A model generated the notes under the pieces. That model was given only the letters and a program-made list of their open reading frames with translations, had not been told where the DNA came from and did not search any database. Source: Erysipelotrichaceae bacterium (GTDB lineage Bacteria > Bacillota_I > Bacilli_A > Erysipelotrichales > Erysipelotrichaceae). Taken from it: a stretch of DNA of 64,000 nucleotides. Where the stretch lies: contig JAEEHC010000059.1 of the NCBI GenBank assembly GCA_016280635.1, positions 6,787 to 70,786 of the forward strand, in the 5' to 3' direction. Shown here in pieces: positions 1-64,000 of this stretch (its first letter is position 1; every line of letters starts with the position of its first letter). A program made the position numbers and the translations under genes.

Positions 1-869
1 AGGGTCATTGTCTTAAGGAATTCATTAAGGACATCCTGAATAACCGGAGCATAATCAGATGAGGTTCCACAGACAAAATCGGTTCCGCTGACCTGCCAGC
101 CTATCGGATCATGCTGGTATAAGCCGGATTTTGAAGTCTTTACTATCTTCTTTTCTTCGCCATTGTCAAACAGCAGGCCAAAGACGCTAAACTCCGGAAT
201 GATCTTGACGATCCTGTCTCTTACTGTCTCGAACTTCTCCTTATCAACGGAAATGTCAGAAATACCCGGTCCGTCATTACTGTAGACCTTCAGTATTTTC
301 CCCTTAACGGAAGGTTTGGCTTCCATGGCCGCGTACACAGCCAGCGTGCCGCCCTTGGAATGGCCACCGACATAATAGTTATGGAACATCTTATCCGCAG
401 TTCTGTTGATGTATTCGGCAGCCTTCAGTTCCGAACTGACCGTTTTATATGACAGCTGGAAATCTTCCTTCCAGCCGACAATGGTGTCATCAGTTCCGCA
501 ATAGGCAATGTAGGAAGTCTTCTTATCAATCAGAAAATGCATGGCACTGAACTGCTGCGAACGTTTCTCATCAATGTCCCTGACATAGTCACTGATCAGG
601 ATGTCACCAAAACGTTTGGTATTGCCCATTCTTCTTAAGATGATTGGGGCTTCCGCGATCAGACTTCCTGACTTCAGGCATTCTTCTTCCGTATGCAACT
701 TGAAAAACGCCTCAGCGGCCATGTGAATCGTAACCGGTTCTTTCTTTTTAAGAACTTTCCTTAAATCCGTATAGGCAGCATAAGTAAAAAGCAGGTTATC
801 GACATCATTGAACGGGTCTCTTTCAAAGGAGAGGTCACCTCTCCAGGTCAAATAATCATAAATGTTCAT
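1..869 (-). CDS. Mbeg1-like (DUF2974) alpha/beta-hydrolase family protein; N-terminal ~289 codons, C-terminus lies beyond the window edge
   Basis: I translated the minus strand from ATG 869-867, with AGGTGA just upstream: MNIYDYLTWRGDLSFERDPFNDVDNLLFTYAAYTDL... It has a nucleophile elbow YVGGHSKGG. The frame stays open to position 1, so there is no stop in the window, which explains its absence from the ORF track. Confidence 0.75.
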   Translation of the reverse strand, partial: MNIYDYLTWRGDLSFERDPFNDVDNLLFTYAAYTDLRKVLKKKEPVTIHMAAEAFFKLHTEEECLKSGSLIAEAPIILRRMGNTKRFGDILISDYVRDIDEKRSQQFSAMHFLIDKKTSYIAYCGTDDTIVGWKEDFQLSYKTVSSELKAAEYINRTADKMFHNYYVGGHSKGGTLAVYAAMEAKPSVKGKILKVYSNDGPGISDISVDKEKFETVRDRIVKIIPEFSVFGLLFDNGEEKKIVKTSKSGLYQHDPIGWQVSGTDFVCGTSSDYAPVIQDVLNEFLKTMT

Positions 870-1039
870 AATTATCACCTTTTGTCTCTGTTAATAGTTT
901 CTATACAGTTCTGACACCAATTGTATCAATTTCCTTAATTATATATTACACCCGGCACAAAAAAACAGAACCAGACCTTGTTTTTCCCAAGACAGCGGTC
1001 AGGTTCTGAAAAACGATTTCTATTATCATCAGCCCATCG

Positions 1040-1081
1040 AAGAAAAGGAACTGCCGCATGGCCAAATCGCGGCAGTTCCTT
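1040..1081 (-). terminator. Rho-independent terminator after the PTS IIC gene
   Basis: 13-bp perfect stem AAGGAACTGCCGC / GCGGCAGTTCCTT (1045-1057 / 1069-1081). On the minus strand it is followed by TTTTCT. Confidence 0.7.
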
Positions 1082-1112
1082 ATCAGTGCACTACAAGCCT
1101 TGAATACCCTGA

Positions 1113-2378
1113 TTAATGGGCAAGAAGCTTGGCAATGGCGCCTTCGATGATTCCCCAGATGGAGAAGTCCTGGCCGCCATAGACCAGCATCCACGGCTGG
1201 ATGGTGTTGTTGAAGAAGTAAGCACCGAAGCCTACTAAGAAGACCATGACGATACCGGCAACAGCGGCACCGGCGATGCATCCTCTGATACCGCCCTTGG
1301 CATTGGCAACGATGGAAGCGCAACCGATTTCGAAGAAGCAGGTGAAGGTCAGCGGGATGATGACCGTCGGGAACATGCCGTAAGTCAGTAAGATCGTGAT
1401 GGTGGAAGTGATCATGGCAACGATGAAGCCGATGATCAGGGAGTTCGGACCATAACCGAAGATGACCGGGCAGTCCAAAGCCGGGATGGCACCCGGAACG
1501 ACCTTGTCAGCAATGCCCTTGAAGGCCGGAACGATTTCGGCGATCAGCATGCGGACACCCTGTAACATGACGGTAACACCAACACCGAAGTAGATGGAAT
1601 GGGTGAAGATGTAGGTGAACAGACCGCTGTAGCCCCAGACAGCCTTCGGATCCTGACCGTTAGCCTTCAGAACGAAGAACATGACGATGTAGGTCAGGCA
1701 GATGACGATGGAGCCGGTAATGGAAACTTCTCTTAAGAAGCCCAGGCTCTTGGGGAACTTGATGTCTTCAGCGTTCTTGCTCTTGTCACCAACTAATGAA
1801 GCGACACCGGCAGCGATCAGAGAGAGGATCGTGGTCGGGTGGCCGATGGTGAAGTCATCCTTACCGGTGACGGCCTTGACTAACGGGCGCATCAGGTTCG
1901 GGGAGACGACCATGTAAACGGCAGTGAAGATGGTGGCCAGGATGATCAGCGGTGTGCCTCTTAAGCCGGCGTCAACACCGGCAGCGATGAAAACATACGG
2001 GAACCAGTACAGCATGTGGCCAGTCAGGAAGACGGTCTTGAACTTGGTAAATCTGGCAACCAGCAGGTTGATCGCGAAGGCGATGATCATGACGATACCG
2101 ATCTGGGTACCGAACTGTCCGCCGATGTCAACCTGTTCCTGAGCAGCAGCCTGCGGCATCATGGTGTTGAAGGCAGCAGCCAGACCGTCGATGGAATTAC
2201 CGGTGATTAAGCCGGTACCGGTATTCAGTACGAAGAAACCGATAGCGGTCATTAAGGTTCCTCTGACGACTTCAGTGAAAGGCTTCTTCTGAAGGATCAG
2301 ACCGATCATGGCGATCAGTGCCAGGAAGATGGCGCCCTGACCGAAGATCTCGTTAATAATGAAGTTTAAAATTGCCAT
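1113..2378 (-). CDS. PTS ascorbate-family (SgaT/UlaA-type) transporter subunit IIC
   Basis: 421-aa polytopic ORF. The N-terminus MAILNFIINEIFGQGAIFLALIAMIGLILQKK is typical of the SgaT/UlaA family. An AGGAGA RBS precedes it, and the IIB gene lies immediately upstream. Confidence 0.9.
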   Translation of the reverse strand: MAILNFIINEIFGQGAIFLALIAMIGLILQKKPFTEVVRGTLMTAIGFFVLNTGTGLITGNSIDGLAAAFNTMMPQAAAQEQVDIGGQFGTQIGIVMIIAFAINLLVARFTKFKTVFLTGHMLYWFPYVFIAAGVDAGLRGTPLIILATIFTAVYMVVSPNLMRPLVKAVTGKDDFTIGHPTTILSLIAAGVASLVGDKSKNAEDIKFPKSLGFLREVSITGSIVICLTYIVMFFVLKANGQDPKAVWGYSGLFTYIFTHSIYFGVGVTVMLQGVRMLIAEIVPAFKGIADKVVPGAIPALDCPVIFGYGPNSLIIGFIVAMITSTITILLTYGMFPTVIIPLTFTCFFEIGCASIVANAKGGIRGCIAGAAVAGIVMVFLVGFGAYFFNNTIQPWMLVYGGQDFSIWGIIEGAIAKLLAH

Positions 2379-2408
2379 TAGAATTCTCCTTTCTTATCCT
2401 TTACAGAA

Positions 2409-2699
2409 TTAATCTTCTAATGTCTTGAAATATTCCAGAACCTTCTGCTCGACTTCATTGGAATCCATGAAGTTGTTGATGATGTAGACCGGAACTTCCG
2501 CCCGGTCGATGATCCTTTCACCTAACTCCTGGGAAATGAAGATGACATCACAGCTGTTGGCCAAACAGGTGCCGACGTCGCCGCAGAAAGTTTCTGCCTC
2601 TAAATTGTGCTTGCTTAAGATGCCGTCCATGGTCATCCTGAGCATCAGTGATGAGCCGCAGCCGAAGCCGCATACAGCCTGGATTCTGGGTTTAATCAT
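2409..2699 (-). CDS. PTS ascorbate-family subunit IIB
   Basis: 96 aa. The N-terminal phospho-Cys context RIQAVCGFGCGSS matches the family. It has an AAGGAGG RBS and forms an operon with the IIC gene. Confidence 0.85.
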   Translation of the reverse strand: MIKPRIQAVCGFGCGSSLMLRMTMDGILSKHNLEAETFCGDVGTCLANSCDVIFISQELGERIIDRAEVPVYIINNFMDSNEVEQKVLEYFKTLED

Positions 2700-2871
2700 G
2701 CAAACTCCTCCTTACGCTTTTCAGCAGGATACTCTCTGATTGATTATTGATAGCACCTGCTACTTTCTTATTTTAAAAAAAGCGGTTATAAGTGTCAAAC
2801 TTCAGGCATTATTCCGACATTTTGCCCTTTCATGATGATAAAATAATAGCGTAAAAAAGGAGGAAACGCCG

Positions 2872-4221
2872 ATGGCACAGGAAAAGCGCATTGACCTGAC
2901 CGAAGGTCCGATTGGCAAAAAGCTGCTCATATTCGTCTGGCCGATCATCATTGCCAACGTCTTCCAGCAGGTCTATAACATTACCAACTCGCTGATCGTA
3001 GGCAACTACATCGACACCAACGCCCTGTCCGCCGTCAGCGCCACCAACTCCATAACCATCATCACCCAGTACTTCTACTTCGGCTTCTCCACCGCCACCA
3101 GCATCCTGGTCGCCAACTACCACGGAGCCGGAAGAAAGGACAAGGTAAAAAGAGCCATCGAGACCTCCTTCGTCGTCGGTCTGAGCGTGGGCATCATCTT
3201 CTTCGGGCTGCTTGAGCTGTTCACCCCGATGCTGATGCGCGTCAGCAACATCGACGCCTCCATATACCATAGTGCCGAACTGTATCTGCGCTGCTATGTC
3301 ATCGGTGATACTCCGATGATGATCTATAACATGTGCTTCTTCATCATGCGCTCGATGGGCGACTCCCGCACCCCGACCAAATACCTGGTAGTCTCCTGTC
3401 TGGTCAACCTGGCTTTGGGCATCGTCTTTGTCGGCTGGCTGCACATGGGCGTCATCGGCGTGGCCCTGGCCACCACGATCGCCCAGTTCATCGTCGCCGT
3501 GCTGGCCGTCCGCCGGGTTCTGCGGCTTGATGAAGATATCAGGATTGACCTGCTGCACATGAATCCCGATTTATCGATGCTCAAGAGCATGTTCTCCCTG
3601 GGCATTCCGGCGGCTCTGCAGAACATCCTGATCGCCTTAAGCGAATTCACCGTTCAGTCCTACATCAACATGTTCTCCAACGAATTCATCGCCGGTCTGG
3701 GCGTCGCCTCAAAGGTCTCCCTGTGGGTGCACATGCCGATGCATGCCGTCTCCACGGTCGCTACCAGTTATGTCGGTCAGAACCTGGGCGCCGGCAAGTA
3801 TGAAAGGGTCAAGGAAGGAATCAGATTCTGTGCCCGTCTGGCCATGGGCCTGACCGTTGTGCTCTCTTCCATCTTCTTCTTTGCAGCGCCTTTTTTGATC
3901 AGCCTGTTTGACCGCAATCCGGAGGTCATCCGCTGCGGAGCCATCATGACCCGCTGTAATGTTCTGGCTTACATCCCACTGACCTGGTCACACATCTATA
4001 ACGGCGTCTGCCGGGGGGCCGGCAATGTCAAGATACCGATGGTAATTGCCGTCTTCGCCCAGTGCATCTTCCGCTTCGTCTTTGTGACCATCGGCCTGAA
4101 GTTCTTCTTCAGTGAAAGCATCCTCTATCTCTCCAGCGCCTTATGCTGGACACTGGCCGGCATTCTGGCCTTCATCTATTTCCACACCAGCAAGTGGGTC
4201 AAACAGGCCCAGCTGCGCTGA
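2872..4221 (+). CDS. MATE family efflux transporter
   Basis: 449 aa with about 12 TM segments. The N-terminus GPIGKKLLIFVWPIIIANVFQQVYNITNSLIVG is the classic MATE/NorM-type start. It has an AAGGAGG RBS. Confidence 0.88.
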   Translation: MAQEKRIDLTEGPIGKKLLIFVWPIIIANVFQQVYNITNSLIVGNYIDTNALSAVSATNSITIITQYFYFGFSTATSILVANYHGAGRKDKVKRAIETSFVVGLSVGIIFFGLLELFTPMLMRVSNIDASIYHSAELYLRCYVIGDTPMMIYNMCFFIMRSMGDSRTPTKYLVVSCLVNLALGIVFVGWLHMGVIGVALATTIAQFIVAVLAVRRVLRLDEDIRIDLLHMNPDLSMLKSMFSLGIPAALQNILIALSEFTVQSYINMFSNEFIAGLGVASKVSLWVHMPMHAVSTVATSYVGQNLGAGKYERVKEGIRFCARLAMGLTVVLSSIFFFAAPFLISLFDRNPEVIRCGAIMTRCNVLAYIPLTWSHIYNGVCRGAGNVKIPMVIAVFAQCIFRFVFVTIGLKFFFSESILYLSSALCWTLAGILAFIYFHTSKWVKQAQLR

Positions 4222-4232
4222 CGTTGTTTCAC

Positions 4233-4256
4233 GGGGACCCCGAGGTCCCTTTTCTT
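4233..4256 (+). terminator. Rho-independent terminator after the MATE gene
   Basis: GGGACC-CCGA-GGTCCC hairpin followed by TTTTCTT. Confidence 0.6.
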
Positions 4257-4292
4257 ACCTTTTCTTACGGGCTTTTTACCTTATCTGTTTCG

Positions 4293-4301
4293 TGGTATAA
4301 T
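4293..4301 (+). promoter_or_regulatory. Extended -10 element (TGGTATAAT) for the LCP gene
   Basis: TGgTATAAT at 4293-4301. It overlaps the first ATG (4300) of the ORF, which argues that the real start is the in-frame ATG at 4321. The -35 is weak. Confidence 0.4.
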
Positions 4302-5862
4302 GATTCCGTATGGAAAGTTGATGGTGACATTGGCAGAGAAAAAAAGTATCCAACTCTCCAAATGGAGTTTAATAGCCTTAGCAGTCTTATCACTGGTGCA
4401 CATGACATCACTCTTTTTAGTGAAATCAGTCATTGACATCAACGTCATCCCCGACAAGTACCTGAAGATCGTAGCCATTGTAATGGTGGTACTGAACGTT
4501 CTGGTCGCCGCCGGGGTGATTTTTGGCGGGAAAAGCCGCATCCTTAAGGGCCTCATCATCGCCTTCAGCGCCCTGATCATCATCGTGAATACCCTGGGTA
4601 CCTATGCCTTACCGGCATACAAGGGCCGCATTGAAAAGATGTTCGTGCCGATTCCGGAAACGACTGAACTCTACATGAATGTCTACACCATGCAGTCATC
4701 CGGCTACCAGTCCCTTGAGGATCTGGCCGGCAAGAAGATGGGCATTCAGGCTACCCTGGATACGGAAAACCAGCAGCTGGCTCTGGAGGACATTGAATCC
4801 CAGGTTGGGGAAGGACAGATAACCCTTGTGGAATTTGAGGACTTCTACACCGCCGTTGATGCCCTCTACAAGGGCGAGGTCGATGCCATTCTGATCAACG
4901 AGATCTATGCCGACATCATTACCGAGAATGCCGATTATGACAGTTTTGAAACCGACACCTTCCTGTTGGCTCAGATAACCCAGGAGATCATTGACCAGCA
5001 CGACCAGCCGACCGCCTTCACCGGTGACGTCACCAAGAGTCCCTTCATCATCGGCATCGCCGGCAGCGATAATTTCCGCGCGACCCCGTCCACTAAGGGC
5101 CGGACCGACGCCAACATCGTCTGTGTCGTCAATCCCAATACCCGCCAGATCCTGATGATCACCATTCCGCGTGACTCCCATCTGCCCATCGGCGGCGATG
5201 AGAAAAAGATGGACAAGCTGACTCATGCCTCCATTTACGGCATCAACGCCTGGCGCAATACGGTCTCCCATCTGCTCGGCAACGAGGTCAACTTCTATGT
5301 CCGCGTCAACTTCCGCTCCATCATCGACATCGTCGACGCTCTGGGCGGGCTGACGATCAATAACCCTTATGCCTTTACCTCCACCAAGCATCAGGTCTGG
5401 GACAAGGAAAAGAACAAGGCGATCTGGACAAAGTACTCCTATGAAAAGGGAACCATCACCATGACCGGCAATGAGACCCTGTTATATGTCCGGGAAAGAT
5501 ATGCCCTCAAGAATAATGACATGGGCCGTAATGAACATCAGGCCATCGTCCTGAAGGCTCTGATCGACACCGTCATCTCTCCGGACACCATCACCAAGTT
5601 TGATTCCCTGCTCAAGGCTCTGGAGGGCAAGTTCGTTACCGACATGACCGTTGATCAGATCTTCTCGCTGGTGCAGATGCAGCTGGCTGACATGTCCGGA
5701 TGGCATTTCTCCAACTACAGCCTGACCGGCAAGACCGGACCGGGTAAGAGCTACGCCATGGGCAACAAGGAACTCAGCATGGTATTCCTTAAGGAAGAAT
5801 CCGTCAATAAGGCCCGCGAGCTGATCGAAAAGGTGCTCAATAACGAGATCCTTTCCGATTAA
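4300..5862 (+). CDS. LCP (LytR-CpsA-Psr) family glycopolymer-to-peptidoglycan ligase
   Basis: 520 aa with an N-terminal TM anchor. The LCP core is MITIPRDSHLPIGG...DKLTHASIYG...YVRERY. An alternative start at 4321 (MVTLAEKK) is likely. Confidence 0.88.
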   Translation: MIPYGKLMVTLAEKKSIQLSKWSLIALAVLSLVHMTSLFLVKSVIDINVIPDKYLKIVAIVMVVLNVLVAAGVIFGGKSRILKGLIIAFSALIIIVNTLGTYALPAYKGRIEKMFVPIPETTELYMNVYTMQSSGYQSLEDLAGKKMGIQATLDTENQQLALEDIESQVGEGQITLVEFEDFYTAVDALYKGEVDAILINEIYADIITENADYDSFETDTFLLAQITQEIIDQHDQPTAFTGDVTKSPFIIGIAGSDNFRATPSTKGRTDANIVCVVNPNTRQILMITIPRDSHLPIGGDEKKMDKLTHASIYGINAWRNTVSHLLGNEVNFYVRVNFRSIIDIVDALGGLTINNPYAFTSTKHQVWDKEKNKAIWTKYSYEKGTITMTGNETLLYVRERYALKNNDMGRNEHQAIVLKALIDTVISPDTITKFDSLLKALEGKFVTDMTVDQIFSLVQMQLADMSGWHFSNYSLTGKTGPGKSYAMGNKELSMVFLKEESVNKARELIEKVLNNEILSD

Positions 5863-5887
5863 ACGATACATCTATCCGCATACCCAA

Positions 5888-5923
5888 AGAGAATCGCCGC
5901 AGATGGCGATCCTCTTTTTTTTC
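5888..5923. terminator. Bidirectional terminator between convergent LCP and GT2 genes
   Basis: Hairpin GAATCGCC-GCAGAT-GGCGATCC followed by T8, with an A-rich stretch on the other side. Confidence 0.65.
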
Positions 5924-5931
5924 ATTCATTT

Positions 5932-7272
5932 TCATTCTTTTCCCTTCATCAGTTCTCTTAGCTTGCGGGGAAGCCAGGTAAGCCACCTTGCCATGCGGTA
6001 AGCCAGCGACGACCTCAGTTCTTCAATTTCTCCCTGGACCTCTGCCAGTTGCTTTTGCGTTCTGTCCTGGCTTTCCCTCAGGGCTTGATACTCCTGACGG
6101 CTTTGGTTGAGGTCCTGCTTGCTGCGGTTGAGTTCACCCTTCAGTTCTCTGATCTGCCGGCCTCTTTCCCGCAGCTTTCTGTCGGCAACGCTGCCGGCAG
6201 CCCTGAGATTTTCAATCTCCTTATTGCGCTGCCGCAGGGAAATAAGGCGGTTGCGCAGCCGGTCTCTGAGGATCACCGACTGCTCATAATGGTAATAGAA
6301 CAGGGCGTCATAGAACTGACCGGGCTCATCAGAAATCAGATGTTCAGCCATCATGGCCAGATTCTCATTGTCATAATAACCGGCCTCTCTGGGCTTAAGG
6401 CTCATGTCCTGCAGGCAGTTGGCCTGAAGGTAGCTGTGGGCCGCAATGAAGGAATCGCGGCTGCGCATGTTGCGCAAATCGTGCAGCAGCGCCGCCACCA
6501 GGCGGTTTTCAAAGCTCTGCTCGGGGAAGATGTTTCTTTCCTTCAGATACAGAGCACACAGCCGCCACTGCTGCGGTGATACCGTCGGATAAAGCCCGAC
6601 TTTATCCGTCTGACTGGTCGACTGGCCGGTGCGGTAATTTACCAGCTGGCGGTTTACGCAGGTGATCCTTTCGGCCAGGCACATTGCCGCATTATAGAAG
6701 ATGACATCCTCGGCATACAGCCCGTCAGTAAAACGCAGTTCATTTTCCAGAATGAACTGACGGCGCAGCAGCTTGTTGATGCCGATTGTAATGGTAAAGT
6801 TGAGAATGTAGCGCTCAATGGTAAGCCGATTGAAGACCTCCTGACCACCGGTCAGGGCCATCCGCAGATTGCCTGGGGAAGCCAATAATTCCCCGCTGTT
6901 CTGGTAATACTTATTGATACCGCAGACGCAGATGTCAGCCCAATAGCTGACCGCCCGGTTGTACATCATTTCCAGCGCTTCCGGTTCAAAGAAGTCATCG
7001 CTGTCCCAGAATATGACATATTCTCCCTGAGCAATGGTCAGGGCATTATTGCGGGCAACGCCGCAATGGCTGTTTGGCTGGGTAAGGACATGCAGGCGGC
7101 TGTCCCTTTCGCTGTATTGTTTCAGGATCTGCGCACTGGAATCCGTTGAACCGTCATCAACGCAGATGATCTCGATGTTCTTCAGACTCTGGCTGAGGAT
7201 GCTGTCAAGGCATTGGGCCAGATGTCTTTCGCTGTTATATACCGGTACGATTACGGATACCGCTGTTGTCAT
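5932..7272 (-). CDS. Family-2 glycosyltransferase with C-terminal coiled-coil extension
   Basis: GT2 start VSVIVPVYNSERHLAQCLDSILSQ, CVDDGSTDSS, and DXD at WDSDD. The last ~110 aa are an R/E/L/Q-rich heptad-like tract. The start is uncertain (7272, 7290 or 7326); I chose the Met directly before the GT2 fold. Confidence 0.85.
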   Translation of the reverse strand: MTTAVSVIVPVYNSERHLAQCLDSILSQSLKNIEIICVDDGSTDSSAQILKQYSERDSRLHVLTQPNSHCGVARNNALTIAQGEYVIFWDSDDFFEPEALEMMYNRAVSYWADICVCGINKYYQNSGELLASPGNLRMALTGGQEVFNRLTIERYILNFTITIGINKLLRRQFILENELRFTDGLYAEDVIFYNAAMCLAERITCVNRQLVNYRTGQSTSQTDKVGLYPTVSPQQWRLCALYLKERNIFPEQSFENRLVAALLHDLRNMRSRDSFIAAHSYLQANCLQDMSLKPREAGYYDNENLAMMAEHLISDEPGQFYDALFYYHYEQSVILRDRLRNRLISLRQRNKEIENLRAAGSVADRKLRERGRQIRELKGELNRSKQDLNQSRQEYQALRESQDRTQKQLAEVQGEIEELRSSLAYRMARWLTWLPRKLRELMKGKE

Positions 7273-8302
7273 TTTCAGCTGCTTTCTCATACTGACAGGT
7301 TCTGGACAGCGCCTGCCGGAAATCATGCTCGGGCTGCCAGCCTAACTGTCTGATCTTTTCCGAACTTAAGACCATGGTGTTGTCGGGGGCAAAGCCGTTA
7401 GCCGCGGAAGCCTGTTCATATCTGACCGCGATCGGCTTTTCCGCCAGTGAAGCCACCGTATCGGCCATGTCGGCGATGGTTTCCCTTTCGCCGTCACAGA
7501 CGATGTTGTAAGCCTGGCCGCTTTCACCCTTCTGTAAGAGTACCAGAATGCCGGCTAAGGCATCGGCGGTATAGACCATGTTTACGACGGTGCGCCCGGT
7601 GGACTTGATGATGATGTCCTCGCCTCTGACGGCGCAGTCGCAGAAATACTTAACTACCCGGTTGTCATTGGCCGGAATGCCGGCGCCAAAGGTCATGGCC
7701 AGCCGGGCGATGACGGTACTCAGGCCGTACTCCTGACCATAACTGCGGGTATACAGTTCAGCCATCCGCTTGCCTAAAGAATAGCTGGAACGCACGTTCA
7801 GCGGGTCGATGAAGCCCTGCTTGTCTTCGGTCACGTTTTGGTCATCCAACACGCCGTAGCTTTCCATTGAGGAAAGATAGAGGAATTTCTTCAGTCTGGT
7901 GCTGTCCTTGAGGCTCTTCAGGATCCTTCCGGTACCTAGTACGATGGTATCGATGGTCTCTACCGGTTTTTCCACGAAAAACCTTGAGCGGGTTGGTGAG
8001 GCGCAGTGAACGACATAGTCAAAGTCATTCTCATTGACGCCCTCTTCCACGCTGCCGATCAGATACCTGACCTCAGGCCAGCCGGTAAATATAGCCTCCG
8101 CCTTTTCGCGGTCGCGGACCAGCACGCTGACGGAAATGTTGCCATTCTTTCTTTCATTGAAGTTCAGAAGAGCCTTCACCAGCAGGGAACCGATCAGTCC
8201 GGTAGCGCCGGTGATCAGAAAGGAGGAATTACGGAAGTAATCCCAGTCGATGTCCTTTCTTTCCAATAGCCGGTTAAGATCCTCGGTCAGAATGGGGTTC
8301 AT
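7235..8302 (-). CDS. NAD(P)-dependent SDR (epimerase/dehydratase family); candidate ribulose-5-P reductase of a CDP-ribitol pathway
   Basis: Rossmann motif ITGATGLIGS and catalytic YSLGK (YxxxK). The start overlaps the stop of the upstream cytidylyltransferase (TAATG). The specific function is inferred from context only. Confidence 0.75.
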   Translation of the reverse strand: MNPILTEDLNRLLERKDIDWDYFRNSSFLITGATGLIGSLLVKALLNFNERKNGNISVSVLVRDREKAEAIFTGWPEVRYLIGSVEEGVNENDFDYVVHCASPTRSRFFVEKPVETIDTIVLGTGRILKSLKDSTRLKKFLYLSSMESYGVLDDQNVTEDKQGFIDPLNVRSSYSLGKRMAELYTRSYGQEYGLSTVIARLAMTFGAGIPANDNRVVKYFCDCAVRGEDIIIKSTGRTVVNMVYTADALAGILVLLQKGESGQAYNIVCDGERETIADMADTVASLAEKPIAVRYEQASAANGFAPDNTMVLSSEKIRQLGWQPEHDFRQALSRTCQYEKAAENDNSGIRNRTGI

Positions 8303-9021
8303 TATACTCTCTCCTTTTCGCCGCTGTTCATCTGAATGATGGCCTCGGCCAGATAGTAATCCTCGGGGTTGGTTACCTTGATATTGGTGGAGGAAGTCTC
8401 CACGATGTGAACTTCCCGGCCGCAGTCTCTCATCATGTTGCAGGAATCAATCTTGTTGATGATACCCTGGCTGCGGCAGGTTTCATGGGCAGCCAGGATG
8501 TCCTTGAGAAAGAAACTCTGGGGAGCCCGGGCCATCCAGGTCTTGGAGCGGTCAGTAACGGTGTCGACGTAGTCGTCATCCTTAACGGTAATGATGGTCT
8601 CCTTGCACAGCACACTGGAGATGGCGGAGCCGTACTTCCTGACCGAGGCAATGTTTCTTCTGATTAGATCATCATCGATGATCGGTCTGACGCCGTCGTG
8701 AATCAGCACGATGTCCTCACCGCTTTCACTGACTTCCTCAGCGGCTTTCAGGCCGTTGTAAATGGAAAGCTGGCCGGTTTCACCGCCGGCAACTACCCTT
8801 ACGACCTTATCGAGATGATATTTTTCCACTAACTGCCAGGTATAGTCGATGTGCGAAGCTACCATGGCAATGACGATCTTATCGATTGAAGAGCTTTCCT
8901 GGAATTTCCTGACGGTATGGACCAGAATGGGTACCCCATCGATCTCCAGAAACTGCTTGGGTATGCCATTGGTATGCATTCTGATGCCGACACCTCCGGC
9001 AAAGATCACCGCTATGTTCAT
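8302..9021 (-). CDS. tarI: IspD/TarI-family cytidylyltransferase (D-ribitol-5-phosphate cytidylyltransferase-like)
   Basis: MNIAVIFAGGVGIRM...IPKQFL nucleotide-binding signature. Its 239-aa size and teichoic-acid context fit the family. Confidence 0.8.
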   Translation of the reverse strand: MNIAVIFAGGVGIRMHTNGIPKQFLEIDGVPILVHTVRKFQESSSIDKIVIAMVASHIDYTWQLVEKYHLDKVVRVVAGGETGQLSIYNGLKAAEEVSESGEDIVLIHDGVRPIIDDDLIRRNIASVRKYGSAISSVLCKETIITVKDDDYVDTVTDRSKTWMARAPQSFFLKDILAAHETCRSQGIINKIDSCNMMRDCGREVHIVETSSTNIKVTNPEDYYLAEAIIQMNSGEKERV

Positions 9022-9319
9022 ATGTAAAATCCTGACCTTTCACTTGATACATAATCAGTTTACCATATTTGCCCCATCAGAAAAACCAGCCAGCATTCAC
9101 TTCCCGGCAACGCCATTCAAGCAGTCAAGCTGATTATACCCATTGGGGGGAGCAGAAAGCATCAGCCTGCCGGTTAATGCTGATTGATATCAGAAAAACA
9201 AGGATTCTTAACCTTCAGCGGACTACCTTAAATATATGAAACAGCATTTTCAAATCCGCTCCCATGTGTTTATTTTCTTATATTTTATGGTAAAATATAA
9301 ACACAAGGAGGTAAGGATC

Positions 9320-10360
9320 ATGTTCAACAGGAATCTTAAGTACTATCGCTTGAAAAACCAGCTTTCAAAGAAGGAACTTGCCGAGAGAATCAATGTTTCC
9401 GCCATGGCCATAACCAATTATGAGAATGGTTCCCGCATGCCCAACATGGAGATCATGTCTGCGCTTGCGGCTGCCTTGGGGATTCGGGTGTCTGATTTCC
9501 TGACCGTTCGTAACGAAGACCTGGTCTTTCAGCATGCTGAATTCCGAAAGACCTCGTCACTGTCACAGCAGCAACAAGAATATATCAGAGAGAGCTCGGA
9601 AGAATACTTCAACCGCTTCATGACGATTGTTGAAATACTTGGTGGCGAAGTATTGCCTGCTGCCCCGACCTGTCATGTCCTTACCCTATCTGAAGACAGC
9701 GAGAAAAACGCGGCTTCATTAAGATCACATCTTGGTTTTTCTCTTGACGGGCCGATTGAAGATATGATCGGAAAACTGGAAAACAAAGGAATTCTCGTAT
9801 TTGAGTGTCCGGTTGAAAACCCGAAATTCTCCGGCATGAATGGAACGGTAAACGGAAGGCCTTTTATCGTTTTAAATCCGGGAATGAGCACTGAACGCAA
9901 TCGTTCTACTGCCGTACATGAACTTTCGCACCTAATGTTCAATTGGCCCAAGGACATGTCAGAGAAGGAAATCGAGAATCAGGCAACCGCAATTGGTGGA
10001 GCCTTTCTGTTCCCCAGAAATGATGTCATCAGGGAACTGGGCGTAAAACGCAGCGCGATAACCAGAGACATGGTAATTGTCGCAAAGGAATACGGCATCT
10101 CCATGATGCTGCTGGTCATGCGGGCCAGATTATGCGGCATCATTTCCGAATCAGTAGCCAGGCACTTTTACATGCAGGCCGCAAAAGCCGGATGGCGGAC
10201 CGCAGAGCCGACGCGAATTGAGCCCGAACGCCCCACGCTGTTTGAGCAGTTGGTTTACCGGGCGGTAAATGAAGAGGAGATCAGCGTTCAGCGCGGTGCC
10301 GAACTGCTTCATTGTTCCTATACGGAGATCCTTGCCATGAGAAGCATCAGCGAGGCCTGA
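9320..10360 (+). CDS. XRE-family HTH fused to ImmA/IrrE (COG2856) zinc metallopeptidase domain
   Basis: I chose the start at 9320 because of a strong AAGGAGG RBS. The HTH is LKNQLSKKELAERINVSAMAITNYENG. The HEXXH motif sits in AVHELSHLMF. Confidence 0.85.
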   Translation: MFNRNLKYYRLKNQLSKKELAERINVSAMAITNYENGSRMPNMEIMSALAAALGIRVSDFLTVRNEDLVFQHAEFRKTSSLSQQQQEYIRESSEEYFNRFMTIVEILGGEVLPAAPTCHVLTLSEDSEKNAASLRSHLGFSLDGPIEDMIGKLENKGILVFECPVENPKFSGMNGTVNGRPFIVLNPGMSTERNRSTAVHELSHLMFNWPKDMSEKEIENQATAIGGAFLFPRNDVIRELGVKRSAITRDMVIVAKEYGISMMLLVMRARLCGIISESVARHFYMQAAKAGWRTAEPTRIEPERPTLFEQLVYRAVNEEEISVQRGAELLHCSYTEILAMRSISEA

Positions 10361-10891
10361 TTGATGCAATTCATCAGCAGCGATACCAGTGTCTGGATTG
10401 ATTTTTCGCTTATCCACAACACCACTCTCCCCTTTCGCCTTTCCTATACTTATGTCATGAGCAGGGACGCCGTTGAAGACGAGCTCCTTTCACCTGAAGG
10501 TTTAGGAGCTGAGTTGATGTCCTGCGGCCTGCGTCCCGTCGACATAACCATTGATGAATTCCTGCTTGCCGAGCAATATGGCATCAGATACCCCCAGCTT
10601 TCCAAATATGACCGTCTGGCATTATCAATCGCCAAACAGCGCCGCTTCATTCTTCTGACCGGAGATGGCGCCCTGCGGAAGGCTGCTCTTCAGCAGGGCG
10701 TTACCATCTTGGGGACTCTTGGCATTCTAGATCAGCTTTGGGAAGAAGGAAAGGTTACGGCAGAAGAATTGCTAGAGTGCCTCAAGCAGCTTAATGCCCT
10801 CAATGGCGGAGTGATAAGACTGCCCAAGGCTGAACTGGAACGGCGATTAGCCCAGTTCACCAATGAGACCCAACTGCCTAATAAAAGCTAA
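10361..10891 (+). CDS. PIN-domain (DUF3368-like) nuclease
   Basis: It abuts the stop of the XRE-ImmA gene. Acidic PIN positions are SDTSVWIDF and ILLTGDGALRKAA. The C-terminal GTLGILDQLWEEG tail is DUF3368-like. Confidence 0.7.
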   Translation: MMQFISSDTSVWIDFSLIHNTTLPFRLSYTYVMSRDAVEDELLSPEGLGAELMSCGLRPVDITIDEFLLAEQYGIRYPQLSKYDRLALSIAKQRRFILLTGDGALRKAALQQGVTILGTLGILDQLWEEGKVTAEELLECLKQLNALNGGVIRLPKAELERRLAQFTNETQLPNKS

Positions 10892-10926
10892 AGGCCTTCG
10901 GTTATCAAGTCCGAAGGCCTTTTATC
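10891..10926 (+). terminator. Terminator after the PIN gene
   Basis: 11-bp perfect stem AAGGCCTTCGG / CCGAAGGCCTT followed by a T-rich tail. Confidence 0.7.
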
Positions 10927-10983
10927 TTGTTTCAAAATCAAAGCAGGCACAAATCATCAAGGCTTGTGAACTCCTTAAGGTAT

Positions 10984-11928
10984 TCACTCACTCTCTTCTT
11001 TGGCCATGGCTTCCTGAGCAGCCTGTTCAGCTTTGGCCTTGCGCTTTTCCGCCTTAGCCTTTCGGCGGGCCTTGATCTCCTTGGCCTTCTGAAGCATCTC
11101 GTTCTGCCGCTGACGCAGTTCTTCCTTTTCAACCTTGCGCTGCTGCTGGGCCATCTCGGCCATTTCCGCCTCGCTTTCCGGCAGTTTCTTATGGTCAAGG
11201 AACCAGTTGTACGCCAGACAGACAGTCTCAACGTCATCGCTGAAGGCGATCTGTTCGCCCTTGTTCAGCCAGAGCACCTTATTGCTCATTCTTCTGATCT
11301 GGGCGATGGAGTGGGATACCAGAATAGTGGTGGCCCCATTGGCGATGATGCTGCGCATCTTTTCTTCGCTCTTCTTGCGGAAGGCGCCGTCGCCAACCGA
11401 GAGCACCTCATCCAGAATCAGAATGTCCGGCTGGATCAGACAGGCAATTGAGAAGGCCAGTCGGCTCTTCATGCCGCTGGAAAGCTGACGGAAGGGGGTA
11501 TCCTCAAAGCCCTGCAGCTCGGCAAAGCCGATGATCTCATCGTATTTCTCATTCATGAACTGCCGGCTGTAGCCCAGCATGGCTCCCCTGAGATAGGTGT
11601 TTTCCTTTACCGTCAGATCAGGGTCAAAGCCGCTGGAAAGCTCCAGCAGGGCGGCAATTTTTCCTCTCAGTTTGATTGTTCCCTCACTGGGAGAGAGAAT
11701 GCCGGAAATGGCCTTCAGAAGTGTGCTCTTGCCGGCACCGTTGGTGCCGATGATTCCCAGCATGTCGCCGTCTTCCAGGTTAAAAGTGATGTGCTTATCC
11801 GCCCAGAACTCATGGACCAGATACTGGCCCTTCAGTTTCTTGATGAAGTAATCCTTCATCCCCATGTTCTTGATGTCACCGGTCAGATACCTGACCGATA
11901 CGTTTTCTACTCTCAGTCTTACAGCCAT
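10984..11928 (-). CDS. tagH: Teichoic-acid/polysaccharide ABC exporter ATP-binding protein (TagH-like) with K/E-rich C-terminal tail
   Basis: Walker A GTNGAGKST, signature LSSGMKSRL, Walker B ILILDE. It is adjacent to an ABC-2 permease. Confidence 0.88.
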   Translation of the reverse strand: MAVRLRVENVSVRYLTGDIKNMGMKDYFIKKLKGQYLVHEFWADKHITFNLEDGDMLGIIGTNGAGKSTLLKAISGILSPSEGTIKLRGKIAALLELSSGFDPDLTVKENTYLRGAMLGYSRQFMNEKYDEIIGFAELQGFEDTPFRQLSSGMKSRLAFSIACLIQPDILILDEVLSVGDGAFRKKSEEKMRSIIANGATTILVSHSIAQIRRMSNKVLWLNKGEQIAFSDDVETVCLAYNWFLDHKKLPESEAEMAEMAQQQRKVEKEELRQRQNEMLQKAKEIKARRKAKAEKRKAKAEQAAQEAMAKEESE

Positions 11929-11942
11929 GATGCGTGCCTCCG

Positions 11943-12710
11943 CTACATGTAGTAGAGGAACCGGGTATTGTACCGGTCATAGAGATAGGCGCCCAGAGCG
12001 ATCACAAACAGTGCGTTGAAGAAGATCAGCGCGTGCAGCCACAGCGGCGGAATGACGCCGTCGATCACCACGGAACGGAAATAGTAGATGAAGCAGTACA
12101 GCGGGTTGATGAAGAAGCGCTGCTGAATCGCCGGGGCGAACTGCTTGTAGTTATAGAAGATCGCCGACATGTAGGAAATCAGCCGGCAGACCACATCATA
12201 GAAGTAACCGAGATCCCGGAAGAAGGTGTAAAGGGCGGACAGCACGAAGCCGACGCCGATGTTGAACACCAGCAGCATCACGATCGGATACAGCAGGGTC
12301 ACAAACTTCCAGCTGATCTGCAGACCGTCGATCTTCACAAAAAGCAGATAGACGACCAGATTGAGCAGGAAACTGATGAAGACCTGCACGTTCTTGGCCA
12401 GAACAAACAGGTACTTGGGCACATTGACCTTCTCAATGATCCGGGCATTCTGCCGCAAGGCCCTCATGCCGTTCTTGGTCGAATCGGAGAAGTAGTTGAA
12501 AAGGACATAGCCGGAAAGCAGGTAGGTGGTATAGTGGGGTACCGTACGCCCGAAGAACTCGATGAAGACCGTCCGCATGACCAGAAACATCAACAAAGGA
12601 AGCAGGACACTCCACAACATGCCCAGCCAGGTTCCCTTGTATTTGGTCTTGAAATCTCTCTTTACCAGTTCTTCAAACAGGAACTGGTAGTTCTTCAGTT
12701 TCTTCAGCAT
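11943..12710 (-). CDS. tagG: ABC-2 type polysaccharide/teichoic-acid export permease (TagG-like)
   Basis: 255 aa with six predicted TM helices. The N-terminal LVKRDFKTKYKGTWLGMLWSVLLPL motif is typical of ABC-2 permeases. Confidence 0.88.
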   Translation of the reverse strand: MLKKLKNYQFLFEELVKRDFKTKYKGTWLGMLWSVLLPLLMFLVMRTVFIEFFGRTVPHYTTYLLSGYVLFNYFSDSTKNGMRALRQNARIIEKVNVPKYLFVLAKNVQVFISFLLNLVVYLLFVKIDGLQISWKFVTLLYPIVMLLVFNIGVGFVLSALYTFFRDLGYFYDVVCRLISYMSAIFYNYKQFAPAIQQRFFINPLYCFIYYFRSVVIDGVIPPLWLHALIFFNALFVIALGAYLYDRYNTRFLYYM

Positions 12711-12716
12711 CTTTTT

Positions 12717-14042
12717 CTATCTTTCCAGTATTTCCAGTATTCTGTCAACGATTCTTTCTGAGGAATGGCCGTCATCAATGCAGCCCTTTTCCTGCAGGAA
12801 TTCATCGACTTCTCTGACATATTTTTCCTGGTCAAAGGCCAGGATCCTTTCAGGCAGCTGTTCCATCGTCTCGGCGATCGGGAACGGTGTTGATTCGATC
12901 GGGTAGTAGAAACCGCGGCTGTTGGCGAAATCCTCAAGATCAAACTCGACGATGAAGGCCGGCTTGCGGCTCTCCATGTAGTCGAAGATCCAGCTGGAGT
13001 AGTCGGTCATGCCGGCATCGGCCGCAACCATCAGTTCCTGCATGTCCGGATAGCTGGTCACATTGCGCACCCGTTCGCTGTCCCGGTACCACACCTTCGC
13101 CTGCTTGATGAGGCGGTTATGCAGTCTAATCAATATCAGCCACTTGCCGCCGAAGCGCTCGTGCAGGGCCTTCAGGAGGTTTCTGACCTCGGATAGTTCC
13201 ATCTTCTTATCGTTTACTCCTTCCCGATGGGTCGGAGCGATCAGAAAGAGCTTGTATGAGGGGTCGATGTTCAGGCTGCGGCAGACCCTTTCGCGGATCT
13301 GTTTCTGAGTCTTCTTATCATAGTGGAAGACATCATTGCGGGCATGGCCCAGCCTCAGCATCTCTACCTTATCCTTCCAGTAAGCCTGGCGGAAGACATC
13401 TTCCTCCCAGGGGCTGTTGGTCAGCACATAGTCGCATTTCCGCTGGACTTCGGAACTGACTTCGTCCCAATGGCGGCCCAGTACCACCGGACCGTCCAGC
13501 TTCTTGATGCCCAGGGAGCCGTGCCAGGTCTGGAAGAGGACCTGCTCAGCCTTCTTGGGAACGTCGAGCTGTTCAACGATGTTGGTATTTTCAATGATGA
13601 CCTTGGCACTGGCCAGCTGCCGGTAGAAATCCTGGCTCAGGTGTTTGGTAAATCTCATGTTCAGCGGGTATTCGGAATCCAGATGGGGTTTCTTAATGTC
13701 CCAGACCATCTCGACATCCTTGTTGCGCCGAGCCAGTTCCTCGGCGATGTACTTGGCGTTACAGGTATACTTGCCCTGGAAGGTCAGGAAAAGCACCTTG
13801 TTATCCTGTACCGGGATCTTCTTCATCTGGTGATGGCGGGCCCACTTCTTAATGAAGTGGTCAGGCAGCCGGGCTCCGATGCGCAGCAGCTTGTTAAACA
13901 GGCCCAGGATCTTAATTATGATCCTGACGATCAGCCTTAAAATGAAGGCAATGCCGCGGTGGATCAGCCCGAGTCCCGGACCGACCAGGCCCTTTTCAAT
14001 GGCCTTGCGGGAAATGCGTCCGTTTTTCATCTTGTCAGCCAT
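12717..14042 (-). CDS. CDP-glycerol (or CDP-ribitol) glycerophosphotransferase family protein (TagB/TagF-like)
   Basis: Family motifs QTWHGSLGIKK and LIAPTHRE, plus the C-terminal DYSSWIFDY block. Confidence 0.85.
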   Translation of the reverse strand: MADKMKNGRISRKAIEKGLVGPGLGLIHRGIAFILRLIVRIIIKILGLFNKLLRIGARLPDHFIKKWARHHQMKKIPVQDNKVLFLTFQGKYTCNAKYIAEELARRNKDVEMVWDIKKPHLDSEYPLNMRFTKHLSQDFYRQLASAKVIIENTNIVEQLDVPKKAEQVLFQTWHGSLGIKKLDGPVVLGRHWDEVSSEVQRKCDYVLTNSPWEEDVFRQAYWKDKVEMLRLGHARNDVFHYDKKTQKQIRERVCRSLNIDPSYKLFLIAPTHREGVNDKKMELSEVRNLLKALHERFGGKWLILIRLHNRLIKQAKVWYRDSERVRNVTSYPDMQELMVAADAGMTDYSSWIFDYMESRKPAFIVEFDLEDFANSRGFYYPIESTPFPIAETMEQLPERILAFDQEKYVREVDEFLQEKGCIDDGHSSERIVDRILEILER

Positions 14043-14044
14043 GC

Positions 14045-15250
14045 TTACACCTCCCTGGCCGTTTTCTTTTCGGCCTTGAGAATGTCGCAGAACTTCTGCA
14101 CATATTCCCTGGTCAGCTCTCTGAGACCTTCGCGCAGCTGCGGATCATGGCTGTCCTTGATCGCCTGCTCGATGGCATCGACCATTTTGGGGACATCCAG
14201 TTCGTTTTCGTCAAAGAAGTACTGCCGCTTGCCGATGATCTCGGAGAAGAAGCGGGTCTTGTCGTTCCAGATCAGTCCGACTACCGGCACATCCATGGCA
14301 TAGGAAATGATGCAGGCATGCAGTCTGGCACCGAAGGTGCAGGCCACGGAACTAAGGTAACGCATGTACTCTTCCGTTGAGGAGAAGGTCACCAGCTTAT
14401 CGCGCTGCTGGTAGCCCATGGACTTGAGCAGAGCCTTGCCGAAGGCATTATCAGCCTTCATGCCGTTGGAGAACAGCACCCACTCGATCCCCCGGCTGTC
14501 CAGTTCCCTTAACAGATGGCGGTAGAGGTTTTCCAGAGCCAGCGGGGTAAGCTTATTGCCATAGTCCTTGTAGACATTGCCCCTGATCAGGTTGACGGCT
14601 ACGATGTCACGGACGGTTTCTGCCCGGTGGATGTCATAGACATCCGGAGTCCACAGGGCCGGATCGCCGACCCGGCTGGTCAGGATGTCCTTATTGGTAA
14701 TGTAATTGTTGTTGAGGATGTCGATGTCGTCCCTGGTGGTGATCACCTTGACGCAGGAATCATTGATCATGCCCTTGAGTTTCTGGCAGCGGATGTCTTC
14801 TTCGTCGTAGCCTTCGATGCCGACCCCGTTCATCATGACCAGGGCGTTCTGCTGGCGGGCGATGGAGATGATCTGCTCGACATAGTAGTTGAGCCCCTGA
14901 GTACGGAACTTCAGAAAGCCGCCTCCGGCAAAGACCACGGCATCACAGCCCTTCAGCTTATCGGCAAAGTAGCGCTGGGCCTTCAGCTTCCACATCGTCT
15001 TCTCATACCAGTAGCGGAAACGGGTATGGCATTCATAGGAAAATAGATCCTTCTGAAAATGGATCATTACCCGGGCAATGAAAGCCCGCAAACGTCCATA
15101 CTTTTTTGCCGTTTCCATCGGCGGGTTGGCGTCGATTTCCACGATCATCGCCTTCGGCAGCATCTGCTTGAGCAGATGGATGGTCGAATAGCACAGCACG
15201 TTATCGCCGACGTTCTTGATGGAATACAAACCTACAACCGCAATTTTCAT
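14045..15250 (-). CDS. Polysaccharide pyruvyl transferase family protein
   Basis: 401 aa. MKIAVVGLYSIKNVGDNVL start, VFAGGGFLKF motif, and C-terminal FGARLHACI block typical of CsaB/WcaK-like pyruvyl transferases. Confidence 0.78.
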   Translation of the reverse strand: MKIAVVGLYSIKNVGDNVLCYSTIHLLKQMLPKAMIVEIDANPPMETAKKYGRLRAFIARVMIHFQKDLFSYECHTRFRYWYEKTMWKLKAQRYFADKLKGCDAVVFAGGGFLKFRTQGLNYYVEQIISIARQQNALVMMNGVGIEGYDEEDIRCQKLKGMINDSCVKVITTRDDIDILNNNYITNKDILTSRVGDPALWTPDVYDIHRAETVRDIVAVNLIRGNVYKDYGNKLTPLALENLYRHLLRELDSRGIEWVLFSNGMKADNAFGKALLKSMGYQQRDKLVTFSSTEEYMRYLSSVACTFGARLHACIISYAMDVPVVGLIWNDKTRFFSEIIGKRQYFFDENELDVPKMVDAIEQAIKDSHDPQLREGLRELTREYVQKFCDILKAEKKTAREV

Positions 15251-15299
15251 ACTTCCACACTCTTATTCCTTACTAATCAAATCAAATTCTTCCAATCAA

Positions 15300-15938
15300 T
15301 CAGAAATCAATGCTCAGTACATCTGAGCGCGCGCTTACATAGAGGTTGTTGCTGTTGGCTGCTTTGACACAATAGAAGTAAGTATGTCCGTTAAGGACAC
15401 TGCTGTCCACAAAACTCAACTCACGGATCCGATCAGAGACTTTTTCAAACTTTTCGCCATCTTCACTGCGGTAGACATAGTAATAGCCTGCCGAACTGAC
15501 CGGCTGCCAGCTGACCAGTACACCATCAGCCTGGGCCTGCACGGCAGTGATCTCAGGCTTAGCCAGCCATAAAACCTTGACGGACTCACTGGCCGGTCCG
15601 GTCCGATCGACAGTACAGCCATAGACGCGGTAATAATAGATCTTACCCGGTTCGACACCGTGGTCATCATATGATGCGGCTTCCGTATAATCATATACTT
15701 CCCAGCTGCCGCCCTTTTCCTTGCGGGCGATGCGGTAGTTTTCCGCTCCCTTGACCTTCTTCCAGCTGATCGCGATACCCTGCTCATGGATCTGAAAACT
15801 GACTTCCGGAGCCTTAAGATCGCCGCTGTCATCCTGGATGTAGGCAGGGTCGGTATTGACGCGGTAACAGATGTATCCGCTCATTAATAAAGAAAGGCAG
15901 CTGATGGCGAATAATAGTAAGCGGCGTAAATTCTTCAT
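15300..15938 (-). CDS. Membrane-anchored protein with two fibronectin-III-like repeats
   Basis: N-terminal hydrophobic anchor LLLFAISCLSLLMSGYICY. Two ~85-aa repeats each contain W..V.GA..Y.IxR and a YYYRVY / YFYCV strand. Confidence 0.6.
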   Translation of the reverse strand: MKNLRRLLLFAISCLSLLMSGYICYRVNTDPAYIQDDSGDLKAPEVSFQIHEQGIAISWKKVKGAENYRIARKEKGGSWEVYDYTEAASYDDHGVEPGKIYYYRVYGCTVDRTGPASESVKVLWLAKPEITAVQAQADGVLVSWQPVSSAGYYYVYRSEDGEKFEKVSDRIRELSFVDSSVLNGHTYFYCVKAANSNNLYVSARSDVLSIDF

Positions 15939-16025
15939 TTGCCTTTCCTTTCACATACTCTTACTTATAAATGATAACTTAAACAGAGTCATATTTCAAA
16001 CTGCCCTTGTCATTCCTTCAGCCAT

Positions 16026-16050
16026 GAGAAAAGGCGGACTTGCCGCCTTT
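16026..16050 (-). terminator. Rho-independent terminator inside the glycopolymer locus gap
   Basis: Stem AAAGGCGG / CCGCCTTT (16030-16037 / 16043-16050). On the minus strand it is followed by TTTTCTC. Confidence 0.6.
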
Positions 16051-16362
16051 ATCATCAGCCGTTTTTACCGGCTAGTTCTGGGTGTTTTCAAAGATGTGCA
16101 GGACCTGTTCGCATCCGTACAGCATCTCGGTCAGCAGGGCTCTGGTTCCCTTGGCCTTGGGCTGGAAGGTAGTGGCATCGCCAATGCTGGGGATGATGCG
16201 TTATCGTAGCACCTGATGACCGCCGTGTGGTTTTACTAATTTTTCTGACTATATCACAGCGTTTTTTTCGAAAGAATAAAAACTTCAAAAACAAAAACAG
16301 GATGACCTATCAGAAGGCAGATCATCCGTCACGTAATCCATGTCAGTATTCTTAAGGCCAGC

Positions 16363-17505
16363 TTACTTCAGGCAGAGCTGACGGATCAGCTCGCCCACTT
16401 CCTCAGCCGCTCTTCCGCTTTCCCGGATGCCGACGCTTTGATGATAACTGGCCAGCTTTTCGAGATAGGAAGATTCATCATAGTTCAGGATGTTTTGGCG
16501 CAGCTGCTCATTGTCATAAGCCGCCAGGGCCGGCCAGCTTGCCATGTCGCTGTAGAAGGTTCTTTCCTGGCTATATTCCTCAGCGTCCGGGCAATAGAGG
16601 AAGCAGGGACGCTTAAGCAGGGAATAATCCCAGATCGAAGAGGAGTAATCGGTAACCAGCACCTCGCTTATCATAAGCAGATCGTTCATCTCCGGATAAT
16701 CACTGACATCAACCGCCCCAGCTATCCCGGGCCGGTCAGTCAGATAGTAGTGCCAGCGCACCAACAGCTGCCACTGCCCGCCAAAGCGCTCGCCCAGACT
16801 CTTCAATAACAGCTCCACATCCAGCTTACGCATTTGAGAAGTCAGATCATTGCGGAAGGTCGGGGCGTAGAGAACAACGCGACGCCCATCCAACTTCAGC
16901 TTTTCGCGGATCTCCTGCTCTTCACCTGACTTTGGGTTTATCAGCCGGTCATTGCGCGGTAAGCCGCACTCCAGTATCTCCCCCTGATAGCGGAAGGATT
17001 CCCGGATGGTCTGTTGACTGAAGGCTTTTGACGAGGAGAGAAACCAGTCCGTTTCCCGCATCTTGTCCACGACATGCTGTTTTTCCAGTTGTCCGATATC
17101 CTTACGGAAGATGCCGACCTGCTTGAAGGTGCCGCCGCCGTGCCAGGTATTGATGACCTTCTGGCCGGGCCGGAAATGCAGGATGGACCAGGGTTCAACA
17201 TTATCAACGTACACCCGGCAGCTCAGGGCATGATAGAGATATCTCAAGGACTTGTATTTAACCGTTTTGATGCCTTGGGCTTTCAACTGCTGATGGCTTG
17301 CGGGATCAGTGAAGGCCCAGATGATCTCCAGCTGGCCGGGATAGCGCTTGATGAGGTATTCACTGACGGCCCGGGGGCTGTCGGAATACTGCCGGCCGGA
17401 AAAGGACTGGAAAAGCACCTTGTTTTTCTTCACGGCAAAAACGCTGAAAAGCTTCAGCGCGAACTTGATCATCCGTTCAATCTGATACTTGACCTTCAGT
17501 TTCAT
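16363..17505 (-). CDS. CDP-glycerol glycerophosphotransferase family protein (TagF-like), second copy
   Basis: Motifs NTWHGGGTFKQ, LYAPTFRND and VTDYSSSIWDY. Confidence 0.85.
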   Translation of the reverse strand: MKLKVKYQIERMIKFALKLFSVFAVKKNKVLFQSFSGRQYSDSPRAVSEYLIKRYPGQLEIIWAFTDPASHQQLKAQGIKTVKYKSLRYLYHALSCRVYVDNVEPWSILHFRPGQKVINTWHGGGTFKQVGIFRKDIGQLEKQHVVDKMRETDWFLSSSKAFSQQTIRESFRYQGEILECGLPRNDRLINPKSGEEQEIREKLKLDGRRVVLYAPTFRNDLTSQMRKLDVELLLKSLGERFGGQWQLLVRWHYYLTDRPGIAGAVDVSDYPEMNDLLMISEVLVTDYSSSIWDYSLLKRPCFLYCPDAEEYSQERTFYSDMASWPALAAYDNEQLRQNILNYDESSYLEKLASYHQSVGIRESGRAAEEVGELIRQLCLK

Positions 17506-17508
17506 AGC

Positions 17509-18399
17509 CTACTTCCTGACCAGATACTTTGTTCCCCGGTATCTGCGGTAGCTGTTATGCAGATCGACCATCACGACATCGTGCTTGGCCGTTCTTTCCT
17601 GTTCTTCAGGATACTTCATGTAATCGCCATATATGCGTCTCAAATAGTCGTCATAACCCACCGGTACCGGCATTTTCAAACCCTCAAAGTCCATTTCCCT
17701 TGTTTCAAAGCGGCCGCGGGGATGGCGGTAGAACAGGGCCCGGAAGGAGGTGACCAGTTCCTTGGCCCAGTTACTTGCGTCAAAGTCGTAACGGCTCATG
17801 GCCTTTTCGTGCTTCTTCCAGATCTTATAGCGCCTTTGGGGATCCTTCACCACGCCCAAAACCAGGGCGGTCGCTGCCTTAAGGAGCTTACCCTGATGAT
17901 CCGGCAGACGCTGAACATTGAAGATGCCGTACATCACCGAATGCCAGATCTGGCCCAGCCGGGCCAGAAGGCCGTCCGGACAGCCGTCAAAGGGCATGAT
18001 GTCAATGGAGATGCCGTGGCAGATGTCCTCATTGACGCTGTGGGTATTGATGAAGGTGGTATTGACATCGGCCAGCTGCATGTCAGTCTGGTGGATGTTG
18101 ACCTTCTCATTGCTGCGCAAAAGCGCATATTCGGTATTATTCCCCTTCTGAGGCCACAACTGATAAAGCCTTTCGTAGTCGCTGCGGGGCATAAAGACAT
18201 CAATGTCATCATCCCAGGGTATGAAGCCGTGATGGCGCACCGCGCCGATCAGCGTGCCGCCGCCGGCCCAGTAGCGCAGATTGTTTTCCCGACAGAAATC
18301 CTGGAAGCAACAGAAGATCTCCAGCATTTTCTGCTGGACATCCCTGATGGTTACTCCATCGGATATGACGATGCTGCCGTAATCCTTTTCTTCACTCAT
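17509..18399 (-). CDS. LicD-family phosphotransferase
   Basis: LRYWAGGGTLIGAVRHHGFIPWDDDIDVFMPRSDYERL is the LicD signature and contains DxD. Confidence 0.88.
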   Translation of the reverse strand: MSEEKDYGSIVISDGVTIRDVQQKMLEIFCCFQDFCRENNLRYWAGGGTLIGAVRHHGFIPWDDDIDVFMPRSDYERLYQLWPQKGNNTEYALLRSNEKVNIHQTDMQLADVNTTFINTHSVNEDICHGISIDIMPFDGCPDGLLARLGQIWHSVMYGIFNVQRLPDHQGKLLKAATALVLGVVKDPQRRYKIWKKHEKAMSRYDFDASNWAKELVTSFRALFYRHPRGRFETREMDFEGLKMPVPVGYDDYLRRIYGDYMKYPEEQERTAKHDVVMVDLHNSYRRYRGTKYLVRK

Positions 18400-18403
18400 G
18401 CTG

Positions 18404-19084
18404 CTACCTCACGATCGTCCTAACCGTCTCCAGAAGGATCTTAAGCTCACTTAACAGGCTGAAATCCCGGATCATCTCCAGGTTGTACTTCATCTTTTCC
18501 GGCATTACGTTTTCAATGTAGGTCTTTTCCGGATCATTTGAGCGGTTAAGCAGCCGGTCCTCATTGCGGTAGAGGATGCTGGCCCGGGAAGTGATCCCAG
18601 CCGGCATTAACAGGGTCGCGTACATTTCCGGGCTGTAGCGGGCCACATACTTCTCCACTTCCGGCCTGGTACCGACAAAGGACATGTTGCCGTTCAGAAT
18701 GTCCAGCAGCTGGGGGAATTCATCAAGACGGTGTCGACGGATGAACCGTCCGACCCGGGTGATCCGCTCGTCATGATTGAGGGTCAACAGCGTACCCTTA
18801 TGGTCAGCGTCGGTGACCATTGAGCGGAACTTGTGGATCATGAAGACCCGGCCGTATCTGGTCACCCGCTTCTGGCGGTAGAACACCGGACCGGGAGAGT
18901 CAATGACAATGGCGATGGCCGTCACCATCATTACCGGAAGCAGCAGTACCAAAAGGATCAGGGAAGCAACAATGTCAAAAAGTCTCTTCACAACAAGAGA
19001 CAGTTTTCTTTCTGACAGAATGTCGTAGTAGACCCTGACTTCATCATTTCTCATGAACTCAGGCAGTTTTTCCCATGATCGCAT
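18404..19084 (-). CDS. Small monotopic phosphoglycosyl transferase (bacterial sugar transferase, PglC/WbaP C-terminal type)
   Basis: LFDIVASLILLVLLLPV re-entrant helix, PGPVFYRQKRVTRYGRVFMIHKFRSM, and DEFPQLLDILNGNMSFVGTRP. Confidence 0.9.
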   Translation of the reverse strand: MRSWEKLPEFMRNDEVRVYYDILSERKLSLVVKRLFDIVASLILLVLLLPVMMVTAIAIVIDSPGPVFYRQKRVTRYGRVFMIHKFRSMVTDADHKGTLLTLNHDERITRVGRFIRRHRLDEFPQLLDILNGNMSFVGTRPEVEKYVARYSPEMYATLLMPAGITSRASILYRNEDRLLNRSNDPEKTYIENVMPEKMKYNLEMIRDFSLLSELKILLETVRTIVR

Positions 19085-19097
19085 CGGCTTTGTTCCT

Positions 19098-20312
19098 TTA
19101 TCTGCTCATCTGCCCGTAGACCTTTTCAAGGCTCTGCAGGACGTATTGGACGTCTTCATCGCTGAGCTTGCTGTAAAGGGGCAGCGAGACGGTGTTTTCG
19201 TAGATATGGAAGGCATTGGGGAAATCGGCGATGTCCCAGCCCAGATTGCGGTAGGCCGTCATCATCGGCAGCGGCTTGTAGTGGACATTGCAGGCCACTC
19301 CCTCATCAGCCATCCGGCTGATGAACTCGCAGCGCTTCTGATGGTCAAAACCGGCCAGCCTGATCAGATACAGATGCAGACTGGAGGTAAAGTCAGCGCC
19401 AAAGTGGTTCATGTACTCAATGCCTAACTCACGGCACTTCCCATCGTATGCCTGGACGATCTGCTTTCTTCTCTGTTGCATCTGCGGATATCTTTCCAGT
19501 TGAGCCAGACCCATGGCCGCGGCCACATCTGTCATGTTGCACTTGTACCAGGGACCGACGATGTCATATTCCCAGCTGTCAGCCCGGCTCTTGGCCAAAG
19601 CGTCCTTGGACTGGCCATGCAGGCTGTAAAGCTGATAGAGGTGATAGAGTTCATCATCCGAAATGCCTTCAATGCTCTTCCAGCAGCTGCCCCCGCCCTC
19701 GGCGGTAGTCAGGTTCTTGACGGCATGGAAGGAGAAGGAAGAGAAATCACCAAACCGGCCGGCGCTTACGCCGTTGCGGCTGGCCCCCAGTGAATGGGCG
19801 CAGTCAGCAACGACCGCAACCCGGTTAAGGGCAGACTGGACCCGGCCATAAGGGCGGAAACAGTCCTTTTTTCTCTCGATGGCCGCAAAGATGCGGTCAT
19901 AGTCGCAGATTATGCCGCCAAGATCCACGGGAACGATGGCCTTGGTATGTTCATTGATGGCGGCTTCCATCTGGTCATAATCCATTTCCCGGCTGTCCTG
20001 TTGGCAGTCGATAAAGCGGACTCTCGCTCCGCAGTGAATGACGGCGGATGCGGAAGCGGTATAGGTATAGGCAGGAACCAGAACCTCATCTTCAGGCTGC
20101 AGTTCCAGTATTCGCAGATTCAGTTCCTCGGCTGCCGTTGCCGAATTGAGGCAGACGAAAGCCGGGCTGCCGATGTATTGTGTCAGCTGTTTTTCCAATT
20201 TTTTCACCCGCGGGCCGGTCGTGATCCAGCCGGAGCGCAGGGCTTCGCTGACCTCATTTATCTCCCTTTCGCTGATGTCGGGAGGGCTGAACGGTATGTT
20301 GCGCTTTTCCAT
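19098..20312 (-). CDS. DegT/DnrJ/EryC1/StrS-family sugar aminotransferase (PglE-like)
   Basis: 404 aa. The PLP-lysine context is SFSFHAVKNLTTAEGG. It lies between a CapD/PglF-like dehydratase and a PglC-like transferase. Confidence 0.88.
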   Translation of the reverse strand: MEKRNIPFSPPDISEREINEVSEALRSGWITTGPRVKKLEKQLTQYIGSPAFVCLNSATAAEELNLRILELQPEDEVLVPAYTYTASASAVIHCGARVRFIDCQQDSREMDYDQMEAAINEHTKAIVPVDLGGIICDYDRIFAAIERKKDCFRPYGRVQSALNRVAVVADCAHSLGASRNGVSAGRFGDFSSFSFHAVKNLTTAEGGGSCWKSIEGISDDELYHLYQLYSLHGQSKDALAKSRADSWEYDIVGPWYKCNMTDVAAAMGLAQLERYPQMQQRRKQIVQAYDGKCRELGIEYMNHFGADFTSSLHLYLIRLAGFDHQKRCEFISRMADEGVACNVHYKPLPMMTAYRNLGWDIADFPNAFHIYENTVSLPLYSKLSDEDVQYVLQSLEKVYGQMSR

Positions 20313-20315
20313 GGC

Positions 20316-22313
20316 TTACTCCTTCTCCCGGTTCTCATCACTTAGGGGATGGTAGGTGGTAACGATCTCGGCGACCTTGTCGCGGATGGAACGGTCATTG
20401 CGGTAGGCCATCTTCATCAGGTCGCTGAGCTGAACGAAGAACTCGTCAGCCTTGAACTCCAGGGGCTTGCCGATGTGGATCAGTTCATTGGCCGTGGTCT
20501 CCAGGCCTTCTTCCGCCATCAGCTTTTCTTCATAGAGCTTCTCACCCGGCCTTAAGCCGCAGTATTCGATCTTGATGTCGATGTCGGGACGGAAGCCGGA
20601 CATCCTGATCAGGTTGCGGGCCAGGGTATCGATCTTTACCGGAGAACCCATGTCCAGCACGAAGATCTCGCCGCCTCTTCCATAGGTACCGGCCAACAAG
20701 ACCAGCGAGACGGCCTCAGGAATGGTCATGAAGTAGCGGATGATGTCCGGATGGGTTACCGTGACCGGACCGCCGTTTTCGATCTGTTTCTGGAAGATCG
20801 GGATGACGGAGCCGTTGGAGCCCAGCACATTGCCGAAGCGGACGGCTACGAAATCCGTCTTGATGCTGTTGTAGTCAAAGGTGTCGTTTTTCTTCAGGGT
20901 GTCAACGCCGTGATCATTGTAATGGGTGAACAGCTGAGGGATGTCCCTGGCTCTGCCTTCCTTGATCTTGGCATCAAAGGACTGGATGATCATCTCACAG
21001 ATGCGCTTGGAAGCGCCCATGATGTTGGTTGGGTTGACGGCTTTGTCCGTTGAAATCAGTACGAATTTCTCACAGCCGTGCATCATGGCCGCAAAGGCGG
21101 TCTTGTAGGTGCCGATGGCATTGTTCTTGATGGCCTCGCAGGGGCTGTCTTCCATTAACGGTACATGCTTATGAGCCGCGGCATGGTAGACGATCTGCGG
21201 GCGGTAAGTCTCAAAGACGTCGTACATCTTGCGGCTGTCGCGCACGGAGCCGATCAGAACCACCAGATCCATTTCCGGATAGCGGTTCTTCAGTTCCAAC
21301 TGAACGCCGTAAGTGGAGTTTTCATAAATGTCAAAGATGATGAGCTGTCTGGGCTTGTGGGAGGCGATCTGCCGGCACAGTTCCGAGCCGATCGATCCGC
21401 CACCGCCGGTCACCAGCACGCTCTTTCCGGAGACGAACTCAAAGACTTCCTCCAGATCGGTACGGATGGGCTCTCTTCCCAGCAGGTCCTCGACCTTGAC
21501 GTCCGCCAGGGAGCTGACACCGATCTGGTTGAGCACGAACTGATAGTAGCCGGGCAGCTGCTTGAGTTCGCAGTCGGTCTCCGAACAGATGTTCAGGATG
21601 TCGCGTTTTTCCTCCGGCGAGGCGCTGGGAATGGCCAGGTAGATGCGGTCGATGTTGTACTTCTTGGCGCTGAGCAGAATGTCATCGCGTCCCCCGACGA
21701 TGGGGACGTTTTCAATGTAGCGGTTCCACTTGCTACGGTCATCGTCAATGATGCAGCAGACGACCTCATTGATCATCTTGGAATTGATGATGTCCCTTAA
21801 GATCATCTGTCCGGCTGAGCCGGCGCCGATGATCATGACACGCTTGTACTTGGCCAGATCTTCCCGGTTGATCCGCTTATTGCTCATGACGTGGAAGAAG
21901 CGGTAGGAGAAGCGGCTGACGCACAGAAAGACAAACTGCAGTATGCCGCCCATTAAGAAGTAGGAGATTGGCATGCGGCCGTAGAAAAGCACCATGGCCA
22001 GAATGTGGGTCGCCAGGGTAATGATCGATGAATAGAGAATGCTGGCCAGTTCCGTATAGCTGACATATTCCCAGATGCTCTTGTAGAGCCGGAAAATGGT
22101 ATAGACAGCCAGACAGATGACCGTATAATACGGGGCAAAGGCCCGCCAGTAGACGATGTAGATCTTGTCGATCAGAGAGAACTTCAGATCATGCCGCAGC
22201 CACAGAGCCAGAAAAAATGAGGCATTAACGGTGATGGCGTCATAGACCATCAGAAAAGCCGTTGTGATCCTCCACGGTTCTATCGTAAAGCGGAATTTCT
22301 TCTTTCCTTCCAT
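20316..22313 (-). CDS. Membrane-bound UDP-N-acetylglucosamine 4,6-dehydratase (CapD/PglF family)
   Basis: 665 aa with four N-terminal TM helices. It has two Rossmann motifs (MIIGAGSAGQ, VLVTGGGGSIGSE) and the CapD-type core. Confidence 0.9.
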   Translation of the reverse strand: MEGKKKFRFTIEPWRITTAFLMVYDAITVNASFFLALWLRHDLKFSLIDKIYIVYWRAFAPYYTVICLAVYTIFRLYKSIWEYVSYTELASILYSSIITLATHILAMVLFYGRMPISYFLMGGILQFVFLCVSRFSYRFFHVMSNKRINREDLAKYKRVMIIGAGSAGQMILRDIINSKMINEVVCCIIDDDRSKWNRYIENVPIVGGRDDILLSAKKYNIDRIYLAIPSASPEEKRDILNICSETDCELKQLPGYYQFVLNQIGVSSLADVKVEDLLGREPIRTDLEEVFEFVSGKSVLVTGGGGSIGSELCRQIASHKPRQLIIFDIYENSTYGVQLELKNRYPEMDLVVLIGSVRDSRKMYDVFETYRPQIVYHAAAHKHVPLMEDSPCEAIKNNAIGTYKTAFAAMMHGCEKFVLISTDKAVNPTNIMGASKRICEMIIQSFDAKIKEGRARDIPQLFTHYNDHGVDTLKKNDTFDYNSIKTDFVAVRFGNVLGSNGSVIPIFQKQIENGGPVTVTHPDIIRYFMTIPEAVSLVLLAGTYGRGGEIFVLDMGSPVKIDTLARNLIRMSGFRPDIDIKIEYCGLRPGEKLYEEKLMAEEGLETTANELIHIGKPLEFKADEFFVQLSDLMKMAYRNDRSIRDKVAEIVTTYHPLSDENREKE

Positions 22314-22495
22314 TAGCTGACGCTTCCTCTCTCTGTATCAGGCCCCACCAAAGAAATCACTTCTGATGTGATGCTCATTAATTATAACATCTTTGTTGCC
22401 CTAATTAAAACCTTCTGTTGAAGCCCGGCTTACACCCTGTCATTTTCTCTTCAGGTGTTGTAGGATGATGGAAGAAAAATGCAGGAGGGACAGAC

Positions 22496-22942
22496 TTGAA
22501 TAAGAGACATAATTACCGGCTGGACTTTCTGAAATTCGTCTTTGCCATGGCGGTAGTCCTGTATCACGCTACCAATGTGATCAAACTGAAAAAGCCGCTA
22601 TTAGGCAGCCGCACCTGGGTCTGGGGCATCATGTTCAAGACCCTCTACCGGGCCTTTCTGAGCATCAATCTGGGCTGCGTGGTCTTTAACCTGGCCAACC
22701 GGCTGGCCGACTGGCTGGGAGAACTGAGTTTTTCCCTTTACCTCGCTCATCCTTCCTGGAGCAAGATACTGCTCTACCTACCCGGGGTTTCCGGCTGGAA
22801 ATTCGCATGGCAGCTGCTGGCATATGTGGCGGTATCCCTGCTGTCGGGGCTGGTCATAATGTATCTGTCACGGCTGGTCTGTGCCTTCTGGAGAAAACAC
22901 GGCCAGAAGATCCGCTCAGCCTTCATTGTCGAAACTGACTGA
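22496..22942 (+). pseudogene. Internally deleted acyltransferase-3 family remnant (148 aa, TTG start)
   Basis: The family N-terminus (RLDFLKFVFAMAVVLYH) and C-terminal block (LGELSFSLYLAHP) are joined in one 148-aa ORF. Intact members are about 340 aa (compare 26728-27756). A GGAGGG RBS is retained. Confidence 0.55.
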
Positions 22943-22962
22943 TCAACATATCAGGAAAAAAC

Positions 22963-22990
22963 AGCGCTGCCGACAGGCAGCGTATTTTTT
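22963..22990. terminator. Bidirectional terminator
   Basis: AGCGCTGCC-GACA-GGCAGCGT hairpin flanked by an A-run upstream and a T-run downstream, between convergent genes. Confidence 0.7.
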
Positions 22991-23958
22991 CAGTCTTCAC
23001 CGGTAAAGATGTTCCAACCGGCAATCTCAGGGTCGCGGATGGTCTTCATGATCAGCCGGGCCTGGTCGAGCAGGTAGTCTGAATAGCCATCAGACCAGCC
23101 GCGTAAGCGGATCTCCTCGATCACGATCGAACTGATCTTTTCGATCAGGTATTTCTTATGTACGCTTTCGCTTTCCGGCAGCTGCTGCAGCTCAAAGATC
23201 AGATCAACGCCATCACGGCATACGGCAAACTCCTTCATCGCCCGCCCGCGCCACTTATAGTAGGGCATGTAGCGCTTGTTGAGCAGAAACAGGGCCGCAG
23301 AAATCTTGTAGATGAACTCGGTTACGCAGCTATAGGCGGCCTGAATGTCGCCACGGCGCAGCGAGCGGTCATAGTTGAACTGACCGGTCTTGCCGGCCAT
23401 AGCCAGATCAGCTGCCACCTTCTTCTTCAAAATGTCTTCCGGATAGAAGTCCTGCCAGGCTTTTCTGATCTCACTGAATCTTCCCTGCGGGTCGGCAAAC
23501 ACCTTTCCGCTGACCGCTTCCGCCAGATAGTACATCGGGGTCTTCAGCCAGTCATCGCTGCCTTGCGGCTTGCCGGTGATGCCGGTATGTTCATAATAAA
23601 ATTCCTCCGTGGAAAAGACACCGACCCGGTGCTCCCTTGCCCCGGTCATCTCACTGTCACCGGGCACCAGAGCGCAGTCCAGGCGGTGGCGGCGCAGAAA
23701 GCCATCACTGTCCAGCTCGTCGTAAGCCCGCTGAAGTTGCTTACCGATCTGGCGCTTGAGGCTTTCATCGATCCACAGGCAGAAGCCGGGAGCGAAATCG
23801 TGGTCCCGGGAGATCCTGTCATCATAGCCCAGACACTCCGAACCCTGGCCGGCCAGCCCAACAGCAATACGGTCTTCGTATTCGGAAAACTGTTTTCTGA
23901 TCATCGGCTTGCCGCATTCATGATAAAAGGCTTCCGCCATTTCCAGGCCGTTCCACAT
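22990..23958 (-). CDS. DUF4037-like protein (function unknown)
   Basis: 322 aa. The N-terminus ...RIAVGLAGQGSECLGYDDRISRDHDFAPGFCLWI matches my recollection of DUF4037 proteins. No search was run. Confidence 0.55.
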   Translation of the reverse strand: MWNGLEMAEAFYHECGKPMIRKQFSEYEDRIAVGLAGQGSECLGYDDRISRDHDFAPGFCLWIDESLKRQIGKQLQRAYDELDSDGFLRRHRLDCALVPGDSEMTGAREHRVGVFSTEEFYYEHTGITGKPQGSDDWLKTPMYYLAEAVSGKVFADPQGRFSEIRKAWQDFYPEDILKKKVAADLAMAGKTGQFNYDRSLRRGDIQAAYSCVTEFIYKISAALFLLNKRYMPYYKWRGRAMKEFAVCRDGVDLIFELQQLPESESVHKKYLIEKISSIVIEEIRLRGWSDGYSDYLLDQARLIMKTIRDPEIAGWNIFTGED

Positions 23959-23982
23959 GCCCGCTTCCTCCTTTTTTGCTTT

Positions 23983-25083
23983 CTAATCTTCATCAGCAAA
24001 CCCGGTAAAGACCGGCACGCCGGTATAGCGGCGGGCCGACTGCTGGCCTCTCAGTACCCTTAAGGCACCTAAGGCCATGGCCTGCTGTTCAAACTCACCG
24101 GGGTAGCTGCTTACCGGAGCAATCCAGCCGCAGTATCCCCTGATCTCTTCTTCAATTTCCTTAAATCTCAATAAGCCGCCAGTCAGAACGATGCCGTCGA
24201 CCTGACCACTCATTGCCGCGGCCATCGCGCCGATGTACTTGGCGATCTGATAGATCATCGTCTGCCAGACCCGTCTGGCCTTGGCATTACCCTGTTCTAT
24301 CATTTCATGGATCCTGTCGCTGTCAGACGTGCCGAAATAACTGGAAAGACCGCCGGTAACGCTAGTGAGATTCTTCATCTGCTGAGGGGTTTTATCCCAG
24401 AGGTATTCAACGATGTCCGGTACCGCCATTGAGCCCATTCTGGTCGGGGTAAAGGGACCCTGACCGCCGCCGGCGTCGTTGCCGTCGACCATCCGGCCTT
24501 TGACATGGGCGGTAATGGAGATACCGCCGTCAATGTGACAGACGATGAAATTGCAGTCCTCATATCGGCGGCCCAGCTTTTCGGCATGCATGCGGGCTAC
24601 CGCCTTGAGGTTAAGGGCATGGCAGATCGCCTTGCGGTAGATACCGTCCAGCCCGCTGTGACGGGCTAGTTCCCAATACTCGTCAACTACCGTTGGGTCA
24701 ACCATGAAGATCTGACCGCCATAGCTCTTCTGCAGTTCTCTGGCCATCTGAACCCCCAGCATTGAGGAATGATACAGTCCGCCGACCGCGTTTCTGGTAT
24801 CCTCGATGAGCTTATCATCAACGATGTAAGTCCCGCTTTCCACCGAACAGCACGGCCCGCCCCGGCCGACAATGGCGTCCAGAGAGGAGAGGTCCAGTTC
24901 ATTATCCTCAATGAATTTCCGGACTACTTCCATCCGGAAATCCAGCTGGTCATTGATGGTTGGAAACTGCACCAGAACCGGGGAGTCATGAAAGACTTCA
25001 GTAGTCATGACGCACTTTTCGCCGTCAAACAGCGACAGCTTGGTGGAGGTTGATCCGGGATTAATCACAAATATCTTTTCCAT
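23983..25083 (-). CDS. buk: Butyrate kinase
   Basis: MEKIFVINPGSTSTKLSLFDG start, CHIDGGISI, and LTGGL blocks of the ASKHA-fold butyrate kinase. The ATG at 25083 is preferred over the TTG at 25089. Confidence 0.9.
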   Translation of the reverse strand: MEKIFVINPGSTSTKLSLFDGEKCVMTTEVFHDSPVLVQFPTINDQLDFRMEVVRKFIEDNELDLSSLDAIVGRGGPCCSVESGTYIVDDKLIEDTRNAVGGLYHSSMLGVQMARELQKSYGGQIFMVDPTVVDEYWELARHSGLDGIYRKAICHALNLKAVARMHAEKLGRRYEDCNFIVCHIDGGISITAHVKGRMVDGNDAGGGQGPFTPTRMGSMAVPDIVEYLWDKTPQQMKNLTSVTGGLSSYFGTSDSDRIHEMIEQGNAKARRVWQTMIYQIAKYIGAMAAAMSGQVDGIVLTGGLLRFKEIEEEIRGYCGWIAPVSSYPGEFEQQAMALGALRVLRGQQSARRYTGVPVFTGFADED

Positions 25084-25256
25084 GGGCAATCATCTTCCGT
25101 AATAACGGATTTATTCAATTATAAACCATTTTTCATCTTATTTAGAGACTCAGATCTGCGATGAACAAAGATCATAACGACAGGCAACAATAAAAAACGC
25201 AATCACGTCAGATCAGTCCGTGAAGCGCTCTTCAATTCATGACGGGAACCGTTCAA

Positions 25257-25571
25257 TTACCTTGACAGATTGAAATTGGAAAGAGCAAGAGGAACGATTC
25301 GGTCAACCTCATCACCTATGGCTTCTTTCGCATTTCTCATGTCAATTTCATTCTGCAGGTTGAGAAAGTAACTGTCCGAGACGCCAAAGTACTTCGCCAG
25401 CCTTAAGGATGTATCGGGGGTGATCTTTCTTCTGTCATGAAGCAGATCCTGAATTCTGGATACGGGCACATTGATGTCTTTAGCCAACCGATAGGCAGAA
25501 ATACCCAACGGCTTCATAAACTCTTCCAGAAGTATTTCACTCAACTTAGGTGTTTCAATTGTCAGATTCAT
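25257..25571 (-). CDS. higA: HigA-family antitoxin (XRE HTH)
   Basis: 104 aa. It contains LEEFMKPLGISAYRLAKDINVPVSRIQDLLHDRRKITPDTSLRLAKYFG and lies downstream of the HigB-like toxin. Confidence 0.88.
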   Translation of the reverse strand: MNLTIETPKLSEILLEEFMKPLGISAYRLAKDINVPVSRIQDLLHDRRKITPDTSLRLAKYFGVSDSYFLNLQNEIDMRNAKEAIGDEVDRIVPLALSNFNLSR

Positions 25572-25583
25572 TTTCTTGCCTCC

Positions 25584-25865
25584 TTAATGGTAATCAGTGA
25601 TTTCAACATCATGGAAGTCTCCATCCGCAAACCTGAAGCAGATTCGATATCGATCGTTAACCCTGATGCTGTACTGACCATCGCGGTCTCCAGACAGTCT
25701 TTCCAGTCTATTAGCCGGGGGAACCCTCAAATCATTCAGATCTGCGGCATTGTTGATCATAATCAATTTGCGCAATGCGATCCCCTGAATTGTTTCAGGG
25801 AGCTTACGGGAAAACTTTTGATTAAACACCTTTTCCGTTTCTTTGTCGCTAAAAGATCTGATCAT
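25584..25865 (-). CDS. higB: HigB-type (RelE/ParE superfamily) toxin
   Basis: 93 aa. MIRSF.DK.TEK.F...F....P..I...A.RKL..IN.A..L.DLR.PP.NRLE.L.GDR.G.YSIR.N...RICF is the classic plasmid-maintenance killer pattern. The toxin-first order fits HigBA. Confidence 0.88.
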   Translation of the reverse strand: MIRSFSDKETEKVFNQKFSRKLPETIQGIALRKLIMINNAADLNDLRVPPANRLERLSGDRDGQYSIRVNDRYRICFRFADGDFHDVEITDYH

Positions 25866-25888
25866 GGCATGCGGTCCTTTGCAAGAAA

Positions 25889-25917
25889 ATTATACACGTA
25901 TAGAATGTACACGTCAA
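25889..25917 (-). promoter_or_regulatory. Sigma-70-type promoter of higBA with embedded ACGTGTA repeats
   Basis: On the minus strand, TTGACG, a 17-nt spacer, then TATAAT. The spacer carries two ACGTGTA repeats that are a likely operator. Confidence 0.6.
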
Positions 25918-26044
25918 TCAGTCATACCTATGGGCAATCGATGATTGATACATTATTGTTATCCGCTAATATCCGCAATTCCTATTTTGTTTTCGCCTTC
26001 CCCCCTGCTTCTGACACTTCCAGATATCTTTCTACTTTCTCTTC

Positions 26045-26073
26045 TTGAAACGCCAGCGCCTTCAGCCGATAAT
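26045..26073 (+). promoter_or_regulatory. Promoter of xpt
   Basis: TTGAAA, a 17-nt spacer, then GATAAT, ending about 24 nt before the start codon. Confidence 0.5.
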
Positions 26074-26096
26074 TAAAACATGATAAACCGGAGGTC

Positions 26097-26678
26097 ATGA
26101 ACATGGAAGAACTCAAGCAGCGCATTCTTAAGGAAGGCAGGGTCCTTCCCGGAGACATTCTTAAAGTCGACAGTTTCCTGAATCATCAGATCGATACCGC
26201 CCTGATGAACCGGATCGGCCAGCGTTTTCATGAGCTTTTCGGCAATGACAAAATCACCCGCATTCTGACCATTGAGGCCAGCGGCATCGCGGCGGCCTAC
26301 GCCACCGCCCAGCAGTTTGACAACTGTCCGCTCGTCTTTGCCAAGAAGGGAACGGCTGCCAACATGAGCGCTGACGTCTATCATGCCACCGCTTACTCCT
26401 ACACCCGCAGCGGAGAAATGGAGATCTATGTCAGCCATCAGTACCTGAGTCCCGCTGACCGGATTTTGATCATCGACGACTTCCTGGCTAACGGCCAGGC
26501 CCTGAGCGCCTTGAGTGAGATTGTCAGACAGGCCGGAGCCCATCTGGTTGGCTGCGGCGTCGTAGTGGAAAAGGCTTATCAGCCCGGCGGAGAAATGCTC
26601 AGAAGACAGGGCATCCGCGTTGAGTCTCTGGCCAAAATTGCGGCCATGGACCCGGAAAACGGCATCCGCTTCGAATAA
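26097..26678 (+). CDS. xpt: Xanthine phosphoribosyltransferase
   Basis: MEELKQRILKEGRVLPGDILKVDSFLNHQID start and PRPP loop ILIIDDFLANGQA. Confidence 0.92.
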   Translation: MNMEELKQRILKEGRVLPGDILKVDSFLNHQIDTALMNRIGQRFHELFGNDKITRILTIEASGIAAAYATAQQFDNCPLVFAKKGTAANMSADVYHATAYSYTRSGEMEIYVSHQYLSPADRILIIDDFLANGQALSALSEIVRQAGAHLVGCGVVVEKAYQPGGEMLRRQGIRVESLAKIAAMDPENGIRFE

Positions 26679-26695
26679 TTTCAATGGAAATGAAA

Positions 26696-26730
26696 TCCCT
26701 CCGTTCAAGGCAGAACGGAGGGGTTTTTTA
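26696..26730. terminator. Terminator after xpt (shared with convergent acyltransferase gene)
   Basis: 10-bp stem CCCTCCGTTC / GAACGGAGGG followed by T6. Confidence 0.75.
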
Positions 26731-27756
26731 CTTTTGGGCTGTCTTCTTTCCCAATAGGGGCGGCCAGATCATGGTTATGACCTTATCCGCGATCAGACAC
26801 ATGATGATGGACAGGATGGCTACGGCGATGGCAGTGATCAGGTCATTGTCCGCCAACCGGTTTCTGGTAAAGGGCAGAATGGTCTGGAAGAACAGGATGG
26901 GGAATTTGTGCATGACCAGGATGGCCATCGTTGATGCCCCGACATATTCCAATGCCCGGTTTCTTTCCAGCGCCTGCGCCAGCAGCAGATAACCGGTGAT
27001 GCTGGTAAAGGCGGAAAGCAGAAACAGCAGGTAATTGTTGTAGATGTCAGCTGAATAGCGGACCCGGCCATTATATAAGCCCAGGGCCCCGCCGGCAACG
27101 ATCAGCAAGGCAGCTGCCAGCAGTTTTACCGGCCGGCTGATCTTCAATTGCGAAACCGGCTTTTTCAGAAGCTTGCCGCTGAGATAGAAGACCATCATGA
27201 CCAGAGCGGTCTCCGCCTGGAAGGGAAGCTTCAACTGCCAGCTGGTGCTGTTGAGATAGCCCAATAGGGCAAAGATGGCAATGCCGGCAGGCAGAAGCCA
27301 GCCGTCCTTTTTCAATCTGCTTTTCAGCTGGCTGATCAGATACCACAACAGATCGCAGACAAACAGACAGGTCAGAGACCATAAGGGATGGTTGTATTCC
27401 ATCTGGCCGTCCTTGGATGATCCGTATAACAGATAGCCCAGATTGGCCAAAAGATTGCCGTTAAATTCCTCTCCCAATGCCCTGGCCGCTACCGCGCCCA
27501 GAACCTGATAGATGATGACGCTAACTAAGCCAAAGAAGAAATAGGGAACCAGCAGGCGCTTGAATTCCCGCCCCAGAAATGTACCGAAGCTTTCCCGGCG
27601 CTCTGAAGCCAGCATGCCGCTGATCAGCATGAACAGGGCAATGTGAAAAGAGTACAGATAGCACTGCACTTCTCCTCCTCTTACCGTATGGCCCAATACC
27701 ACCGCAAACATGGCCAGGGCCCTGAGAATGTCAATCCATCTGACTCTTTCTTTCAT
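26728..27756 (-). CDS. Acyltransferase-3 family membrane O-acyltransferase
   Basis: 342 aa with about 10 TM segments and the N-terminal RWIDILRALAMFAVVLGH motif. Confidence 0.85.
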   Translation of the reverse strand: MKERVRWIDILRALAMFAVVLGHTVRGGEVQCYLYSFHIALFMLISGMLASERRESFGTFLGREFKRLLVPYFFFGLVSVIIYQVLGAVAARALGEEFNGNLLANLGYLLYGSSKDGQMEYNHPLWSLTCLFVCDLLWYLISQLKSRLKKDGWLLPAGIAIFALLGYLNSTSWQLKLPFQAETALVMMVFYLSGKLLKKPVSQLKISRPVKLLAAALLIVAGGALGLYNGRVRYSADIYNNYLLFLLSAFTSITGYLLLAQALERNRALEYVGASTMAILVMHKFPILFFQTILPFTRNRLADNDLITAIAVAILSIIMCLIADKVITMIWPPLLGKKTAQK

Positions 27757-27762
27757 ATCTCT

Positions 27763-29070
27763 TTACTCGTCCGGAGTAACGTACATGCAGTTGTACACTC
27801 TCCGCTCTCCTGTATGGTTATAACTGACGGGGTTATTGATTAATAATCCGTTTTCCACCAGCATCGTGGAACCGCCGCCGTCCAGATTGGCCGCGTTGTA
27901 GCAGCCGTAGCGGACAAAGATCTCGGTAAGATCCGGCATCGAGATGCCGGCGGAACCGCCGCCGCCGCGGCCGTCAATGGTAACGATCAGAACGATGCCG
28001 TCCTGCCGCTGACCGATGGCCGTACGCGGATTGATGCCGTAGCCACCGTTACCCTTGAATTCAGCCGGCTTGCCGTTGACGATCAGGTAGGGGCCGAAGC
28101 AGACTGCCCACTTATAGCCGTCCGCCACTCCCTCGGCTGCCGTTTCCGTCTTGAGCATCAGAATGCCGTCATAGGTCATGCCGATCAGTTTGGAATATTT
28201 GTAGTCCTTTTCCGTTCCACCCTCGTTGACGACCTTGCCTTCGCAGATGATGGAATTATAGGGGTGCATGGCCGTAAAGCCGGAGTTCCACTCCGCCGGG
28301 CCGCAGTTGGCGGCGATCGGCGCATTGAGCCGCTTGGCGTATTTGGTGATCGGCTCACCCTTGGCGGTCTGTGCCATCGCCAGATTAAGCCGCTTGGAAT
28401 CGTAGATGACGGTGATGAAGCCGGTATAGCGGTCTTCATCCAGTTTGATGATCTTGTAGACCTGGTTTGGGTCATCGCGCTTGAGGATCTGTTCCTCATA
28501 GATGGAGTCGTAGGTCTCCTTGTCGCCATAGTCGACAAAGTGAATGGCCGAAGCATCGGTGTCATCATCAAATTCGCTGATGGTATTGCGGGCCTGGACC
28601 TGCTTGACCATGTTATCGCTGTAAAGCACATAGGCAAAGTGCTTGTGGGTAGCGGTATTCAGAGCGGTCAGAACCAGCCAGTCGCGGAAGAAGGTAAAGG
28701 GACCGTAGGCGGTCACAAAGCAGATCACGGCGCACAGGTCAACGACCAATAACAGCTTGGTGAAAAGCTTAAGACCCTTCTTCGGCTTTTTGGTCTCAAC
28801 GACGGTTTCTTCTTCGGTTGTCTCTTCACTCTGTTCTTGAACAGTCTCAACAGGCTGGGGCTGCTCGACTTGCTGCGGCTGAACTTCCGGCTCAGCGATA
28901 ACCTCGCTTTCAACCGGCAGCGGCTGGGCCGGAGCGCTCTGGTCGACAGGGGTCTTGACGACTTTCTGGCGGGCCTGTTCATAGGTCTTTTGGAAGCTTT
29001 CAGCGTAAACCGGGTCGGAATTCTGGATCTCGGCTAACAGGCGGTGAATTACGATCGGATTTATCTTCAT
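27763..29070 (-). CDS. Membrane-anchored phosphodiester glycosidase (NAGPA/DUF2233) family protein
   Basis: It has a P/Q/E-rich cytoplasmic N-terminus and a single TM. The C-terminal domain carries RTAIGQRQDG..VTIDGR...GISM.DL...F...GCYNAANLDGGGST. Confidence 0.8.
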   Translation of the reverse strand: MKINPIVIHRLLAEIQNSDPVYAESFQKTYEQARQKVVKTPVDQSAPAQPLPVESEVIAEPEVQPQQVEQPQPVETVQEQSEETTEEETVVETKKPKKGLKLFTKLLLVVDLCAVICFVTAYGPFTFFRDWLVLTALNTATHKHFAYVLYSDNMVKQVQARNTISEFDDDTDASAIHFVDYGDKETYDSIYEEQILKRDDPNQVYKIIKLDEDRYTGFITVIYDSKRLNLAMAQTAKGEPITKYAKRLNAPIAANCGPAEWNSGFTAMHPYNSIICEGKVVNEGGTEKDYKYSKLIGMTYDGILMLKTETAAEGVADGYKWAVCFGPYLIVNGKPAEFKGNGGYGINPRTAIGQRQDGIVLIVTIDGRGGGGSAGISMPDLTEIFVRYGCYNAANLDGGGSTMLVENGLLINNPVSYNHTGERRVYNCMYVTPDE

Positions 29071-29071
29071 G

Positions 29072-30469
29072 TTAATTCACCTCCGGTTGGGCCGGACTTT
29101 CCACGATGTAGGGGTCTTCCGGCGTGCCGCTTCCGGAAAGCAGCCTGGTCTGGCCGTTCATGCAGATGACGGCGCGGATGTGATGCTGGTTTTCCAGTAA
29201 GTCGGCATAAAGCAGGTTGTCATTGCTGACTGTATAGATCAGCTTGTCGGTGGAAGCCGACATGGTATTGAGGAAATAATCCTTCTGATCAGCCAGGAAC
29301 AGATAGGAATTATTGGGAATTGATACATAGCTCTTGTAGGTATTGGCGTAGTTATCCAGCGGGGAATAGCTGCCCTGGACGTCCTCATGGGCGCCATAGT
29401 ACCATTCGTTTTCGACCAGATAGGTCAGATAGCTGTTCAGCGAGGTCAGGAAGGTGTTGTTGAGATAACTCAGCACCCCGCCCTTGGCCTTGGCAGTGTA
29501 TTCGGCCTTGGTGCCGTATTCCATGACGACCGGCTGGCCATCCTGCTCGACCAGACCGTCCATGATCAGCACGGCATTGCCGTTGACGATGCTGTTGACC
29601 TTCCACTTATAGCCGCTGTAGCTGATCACGCTGCCGCTTTCCAGCGCCCGGACCGTCTTGGGCTCGTTTTCCGTAAGCACATAGGGATCTTCCTTGGTGC
29701 CGACACCGCCCTTGGCGATGACCGTACGGGTAATGGTCAGTACGACCCGAATGCCCTTGAGTTCGACCTTACTGCCGGAGAGGGCGACGTTGCCCTGACT
29801 GTCAACAAACCAGTGGCGGCCATTGCTGTCGGGGTTGGTCAGCCAGAATTCGCTGCCGTTATTGAGGTAGCTGTTGGCTCCGCCCAGCGTGCTGTAATCC
29901 TGCAGGGAAAGCAGCCTGATGACGATTTCATCGGTCTTTCTGCTGTAATCCGGCTTGGCCGGGTCATCAACGGGATTTTCATAAACCGGCGAATCAATGA
30001 GGAAATTAGCCGGGTTGTTCATGGTATCATAGAAGGCTCCGCTGTGCTCATCATCCGTCTTGTTCAGCCACTGGCAGATGCCGGACTGAGAGAAAGGAAC
30101 GGTATCGTACATGGTCCCGGCCGTGACCGGCTGCTGGGAGATTATGCGCACATTCCCCTCAGCGTCAACATCCATGATGCGGTAGACGCCGTTGGAATAG
30201 ATGACATAGTTGTTGCTGCAGTCGCCCTTGAAGGCGTAACTGCCGTCCTCATCATTTTTGATCAGGCCGTTATTGGTAAGAGAAACGTCGTGCGAGGCGA
30301 TGATGACGTCGGAAAAAAGCTTCCCGGCCGTATCGCGGGAGTTGAAGTAGATGTCATCAAAATACTTTTTATAATACAGCAGCCGGGCCAGATAGAAACC
30401 CAGGATGCCGACGACTAGAACCGTATTGATGATCTGGAAGGCGCGTTCCCTCTTCGATGTCTTCTTCAT
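29072..30469 (-). CDS. Membrane-anchored extracytoplasmic protein with two DUF6273-like repeats
   Basis: N-terminal TM. Each repeat ends in G(S/V)GT.EDPY(V/I) and contains LLS...Y......YLNNG..FWL. It is a paralogue of 38820-40187. Confidence 0.65.
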   Translation of the reverse strand: MKKTSKRERAFQIINTVLVVGILGFYLARLLYYKKYFDDIYFNSRDTAGKLFSDVIIASHDVSLTNNGLIKNDEDGSYAFKGDCSNNYVIYSNGVYRIMDVDAEGNVRIISQQPVTAGTMYDTVPFSQSGICQWLNKTDDEHSGAFYDTMNNPANFLIDSPVYENPVDDPAKPDYSRKTDEIVIRLLSLQDYSTLGGANSYLNNGSEFWLTNPDSNGRHWFVDSQGNVALSGSKVELKGIRVVLTITRTVIAKGGVGTKEDPYVLTENEPKTVRALESGSVISYSGYKWKVNSIVNGNAVLIMDGLVEQDGQPVVMEYGTKAEYTAKAKGGVLSYLNNTFLTSLNSYLTYLVENEWYYGAHEDVQGSYSPLDNYANTYKSYVSIPNNSYLFLADQKDYFLNTMSASTDKLIYTVSNDNLLYADLLENQHHIRAVICMNGQTRLLSGSGTPEDPYIVESPAQPEVN

Positions 30470-30718
30470 TTCTGCTGGTCATTCCCTTTCATGGTTAAAA
30501 ATAACCATTGTTTATTATAGAATGACCCTTTCATTAATTCAAACCATTTTCGCCCCCGGCAACCTACTTTGCGCATTTCACACAGTTTTCCCATCACAAC
30601 CGCGCACCAATAACATTTTTGCCTCTATGCAGCGATCTTTTCCACCTCTCATCTCCAGCAAAAATCAGGCTAAAAGAGGATCTTTGTGGTAAACTTAAGG
30701 CCAAAGGAGGAAGCGGAT

Positions 30719-31414
30719 ATGAAGGATGATTTCCTTAACGGCCTGCGTCAGGGACTGCCGATCGGTTTAGGCTATCTGTTTGTTTCCTTTGGCTTTGGCA
30801 TCTATGCCCGCGGCTGCGGCCTGTCAGTCTTTCAGGCAACCGCGGTATCATTTCTGAATCTGACCTCCGCCGGCCAGGCCGCCGGGGTAGCCATCATCGC
30901 CGAAGGCGGAAGTCTGATGGCGATCGCCTTTTCCCAGCTGGTCATCAACCTGCGCTATCTATTGATGGGCATTGCCCTGTCCCAGAAACTGGACGACAAT
31001 TTCAGCCTGCGTCAGCGCTTAGTAGCCTGCCACGGCATCACTGATGAGATCTTTGCCCTGGCCATCGGCCAGAACCGGCCGCTGACCGCGCCGCTGCTGT
31101 ACGGCATGACTGCCATCGCGGTAGCCGGCTGGACAGGTGGGACTCTCATCGGTTCTCTGGCCGGAAGTCTGCTTCCCGGAGTGATAACCGATGCCATGGG
31201 CATCCTTCTTTACGCGATGTTCATCGCCATCTTCCTGCCCCCGGCCCGCCGGCAGCTGCCGATAGCCGTTACCGTCATCGCCAGCATCCTCATTAACTGC
31301 CTGTTCTATTACCGCTTAAAAAGCGTTTCCGCTTCCATGGCCGTGATCATCAGTTCGCTGATAGCCGCCGTGGCCGTCAGCCTGATCTGGCCGGTAAGGG
31401 AGGAAGAAGCATGA
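30719..31414 (+). CDS. azlC: AzlC-family branched-chain amino acid exporter subunit
   Basis: An AAAGGAGG RBS precedes the ATG at 30719. The N-terminus is LRQGLPIGLGYLFVSFGFG. It overlaps the azlD start. Confidence 0.85.
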   Translation: MKDDFLNGLRQGLPIGLGYLFVSFGFGIYARGCGLSVFQATAVSFLNLTSAGQAAGVAIIAEGGSLMAIAFSQLVINLRYLLMGIALSQKLDDNFSLRQRLVACHGITDEIFALAIGQNRPLTAPLLYGMTAIAVAGWTGGTLIGSLAGSLLPGVITDAMGILLYAMFIAIFLPPARRQLPIAVTVIASILINCLFYYRLKSVSASMAVIISSLIAAVAVSLIWPVREEEA

Positions 31415-31710
31415 AGACGACGCTGTCGATACTGACGATGGCTCTGGTCACCTGGCTGATCCGGGCGCTATCGCTTACCCTGATAAGAAAGAAGATCACT
31501 AACCGCTTCATCACTTCGCTGCTGTACTATCTGCCCTATGGCGTACTGGCGGCGATGAGTTTCCCCGCCATCATGTACTGCTGCCAGAATCAGCTGGCCG
31601 CTCTGGCCGGACTGGCGTGCGCCGTCATCCTGGCCCTGCTTGACCAGCCGCTTACCACCGTGGCGATGGCTTCAGCCCTTACCGTACTTCTAATCAGCCT
31701 TATTGCCTGA
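31411..31710 (+). CDS. azlD: AzlD-family membrane protein
   Basis: 99 aa, hydrophobic, with a 4-nt overlap with azlC. Confidence 0.8.
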   Translation: MKTTLSILTMALVTWLIRALSLTLIRKKITNRFITSLLYYLPYGVLAAMSFPAIMYCCQNQLAALAGLACAVILALLDQPLTTVAMASALTVLLISLIA

Positions 31711-31735
31711 AAAAAGCTGCCTGAGCAGCTTTTTC
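31711..31735. terminator. Bidirectional terminator
   Basis: AAAAAGCTGC-CTGA-GCAGCTTTTT between convergent genes. Confidence 0.75.
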
Positions 31736-31736
31736 T

Positions 31737-32345
31737 TTACTTCTTATCGGTCAGATCCCTGATGATCCCGGCGACCTTGTCGACGGCCTTTTCGCCGGCT
31801 TCCAGTATTCCGGAGCCGATGCGACCGACATCGTCGAGGTCAAACTTGCCGTCATCACCCAGAAGAGCCTTGCCGGTGCCGCTGTCCTTGAACTTCTCCG
31901 CGGCTTCCCTGCTCTTTTCGCCGATCTTGGCACCAACACCCATCGCCGTCTCCTTCAAATCCCCGAAGGTCTCGGAGACTTCCTTTCTGGCCTTGGCAAA
32001 CTTGTCGGAAACCTGATCCTTCAGTTCCGTCTGCTTCTTATCGGTGCCGTACTTTTCCTTTACTTCCTGTCTGGCCTTCTGGTAGGCTTCGTTGGGTTTC
32101 AGGGTCAGCTGGACGCCTGATGAGGCATCAGCCACCTTTTCACCGGCATCATTCTTCAAAGTCTCGTTGAGGTCTTCAAGACTCTGGTGCAGCTTTTCCC
32201 GGGCTTCTTCAGCCTGCTGGGCAGCTTCCTGGAGGTGCTCGGATACCTTTTCACCGAGCTCTTCGGCCTTTTCGGTGATCTCGGCCTTCTTCTCTTCGAC
32301 GCTTTCCTTTACTTCAGCGATCTTCTCGTTTAATTCTTCATTCAT
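31737..32345 (-). CDS. K/E-rich all-helical protein of unknown function (stress-protein-like)
   Basis: 202 aa with no TM. It shows repeated amphipathic EK..E..EK periodicity. It lies 59 nt downstream of marR on the same strand. Confidence 0.6.
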   Translation of the reverse strand: MNEELNEKIAEVKESVEEKKAEITEKAEELGEKVSEHLQEAAQQAEEAREKLHQSLEDLNETLKNDAGEKVADASSGVQLTLKPNEAYQKARQEVKEKYGTDKKQTELKDQVSDKFAKARKEVSETFGDLKETAMGVGAKIGEKSREAAEKFKDSGTGKALLGDDGKFDLDDVGRIGSGILEAGEKAVDKVAGIIRDLTDKK

Positions 32346-32404
32346 TTTCTTTCATCTCCCGCTGAATAAATTATATTATCTGCGCCTTTTTCCGACAAGT
32401 CAGT

Positions 32405-33025
32405 TCAGATTTCCTGTTCTTCATCATCACTCTGCCTTACCGCCATGTCTTCCCAGCAATCCGGATGCCTTCTGCCATGATGGAAGGGCATCGGTCTGAC
32501 CTTCAGGGGACCGCTTTCCCTTTCAAAGCCGGACTGGATTCTTCTGCGGAACTCTTCCGGCATGTTCTTGGGCATCATGCCGTCAAATTTCCAGAATCTC
32601 TCATCCCTTTCATCGGCGGGATAGCTGGCGATGAGCTTGTCCAGCAGGGTTTCCAGCTGCTGCTTTTCCTCTTCACTGAGGCAGTCAAAGACATCCTCCT
32701 TTTCCTGGTTTTCCGCCAGCTTTTCCGCGCTTCTGCGGCCTTCTTCCGTCAGAAAGACCAGATTGGTGCGGCTGTCCTCTTCCGAGGTTTCCCTTCTGAT
32801 CAAACCGCTCTTTTCCAGCTTGCCCAGCATCTCGCCGGCTGACTGCGGACGGATGGCCAGAAGGTAGGCCAGCTGGCGCTGGTTCATGCCGTCCTGAAGG
32901 GATAACAGGGAGAGGATGCGGTTCTGGGTATCGGGATAATTGCCCTTGCTCTTCATTCGGTTGCTGCGCATCAGCGCGATGGTCATTCTGAATTTTTCAT
33001 GCAGTGTTTCGTTTTTTCTGTTCAT
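32405..33025 (-). CDS. MarR-family transcriptional regulator with extended C-terminus
   Basis: wHTH ILSLLSLQDGMNQRQLAYLLAIRPQSAGEMLGKLEKSGLIRR. Confidence 0.85.
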   Translation of the reverse strand: MNRKNETLHEKFRMTIALMRSNRMKSKGNYPDTQNRILSLLSLQDGMNQRQLAYLLAIRPQSAGEMLGKLEKSGLIRRETSEEDSRTNLVFLTEEGRRSAEKLAENQEKEDVFDCLSEEEKQQLETLLDKLIASYPADERDERFWKFDGMMPKNMPEEFRRRIQSGFERESGPLKVRPMPFHHGRRHPDCWEDMAVRQSDDEEQEI

Positions 33026-33041
33026 GTTGTTTGCTCCTTTC

Positions 33042-33101
33042 GTTGATTAAATCAGGTACCTGATTATATTATCATCATAATAAGGTACCTTGTCAATATG
33101 T
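33042..33101 (-). promoter_or_regulatory. marR promoter with three AGGTACCT-core palindromes
   Basis: On the minus strand, TTGACA (33086-33081), a 17-nt spacer, then GATAAT (33063-33058). Palindromes are TCAGGTACCTGA at 33042-33053 and AAGGTACCTT at 33072-33081 and 33092-33101. Confidence 0.6.
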
Positions 33102-33120
33102 AAGGTACCTTTTTTAAAAG

Positions 33121-33145
33121 AAAAAGGCACTGATGTGCCTTTGGG
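33121..33145 (-). terminator. Terminator after the carboxylesterase gene
   Basis: AAAGGCAC-TGAT-GTGCCTTT hairpin. On the minus strand it is followed by TTTCTTTT. Confidence 0.65.
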
Positions 33146-33154
33146 CTGAAATGA

Positions 33155-34483
33155 TCAGAACGGCCCCCGGTCAAACAGGAAGCTGCGCAGCAGTTTTCCC
33201 CGGGCAAACACCGGTGTTATCAGGGTCTGCCGACGCCGGGAGAACAGTCGGAAACGGCGGTGCATCAAACTGAAGGCCGGCCAGCGCTTCAGGCCTTCGC
33301 CATTGGGATTGCCGGTCTTGATGAAGTTGGCGGTATAGTCGATCATCATCGTGCTGATGTCCCGGTCTTCCTGGCTGAAGGGCCGCCAGCTCTTCTCCAT
33401 GTTGCCGAACATGTACCACAAATCGACGGCATGGAAGGCCTTATAGCTGTTGCCTGGCGGCGTGACATCAAAGTAGTAGCCGTACAGGGGATTGAGTTCG
33501 CGCCGGGCATGGTTGAGGGCCAGGCCATAGGCCAACTCAAAGATCATGAACGGGAACATGTCCTGAGAGGTCACCCCGATCAAAAGCGGTACGTTGACGT
33601 CTTCGTTGCGGCGGGCGATTTCATGGGGATAGTCGCGGACGATGGTGCCGTCGATGGCCGGAACGCCGATCTGCAGGCTCTTGGAAGCCAGTCGGCAGTC
33701 ATGCCAGGCCTGCCAGAGCTGGTAGGCATCGACTTTCTTCAATTGCTCGTCAGTCTGACAGCCGCACTTTTCCCGCACTTCATTCCAGAACGGCTCGTTC
33801 TGCTCTTTGGGAGCCGGACCGGCAAACTTGGGTATCAGGCCGGCACCGGACATCATGATGGCCGCCTTGATCAGTCCGGTCAGCCGGTTGTCCAGCAGAA
33901 GGTCAGCAATACACATGGCTCCGGCTGACTGCCCCATCAGTACGATGTGGTCCGGATCGCCACCGAACGCCTCAATGTTGTCGTGGAGCCAGTGGATGGC
34001 GTATTCCAGATCCTGCAGACCGTAGTTGGCCGAGCCGTACAGCCCGAAGACATTGAGCCGATAGCCGACGGAGACCTGAATGATCCCCCGGTCAGTATAT
34101 TCGTGGGAAGAACCGAACGGTTCATCATCGATGCAGCCGTTTTCAAAGCCGCCGCCGTGAACGAACATCACCACCGGACACTTTCCCGGTTTCCGGGGAG
34201 TCAGGATGGAAAGCGTCATCGGTGATTCCGCCCAGTCGGAATCGCGCATGTAGTCAAATTCCCGGTAATAGAAACCGTCTTCAGCAGCCTCATCGACATA
34301 TTCAAAGCGCTGATGGCAGTTCACCTGTTTCGCAGTAGCGTCAAACTCACCCCAGAAGGGAACCTCCCTGGGGGATTCAAAGCGCTCCGTTACGGCATAG
34401 GGGATGCTGTGGAATTCTCTTGCCCGGTTCGTTTCCTTCCCCTTTATCCGGCCAAAACGGGTCTCTACATAACAGTCCTTCAT
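33155..34483 (-). CDS. Type-B carboxylesterase/lipase family protein
   Basis: Oxyanion-hole VMFVHGGGFENG and nucleophile elbow GQSAGA. The ATG at 34483 has an AGAGGA RBS; the upstream GTG at 34507 has none. Confidence 0.88.
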   Translation of the reverse strand: MKDCYVETRFGRIKGKETNRAREFHSIPYAVTERFESPREVPFWGEFDATAKQVNCHQRFEYVDEAAEDGFYYREFDYMRDSDWAESPMTLSILTPRKPGKCPVVMFVHGGGFENGCIDDEPFGSSHEYTDRGIIQVSVGYRLNVFGLYGSANYGLQDLEYAIHWLHDNIEAFGGDPDHIVLMGQSAGAMCIADLLLDNRLTGLIKAAIMMSGAGLIPKFAGPAPKEQNEPFWNEVREKCGCQTDEQLKKVDAYQLWQAWHDCRLASKSLQIGVPAIDGTIVRDYPHEIARRNEDVNVPLLIGVTSQDMFPFMIFELAYGLALNHARRELNPLYGYYFDVTPPGNSYKAFHAVDLWYMFGNMEKSWRPFSQEDRDISTMMIDYTANFIKTGNPNGEGLKRWPAFSLMHRRFRLFSRRRQTLITPVFARGKLLRSFLFDRGPF

Positions 34484-34580
34484 TCTTATTTCCTCTTTCA
34501 GCGCCACTAAACAAAACTGGCGCCTTCTGTCTATTCCATTCTAACAGTACTTCCCCCTGAAAGCAATTTCCCCCGCCAAA

Positions 34581-35186
34581 TCAGCTGGTTATCAGGTAAA
34601 GCAGCTGATGAGCCGCCAGCCCCAGGGCGGTCAATACCGTCAGGGCCAGCAGGTTTCTGACCTTAAGAGAATTACGGCCATTGATCAGGAAGTAAGCAAC
34701 TGCTCCGATGACCATCATCAGCGCTATTCCGTAAACCATGTGCAGGTAGTCAGGCAGATGGATGAGCTTGATCCCGCCTTCACTGAAAAACAAGGCGCTG
34801 ATGAGACTGCGGCCAAACGGCTGCCAGGGGCTGTCATCCTTGCGGCCGTACCAGCCAGCCAGACCAGCCAGCATGCCGGCCGGCAGAGCCATGGCCAGCC
34901 AGAGGAAGAAATAGAAGTTGGTGATCATCGCGTGATCATTCAAACCCACCTCTGAGATGTAATAACCAAGCACGCAGCCCAAAAGGCAGCAGACACTCAT
35001 GATGACACCGCCAGTGCGCTCTTCCGCTGACCGGAAGCTGACCAGAAAAGCCGGGATCATCCAGACGGCCCCGCTGTTAGCCAGAAAATTCAGGTTTGGC
35101 GGAAGGACCTTCTGACCAAGCAGGGTCAACAGGCCGATAAGCAATCCGATTAAAAGGGAAATGATGAACTTGCGGCAATTGAACAT
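34581..35186 (-). CDS. Polytopic membrane protein of unknown function
   Basis: About 6 TM segments. A GGAGG RBS lies 7 nt before the ATG at 35186. Confidence 0.6.
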   Translation of the reverse strand: MFNCRKFIISLLIGLLIGLLTLLGQKVLPPNLNFLANSGAVWMIPAFLVSFRSAEERTGGVIMSVCCLLGCVLGYYISEVGLNDHAMITNFYFFLWLAMALPAGMLAGLAGWYGRKDDSPWQPFGRSLISALFFSEGGIKLIHLPDYLHMVYGIALMMVIGAVAYFLINGRNSLKVRNLLALTVLTALGLAAHQLLYLITS

Positions 35187-35245
35187 GGCTGGACCTCCGA
35201 AAAACAAAGCGGAAGGCTTTTCTGAAGTCTTCCGTCGTCTGAAAG

Positions 35246-35322
35246 TGGCGTCCCCGTCCGGATTCGAACCGGAGACCTTTCGCTTAGGAGGCGAACGCTC
35301 TATCCAGCTGAGCTACGGGGAC
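35246..35322 (-). tRNA. tRNA-Arg (anticodon CCU)
   Basis: The reverse complement reads GTCCCCGTAGCTCAGCTGGATAGAGCGTTCGCCTCCTAAGCGAAAGGTCTCCGGTTCGAATCCGGACGGGGACGCCA. It has a 7-bp acceptor stem, D and T arms (GTTCGAATC), an anticodon loop CTCCTAA and an encoded CCA. Confidence 0.93.
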
Positions 35323-35469
35323 ATCTTTATAGATTATATCATTTCTTTTATCATTTTAATTATCAGGATGATGACTTTTTCTCTCTTTTGACCTTTCCAT
35401 AGGCCTGTTGAGGTCAACAGCGCACAACCTGTACATCAAGATGTGCTAAAATACTATGGGTGATTATTT

Positions 35470-36210
35470 ATGCGCGATTTATATCTCAATAAGATCGTTG
35501 ATCTGACCGACCCTCAGTGCCAGTTCATTGAGGAATTCAACCGGGAGATCAAGAAATACGGAGCCATCGTCTATAACTATGACTCCAACTCCTACCAGTT
35601 CATCAGGAACTTCGACCACATCGACTGCAAGAAGGAGATCCTGCCGGATTTCATGCGGGTGGAAAATGCCAACGCCCTGCTAAACGGCCTGCAGCTGACC
35701 ATCCACTATGAATTCGACCCCGAAGAGGAGGAAGATGAGGAAAACCTGGAGATCTGGAATGAGGACATCTCCCAGATCGAACTGCCGGTATTCTGTTATC
35801 AGGAAGACGGCGAGATCGACATCGAAAAGTACATTCCCTATAACACCGATGTCAGCAGGCATGTCGTCTGGTTTCTGAAGAAGGAAAGCTATGACTTCAT
35901 TCTCGACTGCGACTTGCTGATGCTCACCCCGGTGATCAAGAACATCAATGTGGCCCGTCAGCTCATCACCAATTACGGCGTCCACCCCTTCCAGTTCACC
36001 TATGATCCTAAGGACCAGGATGGCTACGAGATACCGGAACTCTACGGTGTCTACCAGCAATTGCAGGAGGACATGGACCTGGCCAGCGGGCTGGTATTAG
36101 GCGATGACTACGATGACGAAACGGAAGACAATGAGGAAAAATGCTGCTGCGGGGAAGAATGCGAATGCCGCGGCGGCTGCGAAGACTGTTCAAACAACGA
36201 CAAGGCCTGA
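35470..36210 (+). CDS. Highly acidic protein with C-terminal Cys-rich tail, unknown function
   Basis: 246 aa with D/E runs (EEEEDEEN, DDYDDETEDNEE). The last 25 aa are CCCGEECECRGGCEDCSNNDKA. A strong terminator overlaps the stop codon. Confidence 0.6.
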   Translation: MRDLYLNKIVDLTDPQCQFIEEFNREIKKYGAIVYNYDSNSYQFIRNFDHIDCKKEILPDFMRVENANALLNGLQLTIHYEFDPEEEEDEENLEIWNEDISQIELPVFCYQEDGEIDIEKYIPYNTDVSRHVVWFLKKESYDFILDCDLLMLTPVIKNINVARQLITNYGVHPFQFTYDPKDQDGYEIPELYGVYQQLQEDMDLASGLVLGDDYDDETEDNEEKCCCGEECECRGGCEDCSNNDKA

Positions 36211-36228
36211 AAACAGGCCTTGTTTTTA
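36200..36228 (+). terminator. Rho-independent terminator
   Basis: 10-bp perfect stem ACAAGGCCTG / CAGGCCTTGT with an AAAA loop, followed by TTTT. Confidence 0.75.
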
Positions 36229-36954
36229 CGCGTTTACCTTTATCTGGCTTAACACCTCACCGACCTTGCCATAGATGACCAGATCAGCCTGCGAGTCGGA
36301 ACTGGTAGCCGACAGGTTAATGATCACCAGATGTTTGCCGCCAAAGTAATTGACGAATCCGGCAGCCGGATAGACGACCAGTGAGGTCCCGGTGATCACC
36401 AGGCAGTCCGCCTGGCTGATCGCCCTGATGGCCCCCATGACCGTATTGTCATCCAGACCTTCCTCATAGAGGACAACGTCGGGCTTGATGATGCCTCCGC
36501 ACTCATCACAATGCGGTACTCCCGGCTTAGCCATGATGTCCTGAAGGGAATAGAAACGGCGGCATTTCATGCAGTAATTCTTGTTGATGGTGCCGTGAAC
36601 TTCATAGACATTCCTGCTTCCGGCTACGGTATGCAGACCGTCGATGTTCTGGGTCACCACCCCAAGACTCTTGCCGGCCTTTTCAAACTCCGCCATCTTC
36701 AGATGGGCGGCATTAGGCTTAGCCTCAGGGTAAACCATCCGGTCCTTATAGAAGCGGTAGAACTCTTCCACATCGCTCTTAAAGAAGGAATGGGAGATGA
36801 TCCTTTCCGGAGGATATTTGTATTTCTGGTTATACAGGCCGTCGACACTGCGGAAATCAGGTATGCCGCTTTCCGTGGAAACGCCGGCACCGGTAAAGAA
36901 GACGATCTTATTGGATTCATCAAAGATCTGCTGAAGCTGGGCAATCTTATCCAT
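36226..36954 (-). CDS. cobB: NAD-dependent protein deacylase (short Sir2/CobB-type sirtuin)
   Basis: FFTGAGVSTESGIPDFRS, VTQNIDGLH and zinc Cys pairs CMKC...CDEC. Confidence 0.88.
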   Translation of the reverse strand: MDKIAQLQQIFDESNKIVFFTGAGVSTESGIPDFRSVDGLYNQKYKYPPERIISHSFFKSDVEEFYRFYKDRMVYPEAKPNAAHLKMAEFEKAGKSLGVVTQNIDGLHTVAGSRNVYEVHGTINKNYCMKCRRFYSLQDIMAKPGVPHCDECGGIIKPDVVLYEEGLDDNTVMGAIRAISQADCLVITGTSLVVYPAAGFVNYFGGKHLVIINLSATSSDSQADLVIYGKVGEVLSQIKVNA

Positions 36955-36966
36955 GTCTGTTCCTTT

Positions 36967-38823
36967 CTACCTGTTGGGGTTCAGATATTCACTGACGGTC
37001 TCTTCGATCATCGCCTCGCTGTAGAGGGCATAGACGATATGCCGGTTGGTCTTCTTGGACAGCGCACCGATGATCAGATTCTTGCGTAATGGACTGAAGG
37101 GAAGATAAAGCGCTCCAGCCAGGGCTGCTAAAAGAATGTCGAGAACCAACATGAACTTCAGATATCCCTTCAGGGATTTCTTGTTCTGCTTTTGGGGCTT
37201 TGAAACAACCGGAAGGTTCTTTGTAGGGGCTGTCACAGGCGCCATAACAGGCTGTCTGCCGTCAGCCAGCGAACGGGAACGGCCGTAGAGCGGATCCTGA
37301 TTGACCGGACGGGCCGGTGTCGCAGGCAGCGTGGCGCTGACTGCCGGTTCAGGTTTTCTCTTGGGATCTTCAGCCTGTTTGGGCTGAGGCTTTACTTCCG
37401 CAGCCGGCTGAGAAACCGGCTGTTTAGGCTGACTGGCCGCAACTGCCGCTTTTACGGTTTTCGGCTTTTGGGCAGGTTGGGTCTGCGGCTGAGGCTTTTT
37501 TTCTTCGGTTTTCTTAACCGGTTCGCTCTTCTTTGCCGGTTTTTCTTCATTGACCAGTCCGGGATTGCGGAACTGTGGTTTGGTTTGCGGCTGCACTTTG
37601 ATTGCCGGCTTGGCTGACGCTTCCGGTTTTCTTTCCGGCTTGCCAGTATCCTGGCGAACCTGTTGCGGCTTTTGGGCGCCTTGGCCAACTTGAGGGCGGG
37701 ACGGGGCTGAGCCATTGGTGTTGGTCTGGCTGTTAGCCGGTCGGGGCTGAGACTGGACAGCCGGTCGCGCGGCTGTCGGCCTGGGCTTAACACTGGCTGG
37801 CTGGGCAGCAGGCTGCCTGACCGGCCTGGCGGGCTGGTGTTGCAGACGGGGCTGACTGGCCGGTTGGCTCTGAGGCTGAACGCTCTGGCGTACCGGGGGC
37901 CCCTGACGCTGACCTGAAGGCTGGCCCTGATTGACCGGTTGGCGCGGCTGACGCCTTTGCGACTGCGGTTGACCATAGGGGTTTACCGGCTGACCGGCCG
38001 GTTGCGGGTTATTCTGATAGTATTGCGGTTCATAAGGCTGCTGACCATAGACCGGCTGATTGTAGGCCGGCTGACCATAGGGTTGCTGACCGTAAACGGG
38101 CTGGCCATAAGCAGGCTGGTTATAAGGCTGCTGATAGGGCTGAACGGGTTGGCCGGTCGGCTGGCGATAGGGCTGAGCTACCGGACGGGGCTGAGGTTGG
38201 GCACTCTGGGGCGCCGGGTAACCCTGGCGCTGACCAGAAGGCTGAGCCTGATTGACCGGCTGGCGAGGCTGACGCCTTTGCGACTGCGGCTGACCATAGG
38301 GATTTACCGGTCGGCTGGCCGGCTGCGGGTTACTTTGATAATATTGCGGTTCATAAGGCTGCTGGCCATAGACCGGTTGATTGTAGGCCGGCTGACCATA
38401 GGGTTGCTGACCGTAAACGGGTTGGCCATAAGCAGGCTGATAAGGCTGAGCAGGCTGCTGATAGGGCTGAGCGGGTTGGCCGGCGGGCTGACGATAGGGC
38501 TGAGCTACCGGACGGGGCTGACTGGTTCTCTGGCGCTGAGGCTGCCGGACCTCTCTAGCCGGCTGCTGAGCCGCTTGGCGGCCATTATTGCCATTGGCTG
38601 GCTGAACGGGCCGGTTATGCGGGCGGGCGCTGGGCTGATTCTGACCGCGGGAACTGACCGGTCGGCTGGCCGGCTGCTGGCTGGCAGCGGCCGGACGCCT
38701 TTGCATATTAGCGGCAGGCTGGCCGGGGACCGGACGTCTCTGCTCTGCCGTTCTTACTACCGGCTGGGAAGAGGTATTCTGAATCTGATCATAGAGATTT
38801 GAAAGTTCGGGATTCTGTCTCAT
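36967..38823 (-). CDS. P/Q/Y-rich low-complexity protein with single C-terminal TM; truncated paralogue of the phosphodiester glycosidase gene at 27763-29070
   Basis: 618 aa. The N-terminus and the TM/juxtamembrane block ([11 protein letters not shown]...[25 protein letters not shown]) align by eye with the equivalent block of 27763-29070, but the ORF stops where the glycosidase domain would begin. Its start overlaps the upstream stop (ATGA). Confidence 0.7.
37870..38525 (-). repeat. Two-copy in-frame tandem duplication (~321-330 bp unit) inside the P/Q-rich gene
   Basis: TTGACCGG...TAAACGGG(C/T)TGGCCATAAGCAGGCTG recurs at 37931 and 38252, an offset of 321 nt (107 codons). The second unit has a small insertion. 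Confidence 0.85.
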
Positions 38824-40187
38824 CCTTCATCCACCTCCAGAACATAGGGTTCTTCTTTGGTGCCAAAGCCGTCAGCTACCATCAGACTGCCTTTCAGGCA
38901 GACACAGATGCGGTAATTTCCTTCTTTTGTGGTATTAAACGGCTTGAGTTTGTACTCCTCGATCATGTAGGCCGTAGACTGGCTGAAGGGATCATAGGTC
39001 ATCAACCGGCAGGGCTGATGATCATTGAGGAACATGTCAGCGGTAGTCGGAATGAATACATAGCAGCGCAGCGTGCGCTGGAAGTTATCCCGGTAGTCGA
39101 AGAACTCGCTGTCCTGGCTTCCGCCGATCGGCCAGTCGATTCTGGTCAAAAAGTCCTCATAACGGTACATGTTCTTGACATAGGTATGATTAAAGTGATA
39201 TCCGGCACCCGTTTGGGTGTTATAGACATTATTATGAGCCTGGCGGATGGTCACCGGACCGTCTTCGCGCATGGCAATGTTGGTTCCGGTAACGATCAGA
39301 TTGCCTTCCACATCCCTGCCGGTAACCCGCCAGAGCGCGTTGTCGTAGCTGATGAAGGCCCCTGTCCAGATGTCCTTGGCCTGGTAGGGATCGTTTTCAT
39401 TAAGCAGGTAGGGATCGGTAGCCGATCCGCTGCCCTTAAGCGCCTTTACTCCCGGCTTCAGGGTGATCACCGGGCGAACGCAAAGCATCAGACTGGCATC
39501 CTTGGCCAGCTTTACATCGCCATCTTCCGCCACGTAATAGCTGTAGCCGTTATGGTCAACATTGCTGAGCCAGAAGGGTTCACCATTGTTCAGATAGCTC
39601 TCGGCTTCCCCGCCGGCATAATACTGATTGACCGAAAGCAGGGAGACGTAGCCGTCGGTAGAGGTTACATGCCTGCTGGTATCGCCGGCGCTTTCCAGAG
39701 CGGCAAAATTATTGGTGCAGTCGGTCAGAAAATCTTCCTTATTATTCAGCGTGGCTTCAAAGATGCCGGTATGCTCGCCGTTTCTGGCATTCAGCCAGTT
39801 GTAAAGCGGCGTGCTGTCAAGGCGTTCACGCTGAGAAAGGGTCGACAGGGTAACTGACTCGTTGCTGACAAGGACGATCTCCTTTTCCTTACCGATCTCT
39901 ACGATGCGGTAGAGCAACCCGTTATAGGAAACGTAGTTATTCATTACGTAGCCCTTGAAACTATAGGTTCCGTCTTCATTTTCATAAAGCCTGTCCTGCT
40001 GAAGCAGATCGATCTGACTGACCAGGACATCAGCCAGGGGATAGTCATAGACATTGTATTTATCCAGTTCATCGAAGTGAGCCTTGAACTTGACGACGCG
40101 CATGACAAAGAGGCCGGCCACCGCCAGGATGATCAAGACGTTGATGATCGTCAGAATCAGCTGATTTCTACCTGATGACTTATTCAC
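38820..40187 (-). CDS. Membrane-anchored protein with DUF6273-like repeats (paralogue of 29072-30469)
   Basis: Same architecture and shared blocks: Y..YNG..YRI, LLS...Y..G...[32 protein letters not shown] and GTKEEPYVL. Confidence 0.65.
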
Positions 40188-40333
40188 TTGCCCTTTCCTG
40201 CCTTTTCTCTAATTCTAACATATATTTATCGGCAGAGAGATGGTCATTGTGGAAAAAGTCCTGACTGAGGGAAGGCTGACAGACCGGCCGGTAATCTGTT
40301 ATGATGGTCTTAGAAATACGGGGTAATATTTCC

Positions 40334-40831
40334 ATGAAGATTACGGAAGAAAAAAGAAAGACCATCATCCAGTTCATCAAGTTTTCCCTGATCGGCATTC
40401 TGACAACGGCCATTCAGGTTCTTCTGGTGAGCTGGCTTTATCACCGTCTGAAATGGTGGAAGGCTCCTCTTCCCCATTTCATGGCGCCTTTCTTCAATCC
40501 CGCAACCATCGGACCCGGCCACACCAATTGGGGCTATGTCCTGCCGCTGATCATCTCTCTGGCTCTTACCAACATCCTGAGTTACTTTCTCAACAAAAAG
40601 GCGACCTTCAGGTCCGATGCCCCAACTTGGCACTTTTGGCTTTATCTACTCATCATCACCCTGCTGACGCTGTTATGCACCTGGATCCAGGGCGTACTGA
40701 TCAACGCACTGATCCGAAAGGGGCACGAAAGAATAGCTCCCGGGTTGGCCGCCATCGTGGCCGCCATCGTTCAGGGGCTGATCCTCTTTCCCATTCAGAA
40801 ATATGTTCTGCTCAGAGAAAAGCGGCAGTAA
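40334..40831 (+). CDS. GtrA-family membrane protein
   Basis: FIKFSLIGILTTAIQVLLVSWL start and four TM helices. I chose the start at 40334; the ORF opens at 40301. Confidence 0.78.
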   Translation: MKITEEKRKTIIQFIKFSLIGILTTAIQVLLVSWLYHRLKWWKAPLPHFMAPFFNPATIGPGHTNWGYVLPLIISLALTNILSYFLNKKATFRSDAPTWHFWLYLLIITLLTLLCTWIQGVLINALIRKGHERIAPGLAAIVAAIVQGLILFPIQKYVLLREKRQ

Positions 40832-40856
40832 TCATCCGGAAAGTTTAAAAACGAAA

Positions 40857-40891
40857 GAGGGCTGAAGATCTTATTCTTCAGTCCTCCTTTT
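40857..40891 (+). terminator. Terminator after the GtrA gene
   Basis: 12-bp stem (one G-U pair) GAGGGCTGAAGA / TCTTCAGTCCTC followed by CTTTT. Confidence 0.6.
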
Positions 40892-40941
40892 CATTGTTCA
40901 ATTACTAATCAGCGGTTTACGGATAACGCCTCCGCTGGCGC

Positions 40942-42744
40942 TTATTGGATGGGATCGATCTCCAAGCGCTGACCGCCATCGGTAAGGAAGGTAATCCAGG
41001 CCGGGATACTTGTTGATGACTTGACGTACTTGCAGCCGAACTCGCGGTAGGCCGGCTGGCCGGCTACCGGCTTGGGGTAGGTGGCCCCCAAAACCGTCAT
41101 GCTGTCGCTGCAGGCGTGGTCACAGTCCTGATTGACCCTGATGGTGAAATACTTGGTCCCATCGCCGGCGGTCAGGGTGATGGTATCGCTCTTATCATCG
41201 TATTCCTTAATGTCACCGCTGACAGTGCACTCCAGCGTCGGTTCGACAGTTATCTCGAAGGTTCCTGACTTATATGTCTTGCCATTGTAGGAATAGGTAA
41301 AGTAAACCTCATAATCCTTGACTCTGGTGAAGCCGTTGGATACCTGGCCATAGCTGGTAGCGTACAGTTCGTTACTATCGGGGTTCCAATACAGGACATT
41401 GTCGCCGCCGACCATCTTGATGTTCTTGATCTCGCTGTTCTTTCTTTCCGTGAACTTATCCGTTCCCTTTTCCGTAGTTCTGAGTTCAAACTCCTTAATT
41501 GAGACAATTGGTCTGTCATTTTGACGGTAGAACAGATAACCGGCATTTTCCGCCTTGTTCCAATCCAAATCCAAAAGCAGCGTATATTCATCAACATAAA
41601 CGGTAATGGTCCTGCTTAAGCCGGTATCGGTGGTTATCTTGATCTTGCACTTGCCGCCTTCAATGGCATTGACCTTGCCCTTGGAGTCAACCCGGGCAAC
41701 GATCTCATCATCGGACTTATAGGTGATCTTGCTGTAGGCCTCCTTGGGTTCGATCTTGACATTCAAATCCTTCTTTTCCCCGGCAGTAACGGTAAAGGGA
41801 TCATCGACCGTAATGGTAGCCACCACGACCGTGCATTCCGCCGTCTTTCCGCTTTCGCTGGCAACCTTAATGGTGACGCTGCCGGCACTGACGCCGCTGA
41901 CCTTGCCATCCGGGCTGACGGTGGCAATGCTCTCATTCGAGCTGGTAAAGCCGATGTTTTCCGCCCAGTCGCTGGGCTTGACGGTCAGCTTGGGGGTCAC
42001 GGTTTCGCCAGCCAGCACATAGTAAGTCTTCTTTTCAAAACTGATCGAGGTGATTGGCACAAATACCTTGTAATTGGCGTCCAGGGTCATGTTGGCGGTA
42101 AAGACATAGTCTTCGGGGATTTCCGCCATGTCGGCGGCATTCTGCCAGCCGACAAAGGCATAGCCATCTTTGGCCGGAGCCTGCGGGAAACTGACATGGC
42201 CATCAACGACGTGCTCTTTGGCTATCTCCTTGCCGTCAGCCATGAAGGTGACATACTTGGATACATCCCAATGAGCCTTAAGGGTCATGCTGTCCGTGAC
42301 CGGCTGGTCAAAATCGTACTGGCTTTCATTCAGATACCAACCCAAAAAGTCATAGCCTTCCTTGGTGGGAGCCGCCGGTTCAGGCAGTTTCTCACCCTTT
42401 TTCAGTTTGACTTCCGCCACCGGCGTTCCGCCGTCGCAGTCAAAGGTTACGGTCTTCTTGCCGCCTAAAAGCAGTACACCGGCAATGACACCGATAACCA
42501 GCAGGGCTGCCAGAGCGATGATCAGTCCTTTCTTATCCTTCTTTTCTTCTTTCTTTTCCGGCTCGGGGCTGACTGGTTCAGCCTTTTCGCTCTTTTTCGG
42601 CTTTGCCTTCTTGGGCTCAGCCTTCACAGGTTCGCTTTTCTCTTGCGGATCAACCGCAGCTTCATCCAGCTTCTCTCCGCACTCGTTGCAGAAGAGAGCC
42701 TCATCTTCATTGATGCTTCCGCATTTCGGACATGTCTTGCTCAT
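40942..42744 (-). CDS. Surface protein: zinc-ribbon, TM, Listeria-Bacteroides (InlB B) repeats, Big_2 domains
   Basis: CPKCGS..CNECG ribbon and a K/E/P linker with a TM. Repeats are VTFDCDGG...EGYDFLGWY and DGYAFVGWQ. Big_2 blocks include FTSSNESIATVSPDGKVSGVSAGSVTIKV. Confidence 0.8.
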   Translation of the reverse strand: MSKTCPKCGSINEDEALFCNECGEKLDEAAVDPQEKSEPVKAEPKKAKPKKSEKAEPVSPEPEKKEEKKDKKGLIIALAALLVIGVIAGVLLLGGKKTVTFDCDGGTPVAEVKLKKGEKLPEPAAPTKEGYDFLGWYLNESQYDFDQPVTDSMTLKAHWDVSKYVTFMADGKEIAKEHVVDGHVSFPQAPAKDGYAFVGWQNAADMAEIPEDYVFTANMTLDANYKVFVPITSISFEKKTYYVLAGETVTPKLTVKPSDWAENIGFTSSNESIATVSPDGKVSGVSAGSVTIKVASESGKTAECTVVVATITVDDPFTVTAGEKKDLNVKIEPKEAYSKITYKSDDEIVARVDSKGKVNAIEGGKCKIKITTDTGLSRTITVYVDEYTLLLDLDWNKAENAGYLFYRQNDRPIVSIKEFELRTTEKGTDKFTERKNSEIKNIKMVGGDNVLYWNPDSNELYATSYGQVSNGFTRVKDYEVYFTYSYNGKTYKSGTFEITVEPTLECTVSGDIKEYDDKSDTITLTAGDGTKYFTIRVNQDCDHACSDSMTVLGATYPKPVAGQPAYREFGCKYVKSSTSIPAWITFLTDGGQRLEIDPIQ

Positions 42745-42971
42745 AATTTCTCCTCCCTTTCTAATTGTCTCTTTCTTCCATGCACTTAAAGCCTGTTGAT
42801 CTTACAGGCCTGATTATCTCCTTTTATGGTCAAAAGGAGTTAATGTGTTTATTTTTTATCTATGTGGCTTAATTATAATACAAATCCGGAAAAAAGAGAA
42901 TACAATTGCCGGCAACAGCTGCCAGCCATAATAAAGGGAAAGACCGGAGGAGAGTCCTCCCGATTGTTCAT

Positions 42972-43427
42972 TCAATCTAGTTCAAAGCTTTCCAGCAAGG
43001 CAGCAATGCTGAGGCGCAGATCCTGATAAGTTGCCTCAAAATCATCGGTATACCAGGGGTCCGCGATTCCCCGTTCGCTGCCCGCATAGCTCATCATCAG
43101 CCGGACCTTATTCCCCGGATCACCGCCAAACAGGCTGACCAGATTTCGGACATTGGCGCTGTCCATGCCAATGATCAGATCAAAGGAATGATAGTCTGAC
43201 GGTGTTACCTGCCTGGCGCGGTGGTTACCGGGGTCAATGCCCTTTTCCAGCAGTTTTCTTCTGGCGGGCGGATAAATCGGATTACCGAGTTCCTCCCGGG
43301 AAGTTGCTGCAGAATCAATAAAGAATTGGCTTTCCCGGTGCAGCTTATGCAGTTCATTCTTCATCATCATTTCTGCCATTACGCTGCGGCAGATATTGCC
43401 GTGGCAAGCGAATAAAACCTTAATCAT
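42972..43427 (-). CDS. Low-molecular-weight protein-tyrosine phosphatase
   Basis: P-loop VLFACHGNICRS (CX5R-S) and the DP general-acid motif ADPWY. Confidence 0.88.
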   Translation of the reverse strand: MIKVLFACHGNICRSVMAEMMMKNELHKLHRESQFFIDSAATSREELGNPIYPPARRKLLEKGIDPGNHRARQVTPSDYHSFDLIIGMDSANVRNLVSLFGGDPGNKVRLMMSYAGSERGIADPWYTDDFEATYQDLRLSIAALLESFELD

Positions 43428-43455
43428 TTCTTACTACCTCTCTTATGTCCAACGC

Positions 43456-43508
43456 ATGTTGGTAAATTGTTGGTAAGCTTACTCGTTTTACCAACAATTT
43501 ACCAACAT
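43456..43508. repeat. 21-bp perfect inverted repeat with 11-nt spacer
   Basis: ATGTTGGTAAATTGTTGGTAA (43456-43476) and TTACCAACAATTTACCAACAT (43488-43508). Each arm contains TTGGTAA twice. Confidence 0.9.
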
Positions 43509-43531
43509 TAATATCGTGGTTTATTATCGTC

Positions 43532-44722
43532 TTATTCCTCTTGCAACCACCTGGCAATGTCGATTATCCTCACTCCATCTTGCTGCATTTCTTCGTGCTT
43601 TGTTCTTGCTATTATCATTTTAGGATAAGCATCTTTGATTGATAATAGCGGGCTGATTTCTCTCTCTAATGTTTCTGGTTTAGTGATATCATCTGATACT
43701 TGAATATATATAAGCGCTCCATTTTTCTTTGCAACAAAATCTATTTCCTTGGTATAAAGCTTCCCAACATATACTTCATAACCTCTTCTTAATAATTCAA
43801 GCGCCACAAGATTTTCATGCAAGTGCCCGTAATCAGCAAATTTGGTTCCGAGCTCCGTAAATCTGAATGATAAATCTGCCAAATAATACTTCTTATCAGT
43901 TTCAAGATATTTTTTCCCTTTTATATCATAACGTTGCAACGGGTAAAACATGAAAGAACGACAAAGATATTGTACATATGAACCTACAGTTTTATCATTG
44001 GTTTTGTACGAATTTGTAGTGAGTTTCGCTGCAATGTTTCTAATGGAAGTTGTGTTTCCAACATTATCCATCAAGAAATTCGCAATCATAATCAATAAAT
44101 CTTCATTATCAATTTTATATTTCTGGACAATATCTTTTACAATTGTCGCTTTGTATATGCTATCTATATATTTTTTTGCGTCATTACCACTTTTATATAG
44201 ATATGACCCAGACATACCGCCTCGATTAAAATAATCTTCAAAAGCATCATCAATGTTATCTGATGGGAAATATTTAAGATATTCCGAAAAGGAAAAAGGA
44301 AACATGCTTATTTCAAAAACTCGACCACCGAATAAAGTTGCCAGATCACTGGATAAAAGAAATGCATTCGAACCAGTTAAATAGATGTCATAAAGTTCTT
44401 CATCATGGATACTGTTTATCACTTGCTCAAAGTTTTCACACAGCTGAACTTCATCGATAAACAAAAAATTATCTTTTCCTTCATCGTATTGTTCCTCAAT
44501 GTATTCATAAAGAGCGTCAGCATCCAAAAGTTTCTTATTTTTCTTTTGATTAAGTCTTATTCTAACAACGTTTGCATTTTTGTCTTCAGCAATTATCGCG
44601 CTAAATGCATCCATTAATTTGGATTTTCCGCTTCTTCTTACACCCGTTATAACCTTAATGTCCGGAATGTTTTTTACCATCTCTAGTTGCGATATATATT
44701 TATCTCTACGAATCAGTTTCAT
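43532..44722 (-). CDS. AAA-family ATPase with DUF4143-like C-terminal domain
   Basis: Walker A GVRRSGKS and Walker B FLFIDEVQ. The start at 44722 has an AGGAGGG RBS. The 17 upstream codons of the ORF overlap the predicted promoter. Confidence 0.8.
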   Translation of the reverse strand: MKLIRRDKYISQLEMVKNIPDIKVITGVRRSGKSKLMDAFSAIIAEDKNANVVRIRLNQKKNKKLLDADALYEYIEEQYDEGKDNFLFIDEVQLCENFEQVINSIHDEELYDIYLTGSNAFLLSSDLATLFGGRVFEISMFPFSFSEYLKYFPSDNIDDAFEDYFNRGGMSGSYLYKSGNDAKKYIDSIYKATIVKDIVQKYKIDNEDLLIMIANFLMDNVGNTTSIRNIAAKLTTNSYKTNDKTVGSYVQYLCRSFMFYPLQRYDIKGKKYLETDKKYYLADLSFRFTELGTKFADYGHLHENLVALELLRRGYEVYVGKLYTKEIDFVAKKNGALIYIQVSDDITKPETLEREISPLLSIKDAYPKMIIARTKHEEMQQDGVRIIDIARWLQEE

Positions 44723-44746
44723 CTGTATCCCTCCTGTCGAAAACAG

Positions 44747-44773
44747 ATTATCACATTTCGCATATTTTATCAA
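44747..44773 (-). promoter_or_regulatory. Promoter of the ATPase gene
   Basis: On the minus strand, TTGATA, a 15-nt spacer, then TGTGATAAT (extended -10). Confidence 0.5.
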
Positions 44774-44862
44774 TTTTCATTTTTGCGAAATAGGCGTTGA
44801 ATCTTTGTTGAATATAATCGCCTCACTCTCACAGACCTTTTTCAGTCTTCTTAACCCAAATC

Positions 44863-44898
44863 ACTTATTCGGTCATTTATTCGGTCACTTATTCGGTC
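44863..44898. repeat. Three tandem 12-bp repeats (C/T)TTATTCGGTCA plus an imperfect inverted copy
   Basis: CTTATTCGGTCA TTTATTCGGTCA CTTATTCGGTCA, followed by TTTTTTGACCGATAA. Confidence 0.85.
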
Positions 44899-45070
44899 AT
44901 TTTTTGACCGATAACATTAGGAAGCGTCACTATAAAGAAATTTTCTGTTGCTTCGAAGAAAGGTTCATCAGGATAATCCTTATAAGGATCATGCAAGCTG
45001 TTCCCCCGATGACCGTATAATTATCGGAATACTTGCGGAAGGCGTCCCGAAACGACTTCGGATTGTTTTT

Positions 45071-46060
45071 TTAATTCTTTGTTATCTGCCAACTCCAGAT
45101 TTCCTCCTTAACTTGCTGCAGGCACTTATGGATTCTCTCATCATCAGTACCTGCAAACGCACAAATAAGCGAGACCGGATCGACTTGTCCATTTCCGGAC
45201 AACATAACTGGATCATATTTCCATTTTTGAATCCGGACAATCTCAGTCTCATAGTTAAGATATGGATCAACGCCAACTGCTTCCTTAAAGAATGGCAGAT
45301 TCTTGTATAAAGCATATTCAGCATATTCCGGATACCCCAGATCAGATCTTTGAGAAAGACTGAATTCACCGGAAGCGGGAGCGCTGCCATCCATAATTCC
45401 ATCAGGCAGGTACATAATACTCTGAATTGGGTTAATGAGATATTGCTCCGCTTTCTCATATAGTTCCCTGCGATCATTTACACTAACGCTCATCACAATT
45501 TCGGTTCCATGTCTTTTTTCCTCTATCAAGCCCATTTCACGCAACTGCTTTGAAGCTCTGGAAATTGACATAGGCAAAACCTGGAGCTTTTTGGCTGCCT
45601 CCGCTTTTGTATAACTGCCATTCTCATATAGTAAAAAGAGAAAGAGAAACTGTGCTATCGGCGTAAACCGTTCTCTGGTGGCATCCTCATAAGTAGCACA
45701 CCTTTTAAAGAACACACCCATAAAGGGCAGGTACATCTGACCATTAAGCGCTACGAATGGAATCTCATTTTCTATCATGCTCTTGCGCTGAAAGGAACTG
45801 ATCTTCTCAAAACCAAAAACAACGCTTTCCTTTGTGGCATTTTGATAAGATATTAACTGTTTCTTCAAAGTCTTTATATTAAATCGTTTCTTATCAGCAG
45901 AGAATACAACAACAAATGTCTTGCCTGAAACAGTAACAGCATAAAACGACTTGCCATCCTGTAAATAGAGCGGCAACGAATACTCTGTTTCTTTAAAGGA
46001 ATCCAGTTTCTTTCCATATACCTGTTCAAAGAGTTTCTGCACATTCTCACCTTCTAACAC
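45071..46060 (-). CDS. Winged-helix DNA-binding protein of unknown function
   Basis: 329 aa with a central wHTH (YTKAEAAKKLQVLPMSISRASKQLREMGLIEEKRHG). The N- and C-terminal domains are unassigned. Apparent GTG start. Confidence 0.6.
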   Translation of the reverse strand: MLEGENVQKLFEQVYGKKLDSFKETEYSLPLYLQDGKSFYAVTVSGKTFVVVFSADKKRFNIKTLKKQLISYQNATKESVVFGFEKISSFQRKSMIENEIPFVALNGQMYLPFMGVFFKRCATYEDATRERFTPIAQFLFLFLLYENGSYTKAEAAKKLQVLPMSISRASKQLREMGLIEEKRHGTEIVMSVSVNDRRELYEKAEQYLINPIQSIMYLPDGIMDGSAPASGEFSLSQRSDLGYPEYAEYALYKNLPFFKEAVGVDPYLNYETEIVRIQKWKYDPVMLSGNGQVDPVSLICAFAGTDDERIHKCLQQVKEEIWSWQITKN

Positions 46061-46345
46061 TTTTATTAGATGTTATCATATATATTGTTAGTATTCAATA
46101 ATAATAGTTAGTTTCATAAGTGCCTACCTCTTATGCAAAATCTGCTGATACGAAAATCAGAAAATGCTGTTTTGAAAAACCCAATTAATCAGGTGCTTAA
46201 TGGAGCCACTCTCCTTTCCAGGCATAGTTCAAAACAGATGTATAGCGTTTTTCCCCGGTTAATAGCGTGCTGATCAGACAAAAAGGAGCCTTGTCACTTA
46301 GTCAAAGCGCCTTTCACAAAAGGGAGATTCTGTTCAACAAAGGGT

Positions 46346-46840
46346 TCAGACAACATAATGAATTCTGGATTCATCATAACGGTCCTGCTGCTGGCGCTCT
46401 TCCGCCGGATAGCCCAACGGAAACAGGGCAAAAGCCCGCAATTCTTCGGGAATGTCAAGGATCCTTTCCACTGCCAACATGCGCTCCTCTACCGGGGCAA
46501 TCCCCAGCCATACCCCTCCTAAGCCTAGGCTGTCGGTTTCCAGCCACAGGTTTTCCAGCGCGATGGCCAAATCGATCTGCGCGTATGCCGGCGCCCGGCA
46601 CACTTTACGATAGACCGGAACGATGACTACCGGTGCCTGTTCAGCCGGATAGGCATAAAGAGAAACCCTGGAAAGTTCCCTTATTCTATTCTGATCGGTT
46701 ACCACATAGAATTCCCAGGGCTGCTGGTTGGTGGCTGAGGGTGCCTGCATGGCTGCCCTCAGGATGGCCTCAATCTTTTCCCTTTCCACCGGGCGGTTCT
46801 GATAACGTCTGATGCTGGTACGGTGATAGATGCTGTTCAT
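46346..46840 (-). CDS. Nitroreductase family protein
   Basis: 164 aa. It contains RTSIRRYQNRPVEREKIEAILRAAMQAPSATNQQPWEFYVV. Confidence 0.88.
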   Translation of the reverse strand: MNSIYHRTSIRRYQNRPVEREKIEAILRAAMQAPSATNQQPWEFYVVTDQNRIRELSRVSLYAYPAEQAPVVIVPVYRKVCRAPAYAQIDLAIALENLWLETDSLGLGGVWLGIAPVEERMLAVERILDIPEELRAFALFPLGYPAEERQQQDRYDESRIHYVV

Positions 46841-46862
46841 CTCATGCTTCCTTCCTCAAACT

Positions 46863-47615
46863 TCAGTGCTTGGCTCTTTCAGCTTCCCGCCAGTTATCCT
46901 GATAGCCGCTCATCAGATCGACAAACCGCTTGGTTGTCAGATGCGGCCGGGTGATGGCTGAGCCGACTACTACGGCATCAGCGCCCAGATAAAGACACTT
47001 GACGGCATCCTCCGGACTGTAGATGTGACCTTCCATGACCATGAATGCCTTATCGCCGAAATCCCGGCACATTCTCGCAAATTCTCGCAGATCTGGCAAT
47101 TCGATGTCTTTCGTCTGAGCGGTATAGCCGTAAAGGGTTGGACCGATGATGTCGGCGCCGTTTTCCACGGCGTGCTTGGCTTCCTCATAATTGGAAACAT
47201 CGGCAAAGATGATGGCTTCCGGGATTTCCTTTTTGACCTGCGGCAACAGGTCCCAGGCCACCGTCTTTTCATGGGTAATCTGGCTGGTGCAGTCCAGGGC
47301 GATGATCTGCGCTCCGGCCTGCCACACTTCCCTTACTTCCTTCATGGTCGGGGTAATGAAGACATCGGTATCATCATGCCAGACTTTGTAGAGGCCGATG
47401 ACCGGAAGGTCCGGCACCGTTTCTCTGATCAGCCTGATCTGCTCAGGGGAGTTGGCCCTTAAGCCCACGGCCCCGCCCCACTTGGCGGCCTTGGCCATAA
47501 TGGCAACAATGTCATCGGTATAGATCGGATCATCCTTCTGAACCTGACAGGAGACGATCAGTCCGCCTTTCAGGGAATCCAGGATTCTTTTCTTGTTCAT
47601 TTCAATTTCATTCAT
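46863..47615 (-). CDS. nanE: N-acetylmannosamine-6-phosphate 2-epimerase
   Basis: LKGGLIVSCQ start and blocks GAVGLRA, PVIGL, IIALD, GADIIGPTLYGYT and VVVGSAITRP. These are collinear with E. coli NanE as I recall it. Confidence 0.85.
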   Translation of the reverse strand: MNEIEMNKKRILDSLKGGLIVSCQVQKDDPIYTDDIVAIMAKAAKWGGAVGLRANSPEQIRLIRETVPDLPVIGLYKVWHDDTDVFITPTMKEVREVWQAGAQIIALDCTSQITHEKTVAWDLLPQVKKEIPEAIIFADVSNYEEAKHAVENGADIIGPTLYGYTAQTKDIELPDLREFARMCRDFGDKAFMVMEGHIYSPEDAVKCLYLGADAVVVGSAITRPHLTTKRFVDLMSGYQDNWREAERAKH

Positions 47616-47619
47616 TCTC

Positions 47620-48492
47620 CTAACCTCCTATGGTGACATCGTCACTGATGTATTTCTGCAGAGATTCTCTGCTCATCGACTTTTCATTTTCGTACTGATA
47701 AGGAAGGTACAGCTGCTGCCACTTGTTTTTGCCCAGATTATGAAACGGCAGCAGGTTTATCTCACGGACATTCCGGCTTCTGGCATAATCAATCAGTTCA
47801 GTCAAAGCATCATCATTAAAACCCGGGATCACCGGAATGCGAACAATGACATCCTGCGGCCGTTTTTCACTCAGCCAGCCAAAGCAAGCCATTATCTTTT
47901 TCAGATCACCGCCGGTTACTTCCGCCAGTTTTCTTTCATCGACATGTTTCAGGTCAAAGAGAAACAGATCGACATACTGCTCGATTTCCCGCAGATCCTC
48001 CAGCGGATAATTGCCGGTGGTTTCCAGGACGGTATGCAGGCCGTTTCCCTTAGCCAGACTTAAAAGCCTCTTCAGTCCTTCCTTCTGATACAGGGGTTCC
48101 CCGCCGGAGAAAGTCACTCCCCCATTACTCTCCCGATAGTAATCAAGGTCCTTCATTACCTCCCTGATCACCTGTTCTTCACTCATCACTTCGCCACTGA
48201 TGCTTAAGGCGCCCGGCAGACAGCAAGCAGCACAAAGGCCGCAGCCCTGACACCTGGCCCTCTCAACCCGCCAGTCTTTTTGAAAGCTGATGGCCTTGTT
48301 GGGACAGGCTTTCTCGCACTGGCGGCAGCCAACGCACAGCTGTTTCTTATGCATTAAGACCGGCTTCAAAAACCAGGTCTCGGGATTGGCACACCATGGA
48401 CAGTGCAGGTAACAGCCCTTCAGAAAGACCGTAGTGCGGATCCCGGGTCCGTCATGGGTCGCAAAGCGCTCAATGTTGGAAACGCTAATCAT
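47620..48492 (-). CDS. Glycyl-radical enzyme activating protein (radical SAM with two auxiliary ferredoxin-like clusters)
   Basis: CYLHCPWC (CX3CX2C) plus CVGCRQCEKACP and CQGCGLCAACC. Confidence 0.9.
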   Translation of the reverse strand: MISVSNIERFATHDGPGIRTTVFLKGCYLHCPWCANPETWFLKPVLMHKKQLCVGCRQCEKACPNKAISFQKDWRVERARCQGCGLCAACCLPGALSISGEVMSEEQVIREVMKDLDYYRESNGGVTFSGGEPLYQKEGLKRLLSLAKGNGLHTVLETTGNYPLEDLREIEQYVDLFLFDLKHVDERKLAEVTGGDLKKIMACFGWLSEKRPQDVIVRIPVIPGFNDDALTELIDYARSRNVREINLLPFHNLGKNKWQQLYLPYQYENEKSMSRESLQKYISDDVTIGG

Positions 48493-50773
48493 AAAGCTCC
48501 CGGCTCAGCAGTTCCTGCTGAACCTCCTTAGGCAGGTCCACGAAAACGGCGCTGTAGCCGGCTACCCGGACGATCAGGTCGCGGTGGTTTTCCGGATGGA
48601 CCATGGCATCTTCCAGTTCGCCCGGATTGACGCAGGTCACCATCAGCTGACAGCCGCCCTTCTTAAAGTAAACCCGCCACATGGCTCTGACCTTCTGCTC
48701 GTCTTCCTTCATCATCCGCGGGGTAAAGCGCATGTTCTGGACGCTGCCGCCATGGTATCGGGCATCAAATCGGGCCAGTGAGTTGAGACAGGCTGTCGGT
48801 CCGTTTTTGGCCGCCCCGCCAACCGGATTATTGGCCGGATTCATGTAGACACCTTTCCTACGGCCATCCAGTGAGGCCGCTGTCTGCAGGCCCCAGTCGG
48901 TATTGGTCTGATTGTTGGAGATGACGATCAGGTAATAGCCCAGGCCCTTTCTGATCCCGCGCTCTCTTATTCCCTTAGCCACATATTCATAAAGATCATT
49001 GGCCAGCTGGTCAACTTCCTCAATGTCATTGCCATACTTGCCCTGCCTCAGCAGGTCCTTCTGAATCGGCGCATTATCAGCACCTTCAAAGTCCGCCAGT
49101 GCGGCTTCATTGAGCTGTCTTAAGGTATACTTGCCTTCCTCAAACACCAGTTTCTTGATGGCGTAAAGGGCGTCTGAGGCATTGATATTTCCATAGGTCT
49201 CATTGGTGCCGCCTAATATCGCCACGCCCCCATCCAGCAACGCCTTGCCCCTGGCCAGGCAGTCATCCATCAGAATGGAGGTAAACAGGAAACTGACCTG
49301 CTCATTCATGACCTCATAGGAATGCGCCTGGGCTTCAATGCTCAGGTCAAAGTAATAATCCAGCAATCTCTTATACTGGTCATAGAACTGTTCAAAGGTG
49401 GTAAAGCTGTCGATGTCTTCGACCTTTACCGGCCCGGCCTTATAGACATGGTCCATCGGGTCATAACCCTCATTGAGCGCCAGCTGCATGATCTTGACCA
49501 GATTCAGCAAGGTGTTGGGGGTACCGACGCTCTTACCCTGGATGACGAATTCCCCGCAGCCAAAGGGCACATACTGCTCAGCGGTTTTGCGGTCAACCCT
49601 CATGCCGTAAGCCACGGCATCAACATTGACATCATCATTGTACAAGGTCGGATAAGTCGCTCCGGAAGCCAGGCAATGATAAGCGCTGTCCAGAATGTCC
49701 TTAGGGGTGTCATGGTCAAAGCGCAGGGTAAACTGTGGCTCCACGTAGCGGCAGCTGCGGCAGACTTCCAAACACAGCCGGACAAACAGGTCCGCTGCCT
49801 CCGGTTCCTCTCTTCCCTGACCGCCGACAATGATGCGTCCATTAACCGTAGTACGGCGGTTTTCGATCAGCGTCCATAAGGATCGGACATAACGGAAGGC
49901 TTCATTCCATGACAGTCTGCCCGTTTCCAGATCTCTTTTCAGGTAGGGTCCTAAGACAATGTCCAGCCGGCCGTAATTGATGCAGCCGGCGCACAAGGCG
50001 TACAGCCAGAACAGCTGCAAGGCCTGATGGAAACTCTCCGGCTTATTTTCCAGCAGATATTCCAGATCAGCCTTGATCAGCTGTAATTCTTCTCTTCGGC
50101 TTTCAGAGGCGGCTTCCATTGCTTCCTGGGTCAGTTCTATCTGTCTTTTAATGACTTCCTTGAACAATGCCAAGGCACCTTGACAGGCCTTCGTGAAGGC
50201 ATTGTCCTGAGATTTTTCAACTTCATTCACTAAACCGTTAATGCCCAGGCTCACCAGTTTCCGGTAATCCAGCATCATGCCGCTTAACCGGGCGGTAGCC
50301 ATGAAGGGATACTTGCAGTCGATGAACCGGCCGGTGGTAGTATCGTTCAGCACATCCTGACAATAGATGGTCTTGACATCGTGGTCCTGCCAGTAATCAT
50401 ACAGGGCCATGGCTCTGGCCTTCTTGCCCGGATCATCGAGCCGGTCGGCAAAAGAGCGCAGTTCATGGAAGACACAGTAATGACCTACCCCGCCGATGGA
50501 AGTTACGGAGCCAAAGCCGATCGGCAGAAAATCCAGCCGGCCGGCAATCAGGTCCTGTTGCTCCAAATGACGGAAAAGCGCCGGAAAGATCACCTTAAGA
50601 CAGTTGAGTTCTCTTTCCGCCTTGTCCAGATTCAGGCTTTCCCGGTGGACCCGGGTGTACTCTTCCATTAAGGCCAGCTGCTGGTCCACGCTTAATTCCG
50701 GGGGCAGCTTTTTGGATACGCTGACATTCTGAGTACCTTCAATGTTTATGTGTGCCATGTTTCTTTTTCCCAT
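48485..50773 (-). CDS. Glycyl radical enzyme, PFL2/dehydratase-lyase class, substrate unknown
   Basis: The C-terminal glycyl motif is IVRVAGYSAVF. The thiyl loop VPFGCGEF has a single Cys with Glu at +2, as in 1,2-eliminating GREs. I chose the start at ATG 50773; the ORF opens with GTG at 50800. Confidence 0.88.
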   Translation of the reverse strand: MGKRNMAHINIEGTQNVSVSKKLPPELSVDQQLALMEEYTRVHRESLNLDKAERELNCLKVIFPALFRHLEQQDLIAGRLDFLPIGFGSVTSIGGVGHYCVFHELRSFADRLDDPGKKARAMALYDYWQDHDVKTIYCQDVLNDTTTGRFIDCKYPFMATARLSGMMLDYRKLVSLGINGLVNEVEKSQDNAFTKACQGALALFKEVIKRQIELTQEAMEAASESRREELQLIKADLEYLLENKPESFHQALQLFWLYALCAGCINYGRLDIVLGPYLKRDLETGRLSWNEAFRYVRSLWTLIENRRTTVNGRIIVGGQGREEPEAADLFVRLCLEVCRSCRYVEPQFTLRFDHDTPKDILDSAYHCLASGATYPTLYNDDVNVDAVAYGMRVDRKTAEQYVPFGCGEFVIQGKSVGTPNTLLNLVKIMQLALNEGYDPMDHVYKAGPVKVEDIDSFTTFEQFYDQYKRLLDYYFDLSIEAQAHSYEVMNEQVSFLFTSILMDDCLARGKALLDGGVAILGGTNETYGNINASDALYAIKKLVFEEGKYTLRQLNEAALADFEGADNAPIQKDLLRQGKYGNDIEEVDQLANDLYEYVAKGIRERGIRKGLGYYLIVISNNQTNTDWGLQTAASLDGRRKGVYMNPANNPVGGAAKNGPTACLNSLARFDARYHGGSVQNMRFTPRMMKEDEQKVRAMWRVYFKKGGCQLMVTCVNPGELEDAMVHPENHRDLIVRVAGYSAVFVDLPKEVQQELLSRELYD

Positions 50774-50789
50774 GTTCTCTTTCCCTAAA

Positions 50790-52424
50790 TTACTCACCAC
50801 CAGCGGTCAGATACACCATTACGATGAAGCTGATGATGCCAAACCAGACCGCCAGAGAGACCGGCGGCACGAACAGTGCTCTAAGCACCATGGTGACTGT
50901 CTCCCGCTTGATATTGATTTTCAGCTTTTGCCTATGTCTCTTCTTTCGGCCCTTTTCATCGATCACATAGATCCAGGGCTTTTCGTGCAGCTCAACAATG
51001 CCGAATTTCAACAGATAAACCGGTACTACCGGAACGGCAATGCAGAACCAGGCCGCTGAACCGCCCAACGATAGTTTTTCAAAATCAAAGCCGTTGATCA
51101 GCAAGGCACAGATGACCGGCAGAAACAGTGCGACAAAGCACAGAAGAACCATTCTGGCGATTCTCAACGGGGTAGTAAAGCGCAGAATGACCGGCTTATT
51201 CTCCCCATCCAGATTTTCAAAGTAGACCGGTGGTATGATCTTGCGTTCAAGCACCCGGTCGCTGAGTACCAGCTTACCGTATTCTCTCTTGAAGGTCTTC
51301 TGGCCGGAAGTGTGGACATCATATTCGCTTTCCACGATGAAGCGGTTGTGCACGGTATCGCTGTACAGGCATAGGATGACGATGATGAAAAACAGCGCCA
51401 GAATACCGGTTATGTACAGGCTTTCCCCGCTGTTCATGCCAAAGGCCCTAAAAACCAGGAAACTGATCAGGCTGAAGGCAACGGTAGCAATGATGGCCTT
51501 CAGCCACCAGGGCAGAAAGTAATACTTCTTTTTCTTCAATGAACGCACGGCAACCTTGCCGCTCTGACCGTTGACCGCCGCCATCAATTGATCGTGGCAG
51601 ATATAATAGACAGGCAGTAAGACCGGCAAGCGCATGGCATCGCTGACATCAGCCGCCACTTCCACGGCCCGGCTCTCAAGGGTCTTACGGATGGCAGGAG
51701 AATAGATTTCCCCGGCCTCCTTGCGGGCTCGCTCTTCCATTGTCTGCTGACCGATGTCAGGTATTCTGACCTGCTGGCCGGCCACATAGCCGAAGTCAAA
51801 GCCCTTAAGATCCTTGAAGTCAAACGGTTCCATGCCGTCCAGCAGTAAATTATCCAGCTGTGAGGAACAGTTAACGAATTCATCGTTGATGAAACCTTCG
51901 CAGCGGTATGCCCTGAATCCGTCCATCCGGCTCACCTTCATATGCACCGGACCGCGGATCAGCTGATAAGGCAGATAAAAGCCCTTGAGATCATCCACCA
52001 ATTTCCGAAGCTCTCTGGCTTCCTTTTTGGACCGATTCTGCTGGCACCACTGCCTTAGCTGCTGCCTGGCTTCTGGGAGCGTAACCGCAAAGGGAATGAC
52101 ATTTTCCGGCAGTTCCTCAGCCTTCAGATATTCACTTCTTACCAGTGCCCGGCCGCAGAAGGCGCAGGTACTGACCGCTTCATTTTCATCAAAGACGACT
52201 TCAGCGCCGCAACCGCCGCAGGACGCCTGAAAAAGCCGGAAGCTGTCTCTGGTCTGCTGCAAATGGCCGATGCGCATCCGGCGGAAACCCTGAGTCTGCT
52301 TCTGGGCTTCGTCAATTCCGACTCTTGAACCGCAATGCGGGCAGCCATAGTCCTGGTGAACGATGTCAAAACGGGCGGGTGAGCCGCAGTTTGGACAATG
52401 GATATCCGTTATTCTCTCGTTCAT
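50790..52424 (-). CDS. Double zinc-ribbon protein with C-terminal multi-pass membrane domain, unknown function
   Basis: Ribbons are CPNCGS..CPHCGS and CGGCGA..CAFCGR. There are four or more TM helices after residue ~320. An AAGGAGA RBS precedes the ATG at 52424. It lies 16 nt upstream of the GRE start. Confidence 0.65.
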   Translation of the reverse strand: MNERITDIHCPNCGSPARFDIVHQDYGCPHCGSRVGIDEAQKQTQGFRRMRIGHLQQTRDSFRLFQASCGGCGAEVVFDENEAVSTCAFCGRALVRSEYLKAEELPENVIPFAVTLPEARQQLRQWCQQNRSKKEARELRKLVDDLKGFYLPYQLIRGPVHMKVSRMDGFRAYRCEGFINDEFVNCSSQLDNLLLDGMEPFDFKDLKGFDFGYVAGQQVRIPDIGQQTMEERARKEAGEIYSPAIRKTLESRAVEVAADVSDAMRLPVLLPVYYICHDQLMAAVNGQSGKVAVRSLKKKKYYFLPWWLKAIIATVAFSLISFLVFRAFGMNSGESLYITGILALFFIIVILCLYSDTVHNRFIVESEYDVHTSGQKTFKREYGKLVLSDRVLERKIIPPVYFENLDGENKPVILRFTTPLRIARMVLLCFVALFLPVICALLINGFDFEKLSLGGSAAWFCIAVPVVPVYLLKFGIVELHEKPWIYVIDEKGRKKRHRQKLKINIKRETVTMVLRALFVPPVSLAVWFGIISFIVMVYLTAGGE

Positions 52425-52549
52425 TGAAATCTCCTTGATAAACTTCTGCTTACAGTATAACACGCTTATCATCTTCTTTCGTAAAGCCGGTTAATTCTTG
52501 AATAACCACAGTGAGGAATCAGTCATCAAAAAAGCCGCTCATTGGCAGC

Positions 52550-52813
52550 TTAGCGGTCATCATAATGATAGCGACAGGACAGTATGAAGATACTTTCCTC
52601 TTCGATCCGGTAGATCAGTCGGTCCTTTTCATTGATTCTGCGACTCCAGTAGCCGGTAAAGTTGCCGGTCAGCGGTTCGGGCTTGCCGATTCCGGCATTG
52701 CCGTTGCGCTCAATGTCTTCAATAAGCCGGTTAATTCTCTTAAGCGTCTTACGGTCTTCAACTGTCCAGTAAAGGTAGTCTTGCCAGCCAATGTCGGTGA
52801 ATAACTTAATCAT
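52550..52813 (-). CDS. yoeB: YoeB/Txe-family toxin
   Basis: MIKLFTDIGWQDYLYW...DRKTLKRINRLIEDI.R....GIGKPEPL......YWSRRI...DRLIY......I.ILSCRYHY. Confidence 0.9.
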   Translation of the reverse strand: MIKLFTDIGWQDYLYWTVEDRKTLKRINRLIEDIERNGNAGIGKPEPLTGNFTGYWSRRINEKDRLIYRIEEESIFILSCRYHYDDR

Positions 52814-53072
52814 TCGACACCTCAACAAGGTCATGCTTGGTTACCCTGCCGGATTCCAGTTGTCTTTTTGACTCCATGAGGCGATCATAATATCCCTTAT
52901 CCTTCATGATGTAGATGTTTTCCAAAAGGTTGTTATAAGCCGCTTCGGAAATGACCACGACATTTCGGTTATCCTTTCTGGTAACGATAATGGTTTCATA
53001 GTCATCAGTGACCAGATCCAGATTTGTCTTCATGTTCTCCCGGAACTGGGTGTAATTCACCGCAATCATCAT
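52806..53072 (-). CDS. yefM: YefM/Phd-family antitoxin
   Basis: 88 aa with the NYTQFRENMKTNLDLVTDDYETIIVTRKDNRNVVVIS pattern. It overlaps the yoeB start by 8 nt. Confidence 0.9.
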   Translation of the reverse strand: MMIAVNYTQFRENMKTNLDLVTDDYETIIVTRKDNRNVVVISEAAYNNLLENIYIMKDKGYYDRLMESKRQLESGRVTKHDLVEVSND

Positions 53073-53093
53073 ATAGGCCTCCTTTCTGTCTGC

Positions 53094-53122
53094 ATTATAG
53101 CGTACAGAATACTGTACGTCAA
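53094..53122 (-). promoter_or_regulatory. yefM-yoeB promoter with palindromic operator
   Basis: On the minus strand, TTGACG, a 17-nt spacer, then TATAAT. The spacer is the palindrome CGTACAG-TATT-CTGTACG (53101-53118). Confidence 0.65.
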
Positions 53123-53407
53123 TTGACTTGAAAGCTTCCCTAATGCAGACACGTACATATGCCGATATATACTATTATTTGCGGCAAATTCCCGAAATCC
53201 TATCATACAACTGTCTTAAAACCATTATCAGTTTCAGGATTTCCGGCAGCGGCAGGCTAATAATTCATTACTGATCGCAGCAAGGGTGATCAGGCCTTGT
53301 TCTCAAAAATCAGCAGTTTATCATACACTTTAATTACTACTTTTAGTAGCAATTATAGTAGCAAATAAATCCCATTTCTGTTATAGTGATTGTACGGAGG
53401 TCCGCTT

Positions 53408-54718
53408 ATGAATCTTGGCATGGAAACGGAAAAAATCGAATTCAAGAAAAGTACGGCTGAGCTTAAGCAGGGAATCATTTCCCTGAGCGCCATGCTGAAC
53501 AAGCACGGCTATGGCACCCTTTACTTCGGCGTGAAGGATGATGGGGAAATAGCCGGCCAGCAGGTCTCAACCGGCACGCTGCGAGACGTTTCCCAGGCCA
53601 TCGCTGGTTTCATAAAGCCTCAGGTAATTCCCACGATCGTATTGGAACTCTTGGACGAGAAGAATGTCATCAAGGTGTATGCTGAAGGCAATGATTCTCC
53701 CTATAGCGCTTACGGCAGGTATTACATGCGCTCTGCCGATGAAGACCGGGAACTGTCACCCGAGCAGCTCAGAAGCCTGATGATCAGGAAGCAGGAAACC
53801 GACACGATCTCCCGGATCACCAACGATGACCAGAAACTATCCTTCAGGCTGCTGAAGACCGCGTTCATAGAAAAGGGGCTTTCAGTAGATGATGCCACCT
53901 TTGAAACTAACATCGGACTGAAAAACGACAACGGCAAATACAATCTGATGGCCGGTCTGCTGGCTGACACTAACAGCGTTTCCATCAAAACGGTCGTTTT
54001 CAAAGGCACCGACAAACTGGAAATGTTGAGAAGGAATGAATACGGCAACAAATGTCTGATCACCGCCATGGACCAGGTCATCAGTTACATCGAATCCCTC
54101 AACGAGACTTCTGTCAGCATTACCGCCCACCAGCGTCAGGACAGCCGGCTTTTTGACATGGCCTGCTTTAGGGAAGCCTGGATAAACGCCTGCCTGCATA
54201 CCCGCTGGGACAAGCTGAATCCGCCGGCGGTATATGTGTTTGCGGACCGAATTGAGATCATCTCCATGGGAGGGCTGCCTCAGGATCTGAGCCAGGAAGA
54301 GTTCTTCCGAGGCATCAGCCGACCGGTCAACATCAAACTTCAGAAGATCTTCGGGCAGTTGGGCTATGTTGAACAGACCGGCCACGGCATTCCCTTGATC
54401 ATTTCCCGCTATGGCCGGCAGGCATTTGACATCTCCGATAACTATGTTAATGTCACCATTCCCTTCTCCCGAAAACCGGATGGTCACAGCTTCTCCTCTT
54501 CATTGAACAACGCTCAGCAGACTGTTGCCGGACTTCTGAAAGATCATCCCGAGTTCACCATTAATGATCTTGCCAGACATACCGAATACAGTGAGAGTTA
54601 CATCAGAAAGATCATATCCGAGTTAAGATACCGGAACATTATAAAAAGGAAAGGCTCAAAGAAAACCGGATCATGGCAGGTGTTCCAGGGCAGGCAATCA
54701 GCTTTCAGGAAGAACTGA
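53408..54718 (+). CDS. AlbA_2 (Schlafen-like) DNA-binding domain protein with HATPase_c_4-like and C-terminal wHTH regions
   Basis: A GGAGG RBS precedes the ATG at 53408. The N-terminus is ETEKIEFKKSTAELKQGIISLSAMLNKHGYGTLYFGVKDDGEIAGQ. The C-terminus LARHTEYSESYIRKIISELRYRNIIKR is HTH-like. Confidence 0.75.
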   Translation: MNLGMETEKIEFKKSTAELKQGIISLSAMLNKHGYGTLYFGVKDDGEIAGQQVSTGTLRDVSQAIAGFIKPQVIPTIVLELLDEKNVIKVYAEGNDSPYSAYGRYYMRSADEDRELSPEQLRSLMIRKQETDTISRITNDDQKLSFRLLKTAFIEKGLSVDDATFETNIGLKNDNGKYNLMAGLLADTNSVSIKTVVFKGTDKLEMLRRNEYGNKCLITAMDQVISYIESLNETSVSITAHQRQDSRLFDMACFREAWINACLHTRWDKLNPPAVYVFADRIEIISMGGLPQDLSQEEFFRGISRPVNIKLQKIFGQLGYVEQTGHGIPLIISRYGRQAFDISDNYVNVTIPFSRKPDGHSFSSSLNNAQQTVAGLLKDHPEFTINDLARHTEYSESYIRKIISELRYRNIIKRKGSKKTGSWQVFQGRQSAFRKN

Positions 54719-54924
54719 ACAAACTGAACGCCCTTTTATCAGCAAGACCTCAATCGGTCCTTATAAAAAAGCCTGAGCCTCAAAAAAAGCACTATAACTC
54801 ACTAAAACAACTGCCCGGCAAAACACCGGACAGTTAATATTTCACATGTAAGATTGTAATAATATTTTGCAAGTATACTAGACATGCCAACGAGTAAAAC
54901 ATTACTTACACACTTATCTTGACA

Positions 54925-55779
54925 CTACCATATAATGTACCTTAATAAGCCTCGCTTATCATGGCATAGTATTATTTTATTCAAAGAATGAACTAATTCG
55001 TAATCGCAGTTTTTTTCAATGTTAACATATTCTTTTTCGTCTCTATTTAACCACTTAATTCGAACCACATTATTTGGATAATCAATTCTATATCCACTGG
55101 TATTGAAAGCATATATCATTTGCTGTAGCTCATTAAAGAATCTTTCTGTCAACTTTTCACTAATTTCTATCGTTATGTTGATGTAATCATTTTTACTTCC
55201 GTGGCTCTCTATATGCATAACACTTCTTATTCTGTCAAACGAAACTAATGAATTAACACTATTTACTGGAGTAAAACTATATCCGTGACGATTTCGTTCG
55301 AATTTTATAATTGGTTCATGCAAATCACCACGCCGATATTCACGGAGGTCTTTAAGCAATCGTCTCTTCAGTTTAATATACGATTTATCGCCTAAAACTT
55401 CCTTTATTCTATCTAGATCTTCGTTTTCCCAAAATCTATCCTGAATGTCTTTGTAACTATTTATGCCCAAAACAACTAATTGGCTTACAACATCGTTTAT
55501 GTTCGACCAATTATTTTCATTCCAATAATCAACAATTTTCTTATATTCTTTGAGGCTTCTTTCCATTTTCCAATTTTCCTCTATTAAGTCATAAACTCTC
55601 AAAGCTATTCTTTCGTTATTCATTATTGAGTTTATTGGATAGCCACATACTTCTTCCGCCTCAAAAAGGTTTTTCTTAAGTCCTTCAATATCTACAGTAA
55701 AATATTCATCACCATAAAAGAATCTGCACTGTTGTTCGATAAAACCGCCATTAATTTTGTTCCAATCGTCATACTCCAT
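54925..55779 (-). CDS. Hypothetical protein (no recognisable domain)
   Basis: 284-aa ORF, AT-rich and soluble, with no motif I can assign. Confidence 0.55.
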   Translation of the reverse strand: MEYDDWNKINGGFIEQQCRFFYGDEYFTVDIEGLKKNLFEAEEVCGYPINSIMNNERIALRVYDLIEENWKMERSLKEYKKIVDYWNENNWSNINDVVSQLVVLGINSYKDIQDRFWENEDLDRIKEVLGDKSYIKLKRRLLKDLREYRRGDLHEPIIKFERNRHGYSFTPVNSVNSLVSFDRIRSVMHIESHGSKNDYINITIEISEKLTERFFNELQQMIYAFNTSGYRIDYPNNVVRIKWLNRDEKEYVNIEKNCDYELVHSLNKIILCHDKRGLLRYIIW

Positions 55780-56004
55780 ATTTATCTATTCCTCCCTTAT
55801 TATACTGAACAACTATCATATAATCCCCATGTTCCAAACAACAAACTCTATAGTTTAATAATTCTATTGCATATAGTGCTCATGGATTGCTACCAACGCT
55901 ATGGATGGCTTAGCAGTTCGCACCATCCAAAGCAATGATTCTATTCTTGTTTGCTTTCTATTCTAAACAGTGTTCCTAGCGCCACCATTTAGTACAAAAT
56001 TTTT

Positions 56005-56604
56005 CTATGGCACAAGTTTCGCCCCTCTGAGTGCTTTGTATACGTTCTTACAATAATTCTCCTTGCTTGCGTTAATTCTATGAAAATCAGAATAATGAGG
56101 TATCTTCACAATTTTATTTTTATTACGCAAGTACCTTCGCAGATATCTATATACCAAACCACCTATTGCTATTATTACGATTTCATTTTTTGGCGATAGA
56201 ATCTGTATCTCATCCTCAAGTTCACTAATATCCCGTTTTACTTCTACCGGATTATTCTTTACATAGTCTCTGACTCTATCACTATCCACATCGACAAAAT
56301 GCTTAAAAAGATCAGTTATATAACTTCCCCAAAATGGATTCCCGATTTTGGCAAAGGCATAGCACAACTTAAAGTCTCGCTGTCTTTTAGAATCAGAATG
56401 AAAGTTTTTGAATTTTATGTATTGTTGTGCTCTTGATGGATTAAGCGCAACAAAGATATATTCGTTATTCAACTTATTTACTATTCCAGTATTATGAAAA
56501 AATGAAATACAATCAACATTTTTCCAATTATTCCAGTATACAAAACTAGAGAAATCTCCATATTTTGTTTTCAACTCATTAAATTGACCAGTACTTATTC
56601 CCAT
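56005..56604 (-). CDS. Hypothetical protein; weak resemblance to the uracil-DNA-glycosylase superfamily
   Basis: The motif-A-like segment is IFVALNPS and the motif-B-like segment is KIPHYSDFH near the C-terminus. The ATG at 56604 has an AAAGGA RBS; the ORF opens at 56634. Confidence 0.5.
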   Translation of the reverse strand: MGISTGQFNELKTKYGDFSSFVYWNNWKNVDCISFFHNTGIVNKLNNEYIFVALNPSRAQQYIKFKNFHSDSKRQRDFKLCYAFAKIGNPFWGSYITDLFKHFVDVDSDRVRDYVKNNPVEVKRDISELEDEIQILSPKNEIVIIAIGGLVYRYLRRYLRNKNKIVKIPHYSDFHRINASKENYCKNVYKALRGAKLVP

Positions 56605-56818
56605 ATTGTCCTTTCTTGATAGTTTTCTGACCATCCTTATTCAAATTATGAACTAAACAGCATGTATCATTTACTTCTAAATTAAACACGCAATGAATTA
56701 TGATATGTACCCGGAATCCTGATCATAGGAATTAAACCAACTATACCACAGAATTACAGATGGATGCTTTTTTGAATGACTAAGCAGTTATTCCATAAAT
56801 GAAACCTAAACGAAATGT

Positions 56819-58474
56819 TTAACTTGACATCTTCATTCTTTTCAATAACACAAATAAAACAACAACTAAAACAAAGATAACTGTAACTGAATATGTCACA
56901 CGTTTCTTTTCTTGCTTTTTCTTTACATTTAAGAATGAGCAAACAACATTACTGGCAAAAACAATGATGTGTTTAGAAATGTATAATATGAATCCTATAA
57001 TGAGAGTCAAAAGAAATGCAACAATTGCAGATTCTATTATTTTTGCTGGAATTTCTCTATAACCATCATCGCTATAAATCGTCAAACCCAATGTCAGTAC
57101 GACAAACAGAACAATCAAAACTTTCCATATTGATATTCCTTTTTTTGGTGTATTTTGTGTTTGTGGTTTTCCATTGTGTTTGTATCCTACACTGGAGGAT
57201 TGTGCGCTGTTGCTTATCTTCTGATTAGAAGTTGATAGCTTTTTGATTGGTGCAGAACCTTGGTAATAACTTCCAGAATACTGCTGACCAGCAACAGTAT
57301 TTACAGGTTGTGATGAAATATTGATATTTTTTTGGGGGGTTCCATACTGCGTCTTGCCATGAATTGAATGATTTCCGCCAGAAGGATTTGGAGCATTTAT
57401 TGGTTGGCCCCAACTAATCTGCTGCGTATGACCATTTTTGTTTGATATATTGTATAAGGCATCAAGATATCTTTCATCTGCTGCACAATATGGGCACTTC
57501 GAATTAGCCTTATAGTAATAATGATTACTGTTTTTTGAACACAGTATTAGATTCTTACTATACTCTGTTAATGCAGCATCCCATTCATCAGCGGTCGGCC
57601 TTCTCTTTGGATCCTTTCTCCCCTCAATAAACGCCCTTGTAAACAAGATTTGAATTTCTCGGGGGAAAGAGCTCAGCTCAGGAACAGCCAATGACAATGG
57701 TTTGTTTCCCGGCTTAAAGCAGTAGTTGTCTCTCTCTATCGCTTCTATGCCGTACCCAGGTGAAGCGGTTGATCTATTCTCATCATTCTTTATACCGTTA
57801 AACGGTGTAAAGCCGTTCATAAGCAGTTTGAAGATATGGATGGCAAGTGAAAACCGGTCTGTTTCCTGAGTGAATGTAGGTAATGGTGCATTCGCGTAAT
57901 CTGTTCCCTTACATTGTTTTATCAGTTCCGGTGCTGTATATTCTTTTTCACAGGCAACACATCGGTATGTCTTTCCGGTGTTCTTATCATTAATATGGTA
58001 TCCGTCAGTATCAAAGAAACCAATATGTCCTGTACTAAGATTAACGCCTATATTTCTCGGGTTGAAATCACCAAACACATACCCAGCCTTGTGGACTGTT
58101 GAGATAACTCTGCATATGTTGATTGCGATCACTATTTTCTTCTGGTTGGTCAGTATAGGAGTCTTATTAGGATCATATTTATACAAATTATGCAAGACTT
58201 CCTTAGCATCCATCATCGGCATTATGAAACCGCAGAACTGGTTTCTGCTGTCATACAGGATATCCAAAGGCCAGGCAATATCAGTCAAAACTGATCGATC
58301 CGGAGGATTGTTGGACATATAAGTAAGCTTATTTTCATACTCCTTAGTTGGGGTAGAGTAAATCTTCGCAACAATATCGTTCCGATTATTTACCTTATAT
58401 ACTGTTCCTTCACCGCCAGAGCCTAATGGTTTATCTGCTAAATCGTAGTTTCTTTTTCTTCCTTTGAACAACAT
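56819..58474 (-). CDS. Hanks-type Ser/Thr protein kinase with zinc-ribbon, Q/S/N-rich linker and C-terminal multi-TM anchor
   Basis: G-loop LGSGGEGTVY, VAKIY Lys, catalytic loop GDFNPRN, DTDGY (DFG-equivalent) and TAPE. After these come C..(x14)..CPYC, a low-complexity tract and 3-4 TM helices. Confidence 0.85.
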   Translation of the reverse strand: MLFKGRKRNYDLADKPLGSGGEGTVYKVNNRNDIVAKIYSTPTKEYENKLTYMSNNPPDRSVLTDIAWPLDILYDSRNQFCGFIMPMMDAKEVLHNLYKYDPNKTPILTNQKKIVIAINICRVISTVHKAGYVFGDFNPRNIGVNLSTGHIGFFDTDGYHINDKNTGKTYRCVACEKEYTAPELIKQCKGTDYANAPLPTFTQETDRFSLAIHIFKLLMNGFTPFNGIKNDENRSTASPGYGIEAIERDNYCFKPGNKPLSLAVPELSSFPREIQILFTRAFIEGRKDPKRRPTADEWDAALTEYSKNLILCSKNSNHYYYKANSKCPYCAADERYLDALYNISNKNGHTQQISWGQPINAPNPSGGNHSIHGKTQYGTPQKNINISSQPVNTVAGQQYSGSYYQGSAPIKKLSTSNQKISNSAQSSSVGYKHNGKPQTQNTPKKGISIWKVLIVLFVVLTLGLTIYSDDGYREIPAKIIESAIVAFLLTLIIGFILYISKHIIVFASNVVCSFLNVKKKQEKKRVTYSVTVIFVLVVVLFVLLKRMKMSS

Positions 58475-58549
58475 GTTTCGACCTAAATTACCACTACTTT
58501 ATACTTATCAAATTCTCGCTATTGTGATTTTAGGCAATAAAATCGTTGA

Positions 58550-59644
58550 TCATTTCTTTTTTTCAACTATGTCTTGTCCTAGAATCTTTTTTATACCAAA
58601 AGATAATTCGTACCCAAAGATTTTTATTTTCCTTTTGGCAGCATCTTTTCCCCCTCTTTTATTGTCGTTGATTTTTTCACTTTTCGTTTCTATGTCCGGA
58701 TGTCCTTTCTGATTTGCTATCTGATTACCAGACTTTTCATATCCATCTTTCAGTTCGTCAACATCATTTATTTCCTTTTCTTCATCATATAAGTGGGGAT
58801 ATGCCTCTCTTCGAAAAGCATCATCATACTCTTCTTTAAGTTTCTGCCAATCAGGTGCCTTATAGTATTCATCATCAAGTCTCTTAGGAACTACATTTGT
58901 GTCAATCATTACAAGAATTGTCTTATCATCATTAACTTGTGAACCTGGAATACTGTCAATGTAAGCTTCCATTTTCTCTTGAACTTTTTTTTCTCCGTTA
59001 TGCTTGAAATCCAAGTTTTCTTCACTCATGAAATAATGTGCCAATGCTACATAAACGGGGTCTTCATTCTTTTTTAACAGATAAGGGAATAGTGTTTCAA
59101 AAATCCCATCTGTTGCCATCAGAACACCAGCCACGTTTTCTACATACCCAAATTCCCATTTCTCCTCACCAAACCATAATGGATAAACACGGCCATCTTC
59201 ATCTTGCTGCTTTGTTGTTACCCTTTCATATTTTCCGGACTGATTTAAAACCATAATTCCACTATCTCCGGCATTACCAAAATACAAATTGCCGTTAAGG
59301 TAAACAGCAACAACCAAAGTTGTATCATATTGATCGGCTTCATCCCCATTTTGGTCTATCATATAATTGATTTTAGTAAGTGAATCATTAAAGGAATTCC
59401 TAATCACTGCCAAAATCTCTTCAGCCGTTTCTTCTCCTGTCAGATGTTGCTTACAGAAAGCAACTGAATTCTCTGCCGCTATTTTTGAAGCAATGTCAGA
59501 TTTACTCTCACTTCCTAAACCATCTGCCACAGATGCAATCGCAAAACGCTTTGATACCAGTGAATATTCATGCGCATCCTGGCAAACTATATTATTCTCA
59601 ACATGATATGTTCCTTGTCTTGTTATGCCATAATGATATATCAT
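58550..59644 (-). CDS. PP2C-family Ser/Thr phosphatase with charged C-terminal extension
   Basis: VADGLGS, NAGDSGIMV, ATDGIFE and DDKTILVM. I chose the start at 59644 because of an AAAGGA RBS; the ORF opens at 59713. Confidence 0.85.
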   Translation of the reverse strand: MIYHYGITRQGTYHVENNIVCQDAHEYSLVSKRFAIASVADGLGSESKSDIASKIAAENSVAFCKQHLTGEETAEEILAVIRNSFNDSLTKINYMIDQNGDEADQYDTTLVVAVYLNGNLYFGNAGDSGIMVLNQSGKYERVTTKQQDEDGRVYPLWFGEEKWEFGYVENVAGVLMATDGIFETLFPYLLKKNEDPVYVALAHYFMSEENLDFKHNGEKKVQEKMEAYIDSIPGSQVNDDKTILVMIDTNVVPKRLDDEYYKAPDWQKLKEEYDDAFRREAYPHLYDEEKEINDVDELKDGYEKSGNQIANQKGHPDIETKSEKINDNKRGGKDAAKRKIKIFGYELSFGIKKILGQDIVEKKK

Positions 59645-59805
59645 TGTTTTTCCTTTCATGATAATGAATTCTATCCTATTTAGAAGGTTTACAATTAAAT
59701 CATTTCTATACATATGGTAGTGAATAAATGCGAAGCCAGCGGTTTATTGTTGTCTCATACAAGTCATTGGCTTCGCATTAAAATTCTTGTATCTAATGGA
59801 TAAAA

Positions 59806-60480
59806 TTACATTAATTCGTCAATCGTTACAGTACTGGGCAATGCCTGTCCTTTTGCCTTTTCGCCCGGAGAACTAACTGAAACTGCTCTCATACTCTTGT
59901 TTACCCAATCAAAGAAACCGGTGAAATCATAATCTGCAAGTTTCAAGACTCTCTTGCCTGATAACTTATGTAACACTTCAGTATCCGCTCCTTCAACAGC
60001 TAATGACCAGAAAGCCAATTTACCGTATTCAACCCTATCATTAATTGCATTTGCCATGGCATCTACATCATCAAACGGCTTGCCGTCGCTTATGAGAATA
60101 ATCCAAGGCTTGTACGGCTCAGTGCCTGTTCTCCTATAAAACCTTGATCTATCATCTACCATCTGTATAGCCCTACTTAATGCATCAGCCATATATGTAG
60201 AGCCATCAGCTACAAAATCAACATGCTGCATAGTTTCAATTGGCGTAAAGTCCTGAATGACTTCCCAATCTGTGCTAAATCTGATGATAGCTATATCAAG
60301 GATGTCTCTTGTTTTTGAATCAGCACATACTTGTTCTTTAAAGCGATTCATCCCTTCATTCAATTCATCAATTGGCTTTCCTTTCATTGATGCAGAAGTA
60401 TCTACCAAAAACAATAACGCCATATGTGGGTCACTCGGATTCACAATCTGTGGTGAATCTCCAAAATTAATTTGTGTCAT
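59806..60480 (-). CDS. vWA-domain protein (TerY / YegL-like)
   Basis: MIDAS residues are DTSASM, GSTYM and ISDGKP. The blocks PWIILISDG and FWSLAVEGAD are collinear with E. coli YegL as I recall it. It has a GAAGGAGA RBS. Confidence 0.85.
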   Translation of the reverse strand: MTQINFGDSPQIVNPSDPHMALLFLVDTSASMKGKPIDELNEGMNRFKEQVCADSKTRDILDIAIIRFSTDWEVIQDFTPIETMQHVDFVADGSTYMADALSRAIQMVDDRSRFYRRTGTEPYKPWIILISDGKPFDDVDAMANAINDRVEYGKLAFWSLAVEGADTEVLHKLSGKRVLKLADYDFTGFFDWVNKSMRAVSVSSPGEKAKGQALPSTVTIDELM

Positions 60481-60562
60481 AACTCCTATCTCCTTCTATG
60501 TTTTCCCCGTTTCATACGGGTTTAATCTACTAAAATCTTAACTTTTGAAATGCAGAATTTGC

Positions 60563-60991
60563 TCAACTTTTATAGGAAGCGTTTGTCTTTTTTTCACCTT
60601 TGCAATATAAACACCTATATGTTTCAAGATAATGCGACCTAGTCGCTGGAACGGTTTGATCATAGGTAGCAATAACCTCTCCGTATTTGTTTCTAATCTT
60701 CTGTCTTACAGTTTTTGTTGCTGGCGAATCACCTAAATACTGACTGCTCTCCTTCACCATGGCAAATCTTTCATTGCAGAACGGGCATCTAGTAAAAAAG
60801 CCGCAAATCTGCCACATTAGTGTGTCAACAAAAAAACAAATAATGGCTGCAGCTAACAACCCGGAAAAACCGGATGTCAGTGAAAATAACAAAACGAATC
60901 CATCAATAATTGCCAAAATAATAACCAATGTTTTCTGAATAGGATTATTATCGATTTTTCGAAAAAATGAATCAATCTGGTTGTTACTCAT
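60563..60991 (-). CDS. Small membrane protein: two TM helices plus C-terminal zinc-ribbon
   Basis: A GGAGG RBS lies 5 nt before the ATG at 60991. The TM segments are LVIILAIIDGFVLLF and LLAAAIICFFV. The ribbon is CPFC...(x47)...CLYC. Confidence 0.65.
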   Translation of the reverse strand: MSNNQIDSFFRKIDNNPIQKTLVIILAIIDGFVLLFSLTSGFSGLLAAAIICFFVDTLMWQICGFFTRCPFCNERFAMVKESSQYLGDSPATKTVRQKIRNKYGEVIATYDQTVPATRSHYLETYRCLYCKGEKKTNASYKS

Positions 60992-61187
60992 ATTTTCCTC
61001 CAATAAAGTTTACAATTATAGACAAAAAAAGCCATTAAAAACATCCCAAAATGGTGTCAAAAATCAGCTTTTTTGGTACAATAAATGCAAGAGAGAACGA
61101 TCCAAAAATGTAAAGATTTTTGGATTTTTTATTGATTAGTCTACAATCGTGTGGTTGAAACTATGCCTATTACCTCATCTTTCCATG

Positions 61188-61219
61188 ACAAAACTCAGGC
61201 ATTATCACATGCCTGAGTT
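61188..61219 (-). terminator. Terminator after gdhA
   Basis: 11-bp stem AACTCAGGCAT / ATGCCTGAGTT. On the minus strand it is followed by TTTT. Confidence 0.7.
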
Positions 61220-61240
61220 GCTGTATGTTAGGGAAAAAAT

Positions 61241-62578
61241 TCAATAGATTCCCTGGGCGATCATGGCCTCTACCACCCGGGTAAAGCCGGCAATGTTGGC
61301 GCCGGAGACATAGTCATCTTCCGGTAAGCCGTACTTCTTACAGGCCTGACGGCATTGATCGTGAATGGAAATCATAATGTTGTGAAGCTTACTGTCAACT
61401 TCTTCAAAGGTCCAGTTAAGATGCTGGCTGTTCTGGCTCATCTCCAGACCGCTGGTGGCGACGCCGCCGGCGTTGGAAGCCTTGCCGGGGACGAAGATGA
61501 CGCCGTTTTCCTTATAGAAGGCGATGGCTTCGTTGTCGTCGGGCATGTTGGCCCCTTCAACAACGACTCGTACACCGCACTCAAAGATGTGCTTTGCTCT
61601 CTTGAGGTCGATCTCATTCTGGCAGGCGCAAGGCAGCACGATGTCGGCTTTGAAGTCAGCGTCGTAGATGCTGCCGGAAAAATAATTTCCGTGGCCGGCC
61701 AGCTGCGGGTATTCTTCCAAGGAAGTTCTTTGCTCTTCCTTGATCTTTCTGACAGCTTCCAGATCCAGTTTCTCATCCAGGATGCAGCCCTTGGAATCGG
61801 ACATGCCGATGACCTGGTAGCCTAACTGCTGAGCCTTCTGGCAGGCGTAGATGGCCACATTACCGCTGCCGGAAATGACCACTCTCTTACCATTGAGCGG
61901 GTTTTTCTTAAGCACTTCTTCCAGGAAGTAGACCAGACCATAGCCGGTAGCTTCCTTGCGGGCCAAAGAACCGCCATAACCGACACCCTTGCCGGTAATG
62001 GCTCCCAGCTCACTTTCCGCCGTTAAGCGCCGGTAAGTGCCGTAGAGATAGCCGATCTCCCGGCCGCCGACGCCCATGTCCCCGGCCGGAACATCCTTAT
62101 CCGGACCGATATGGCGGTACAGCTCGGTCATGAAGCTTTCGCAGAATCTTCTGATCTCGCCTTCGCTCTTGCCCTTGGGGCTGAAGTTACTGCCGCCCTT
62201 GGCTCCGCCCATCGGCAAACCGGTCAGAGCGTTCTTGAAGGTCTGTTCAAAGGCCAGAAAGCGCATGACCGACAGGTTGACATTCTGATTGAAGCGGATG
62301 CCGCCCTTGAAAGGGCCTAAGGCGCTGGAATGCTGAATGCGATAACCCCGGTAGACCTCAATGTGATGGTCATCCATCTCCACGGGCACTTTGAAAACCA
62401 CAGCCCGTTCCGGCTCGATCAGCCGTTCCAGAATGGCCATCTTCTCATATTCAGGATGAGCGTCTATTACCTTCTGCAGGGAAGTGAGCACTTCAGTAAC
62501 AGCCTGAATGAATTCAGGCTGTTCTGGGTTATTTAGCTTTACTTCCTGCAGGATTCTTTCTATGTAGCTGTTAGTCAT
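61241..62578 (-). CDS. gdhA: NADP-specific glutamate dehydrogenase
   Basis: 445 aa. It has the catalytic-Lys block LPMGGAKGGSNFSPKGKS and the Rossmann motif ISGSGNVA. Confidence 0.93.
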   Translation of the reverse strand: MTNSYIERILQEVKLNNPEQPEFIQAVTEVLTSLQKVIDAHPEYEKMAILERLIEPERAVVFKVPVEMDDHHIEVYRGYRIQHSSALGPFKGGIRFNQNVNLSVMRFLAFEQTFKNALTGLPMGGAKGGSNFSPKGKSEGEIRRFCESFMTELYRHIGPDKDVPAGDMGVGGREIGYLYGTYRRLTAESELGAITGKGVGYGGSLARKEATGYGLVYFLEEVLKKNPLNGKRVVISGSGNVAIYACQKAQQLGYQVIGMSDSKGCILDEKLDLEAVRKIKEEQRTSLEEYPQLAGHGNYFSGSIYDADFKADIVLPCACQNEIDLKRAKHIFECGVRVVVEGANMPDDNEAIAFYKENGVIFVPGKASNAGGVATSGLEMSQNSQHLNWTFEEVDSKLHNIMISIHDQCRQACKKYGLPEDDYVSGANIAGFTRVVEAMIAQGIY

Positions 62579-63293
62579 AGACTTCAGCAGCCTGCAGAGC
62601 GATCTCCATCATTCTGGTGAAGGAGTTCTGTCTCTCTTCCGCCGTAGTCTCCTGATGGTTGACGATGCTGTCGGAAACGGTCAGCAGGCAGGCGGCCTGC
62701 TTACCGGCCATGTTGGCGTTGTGGAAGAGGGCGAATGACTCCATCTCCGCGCAGACGCAATTGTACTTCAAAGCGTTGGCAATGCGGTCAGCGGCGACGG
62801 CTTCGTCATAATAGAAGACATCAGATGAATTGATGACGCCTTCAACGATCGGATAGCCTAATTTGGCTGCGCCCTTGCGCAGTACTTCATTGAGCTCTTC
62901 CGAGGGCTTGATGACCTTGTCAGTGCAGCCGCCCTGCTGGAAGGCATATGATGATTCGGAGAAGGCAGCGCTGCCCAGGATGACATCATACAGGTTGATG
63001 TCCGGCAGCATCGCTCCGGTGGAGCCGATTCTGATGATGGCTTCAACATCGTAGAAGTGATACAGTTCGTAGGAATAGATGCCGATGGAGGGCATGCCCA
63101 TGCCCGATCCCATGACGGTTACTCTGTGTCCCTTGTAGGTGCCGGTAAAGGCCAGCATGCCTCTGACATTATTGACCTGGACCGGGTTGTCCAGATAGGT
63201 TTCGGCAACGACCTTGGCTCTTAACGGGTCGCCCGGCATTAAGACTAACTTTGCGATATCGCCTTTTTCGGCACTGTTATGCGGTGTACTCAT
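62571..63293 (-). CDS. deoD: Purine nucleoside phosphorylase, DeoD type
   Basis: MSTPHNSAEKGDIAKLVLMPGDPLRAK...VMGSGMGMPSIGIYSYEL...CAEMES. Confidence 0.92.
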   Translation of the reverse strand: MSTPHNSAEKGDIAKLVLMPGDPLRAKVVAETYLDNPVQVNNVRGMLAFTGTYKGHRVTVMGSGMGMPSIGIYSYELYHFYDVEAIIRIGSTGAMLPDINLYDVILGSAAFSESSYAFQQGGCTDKVIKPSEELNEVLRKGAAKLGYPIVEGVINSSDVFYYDEAVAADRIANALKYNCVCAEMESFALFHNANMAGKQAACLLTVSDSIVNHQETTAEERQNSFTRMMEIALQAAEVYD

Positions 63294-63372
63294 CTCTAAT
63301 TATTTCCTCCTGAGATTTTATTTTCTTAACAATATTCTAACAGATATTGTTTTCGACGTGCAATTTCAGCGG

Positions 63373-64000
63373 CTACTTTTTGTTCTTGGGGGTCTTCTTC
63401 TCCTTCTTCACTTCTGCCGGTTCCTTGGGCGAGATGATGAAGATGACGCCATTGGGCATGTTTTCCTGTTCGATCTTGTAGCCATAGGTATTACAGACCT
63501 TATAACAGATGGAAAGGCCGAGACCGAACTTGCCCTTATCACCCCGTTCAAAGGGCTTGAACAGGCGCTTCTGCTGCTCTTCGGAGATCGGCTGGCCGTC
63601 ATTGAAGACGGTCATCATGTCGTCGTGAACATCAATGACGACCTCATTTTCAGCATAGCGCAGGGCATTGTCCAACAGATTGGAAAGCACGATCCGCCAG
63701 CTTTCCTCATCGCCCTTGAAGATGACGCCCTTCTGCAGGTACTTCTCTACCCGCACTTCGGTTCTGATCATCTTGAAGGACTGGCAGACGCTGTTGACCA
63801 GCGGGATCATGTCGGTAGTCTTGTCGGTATCCCTTTCCTGGTCCATCACAAAGTCCAGGCGGTTGAGGAACAATAACGACTGGACCTTCTTGGAAAGCCG
63901 GTCGGCGTTTTCAATGATGACGTCAACGCTCTTGTCCAGAGTATCATAGGGATAAATGCCGTCGCGGATGCTTTCGGCATAGGACTTGATGATGGCGATC
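63373..64000 (-). CDS. Sensor histidine kinase, C-terminal part (N-terminus beyond the window)
   Basis: My translation is open from position 63999: IAIIKSYAESIRDGIY... (post-H-box). It has N-box LSNLLDNALRY, FNDGQPI and GLGLSI. The ORF-track entry starts at an internal TTG. Confidence 0.85.
   Translation of the reverse strand, partial: IAIIKSYAESIRDGIYPYDTLDKSVDVIIENADRLSKKVQSLLFLNRLDFVMDQERDTDKTTDMIPLVNSVCQSFKMIRTEVRVEKYLQKGVIFKGDEESWRIVLSNLLDNALRYAENEVVIDVHDDMMTVFNDGQPISEEQQKRLFKPFERGDKGKFGLGLSICYKVCNTYGYKIEQENMPNGVIFIISPKEPAEVKKEKKTPKNKK

Follow-up and report, generated by a model that had tools for sequence, protein, structure and literature searches.

Introduction

The TerY-P triad, in which a TerY-like vWA protein and a PP2C phosphatase accompany a Ser/Thr kinase, was defined by comparative genomics (Anantharaman et al. 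2012), a definition taken here as summarised in PMC11090510 and PMC4978471. The kinases carry a C-terminal zinc ribbon fusion (PMC11090510), and both WXG100/FtsK secretion and phage defence have been associated with the triads (PMC4978471, PMC11090510, PMC7699616, bioRxiv 10.1101/2022.08.12.503731). The TerY-P system of Gao et al. 2020 and a Pseudomonas aeruginosa variant, which protect against T7-like/Autographiviridae phages (PMC7699616; bioRxiv 10.1101/2022.08.12.503731), constitute the sole experimental evidence on what such triads can do. In this anti-phage branch the kinase possesses an OB fold in place of the zinc ribbon (PMC11090510). Escherichia coli encodes a chromosomal set of the same type, yegL/pphC/yegI, that has no known defence phenotype, and experiments have established YegI as an integral membrane protein that has two transmembrane (TM) helices (bioRxiv 10.1101/819920). 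In the Esr pathway of oral Actinobacteria, a vWA protein and a Ser/Thr kinase/phosphatase pair relay a cell-surface threat to effector secretion (bioRxiv 10.64898/2026.09.08.750141).

Here, we describe a vWA-PP2C-kinase triad in a 64,000-nucleotide stretch (the window) of the Erysipelotrichaceae bacterium contig JAEEHC010000059.1. The triad itself is already known; the newness of the locus lies in its leading gene, g1, which encodes an uncharacterised small membrane protein. We favour, with slightly more confidence than doubt, the view that the locus encodes a Ser/Thr phospho-switch of the YegL-PphC-YegI (TerY-P) type that was acquired horizontally and is associated with the membrane, with g1 as a membrane partner and a role in conflict or stress. 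The role and the partnership of g1 are the parts that we infer.

Results and discussion

Organization of the operon and its island

A first-pass annotation had placed four co-directional minus-strand genes in an AT-rich island. The ORF coordinates (60991-60563, 60480-59806, 59644-58550 and 58474-56819, encoding 142, 224, 364 and 551 aa) and the GC content bear this out, and every motif that it had named in the four proteins was found. The features of the locus are as follows.

54500..61200, no strand: AT-rich island; holds the operon plus two further, unrelated genes on its strand
60992..61190, minus strand: non-coding stretch upstream of g1, bounded by the gdhA terminator hairpin; presumed operon promoter and ribosome-binding site
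60563..60991, minus strand: g1, 142 aa; 2-TM hairpin and four-cysteine domain; clade-specific accessory gene heading the operon
59806..60480, minus strand: YegL/TerY-like vWA protein, 224 aa; MIDAS intact
59730..59776, minus strand: stem-loop in the 161-bp vWA-PP2C gap, read straight from the sequence
58550..59644, minus strand: PP2C-type Ser/Thr phosphatase, 364 aa
57554..58474, minus strand: kinase catalytic domain, residues 1-307; Hanks-type Ser/Thr, YegI family
57437..57553, minus strand: kinase zinc knuckle and helix, residues 308-346; C-x5-H-x8-CxxC; packs onto the kinase domain
57140..57436, minus strand: kinase disordered linker, residues 347-445; Q/S/N/G/P/T-rich
56819..57139, minus strand: kinase membrane anchor, residues 446-551; three TM helices, no ectodomain (hydropathy and AlphaFold)
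56005-56634, minus strand: extra island gene, 209 aa; UDG-like, below threshold
54925-55779, minus strand: extra island gene, 284 aa; no family

The GC content of the island is 0.29-0.41 across ~54.5-61.2 kb, well below the 0.50-0.56 of its flanks, which places the operon on horizontally acquired DNA. The island is compositionally foreign, and the difference of about 15 points marks a recent acquisition. The flanks contain housekeeping genes (a PFL-like enzyme and its activase, NanE, GdhA and a putative purine nucleoside phosphorylase-like ORF), and genes of a mobile or defence type also lie near the island, namely a YoeB/YefM toxin-antitoxin pair and one for a Schlafen/AlbA_2 protein. Neither extra island gene has a homologue in the other triad loci.

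In E. coli, YegI and PphC may serve general signalling on the envelope or physiology. The window module might likewise act on housekeeping targets, with g1 as a mere membrane scaffold and no role in conflict; the housekeeping flanks, an operon that holds no nuclease, toxin or NTPase, and homology to the chromosomal yeg genes, with no known defence phenotype (bioRxiv 10.1101/819920), are consistent with this. The recent acquisition argues against it, as does the finding that the g1 protein cluster comprises a single member, on 3 contigs, and we regard such a function as unlikely.

Upstream of g1, a TATAAT lies ~25 nt ahead of the start codon, and the operon promoter is presumably located at 60992..61190, a region in which no Rfam family was detected. 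A GGAGGA Shine-Dalgarno sequence, 5 nt ahead of the ATG at 60991, favours this start over an upstream TTG. The 59730..59776 stem-loop consists of GCGAAGCCA, a 29-nt loop and TGGCTTCGC, followed by ATTTATT, and might act as an attenuator or as a partial terminator. It was not among the calls of the terminator scan, which reported the gdhA terminator hairpin at 61192-61219 and a terminator-like hairpin at 54836-54808.

The vWA protein and the phosphatase

Profile searches support the three domains proposed earlier, with Pfam matches for VWA (3.4e-10), PP2C_2 (3.1e-22) and Pkinase (1e-12) that all exceed curated cut-offs, and the combination supports assignment of the triad to the TerY-P type. 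The vWA protein also matches VWA_2 (4e-9) and phrog_28389 (1e-40), and its MIDAS residues are found in DTSAS at 27, DGST at 92 and SDG at 131. It is 75-79% identical to its counterparts in the other loci of the g1 clade (see below) and 37% identical to YegL over 204 aa (E 6e-39).

The phosphatase comprises a catalytic domain at residues ~1-260, with the metal-binding aspartate motifs complete (DGLG at 41, GDSG at 126, DGI at 179 and DDKT at 239), and a charged, lineage-specific C-terminal tail. It matches Pfam PP2C (7.4e-7) and, under that model's cut-off, NCBIfam Stp1/IreP (2e-13). Its start is likely 59644 rather than that of a longer ORF from 59713, because homologues align from residue 1. 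Identity to g1-clade homologues is 60-67%. The first-pass annotation had assigned the triad to the same type as E. coli yegL/pphC/yegI, and the 37% and 31% identities of the vWA protein and the kinase to their E. coli counterparts uphold this; the alignment of the phosphatase with PphC is weak.

The kinase and its membrane anchor

The Hanks domain of the kinase is, as judged from its motifs, catalytically complete: GSGGEG at 18, VAKI at 35, DFNPRN at 136, DTD at 155 and APE at 181 are present, and the family alignment shows no variation at K37, D136, N141, D155, D157 or APE. The domain is modelled by AlphaFold with pLDDT >90, and Foldseek relates the model to eukaryotic-type kinases including PknB (E ~1e-10). 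It is followed by a confidently modelled zinc knuckle, C312-x5-H-x8-CPYC, in which C312, H318, C327 and C330 do not vary across 27 homologues. Beyond the knuckle, residues 336-440 are 62% Q/S/N/G/P/T, and residues 349-445 have pLDDT <50. Hydropathy places TM helices at about 446-469, 477-497 and 526-546, and AlphaFold models anchor helices at 449-469, 477-514 and 529-546. The zinc site, Q/S/N/G-rich spacer and TM anchor noted previously in this tail are thus present; of the three to four helices suggested, three are clear and a fourth is absent.

This tail had also been considered an unexplained addition to the triad, a claim that the family does not sustain. The C-H-C-C knuckle occurs in 115 of the 120 best kinase homologues, one or more TM helices follow the knuckle in 110 of these 115, and the median distance from knuckle to first TM helix is 96 residues; the tail is therefore explained as the family norm. 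Similarity to YegI (31% identity over 331 aa, E 1e-38) includes the knuckle, which aligns with the equivalent YegI stretch, and the catalytic domain, zinc knuckle, linker and TM helices are laid out alike in the two proteins. YegI differs in its long cytoplasmic C-terminal region past the TM helices, whereas the window kinase ends 7 residues past its last helix. The E. coli locus differs as well: yegJ interrupts the genes, yegI is set apart, and there is no g1-like gene; the window module, for its part, resides on a foreign AT-rich island.

Most kinase relatives have one TM helix and then an ectodomain (median 320 aa). Within the g1 clade the tails vary as elsewhere, from three TM helices and no ectodomain to one TM helix and a 392-aa ectodomain, so g1 is not a simple substitute for an ectodomain.

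The leading gene, g1

The g1 protein has an N-terminal hairpin of two TM helices (residues ~17-38 and 42-66), to which both CPFC at 69 and CLYC at 127 are C-terminal, and its four cysteines are invariant in an alignment of 49 sequences. The domain directly past the second helix is basic and is predicted to be cytoplasmic and to form a zinc-clamped, three-stranded long beta-ribbon (AlphaFold pLDDT 89.8 overall, 96-98 in the C-domain). No family was found in Pfam, NCBIfam or PADLOC, and a Foldseek search with the model returned no structural relative. No enzymatic or pore-forming fold is recognisable, and the strands are polar and basic with no amphipathic character. An exhaustive phmmer search yielded 129 remote relatives at E<=1e-3.

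Five independent loci, the g1 clade, have kinases at least 64% identical (window/L001, L002/L003, L042, L064 and L065, with differing flanks), and a g1 homologue heads all five; none of the 38 more distant triad loci has one. The g1-vWA gap is 14-34 bp in the other members and 82 bp in the window. The wider g1 family has no kinase, phosphatase or vWA gene nearby, which confines the tie between g1 and phospho-signalling to a single clade. The association with the triad proposed for g1 therefore stands for a conserved accessory gene of the closest loci and fails for distant triads and distant g1 relatives. Within the clade, g1 proteins are 35-41% identical, in contrast to 60-79% for their neighbours. 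Preservation of the gene order in five loci despite this divergence implies selection on a four-gene unit, and the divergence of g1, together with the hypervariable kinase tails, indicates that the membrane-embedded parts are the fast-evolving ones. An intramembrane pair of a g1 Asp and a kinase Lys was considered as a contact and dropped, as the pair is unconserved.

Relation to anti-phage systems

The operon contains no classical effector enzyme, in agreement with the first-pass annotation. The triad might nonetheless be a bona fide TerY-P-like anti-phage system with g1 as the missing effector: infection would activate the membrane kinase and alter the phosphorylation of g1 or the vWA protein, whereupon g1 would oligomerise and perturb the membrane or block DNA entry. 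In other defence systems, effectors with two TM helices act by such oligomerisation at the membrane, and CBASS Cap15 is a two-TM effector with a small cytoplasmic beta domain. The modelled g1 resembles Cap15-like effectors in gross layout, an N-terminal TM hairpin and then a compact beta-rich cytoplasmic domain, and the operon offers no other effector. This domain is a barrel in Cap15-like proteins and a zinc-clamped ribbon in g1, however, Foldseek matched g1 to no known membrane effector, and no nucleotide-signal generator is present at the locus. The foreign island, with its neighbouring toxin-antitoxin pair and Schlafen-type gene, the rapid evolution of g1, its position at the head of the operon and its strong ribosome-binding site would all suit an anti-phage system, as would the protection that triads of like architecture confer against T7-like/Autographiviridae phages (PMC7699616; bioRxiv 10.1101/2022.08.12.503731).

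[quoted passage not shown] PADLOC models fail to recognise the triad. The TerY model scores the vWA protein at a marginal 18.4 bits, which sets the triad outside the validated OB-fold-kinase branch; the phosphatase has no match, and the kinase matches generic kinase models only (e.g. PD-T4-6, mad6). The earlier link to the reported anti-phage system is therefore indirect. P. aeruginosa cells protected by TerY-P mostly survive infection (bioRxiv 10.1101/2022.08.12.503731), which argues against an abortive, membrane-killing output, and a search for a direct phage link found none, g1 and the kinase being essentially absent from sequenced phages. We consider an anti-phage system with g1 as effector possible but doubtful. 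E. coli YegL/PphC/YegI likewise match PADLOC TerY-P models at most marginally, so that a defence role for the window triad may be suggested by analogy only.

Triad loci elsewhere and a proposed switch

The order vWA-PP2C-kinase is found in ~30 of 38 GTDB loci from Clostridia, Anaerolineae, Treponema and Bacteroidota, and its recurrence on dozens of unrelated contigs is far above chance. Sister loci carry cassettes of FtsK/HerA or TrwB-type ATPases, transglutaminases, Tox-HNH and glutamine-deamidase toxins, and SUKH immunity genes. Such FtsK/WXG100-type secretion genes and nuclease toxins in relatives of the triad recall TerY-P as summarised from comparative genomics, as does the zinc ribbon C-terminal to the kinase; relative to that summary, the membrane anchor of the kinase and the fourth gene, g1, set the window apart. 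The window holds neither ter (tellurite-resistance) nor DNA-processing genes, and no McrBC/CoCoNuT components.

The cassettes occur in ~2/3 of the more distant triad loci and in none of the g1 clade, for which g1 is the proposed partner. Their distribution could mean that the locus is a stripped-down remnant of a larger triad-regulated toxin-export system (FtsK/TrwB-type ATPase, transglutaminase and polymorphic toxin), with g1 an unrelated small gene fixed alongside; one distant g1 relative adjoins an FtsK/SpoIIIE gene (L047), which would fit. Yet none of the four genes is disrupted and the catalytic motifs are complete, the gene order is kept in the five g1-clade loci despite the divergence of g1, and cassettes are also missing from around twelve of the 38 distant loci, some of them short, so a bare triad is a normal state. 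We regard a remnant as highly improbable.

Toxin and secretion cassettes in relatives, integrases near the triad in L002, L009 and L011, and kinase C-termini as hypervariable as those of conflict-type sensors would be all speak against housekeeping signalling as well. In the phospho-switch that we favour, the ~100-residue disordered linker tethers the kinase to its three-helix membrane anchor, and kinase and PP2C would set, at the membrane, the phosphorylation of cytoplasmic targets. Following the proposal made for TerY-P triads, the vWA protein may depend on its MIDAS to act as adaptor or substrate. g1 would be the membrane-side partner of the switch in its clade, more probably as a regulated output or membrane docking site than as the primary sensor. 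Rather than housekeeping, the module would serve a response to conflict or stress, be it from phage, a competitor or damage to the envelope.

The window triad may also be likened in concept, as an analogy only, to the Esr pathway (bioRxiv 10.64898/2026.09.08.750141). The MoxR ATPase, FHA protein, beta-propeller sensor and Esx genes of Esr are all missing from the window; the likeness lies in sister triad loci, with their transglutaminases, FtsK-type ATPases and toxins, and in kinases with variable ectodomains.

The operon encodes a YegL/PphC/YegI-type triad

The operon comprises four genes, of which the last three form the triad.

60991-60563, minus strand: gene 1 (g1), a 142-aa protein with two transmembrane (TM) helices and four cysteines (CPFC...CLYC)
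60480-59806, minus strand: vWA protein
59644-58550, minus strand: PP2C phosphatase
58474-56819, minus strand: Hanks-type kinase

All four open reading frames predicted by the first-pass annotation were recovered, and they lie, as it had proposed, within an AT-rich island (GC 0.29-0.41 across ~54.5-61.2 kb versus 0.50-0.56 on both sides). A strong GGAGGA ribosome-binding site precedes the g1 ATG at 60991, and the PP2C gene adjoins the vWA gene in the same orientation. Profile searches assigned the triad products to Pfam VWA (3.4e-10), PP2C_2 (3.1e-22) and Pkinase (1e-12), each above its curated cut-off. Every motif that had been named is present: the vWA MIDAS elements (DTSAS, DGST, SDG), the PP2C aspartate motifs (DGLG, GDSG, DGI, DDKT), the kinase G-loop, VAKI lysine, DFNPRN, DTD, APE and C-x5-H-x8-CPYC, and the CPFC/CLYC pair of g1. 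Judged by motif content, the kinase and PP2C are catalytically complete and the vWA protein is MIDAS-competent.

The earlier assignment of these genes to the TerY-P type, and to the same type as the yeg genes of E. coli, was borne out when the window proteins were compared directly with those of the yeg locus of E. coli K-12. The window kinase and the membrane kinase YegI share 31% identity over 331 residues (E 1e-38), in an alignment that spans the zinc knuckle (CxxxxxH...CPxC); for the vWA protein and YegL the figure is 37% over 204 residues (E 6e-39). The match of PP2C to PphC is weak, BLASTP aligning 66 residues at 29% identity (E 2e-6). The definition of Anantharaman 2012, taken at second hand as relayed in PMC11090510, names three components of the TerY-P triad: a vWA protein like TerY, a PP2C, and a Ser/Thr kinase that carries a zinc ribbon fused at its C-terminus (see also PMC4978471). 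The window has a MIDAS-bearing vWA protein, an adjacent PP2C, a zinc-ribbon kinase and a conserved three-gene neighbourhood, which together are all the features of that definition. The protein collection contains more than 500 relatives of the kinase, and a scan of one genome per GTDB species yielded 38 more distant triad loci in Clostridia, Bacilli, Anaerolineae, Treponema and Bacteroidota. The order vWA-PP2C-kinase is kept in about 30 of these 38 and in every sufficiently long Logan/ENA locus examined. PDB sequence searches with the kinase and the vWA protein returned no match.

The YegL/PphC/YegI-type triad is widespread, occurring in E. coli K-12 as well as in gut Clostridia, Anaerolineae and spirochaetes. 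Kinases about 30% identical to that of the window are found on 2,363 plasmid records, mostly conjugative plasmids of Klebsiella, Escherichia, Salmonella and Enterobacter; these are presumably ter-operon-linked TerY-P kinases. One further locus (L072:1-3249) has a 58%-identical kinase with no vWA or PP2C gene; ahead of the kinase are genes for a Band_7 protein of 527 aa that bears several zinc ribbons and for a membrane protein of 230 aa.

The kinase tail follows the family pattern

The kinase tail had been described as unexplained, a view that did not survive comparison with its relatives, in which a zinc knuckle followed by a membrane anchor is the norm, already explained by the family and the literature. 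All 27 aligned kinase homologues share the knuckle residues C312, H318, C327 and C330. Of the 120 best homologues, the C-H-C-C motif is present in 115, and in 110 of these at least one TM helix lies beyond it. The stretch between the knuckle and the first TM helix has a median length of 96 residues; in 56 of the 120 a lone TM helix precedes a C-terminal region of median 320 residues. These C-terminal regions are hypervariable, with BspA-type LRR, NPCBM, SH3_3, RCC1, DUF6273, TPR and FGE-sulfatase domains, and this combination of a TM helix with hypervariable C-terminal domains indicates a receptor-kinase layout. AlphaFold models residues 1-346 of the window kinase with confidence, knuckle included; residues 349-445 come out disordered, and helices follow at 449-469, 477-514 and 529-546. 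Foldseek identifies a eukaryotic-type kinase fold, with PknB among the matches. [quoted passage not shown] On its predicted structure, the window kinase is typical of its family, its sole peculiarity being a three-helix anchor without an ectodomain.

Comparison with known defence systems

The first-pass annotation had also tied the operon to a reported anti-phage system, and this link proved to be indirect. The PADLOC TerY model scores only 18.4 bits (E 3e-4) against the window, no PADLOC model matches the PP2C, and the kinase matches, weakly, only the generic kinase models PD-T4-6, mad6 and MkoA. The E. coli YegL/PphC/YegI proteins give the same outcome. The experimentally validated anti-phage TerY-P belongs to a different branch, whose kinase has an OB fold (PMC11090510): in the Gao-2020 TerY-P kinase this fold is C-terminal, whereas the window kinase continues after the knuckle into a disordered linker and three TM helices. 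Because PADLOC recognizes neither the window triad nor its E. coli counterpart, a defence role would be one of analogy, not membership. One alternative is that the operon is a genuine anti-phage system whose effector is the 2-TM protein g1. The vWA protein and the kinase both match PHROG families, and only two weak kinase matches occur in metagenomic phage contigs, in which g1 has no match. MoxR-vWA and Esr-type systems differ in having a MoxR AAA+ ATPase and an FHA-domain protein, neither of which is present in the window operon or island.

Sister loci carry ATPase and toxin cassettes

Many of the more distant triad loci carry additional genes. Among the 38 GTDB loci, an FtsK/HerA-type ATPase of 1,000-1,250 aa occurs in 9, a TrwB-like ATPase in about 12 (usually with a 428-aa partner), a transglutaminase in about 10 and a Tox-HNH toxin in 7, one of them with a SUKH-2 immunity gene; several of the 38 adjoin integrases. 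Two arrangements recur.

L071:2993-9841, also L066/L067 and L015:1685-7978: cassette between the PP2C and kinase genes
L014, L016, L019, L024, L026, L027, L031, L033, L035, L038: TrwB/TraG-like accessory set

The first, in L071 and L015, combines an FtsK-type ATPase, two small proteins, a glutamine-deamidase toxin and a transglutaminase. The L071-type cassette encodes a 1,251-aa FtsK/SpoIIIE ATPase, two 88-95-aa proteins that are possibly WXG100-like, the Gln_amidase toxin, a 94-aa product, the transglutaminase and a 112-aa product. The second consists of a TrwB/TraG-like coupling-type ATPase (~441 aa) upstream of the triad, usually with a 428-aa protein of no assigned family and often with Tox-HNH-HHH toxins; in L016 a SUKH-2 (Syd) immunity protein is encoded between PP2C and kinase. 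These cassettes agree with published work that associates TerY-P and WXG100/FtsK secretion genes (PMC4978471, PMC11090510). The Esr pathway likewise ties vWA/kinase/phosphatase signalling to Esx secretion (bioRxiv 10.64898/2026.09.08.750141), a likeness we would treat as analogy only.

The comparison shows that the anaerobe branch of the triad has kinases which, as far as their sequences indicate, are receptor-like proteins with hypervariable ectodomains, and that this branch is linked time and again to polymorphic toxins, transglutaminases and FtsK/TrwB-type ATPases. Such an arrangement supports conflict sensing over tellurite or metal sensing. None of these cassettes (FtsK/HerA, TrwB, transglutaminase or toxin) occurs in any locus of the clade to which the window belongs, for which a remnant of a toxin-export system and an envelope-signalling module with no conflict role are both alternatives.

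g1 defines an undescribed family of predicted juxtamembrane proteins

The triad itself is a known system, and g1 is the one new element of the locus. It had no match in Pfam, NCBIfam or PADLOC and a marginal one (20.6 bits) in PHROG. A word-indexed search that retrieved only g1 itself gave it the appearance of an orphan, which exhaustive phmmer overturned by finding 129 representatives at E<=1e-3. Most relatives are 100-150 aa long, and some are larger multi-TM proteins that end in this domain. In a 49-sequence alignment the four cysteines are invariant within the core RCPxC...N..GEVIGT.EQ.VPGTR..Y...Y.CKYCG. No part of the full alignment was conserved strongly enough to be used in scanning for further loci. 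The AlphaFold model (pLDDT 89.8 overall, 96-98 in the C-domain) has a TM helical hairpin leading directly into a long three-stranded beta-ribbon (residues 78-100, 106-127 and 133-141), and the C-domain is basic (14 K/R versus 7 D/E; net charge about +7). From their sequence positions, where strand 1 begins and near where strand 2 ends, we infer that the cysteines clamp the membrane-proximal end of the ribbon. Conserved Thr residues in the VIAT and PATR loops are candidate phosphorylation sites. Searches for structural relatives gave at best E 0.3 (Foldseek, PDB) and E 0.012 with a TM-score of 0.2 (BFVD); a profile search of PDB sequences found only generic CxxC knuckles, and a search of JGI metagenomes with the clade alignment found no match. 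Sequence and model together describe an undescribed juxtamembrane domain family, predicted to be zinc-clamped, that is recruited as the fourth gene in one narrow clade.

Linkage of g1 to the triad is confined to one clade

The proposed co-occurrence of g1 homologues with the triad holds wherever the kinase is at least 64% identical to that of the window, a g1 homologue then lying immediately upstream of the vWA gene, and breaks down in the wider family. Such homologues directly precede the vWA gene in L002/L003 (37% identity to the window g1, E 2e-39), L042, L064 and L065, making, with the window, five independent g1-triad loci, all with different flanks. None of the 38 GTDB triad loci (kinases at most 57% identical) has g1, and neither do L071 and L072, with kinases 61% and 58% identical. 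In the wider family, not one of about 20 loci has a gene for a vWA protein, PP2C or kinase within 6 kb, many of these being one repeated human-gut locus type and two being contigs too short to judge; the wider family clearly functions without the triad. Within the g1 clade, identity is 35-41% for g1, 75-79% for the vWA protein, 60-67% for PP2C and 64-67% for the kinase core, and both halves of g1 diverge.

Two more specific links between g1 and the kinase were rejected. The conserved intramembrane Asp residues of g1 might pair with a kinase TM Lys, but the Lys is present only in the window kinase and not in its homologues P0003-P0006. Nor does g1 replace a missing kinase ectodomain, since g1-clade kinases range from no ectodomain to one of 392 aa.

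The wider family occurs in other settings: as tandem pairs, one fused to DUF6994, beside an FtsK/SpoIIIE gene, or beside a TM-less FtsH-like protease. The FtsH-like proteins (AAA + Peptidase_M41; L002:2690-3976, 428 aa, and L069:1264-2577, 437 aa) are 39% identical (E 4e-106) in otherwise unrelated loci, their genes less than about 2 kb from g1-family genes. They are absent from the window and may represent a second recurrent partner of the g1 domain. In human-gut contigs (L048-L062, L045; for example L050:4519-7851) the family forms a conserved trio of a large multi-TM protein ending in a g1 domain, a small 151-159-aa g1 protein and a 312-aa protein of no assigned family. No kinase, phosphatase or vWA gene lies near this trio, and the large protein of L050 has an N-terminal DUF6994.

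A proposed role for g1

We propose that the kinase and PP2C would form a reversible switch at the membrane, that the vWA protein would act as a MIDAS-dependent adaptor or as a substrate of this switch, and that g1 would be its clade-specific membrane partner. We favour, and hold loosely, a role for g1 as a regulated membrane-side output or docking site, because the clade is without the ATPase and toxin output cassettes, whether through loss or from the outset, because g1 leads the operon, and because g1 and the kinase tail are its fast-evolving, membrane-embedded parts. It is possible that g1 is instead a sensor. A bolder reading, in which this new juxtamembrane zinc-clamped beta-ribbon family is the membrane output or input of a Ser/Thr phospho-switch and the four genes are a self-contained defence or conflict system whose phosphorylation controls a 2-TM effector, seems to us improbable; were it true, it would provide the first concrete effector for a triad of the YegI/TerY-P type. 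The g1 clade is a minimal, four-gene version of the module in which the sole candidate for input or output is a small membrane protein of an undescribed family, and the operon with and without g1 therefore offers a clean genetic handle. Current views are not overturned by this proposal, which refines a known system.

Surroundings of the operon

Further features lie in or beside the island.

50790-52472, minus strand: 560-aa protein with two N-terminal zinc ribbons and several TM helices
52550-53072 and 53390-54718, beside the island: YoeB/YefM toxin-antitoxin pair and Schlafen AlbA_2 + HATPase_c_4 + HTH protein
54836-54808: terminator-like hairpin after the 209-aa and 284-aa island genes
54925-55779, minus strand, in the island: 284-aa protein of no assigned family
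56005-56634, minus strand, in the island: 209-aa protein, sub-threshold uracil-DNA-glycosylase superfamily match (22 bits versus a cut-off of 24.3)
59730-59776, minus strand, in the vWA-PP2C gap: stem-loop with a 9-bp stem and 29-nt loop, followed by ATTTATT

The 209-aa, 284-aa and 560-aa genes were rejected as parts of the system, having no homologue in any other triad locus; the 560-aa protein is unrelated to g1, and the start of its gene overlaps the end of the PFL-like gene. The YoeB/YefM pair and the Schlafen protein, which matches phrog_12156 (1.6e-75), lend the region a defence or mobile-element flavour. Both flanks consist of ordinary chromosomal genes: a PFL-like glycyl-radical enzyme and its activase, NanE and a nitroreductase on one side, GdhA and a putative purine nucleoside phosphorylase-like ORF on the other. 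The closest named GdhA proteins are from Erysipelotrichaceae MAGs (85% identity), which makes an uncultured member of this family the probable host. Neither tRNAs (40-64 kb) nor Rfam elements (54-61.5 kb) were found, and no repeat at the borders of the island was a convincing att candidate. An imperfect 22-nt direct repeat (82% identity, 53298-53319 and 61052-61073) brackets the stretch from the Schlafen gene to g1, with no integrase or tRNA nearby, and may be due to chance. The vWA-PP2C gap is unusually long, at 161 bp versus 5-30 bp in homologous loci, and its predicted stem-loop could reduce expression of PP2C and the kinase relative to g1 and the vWA protein.
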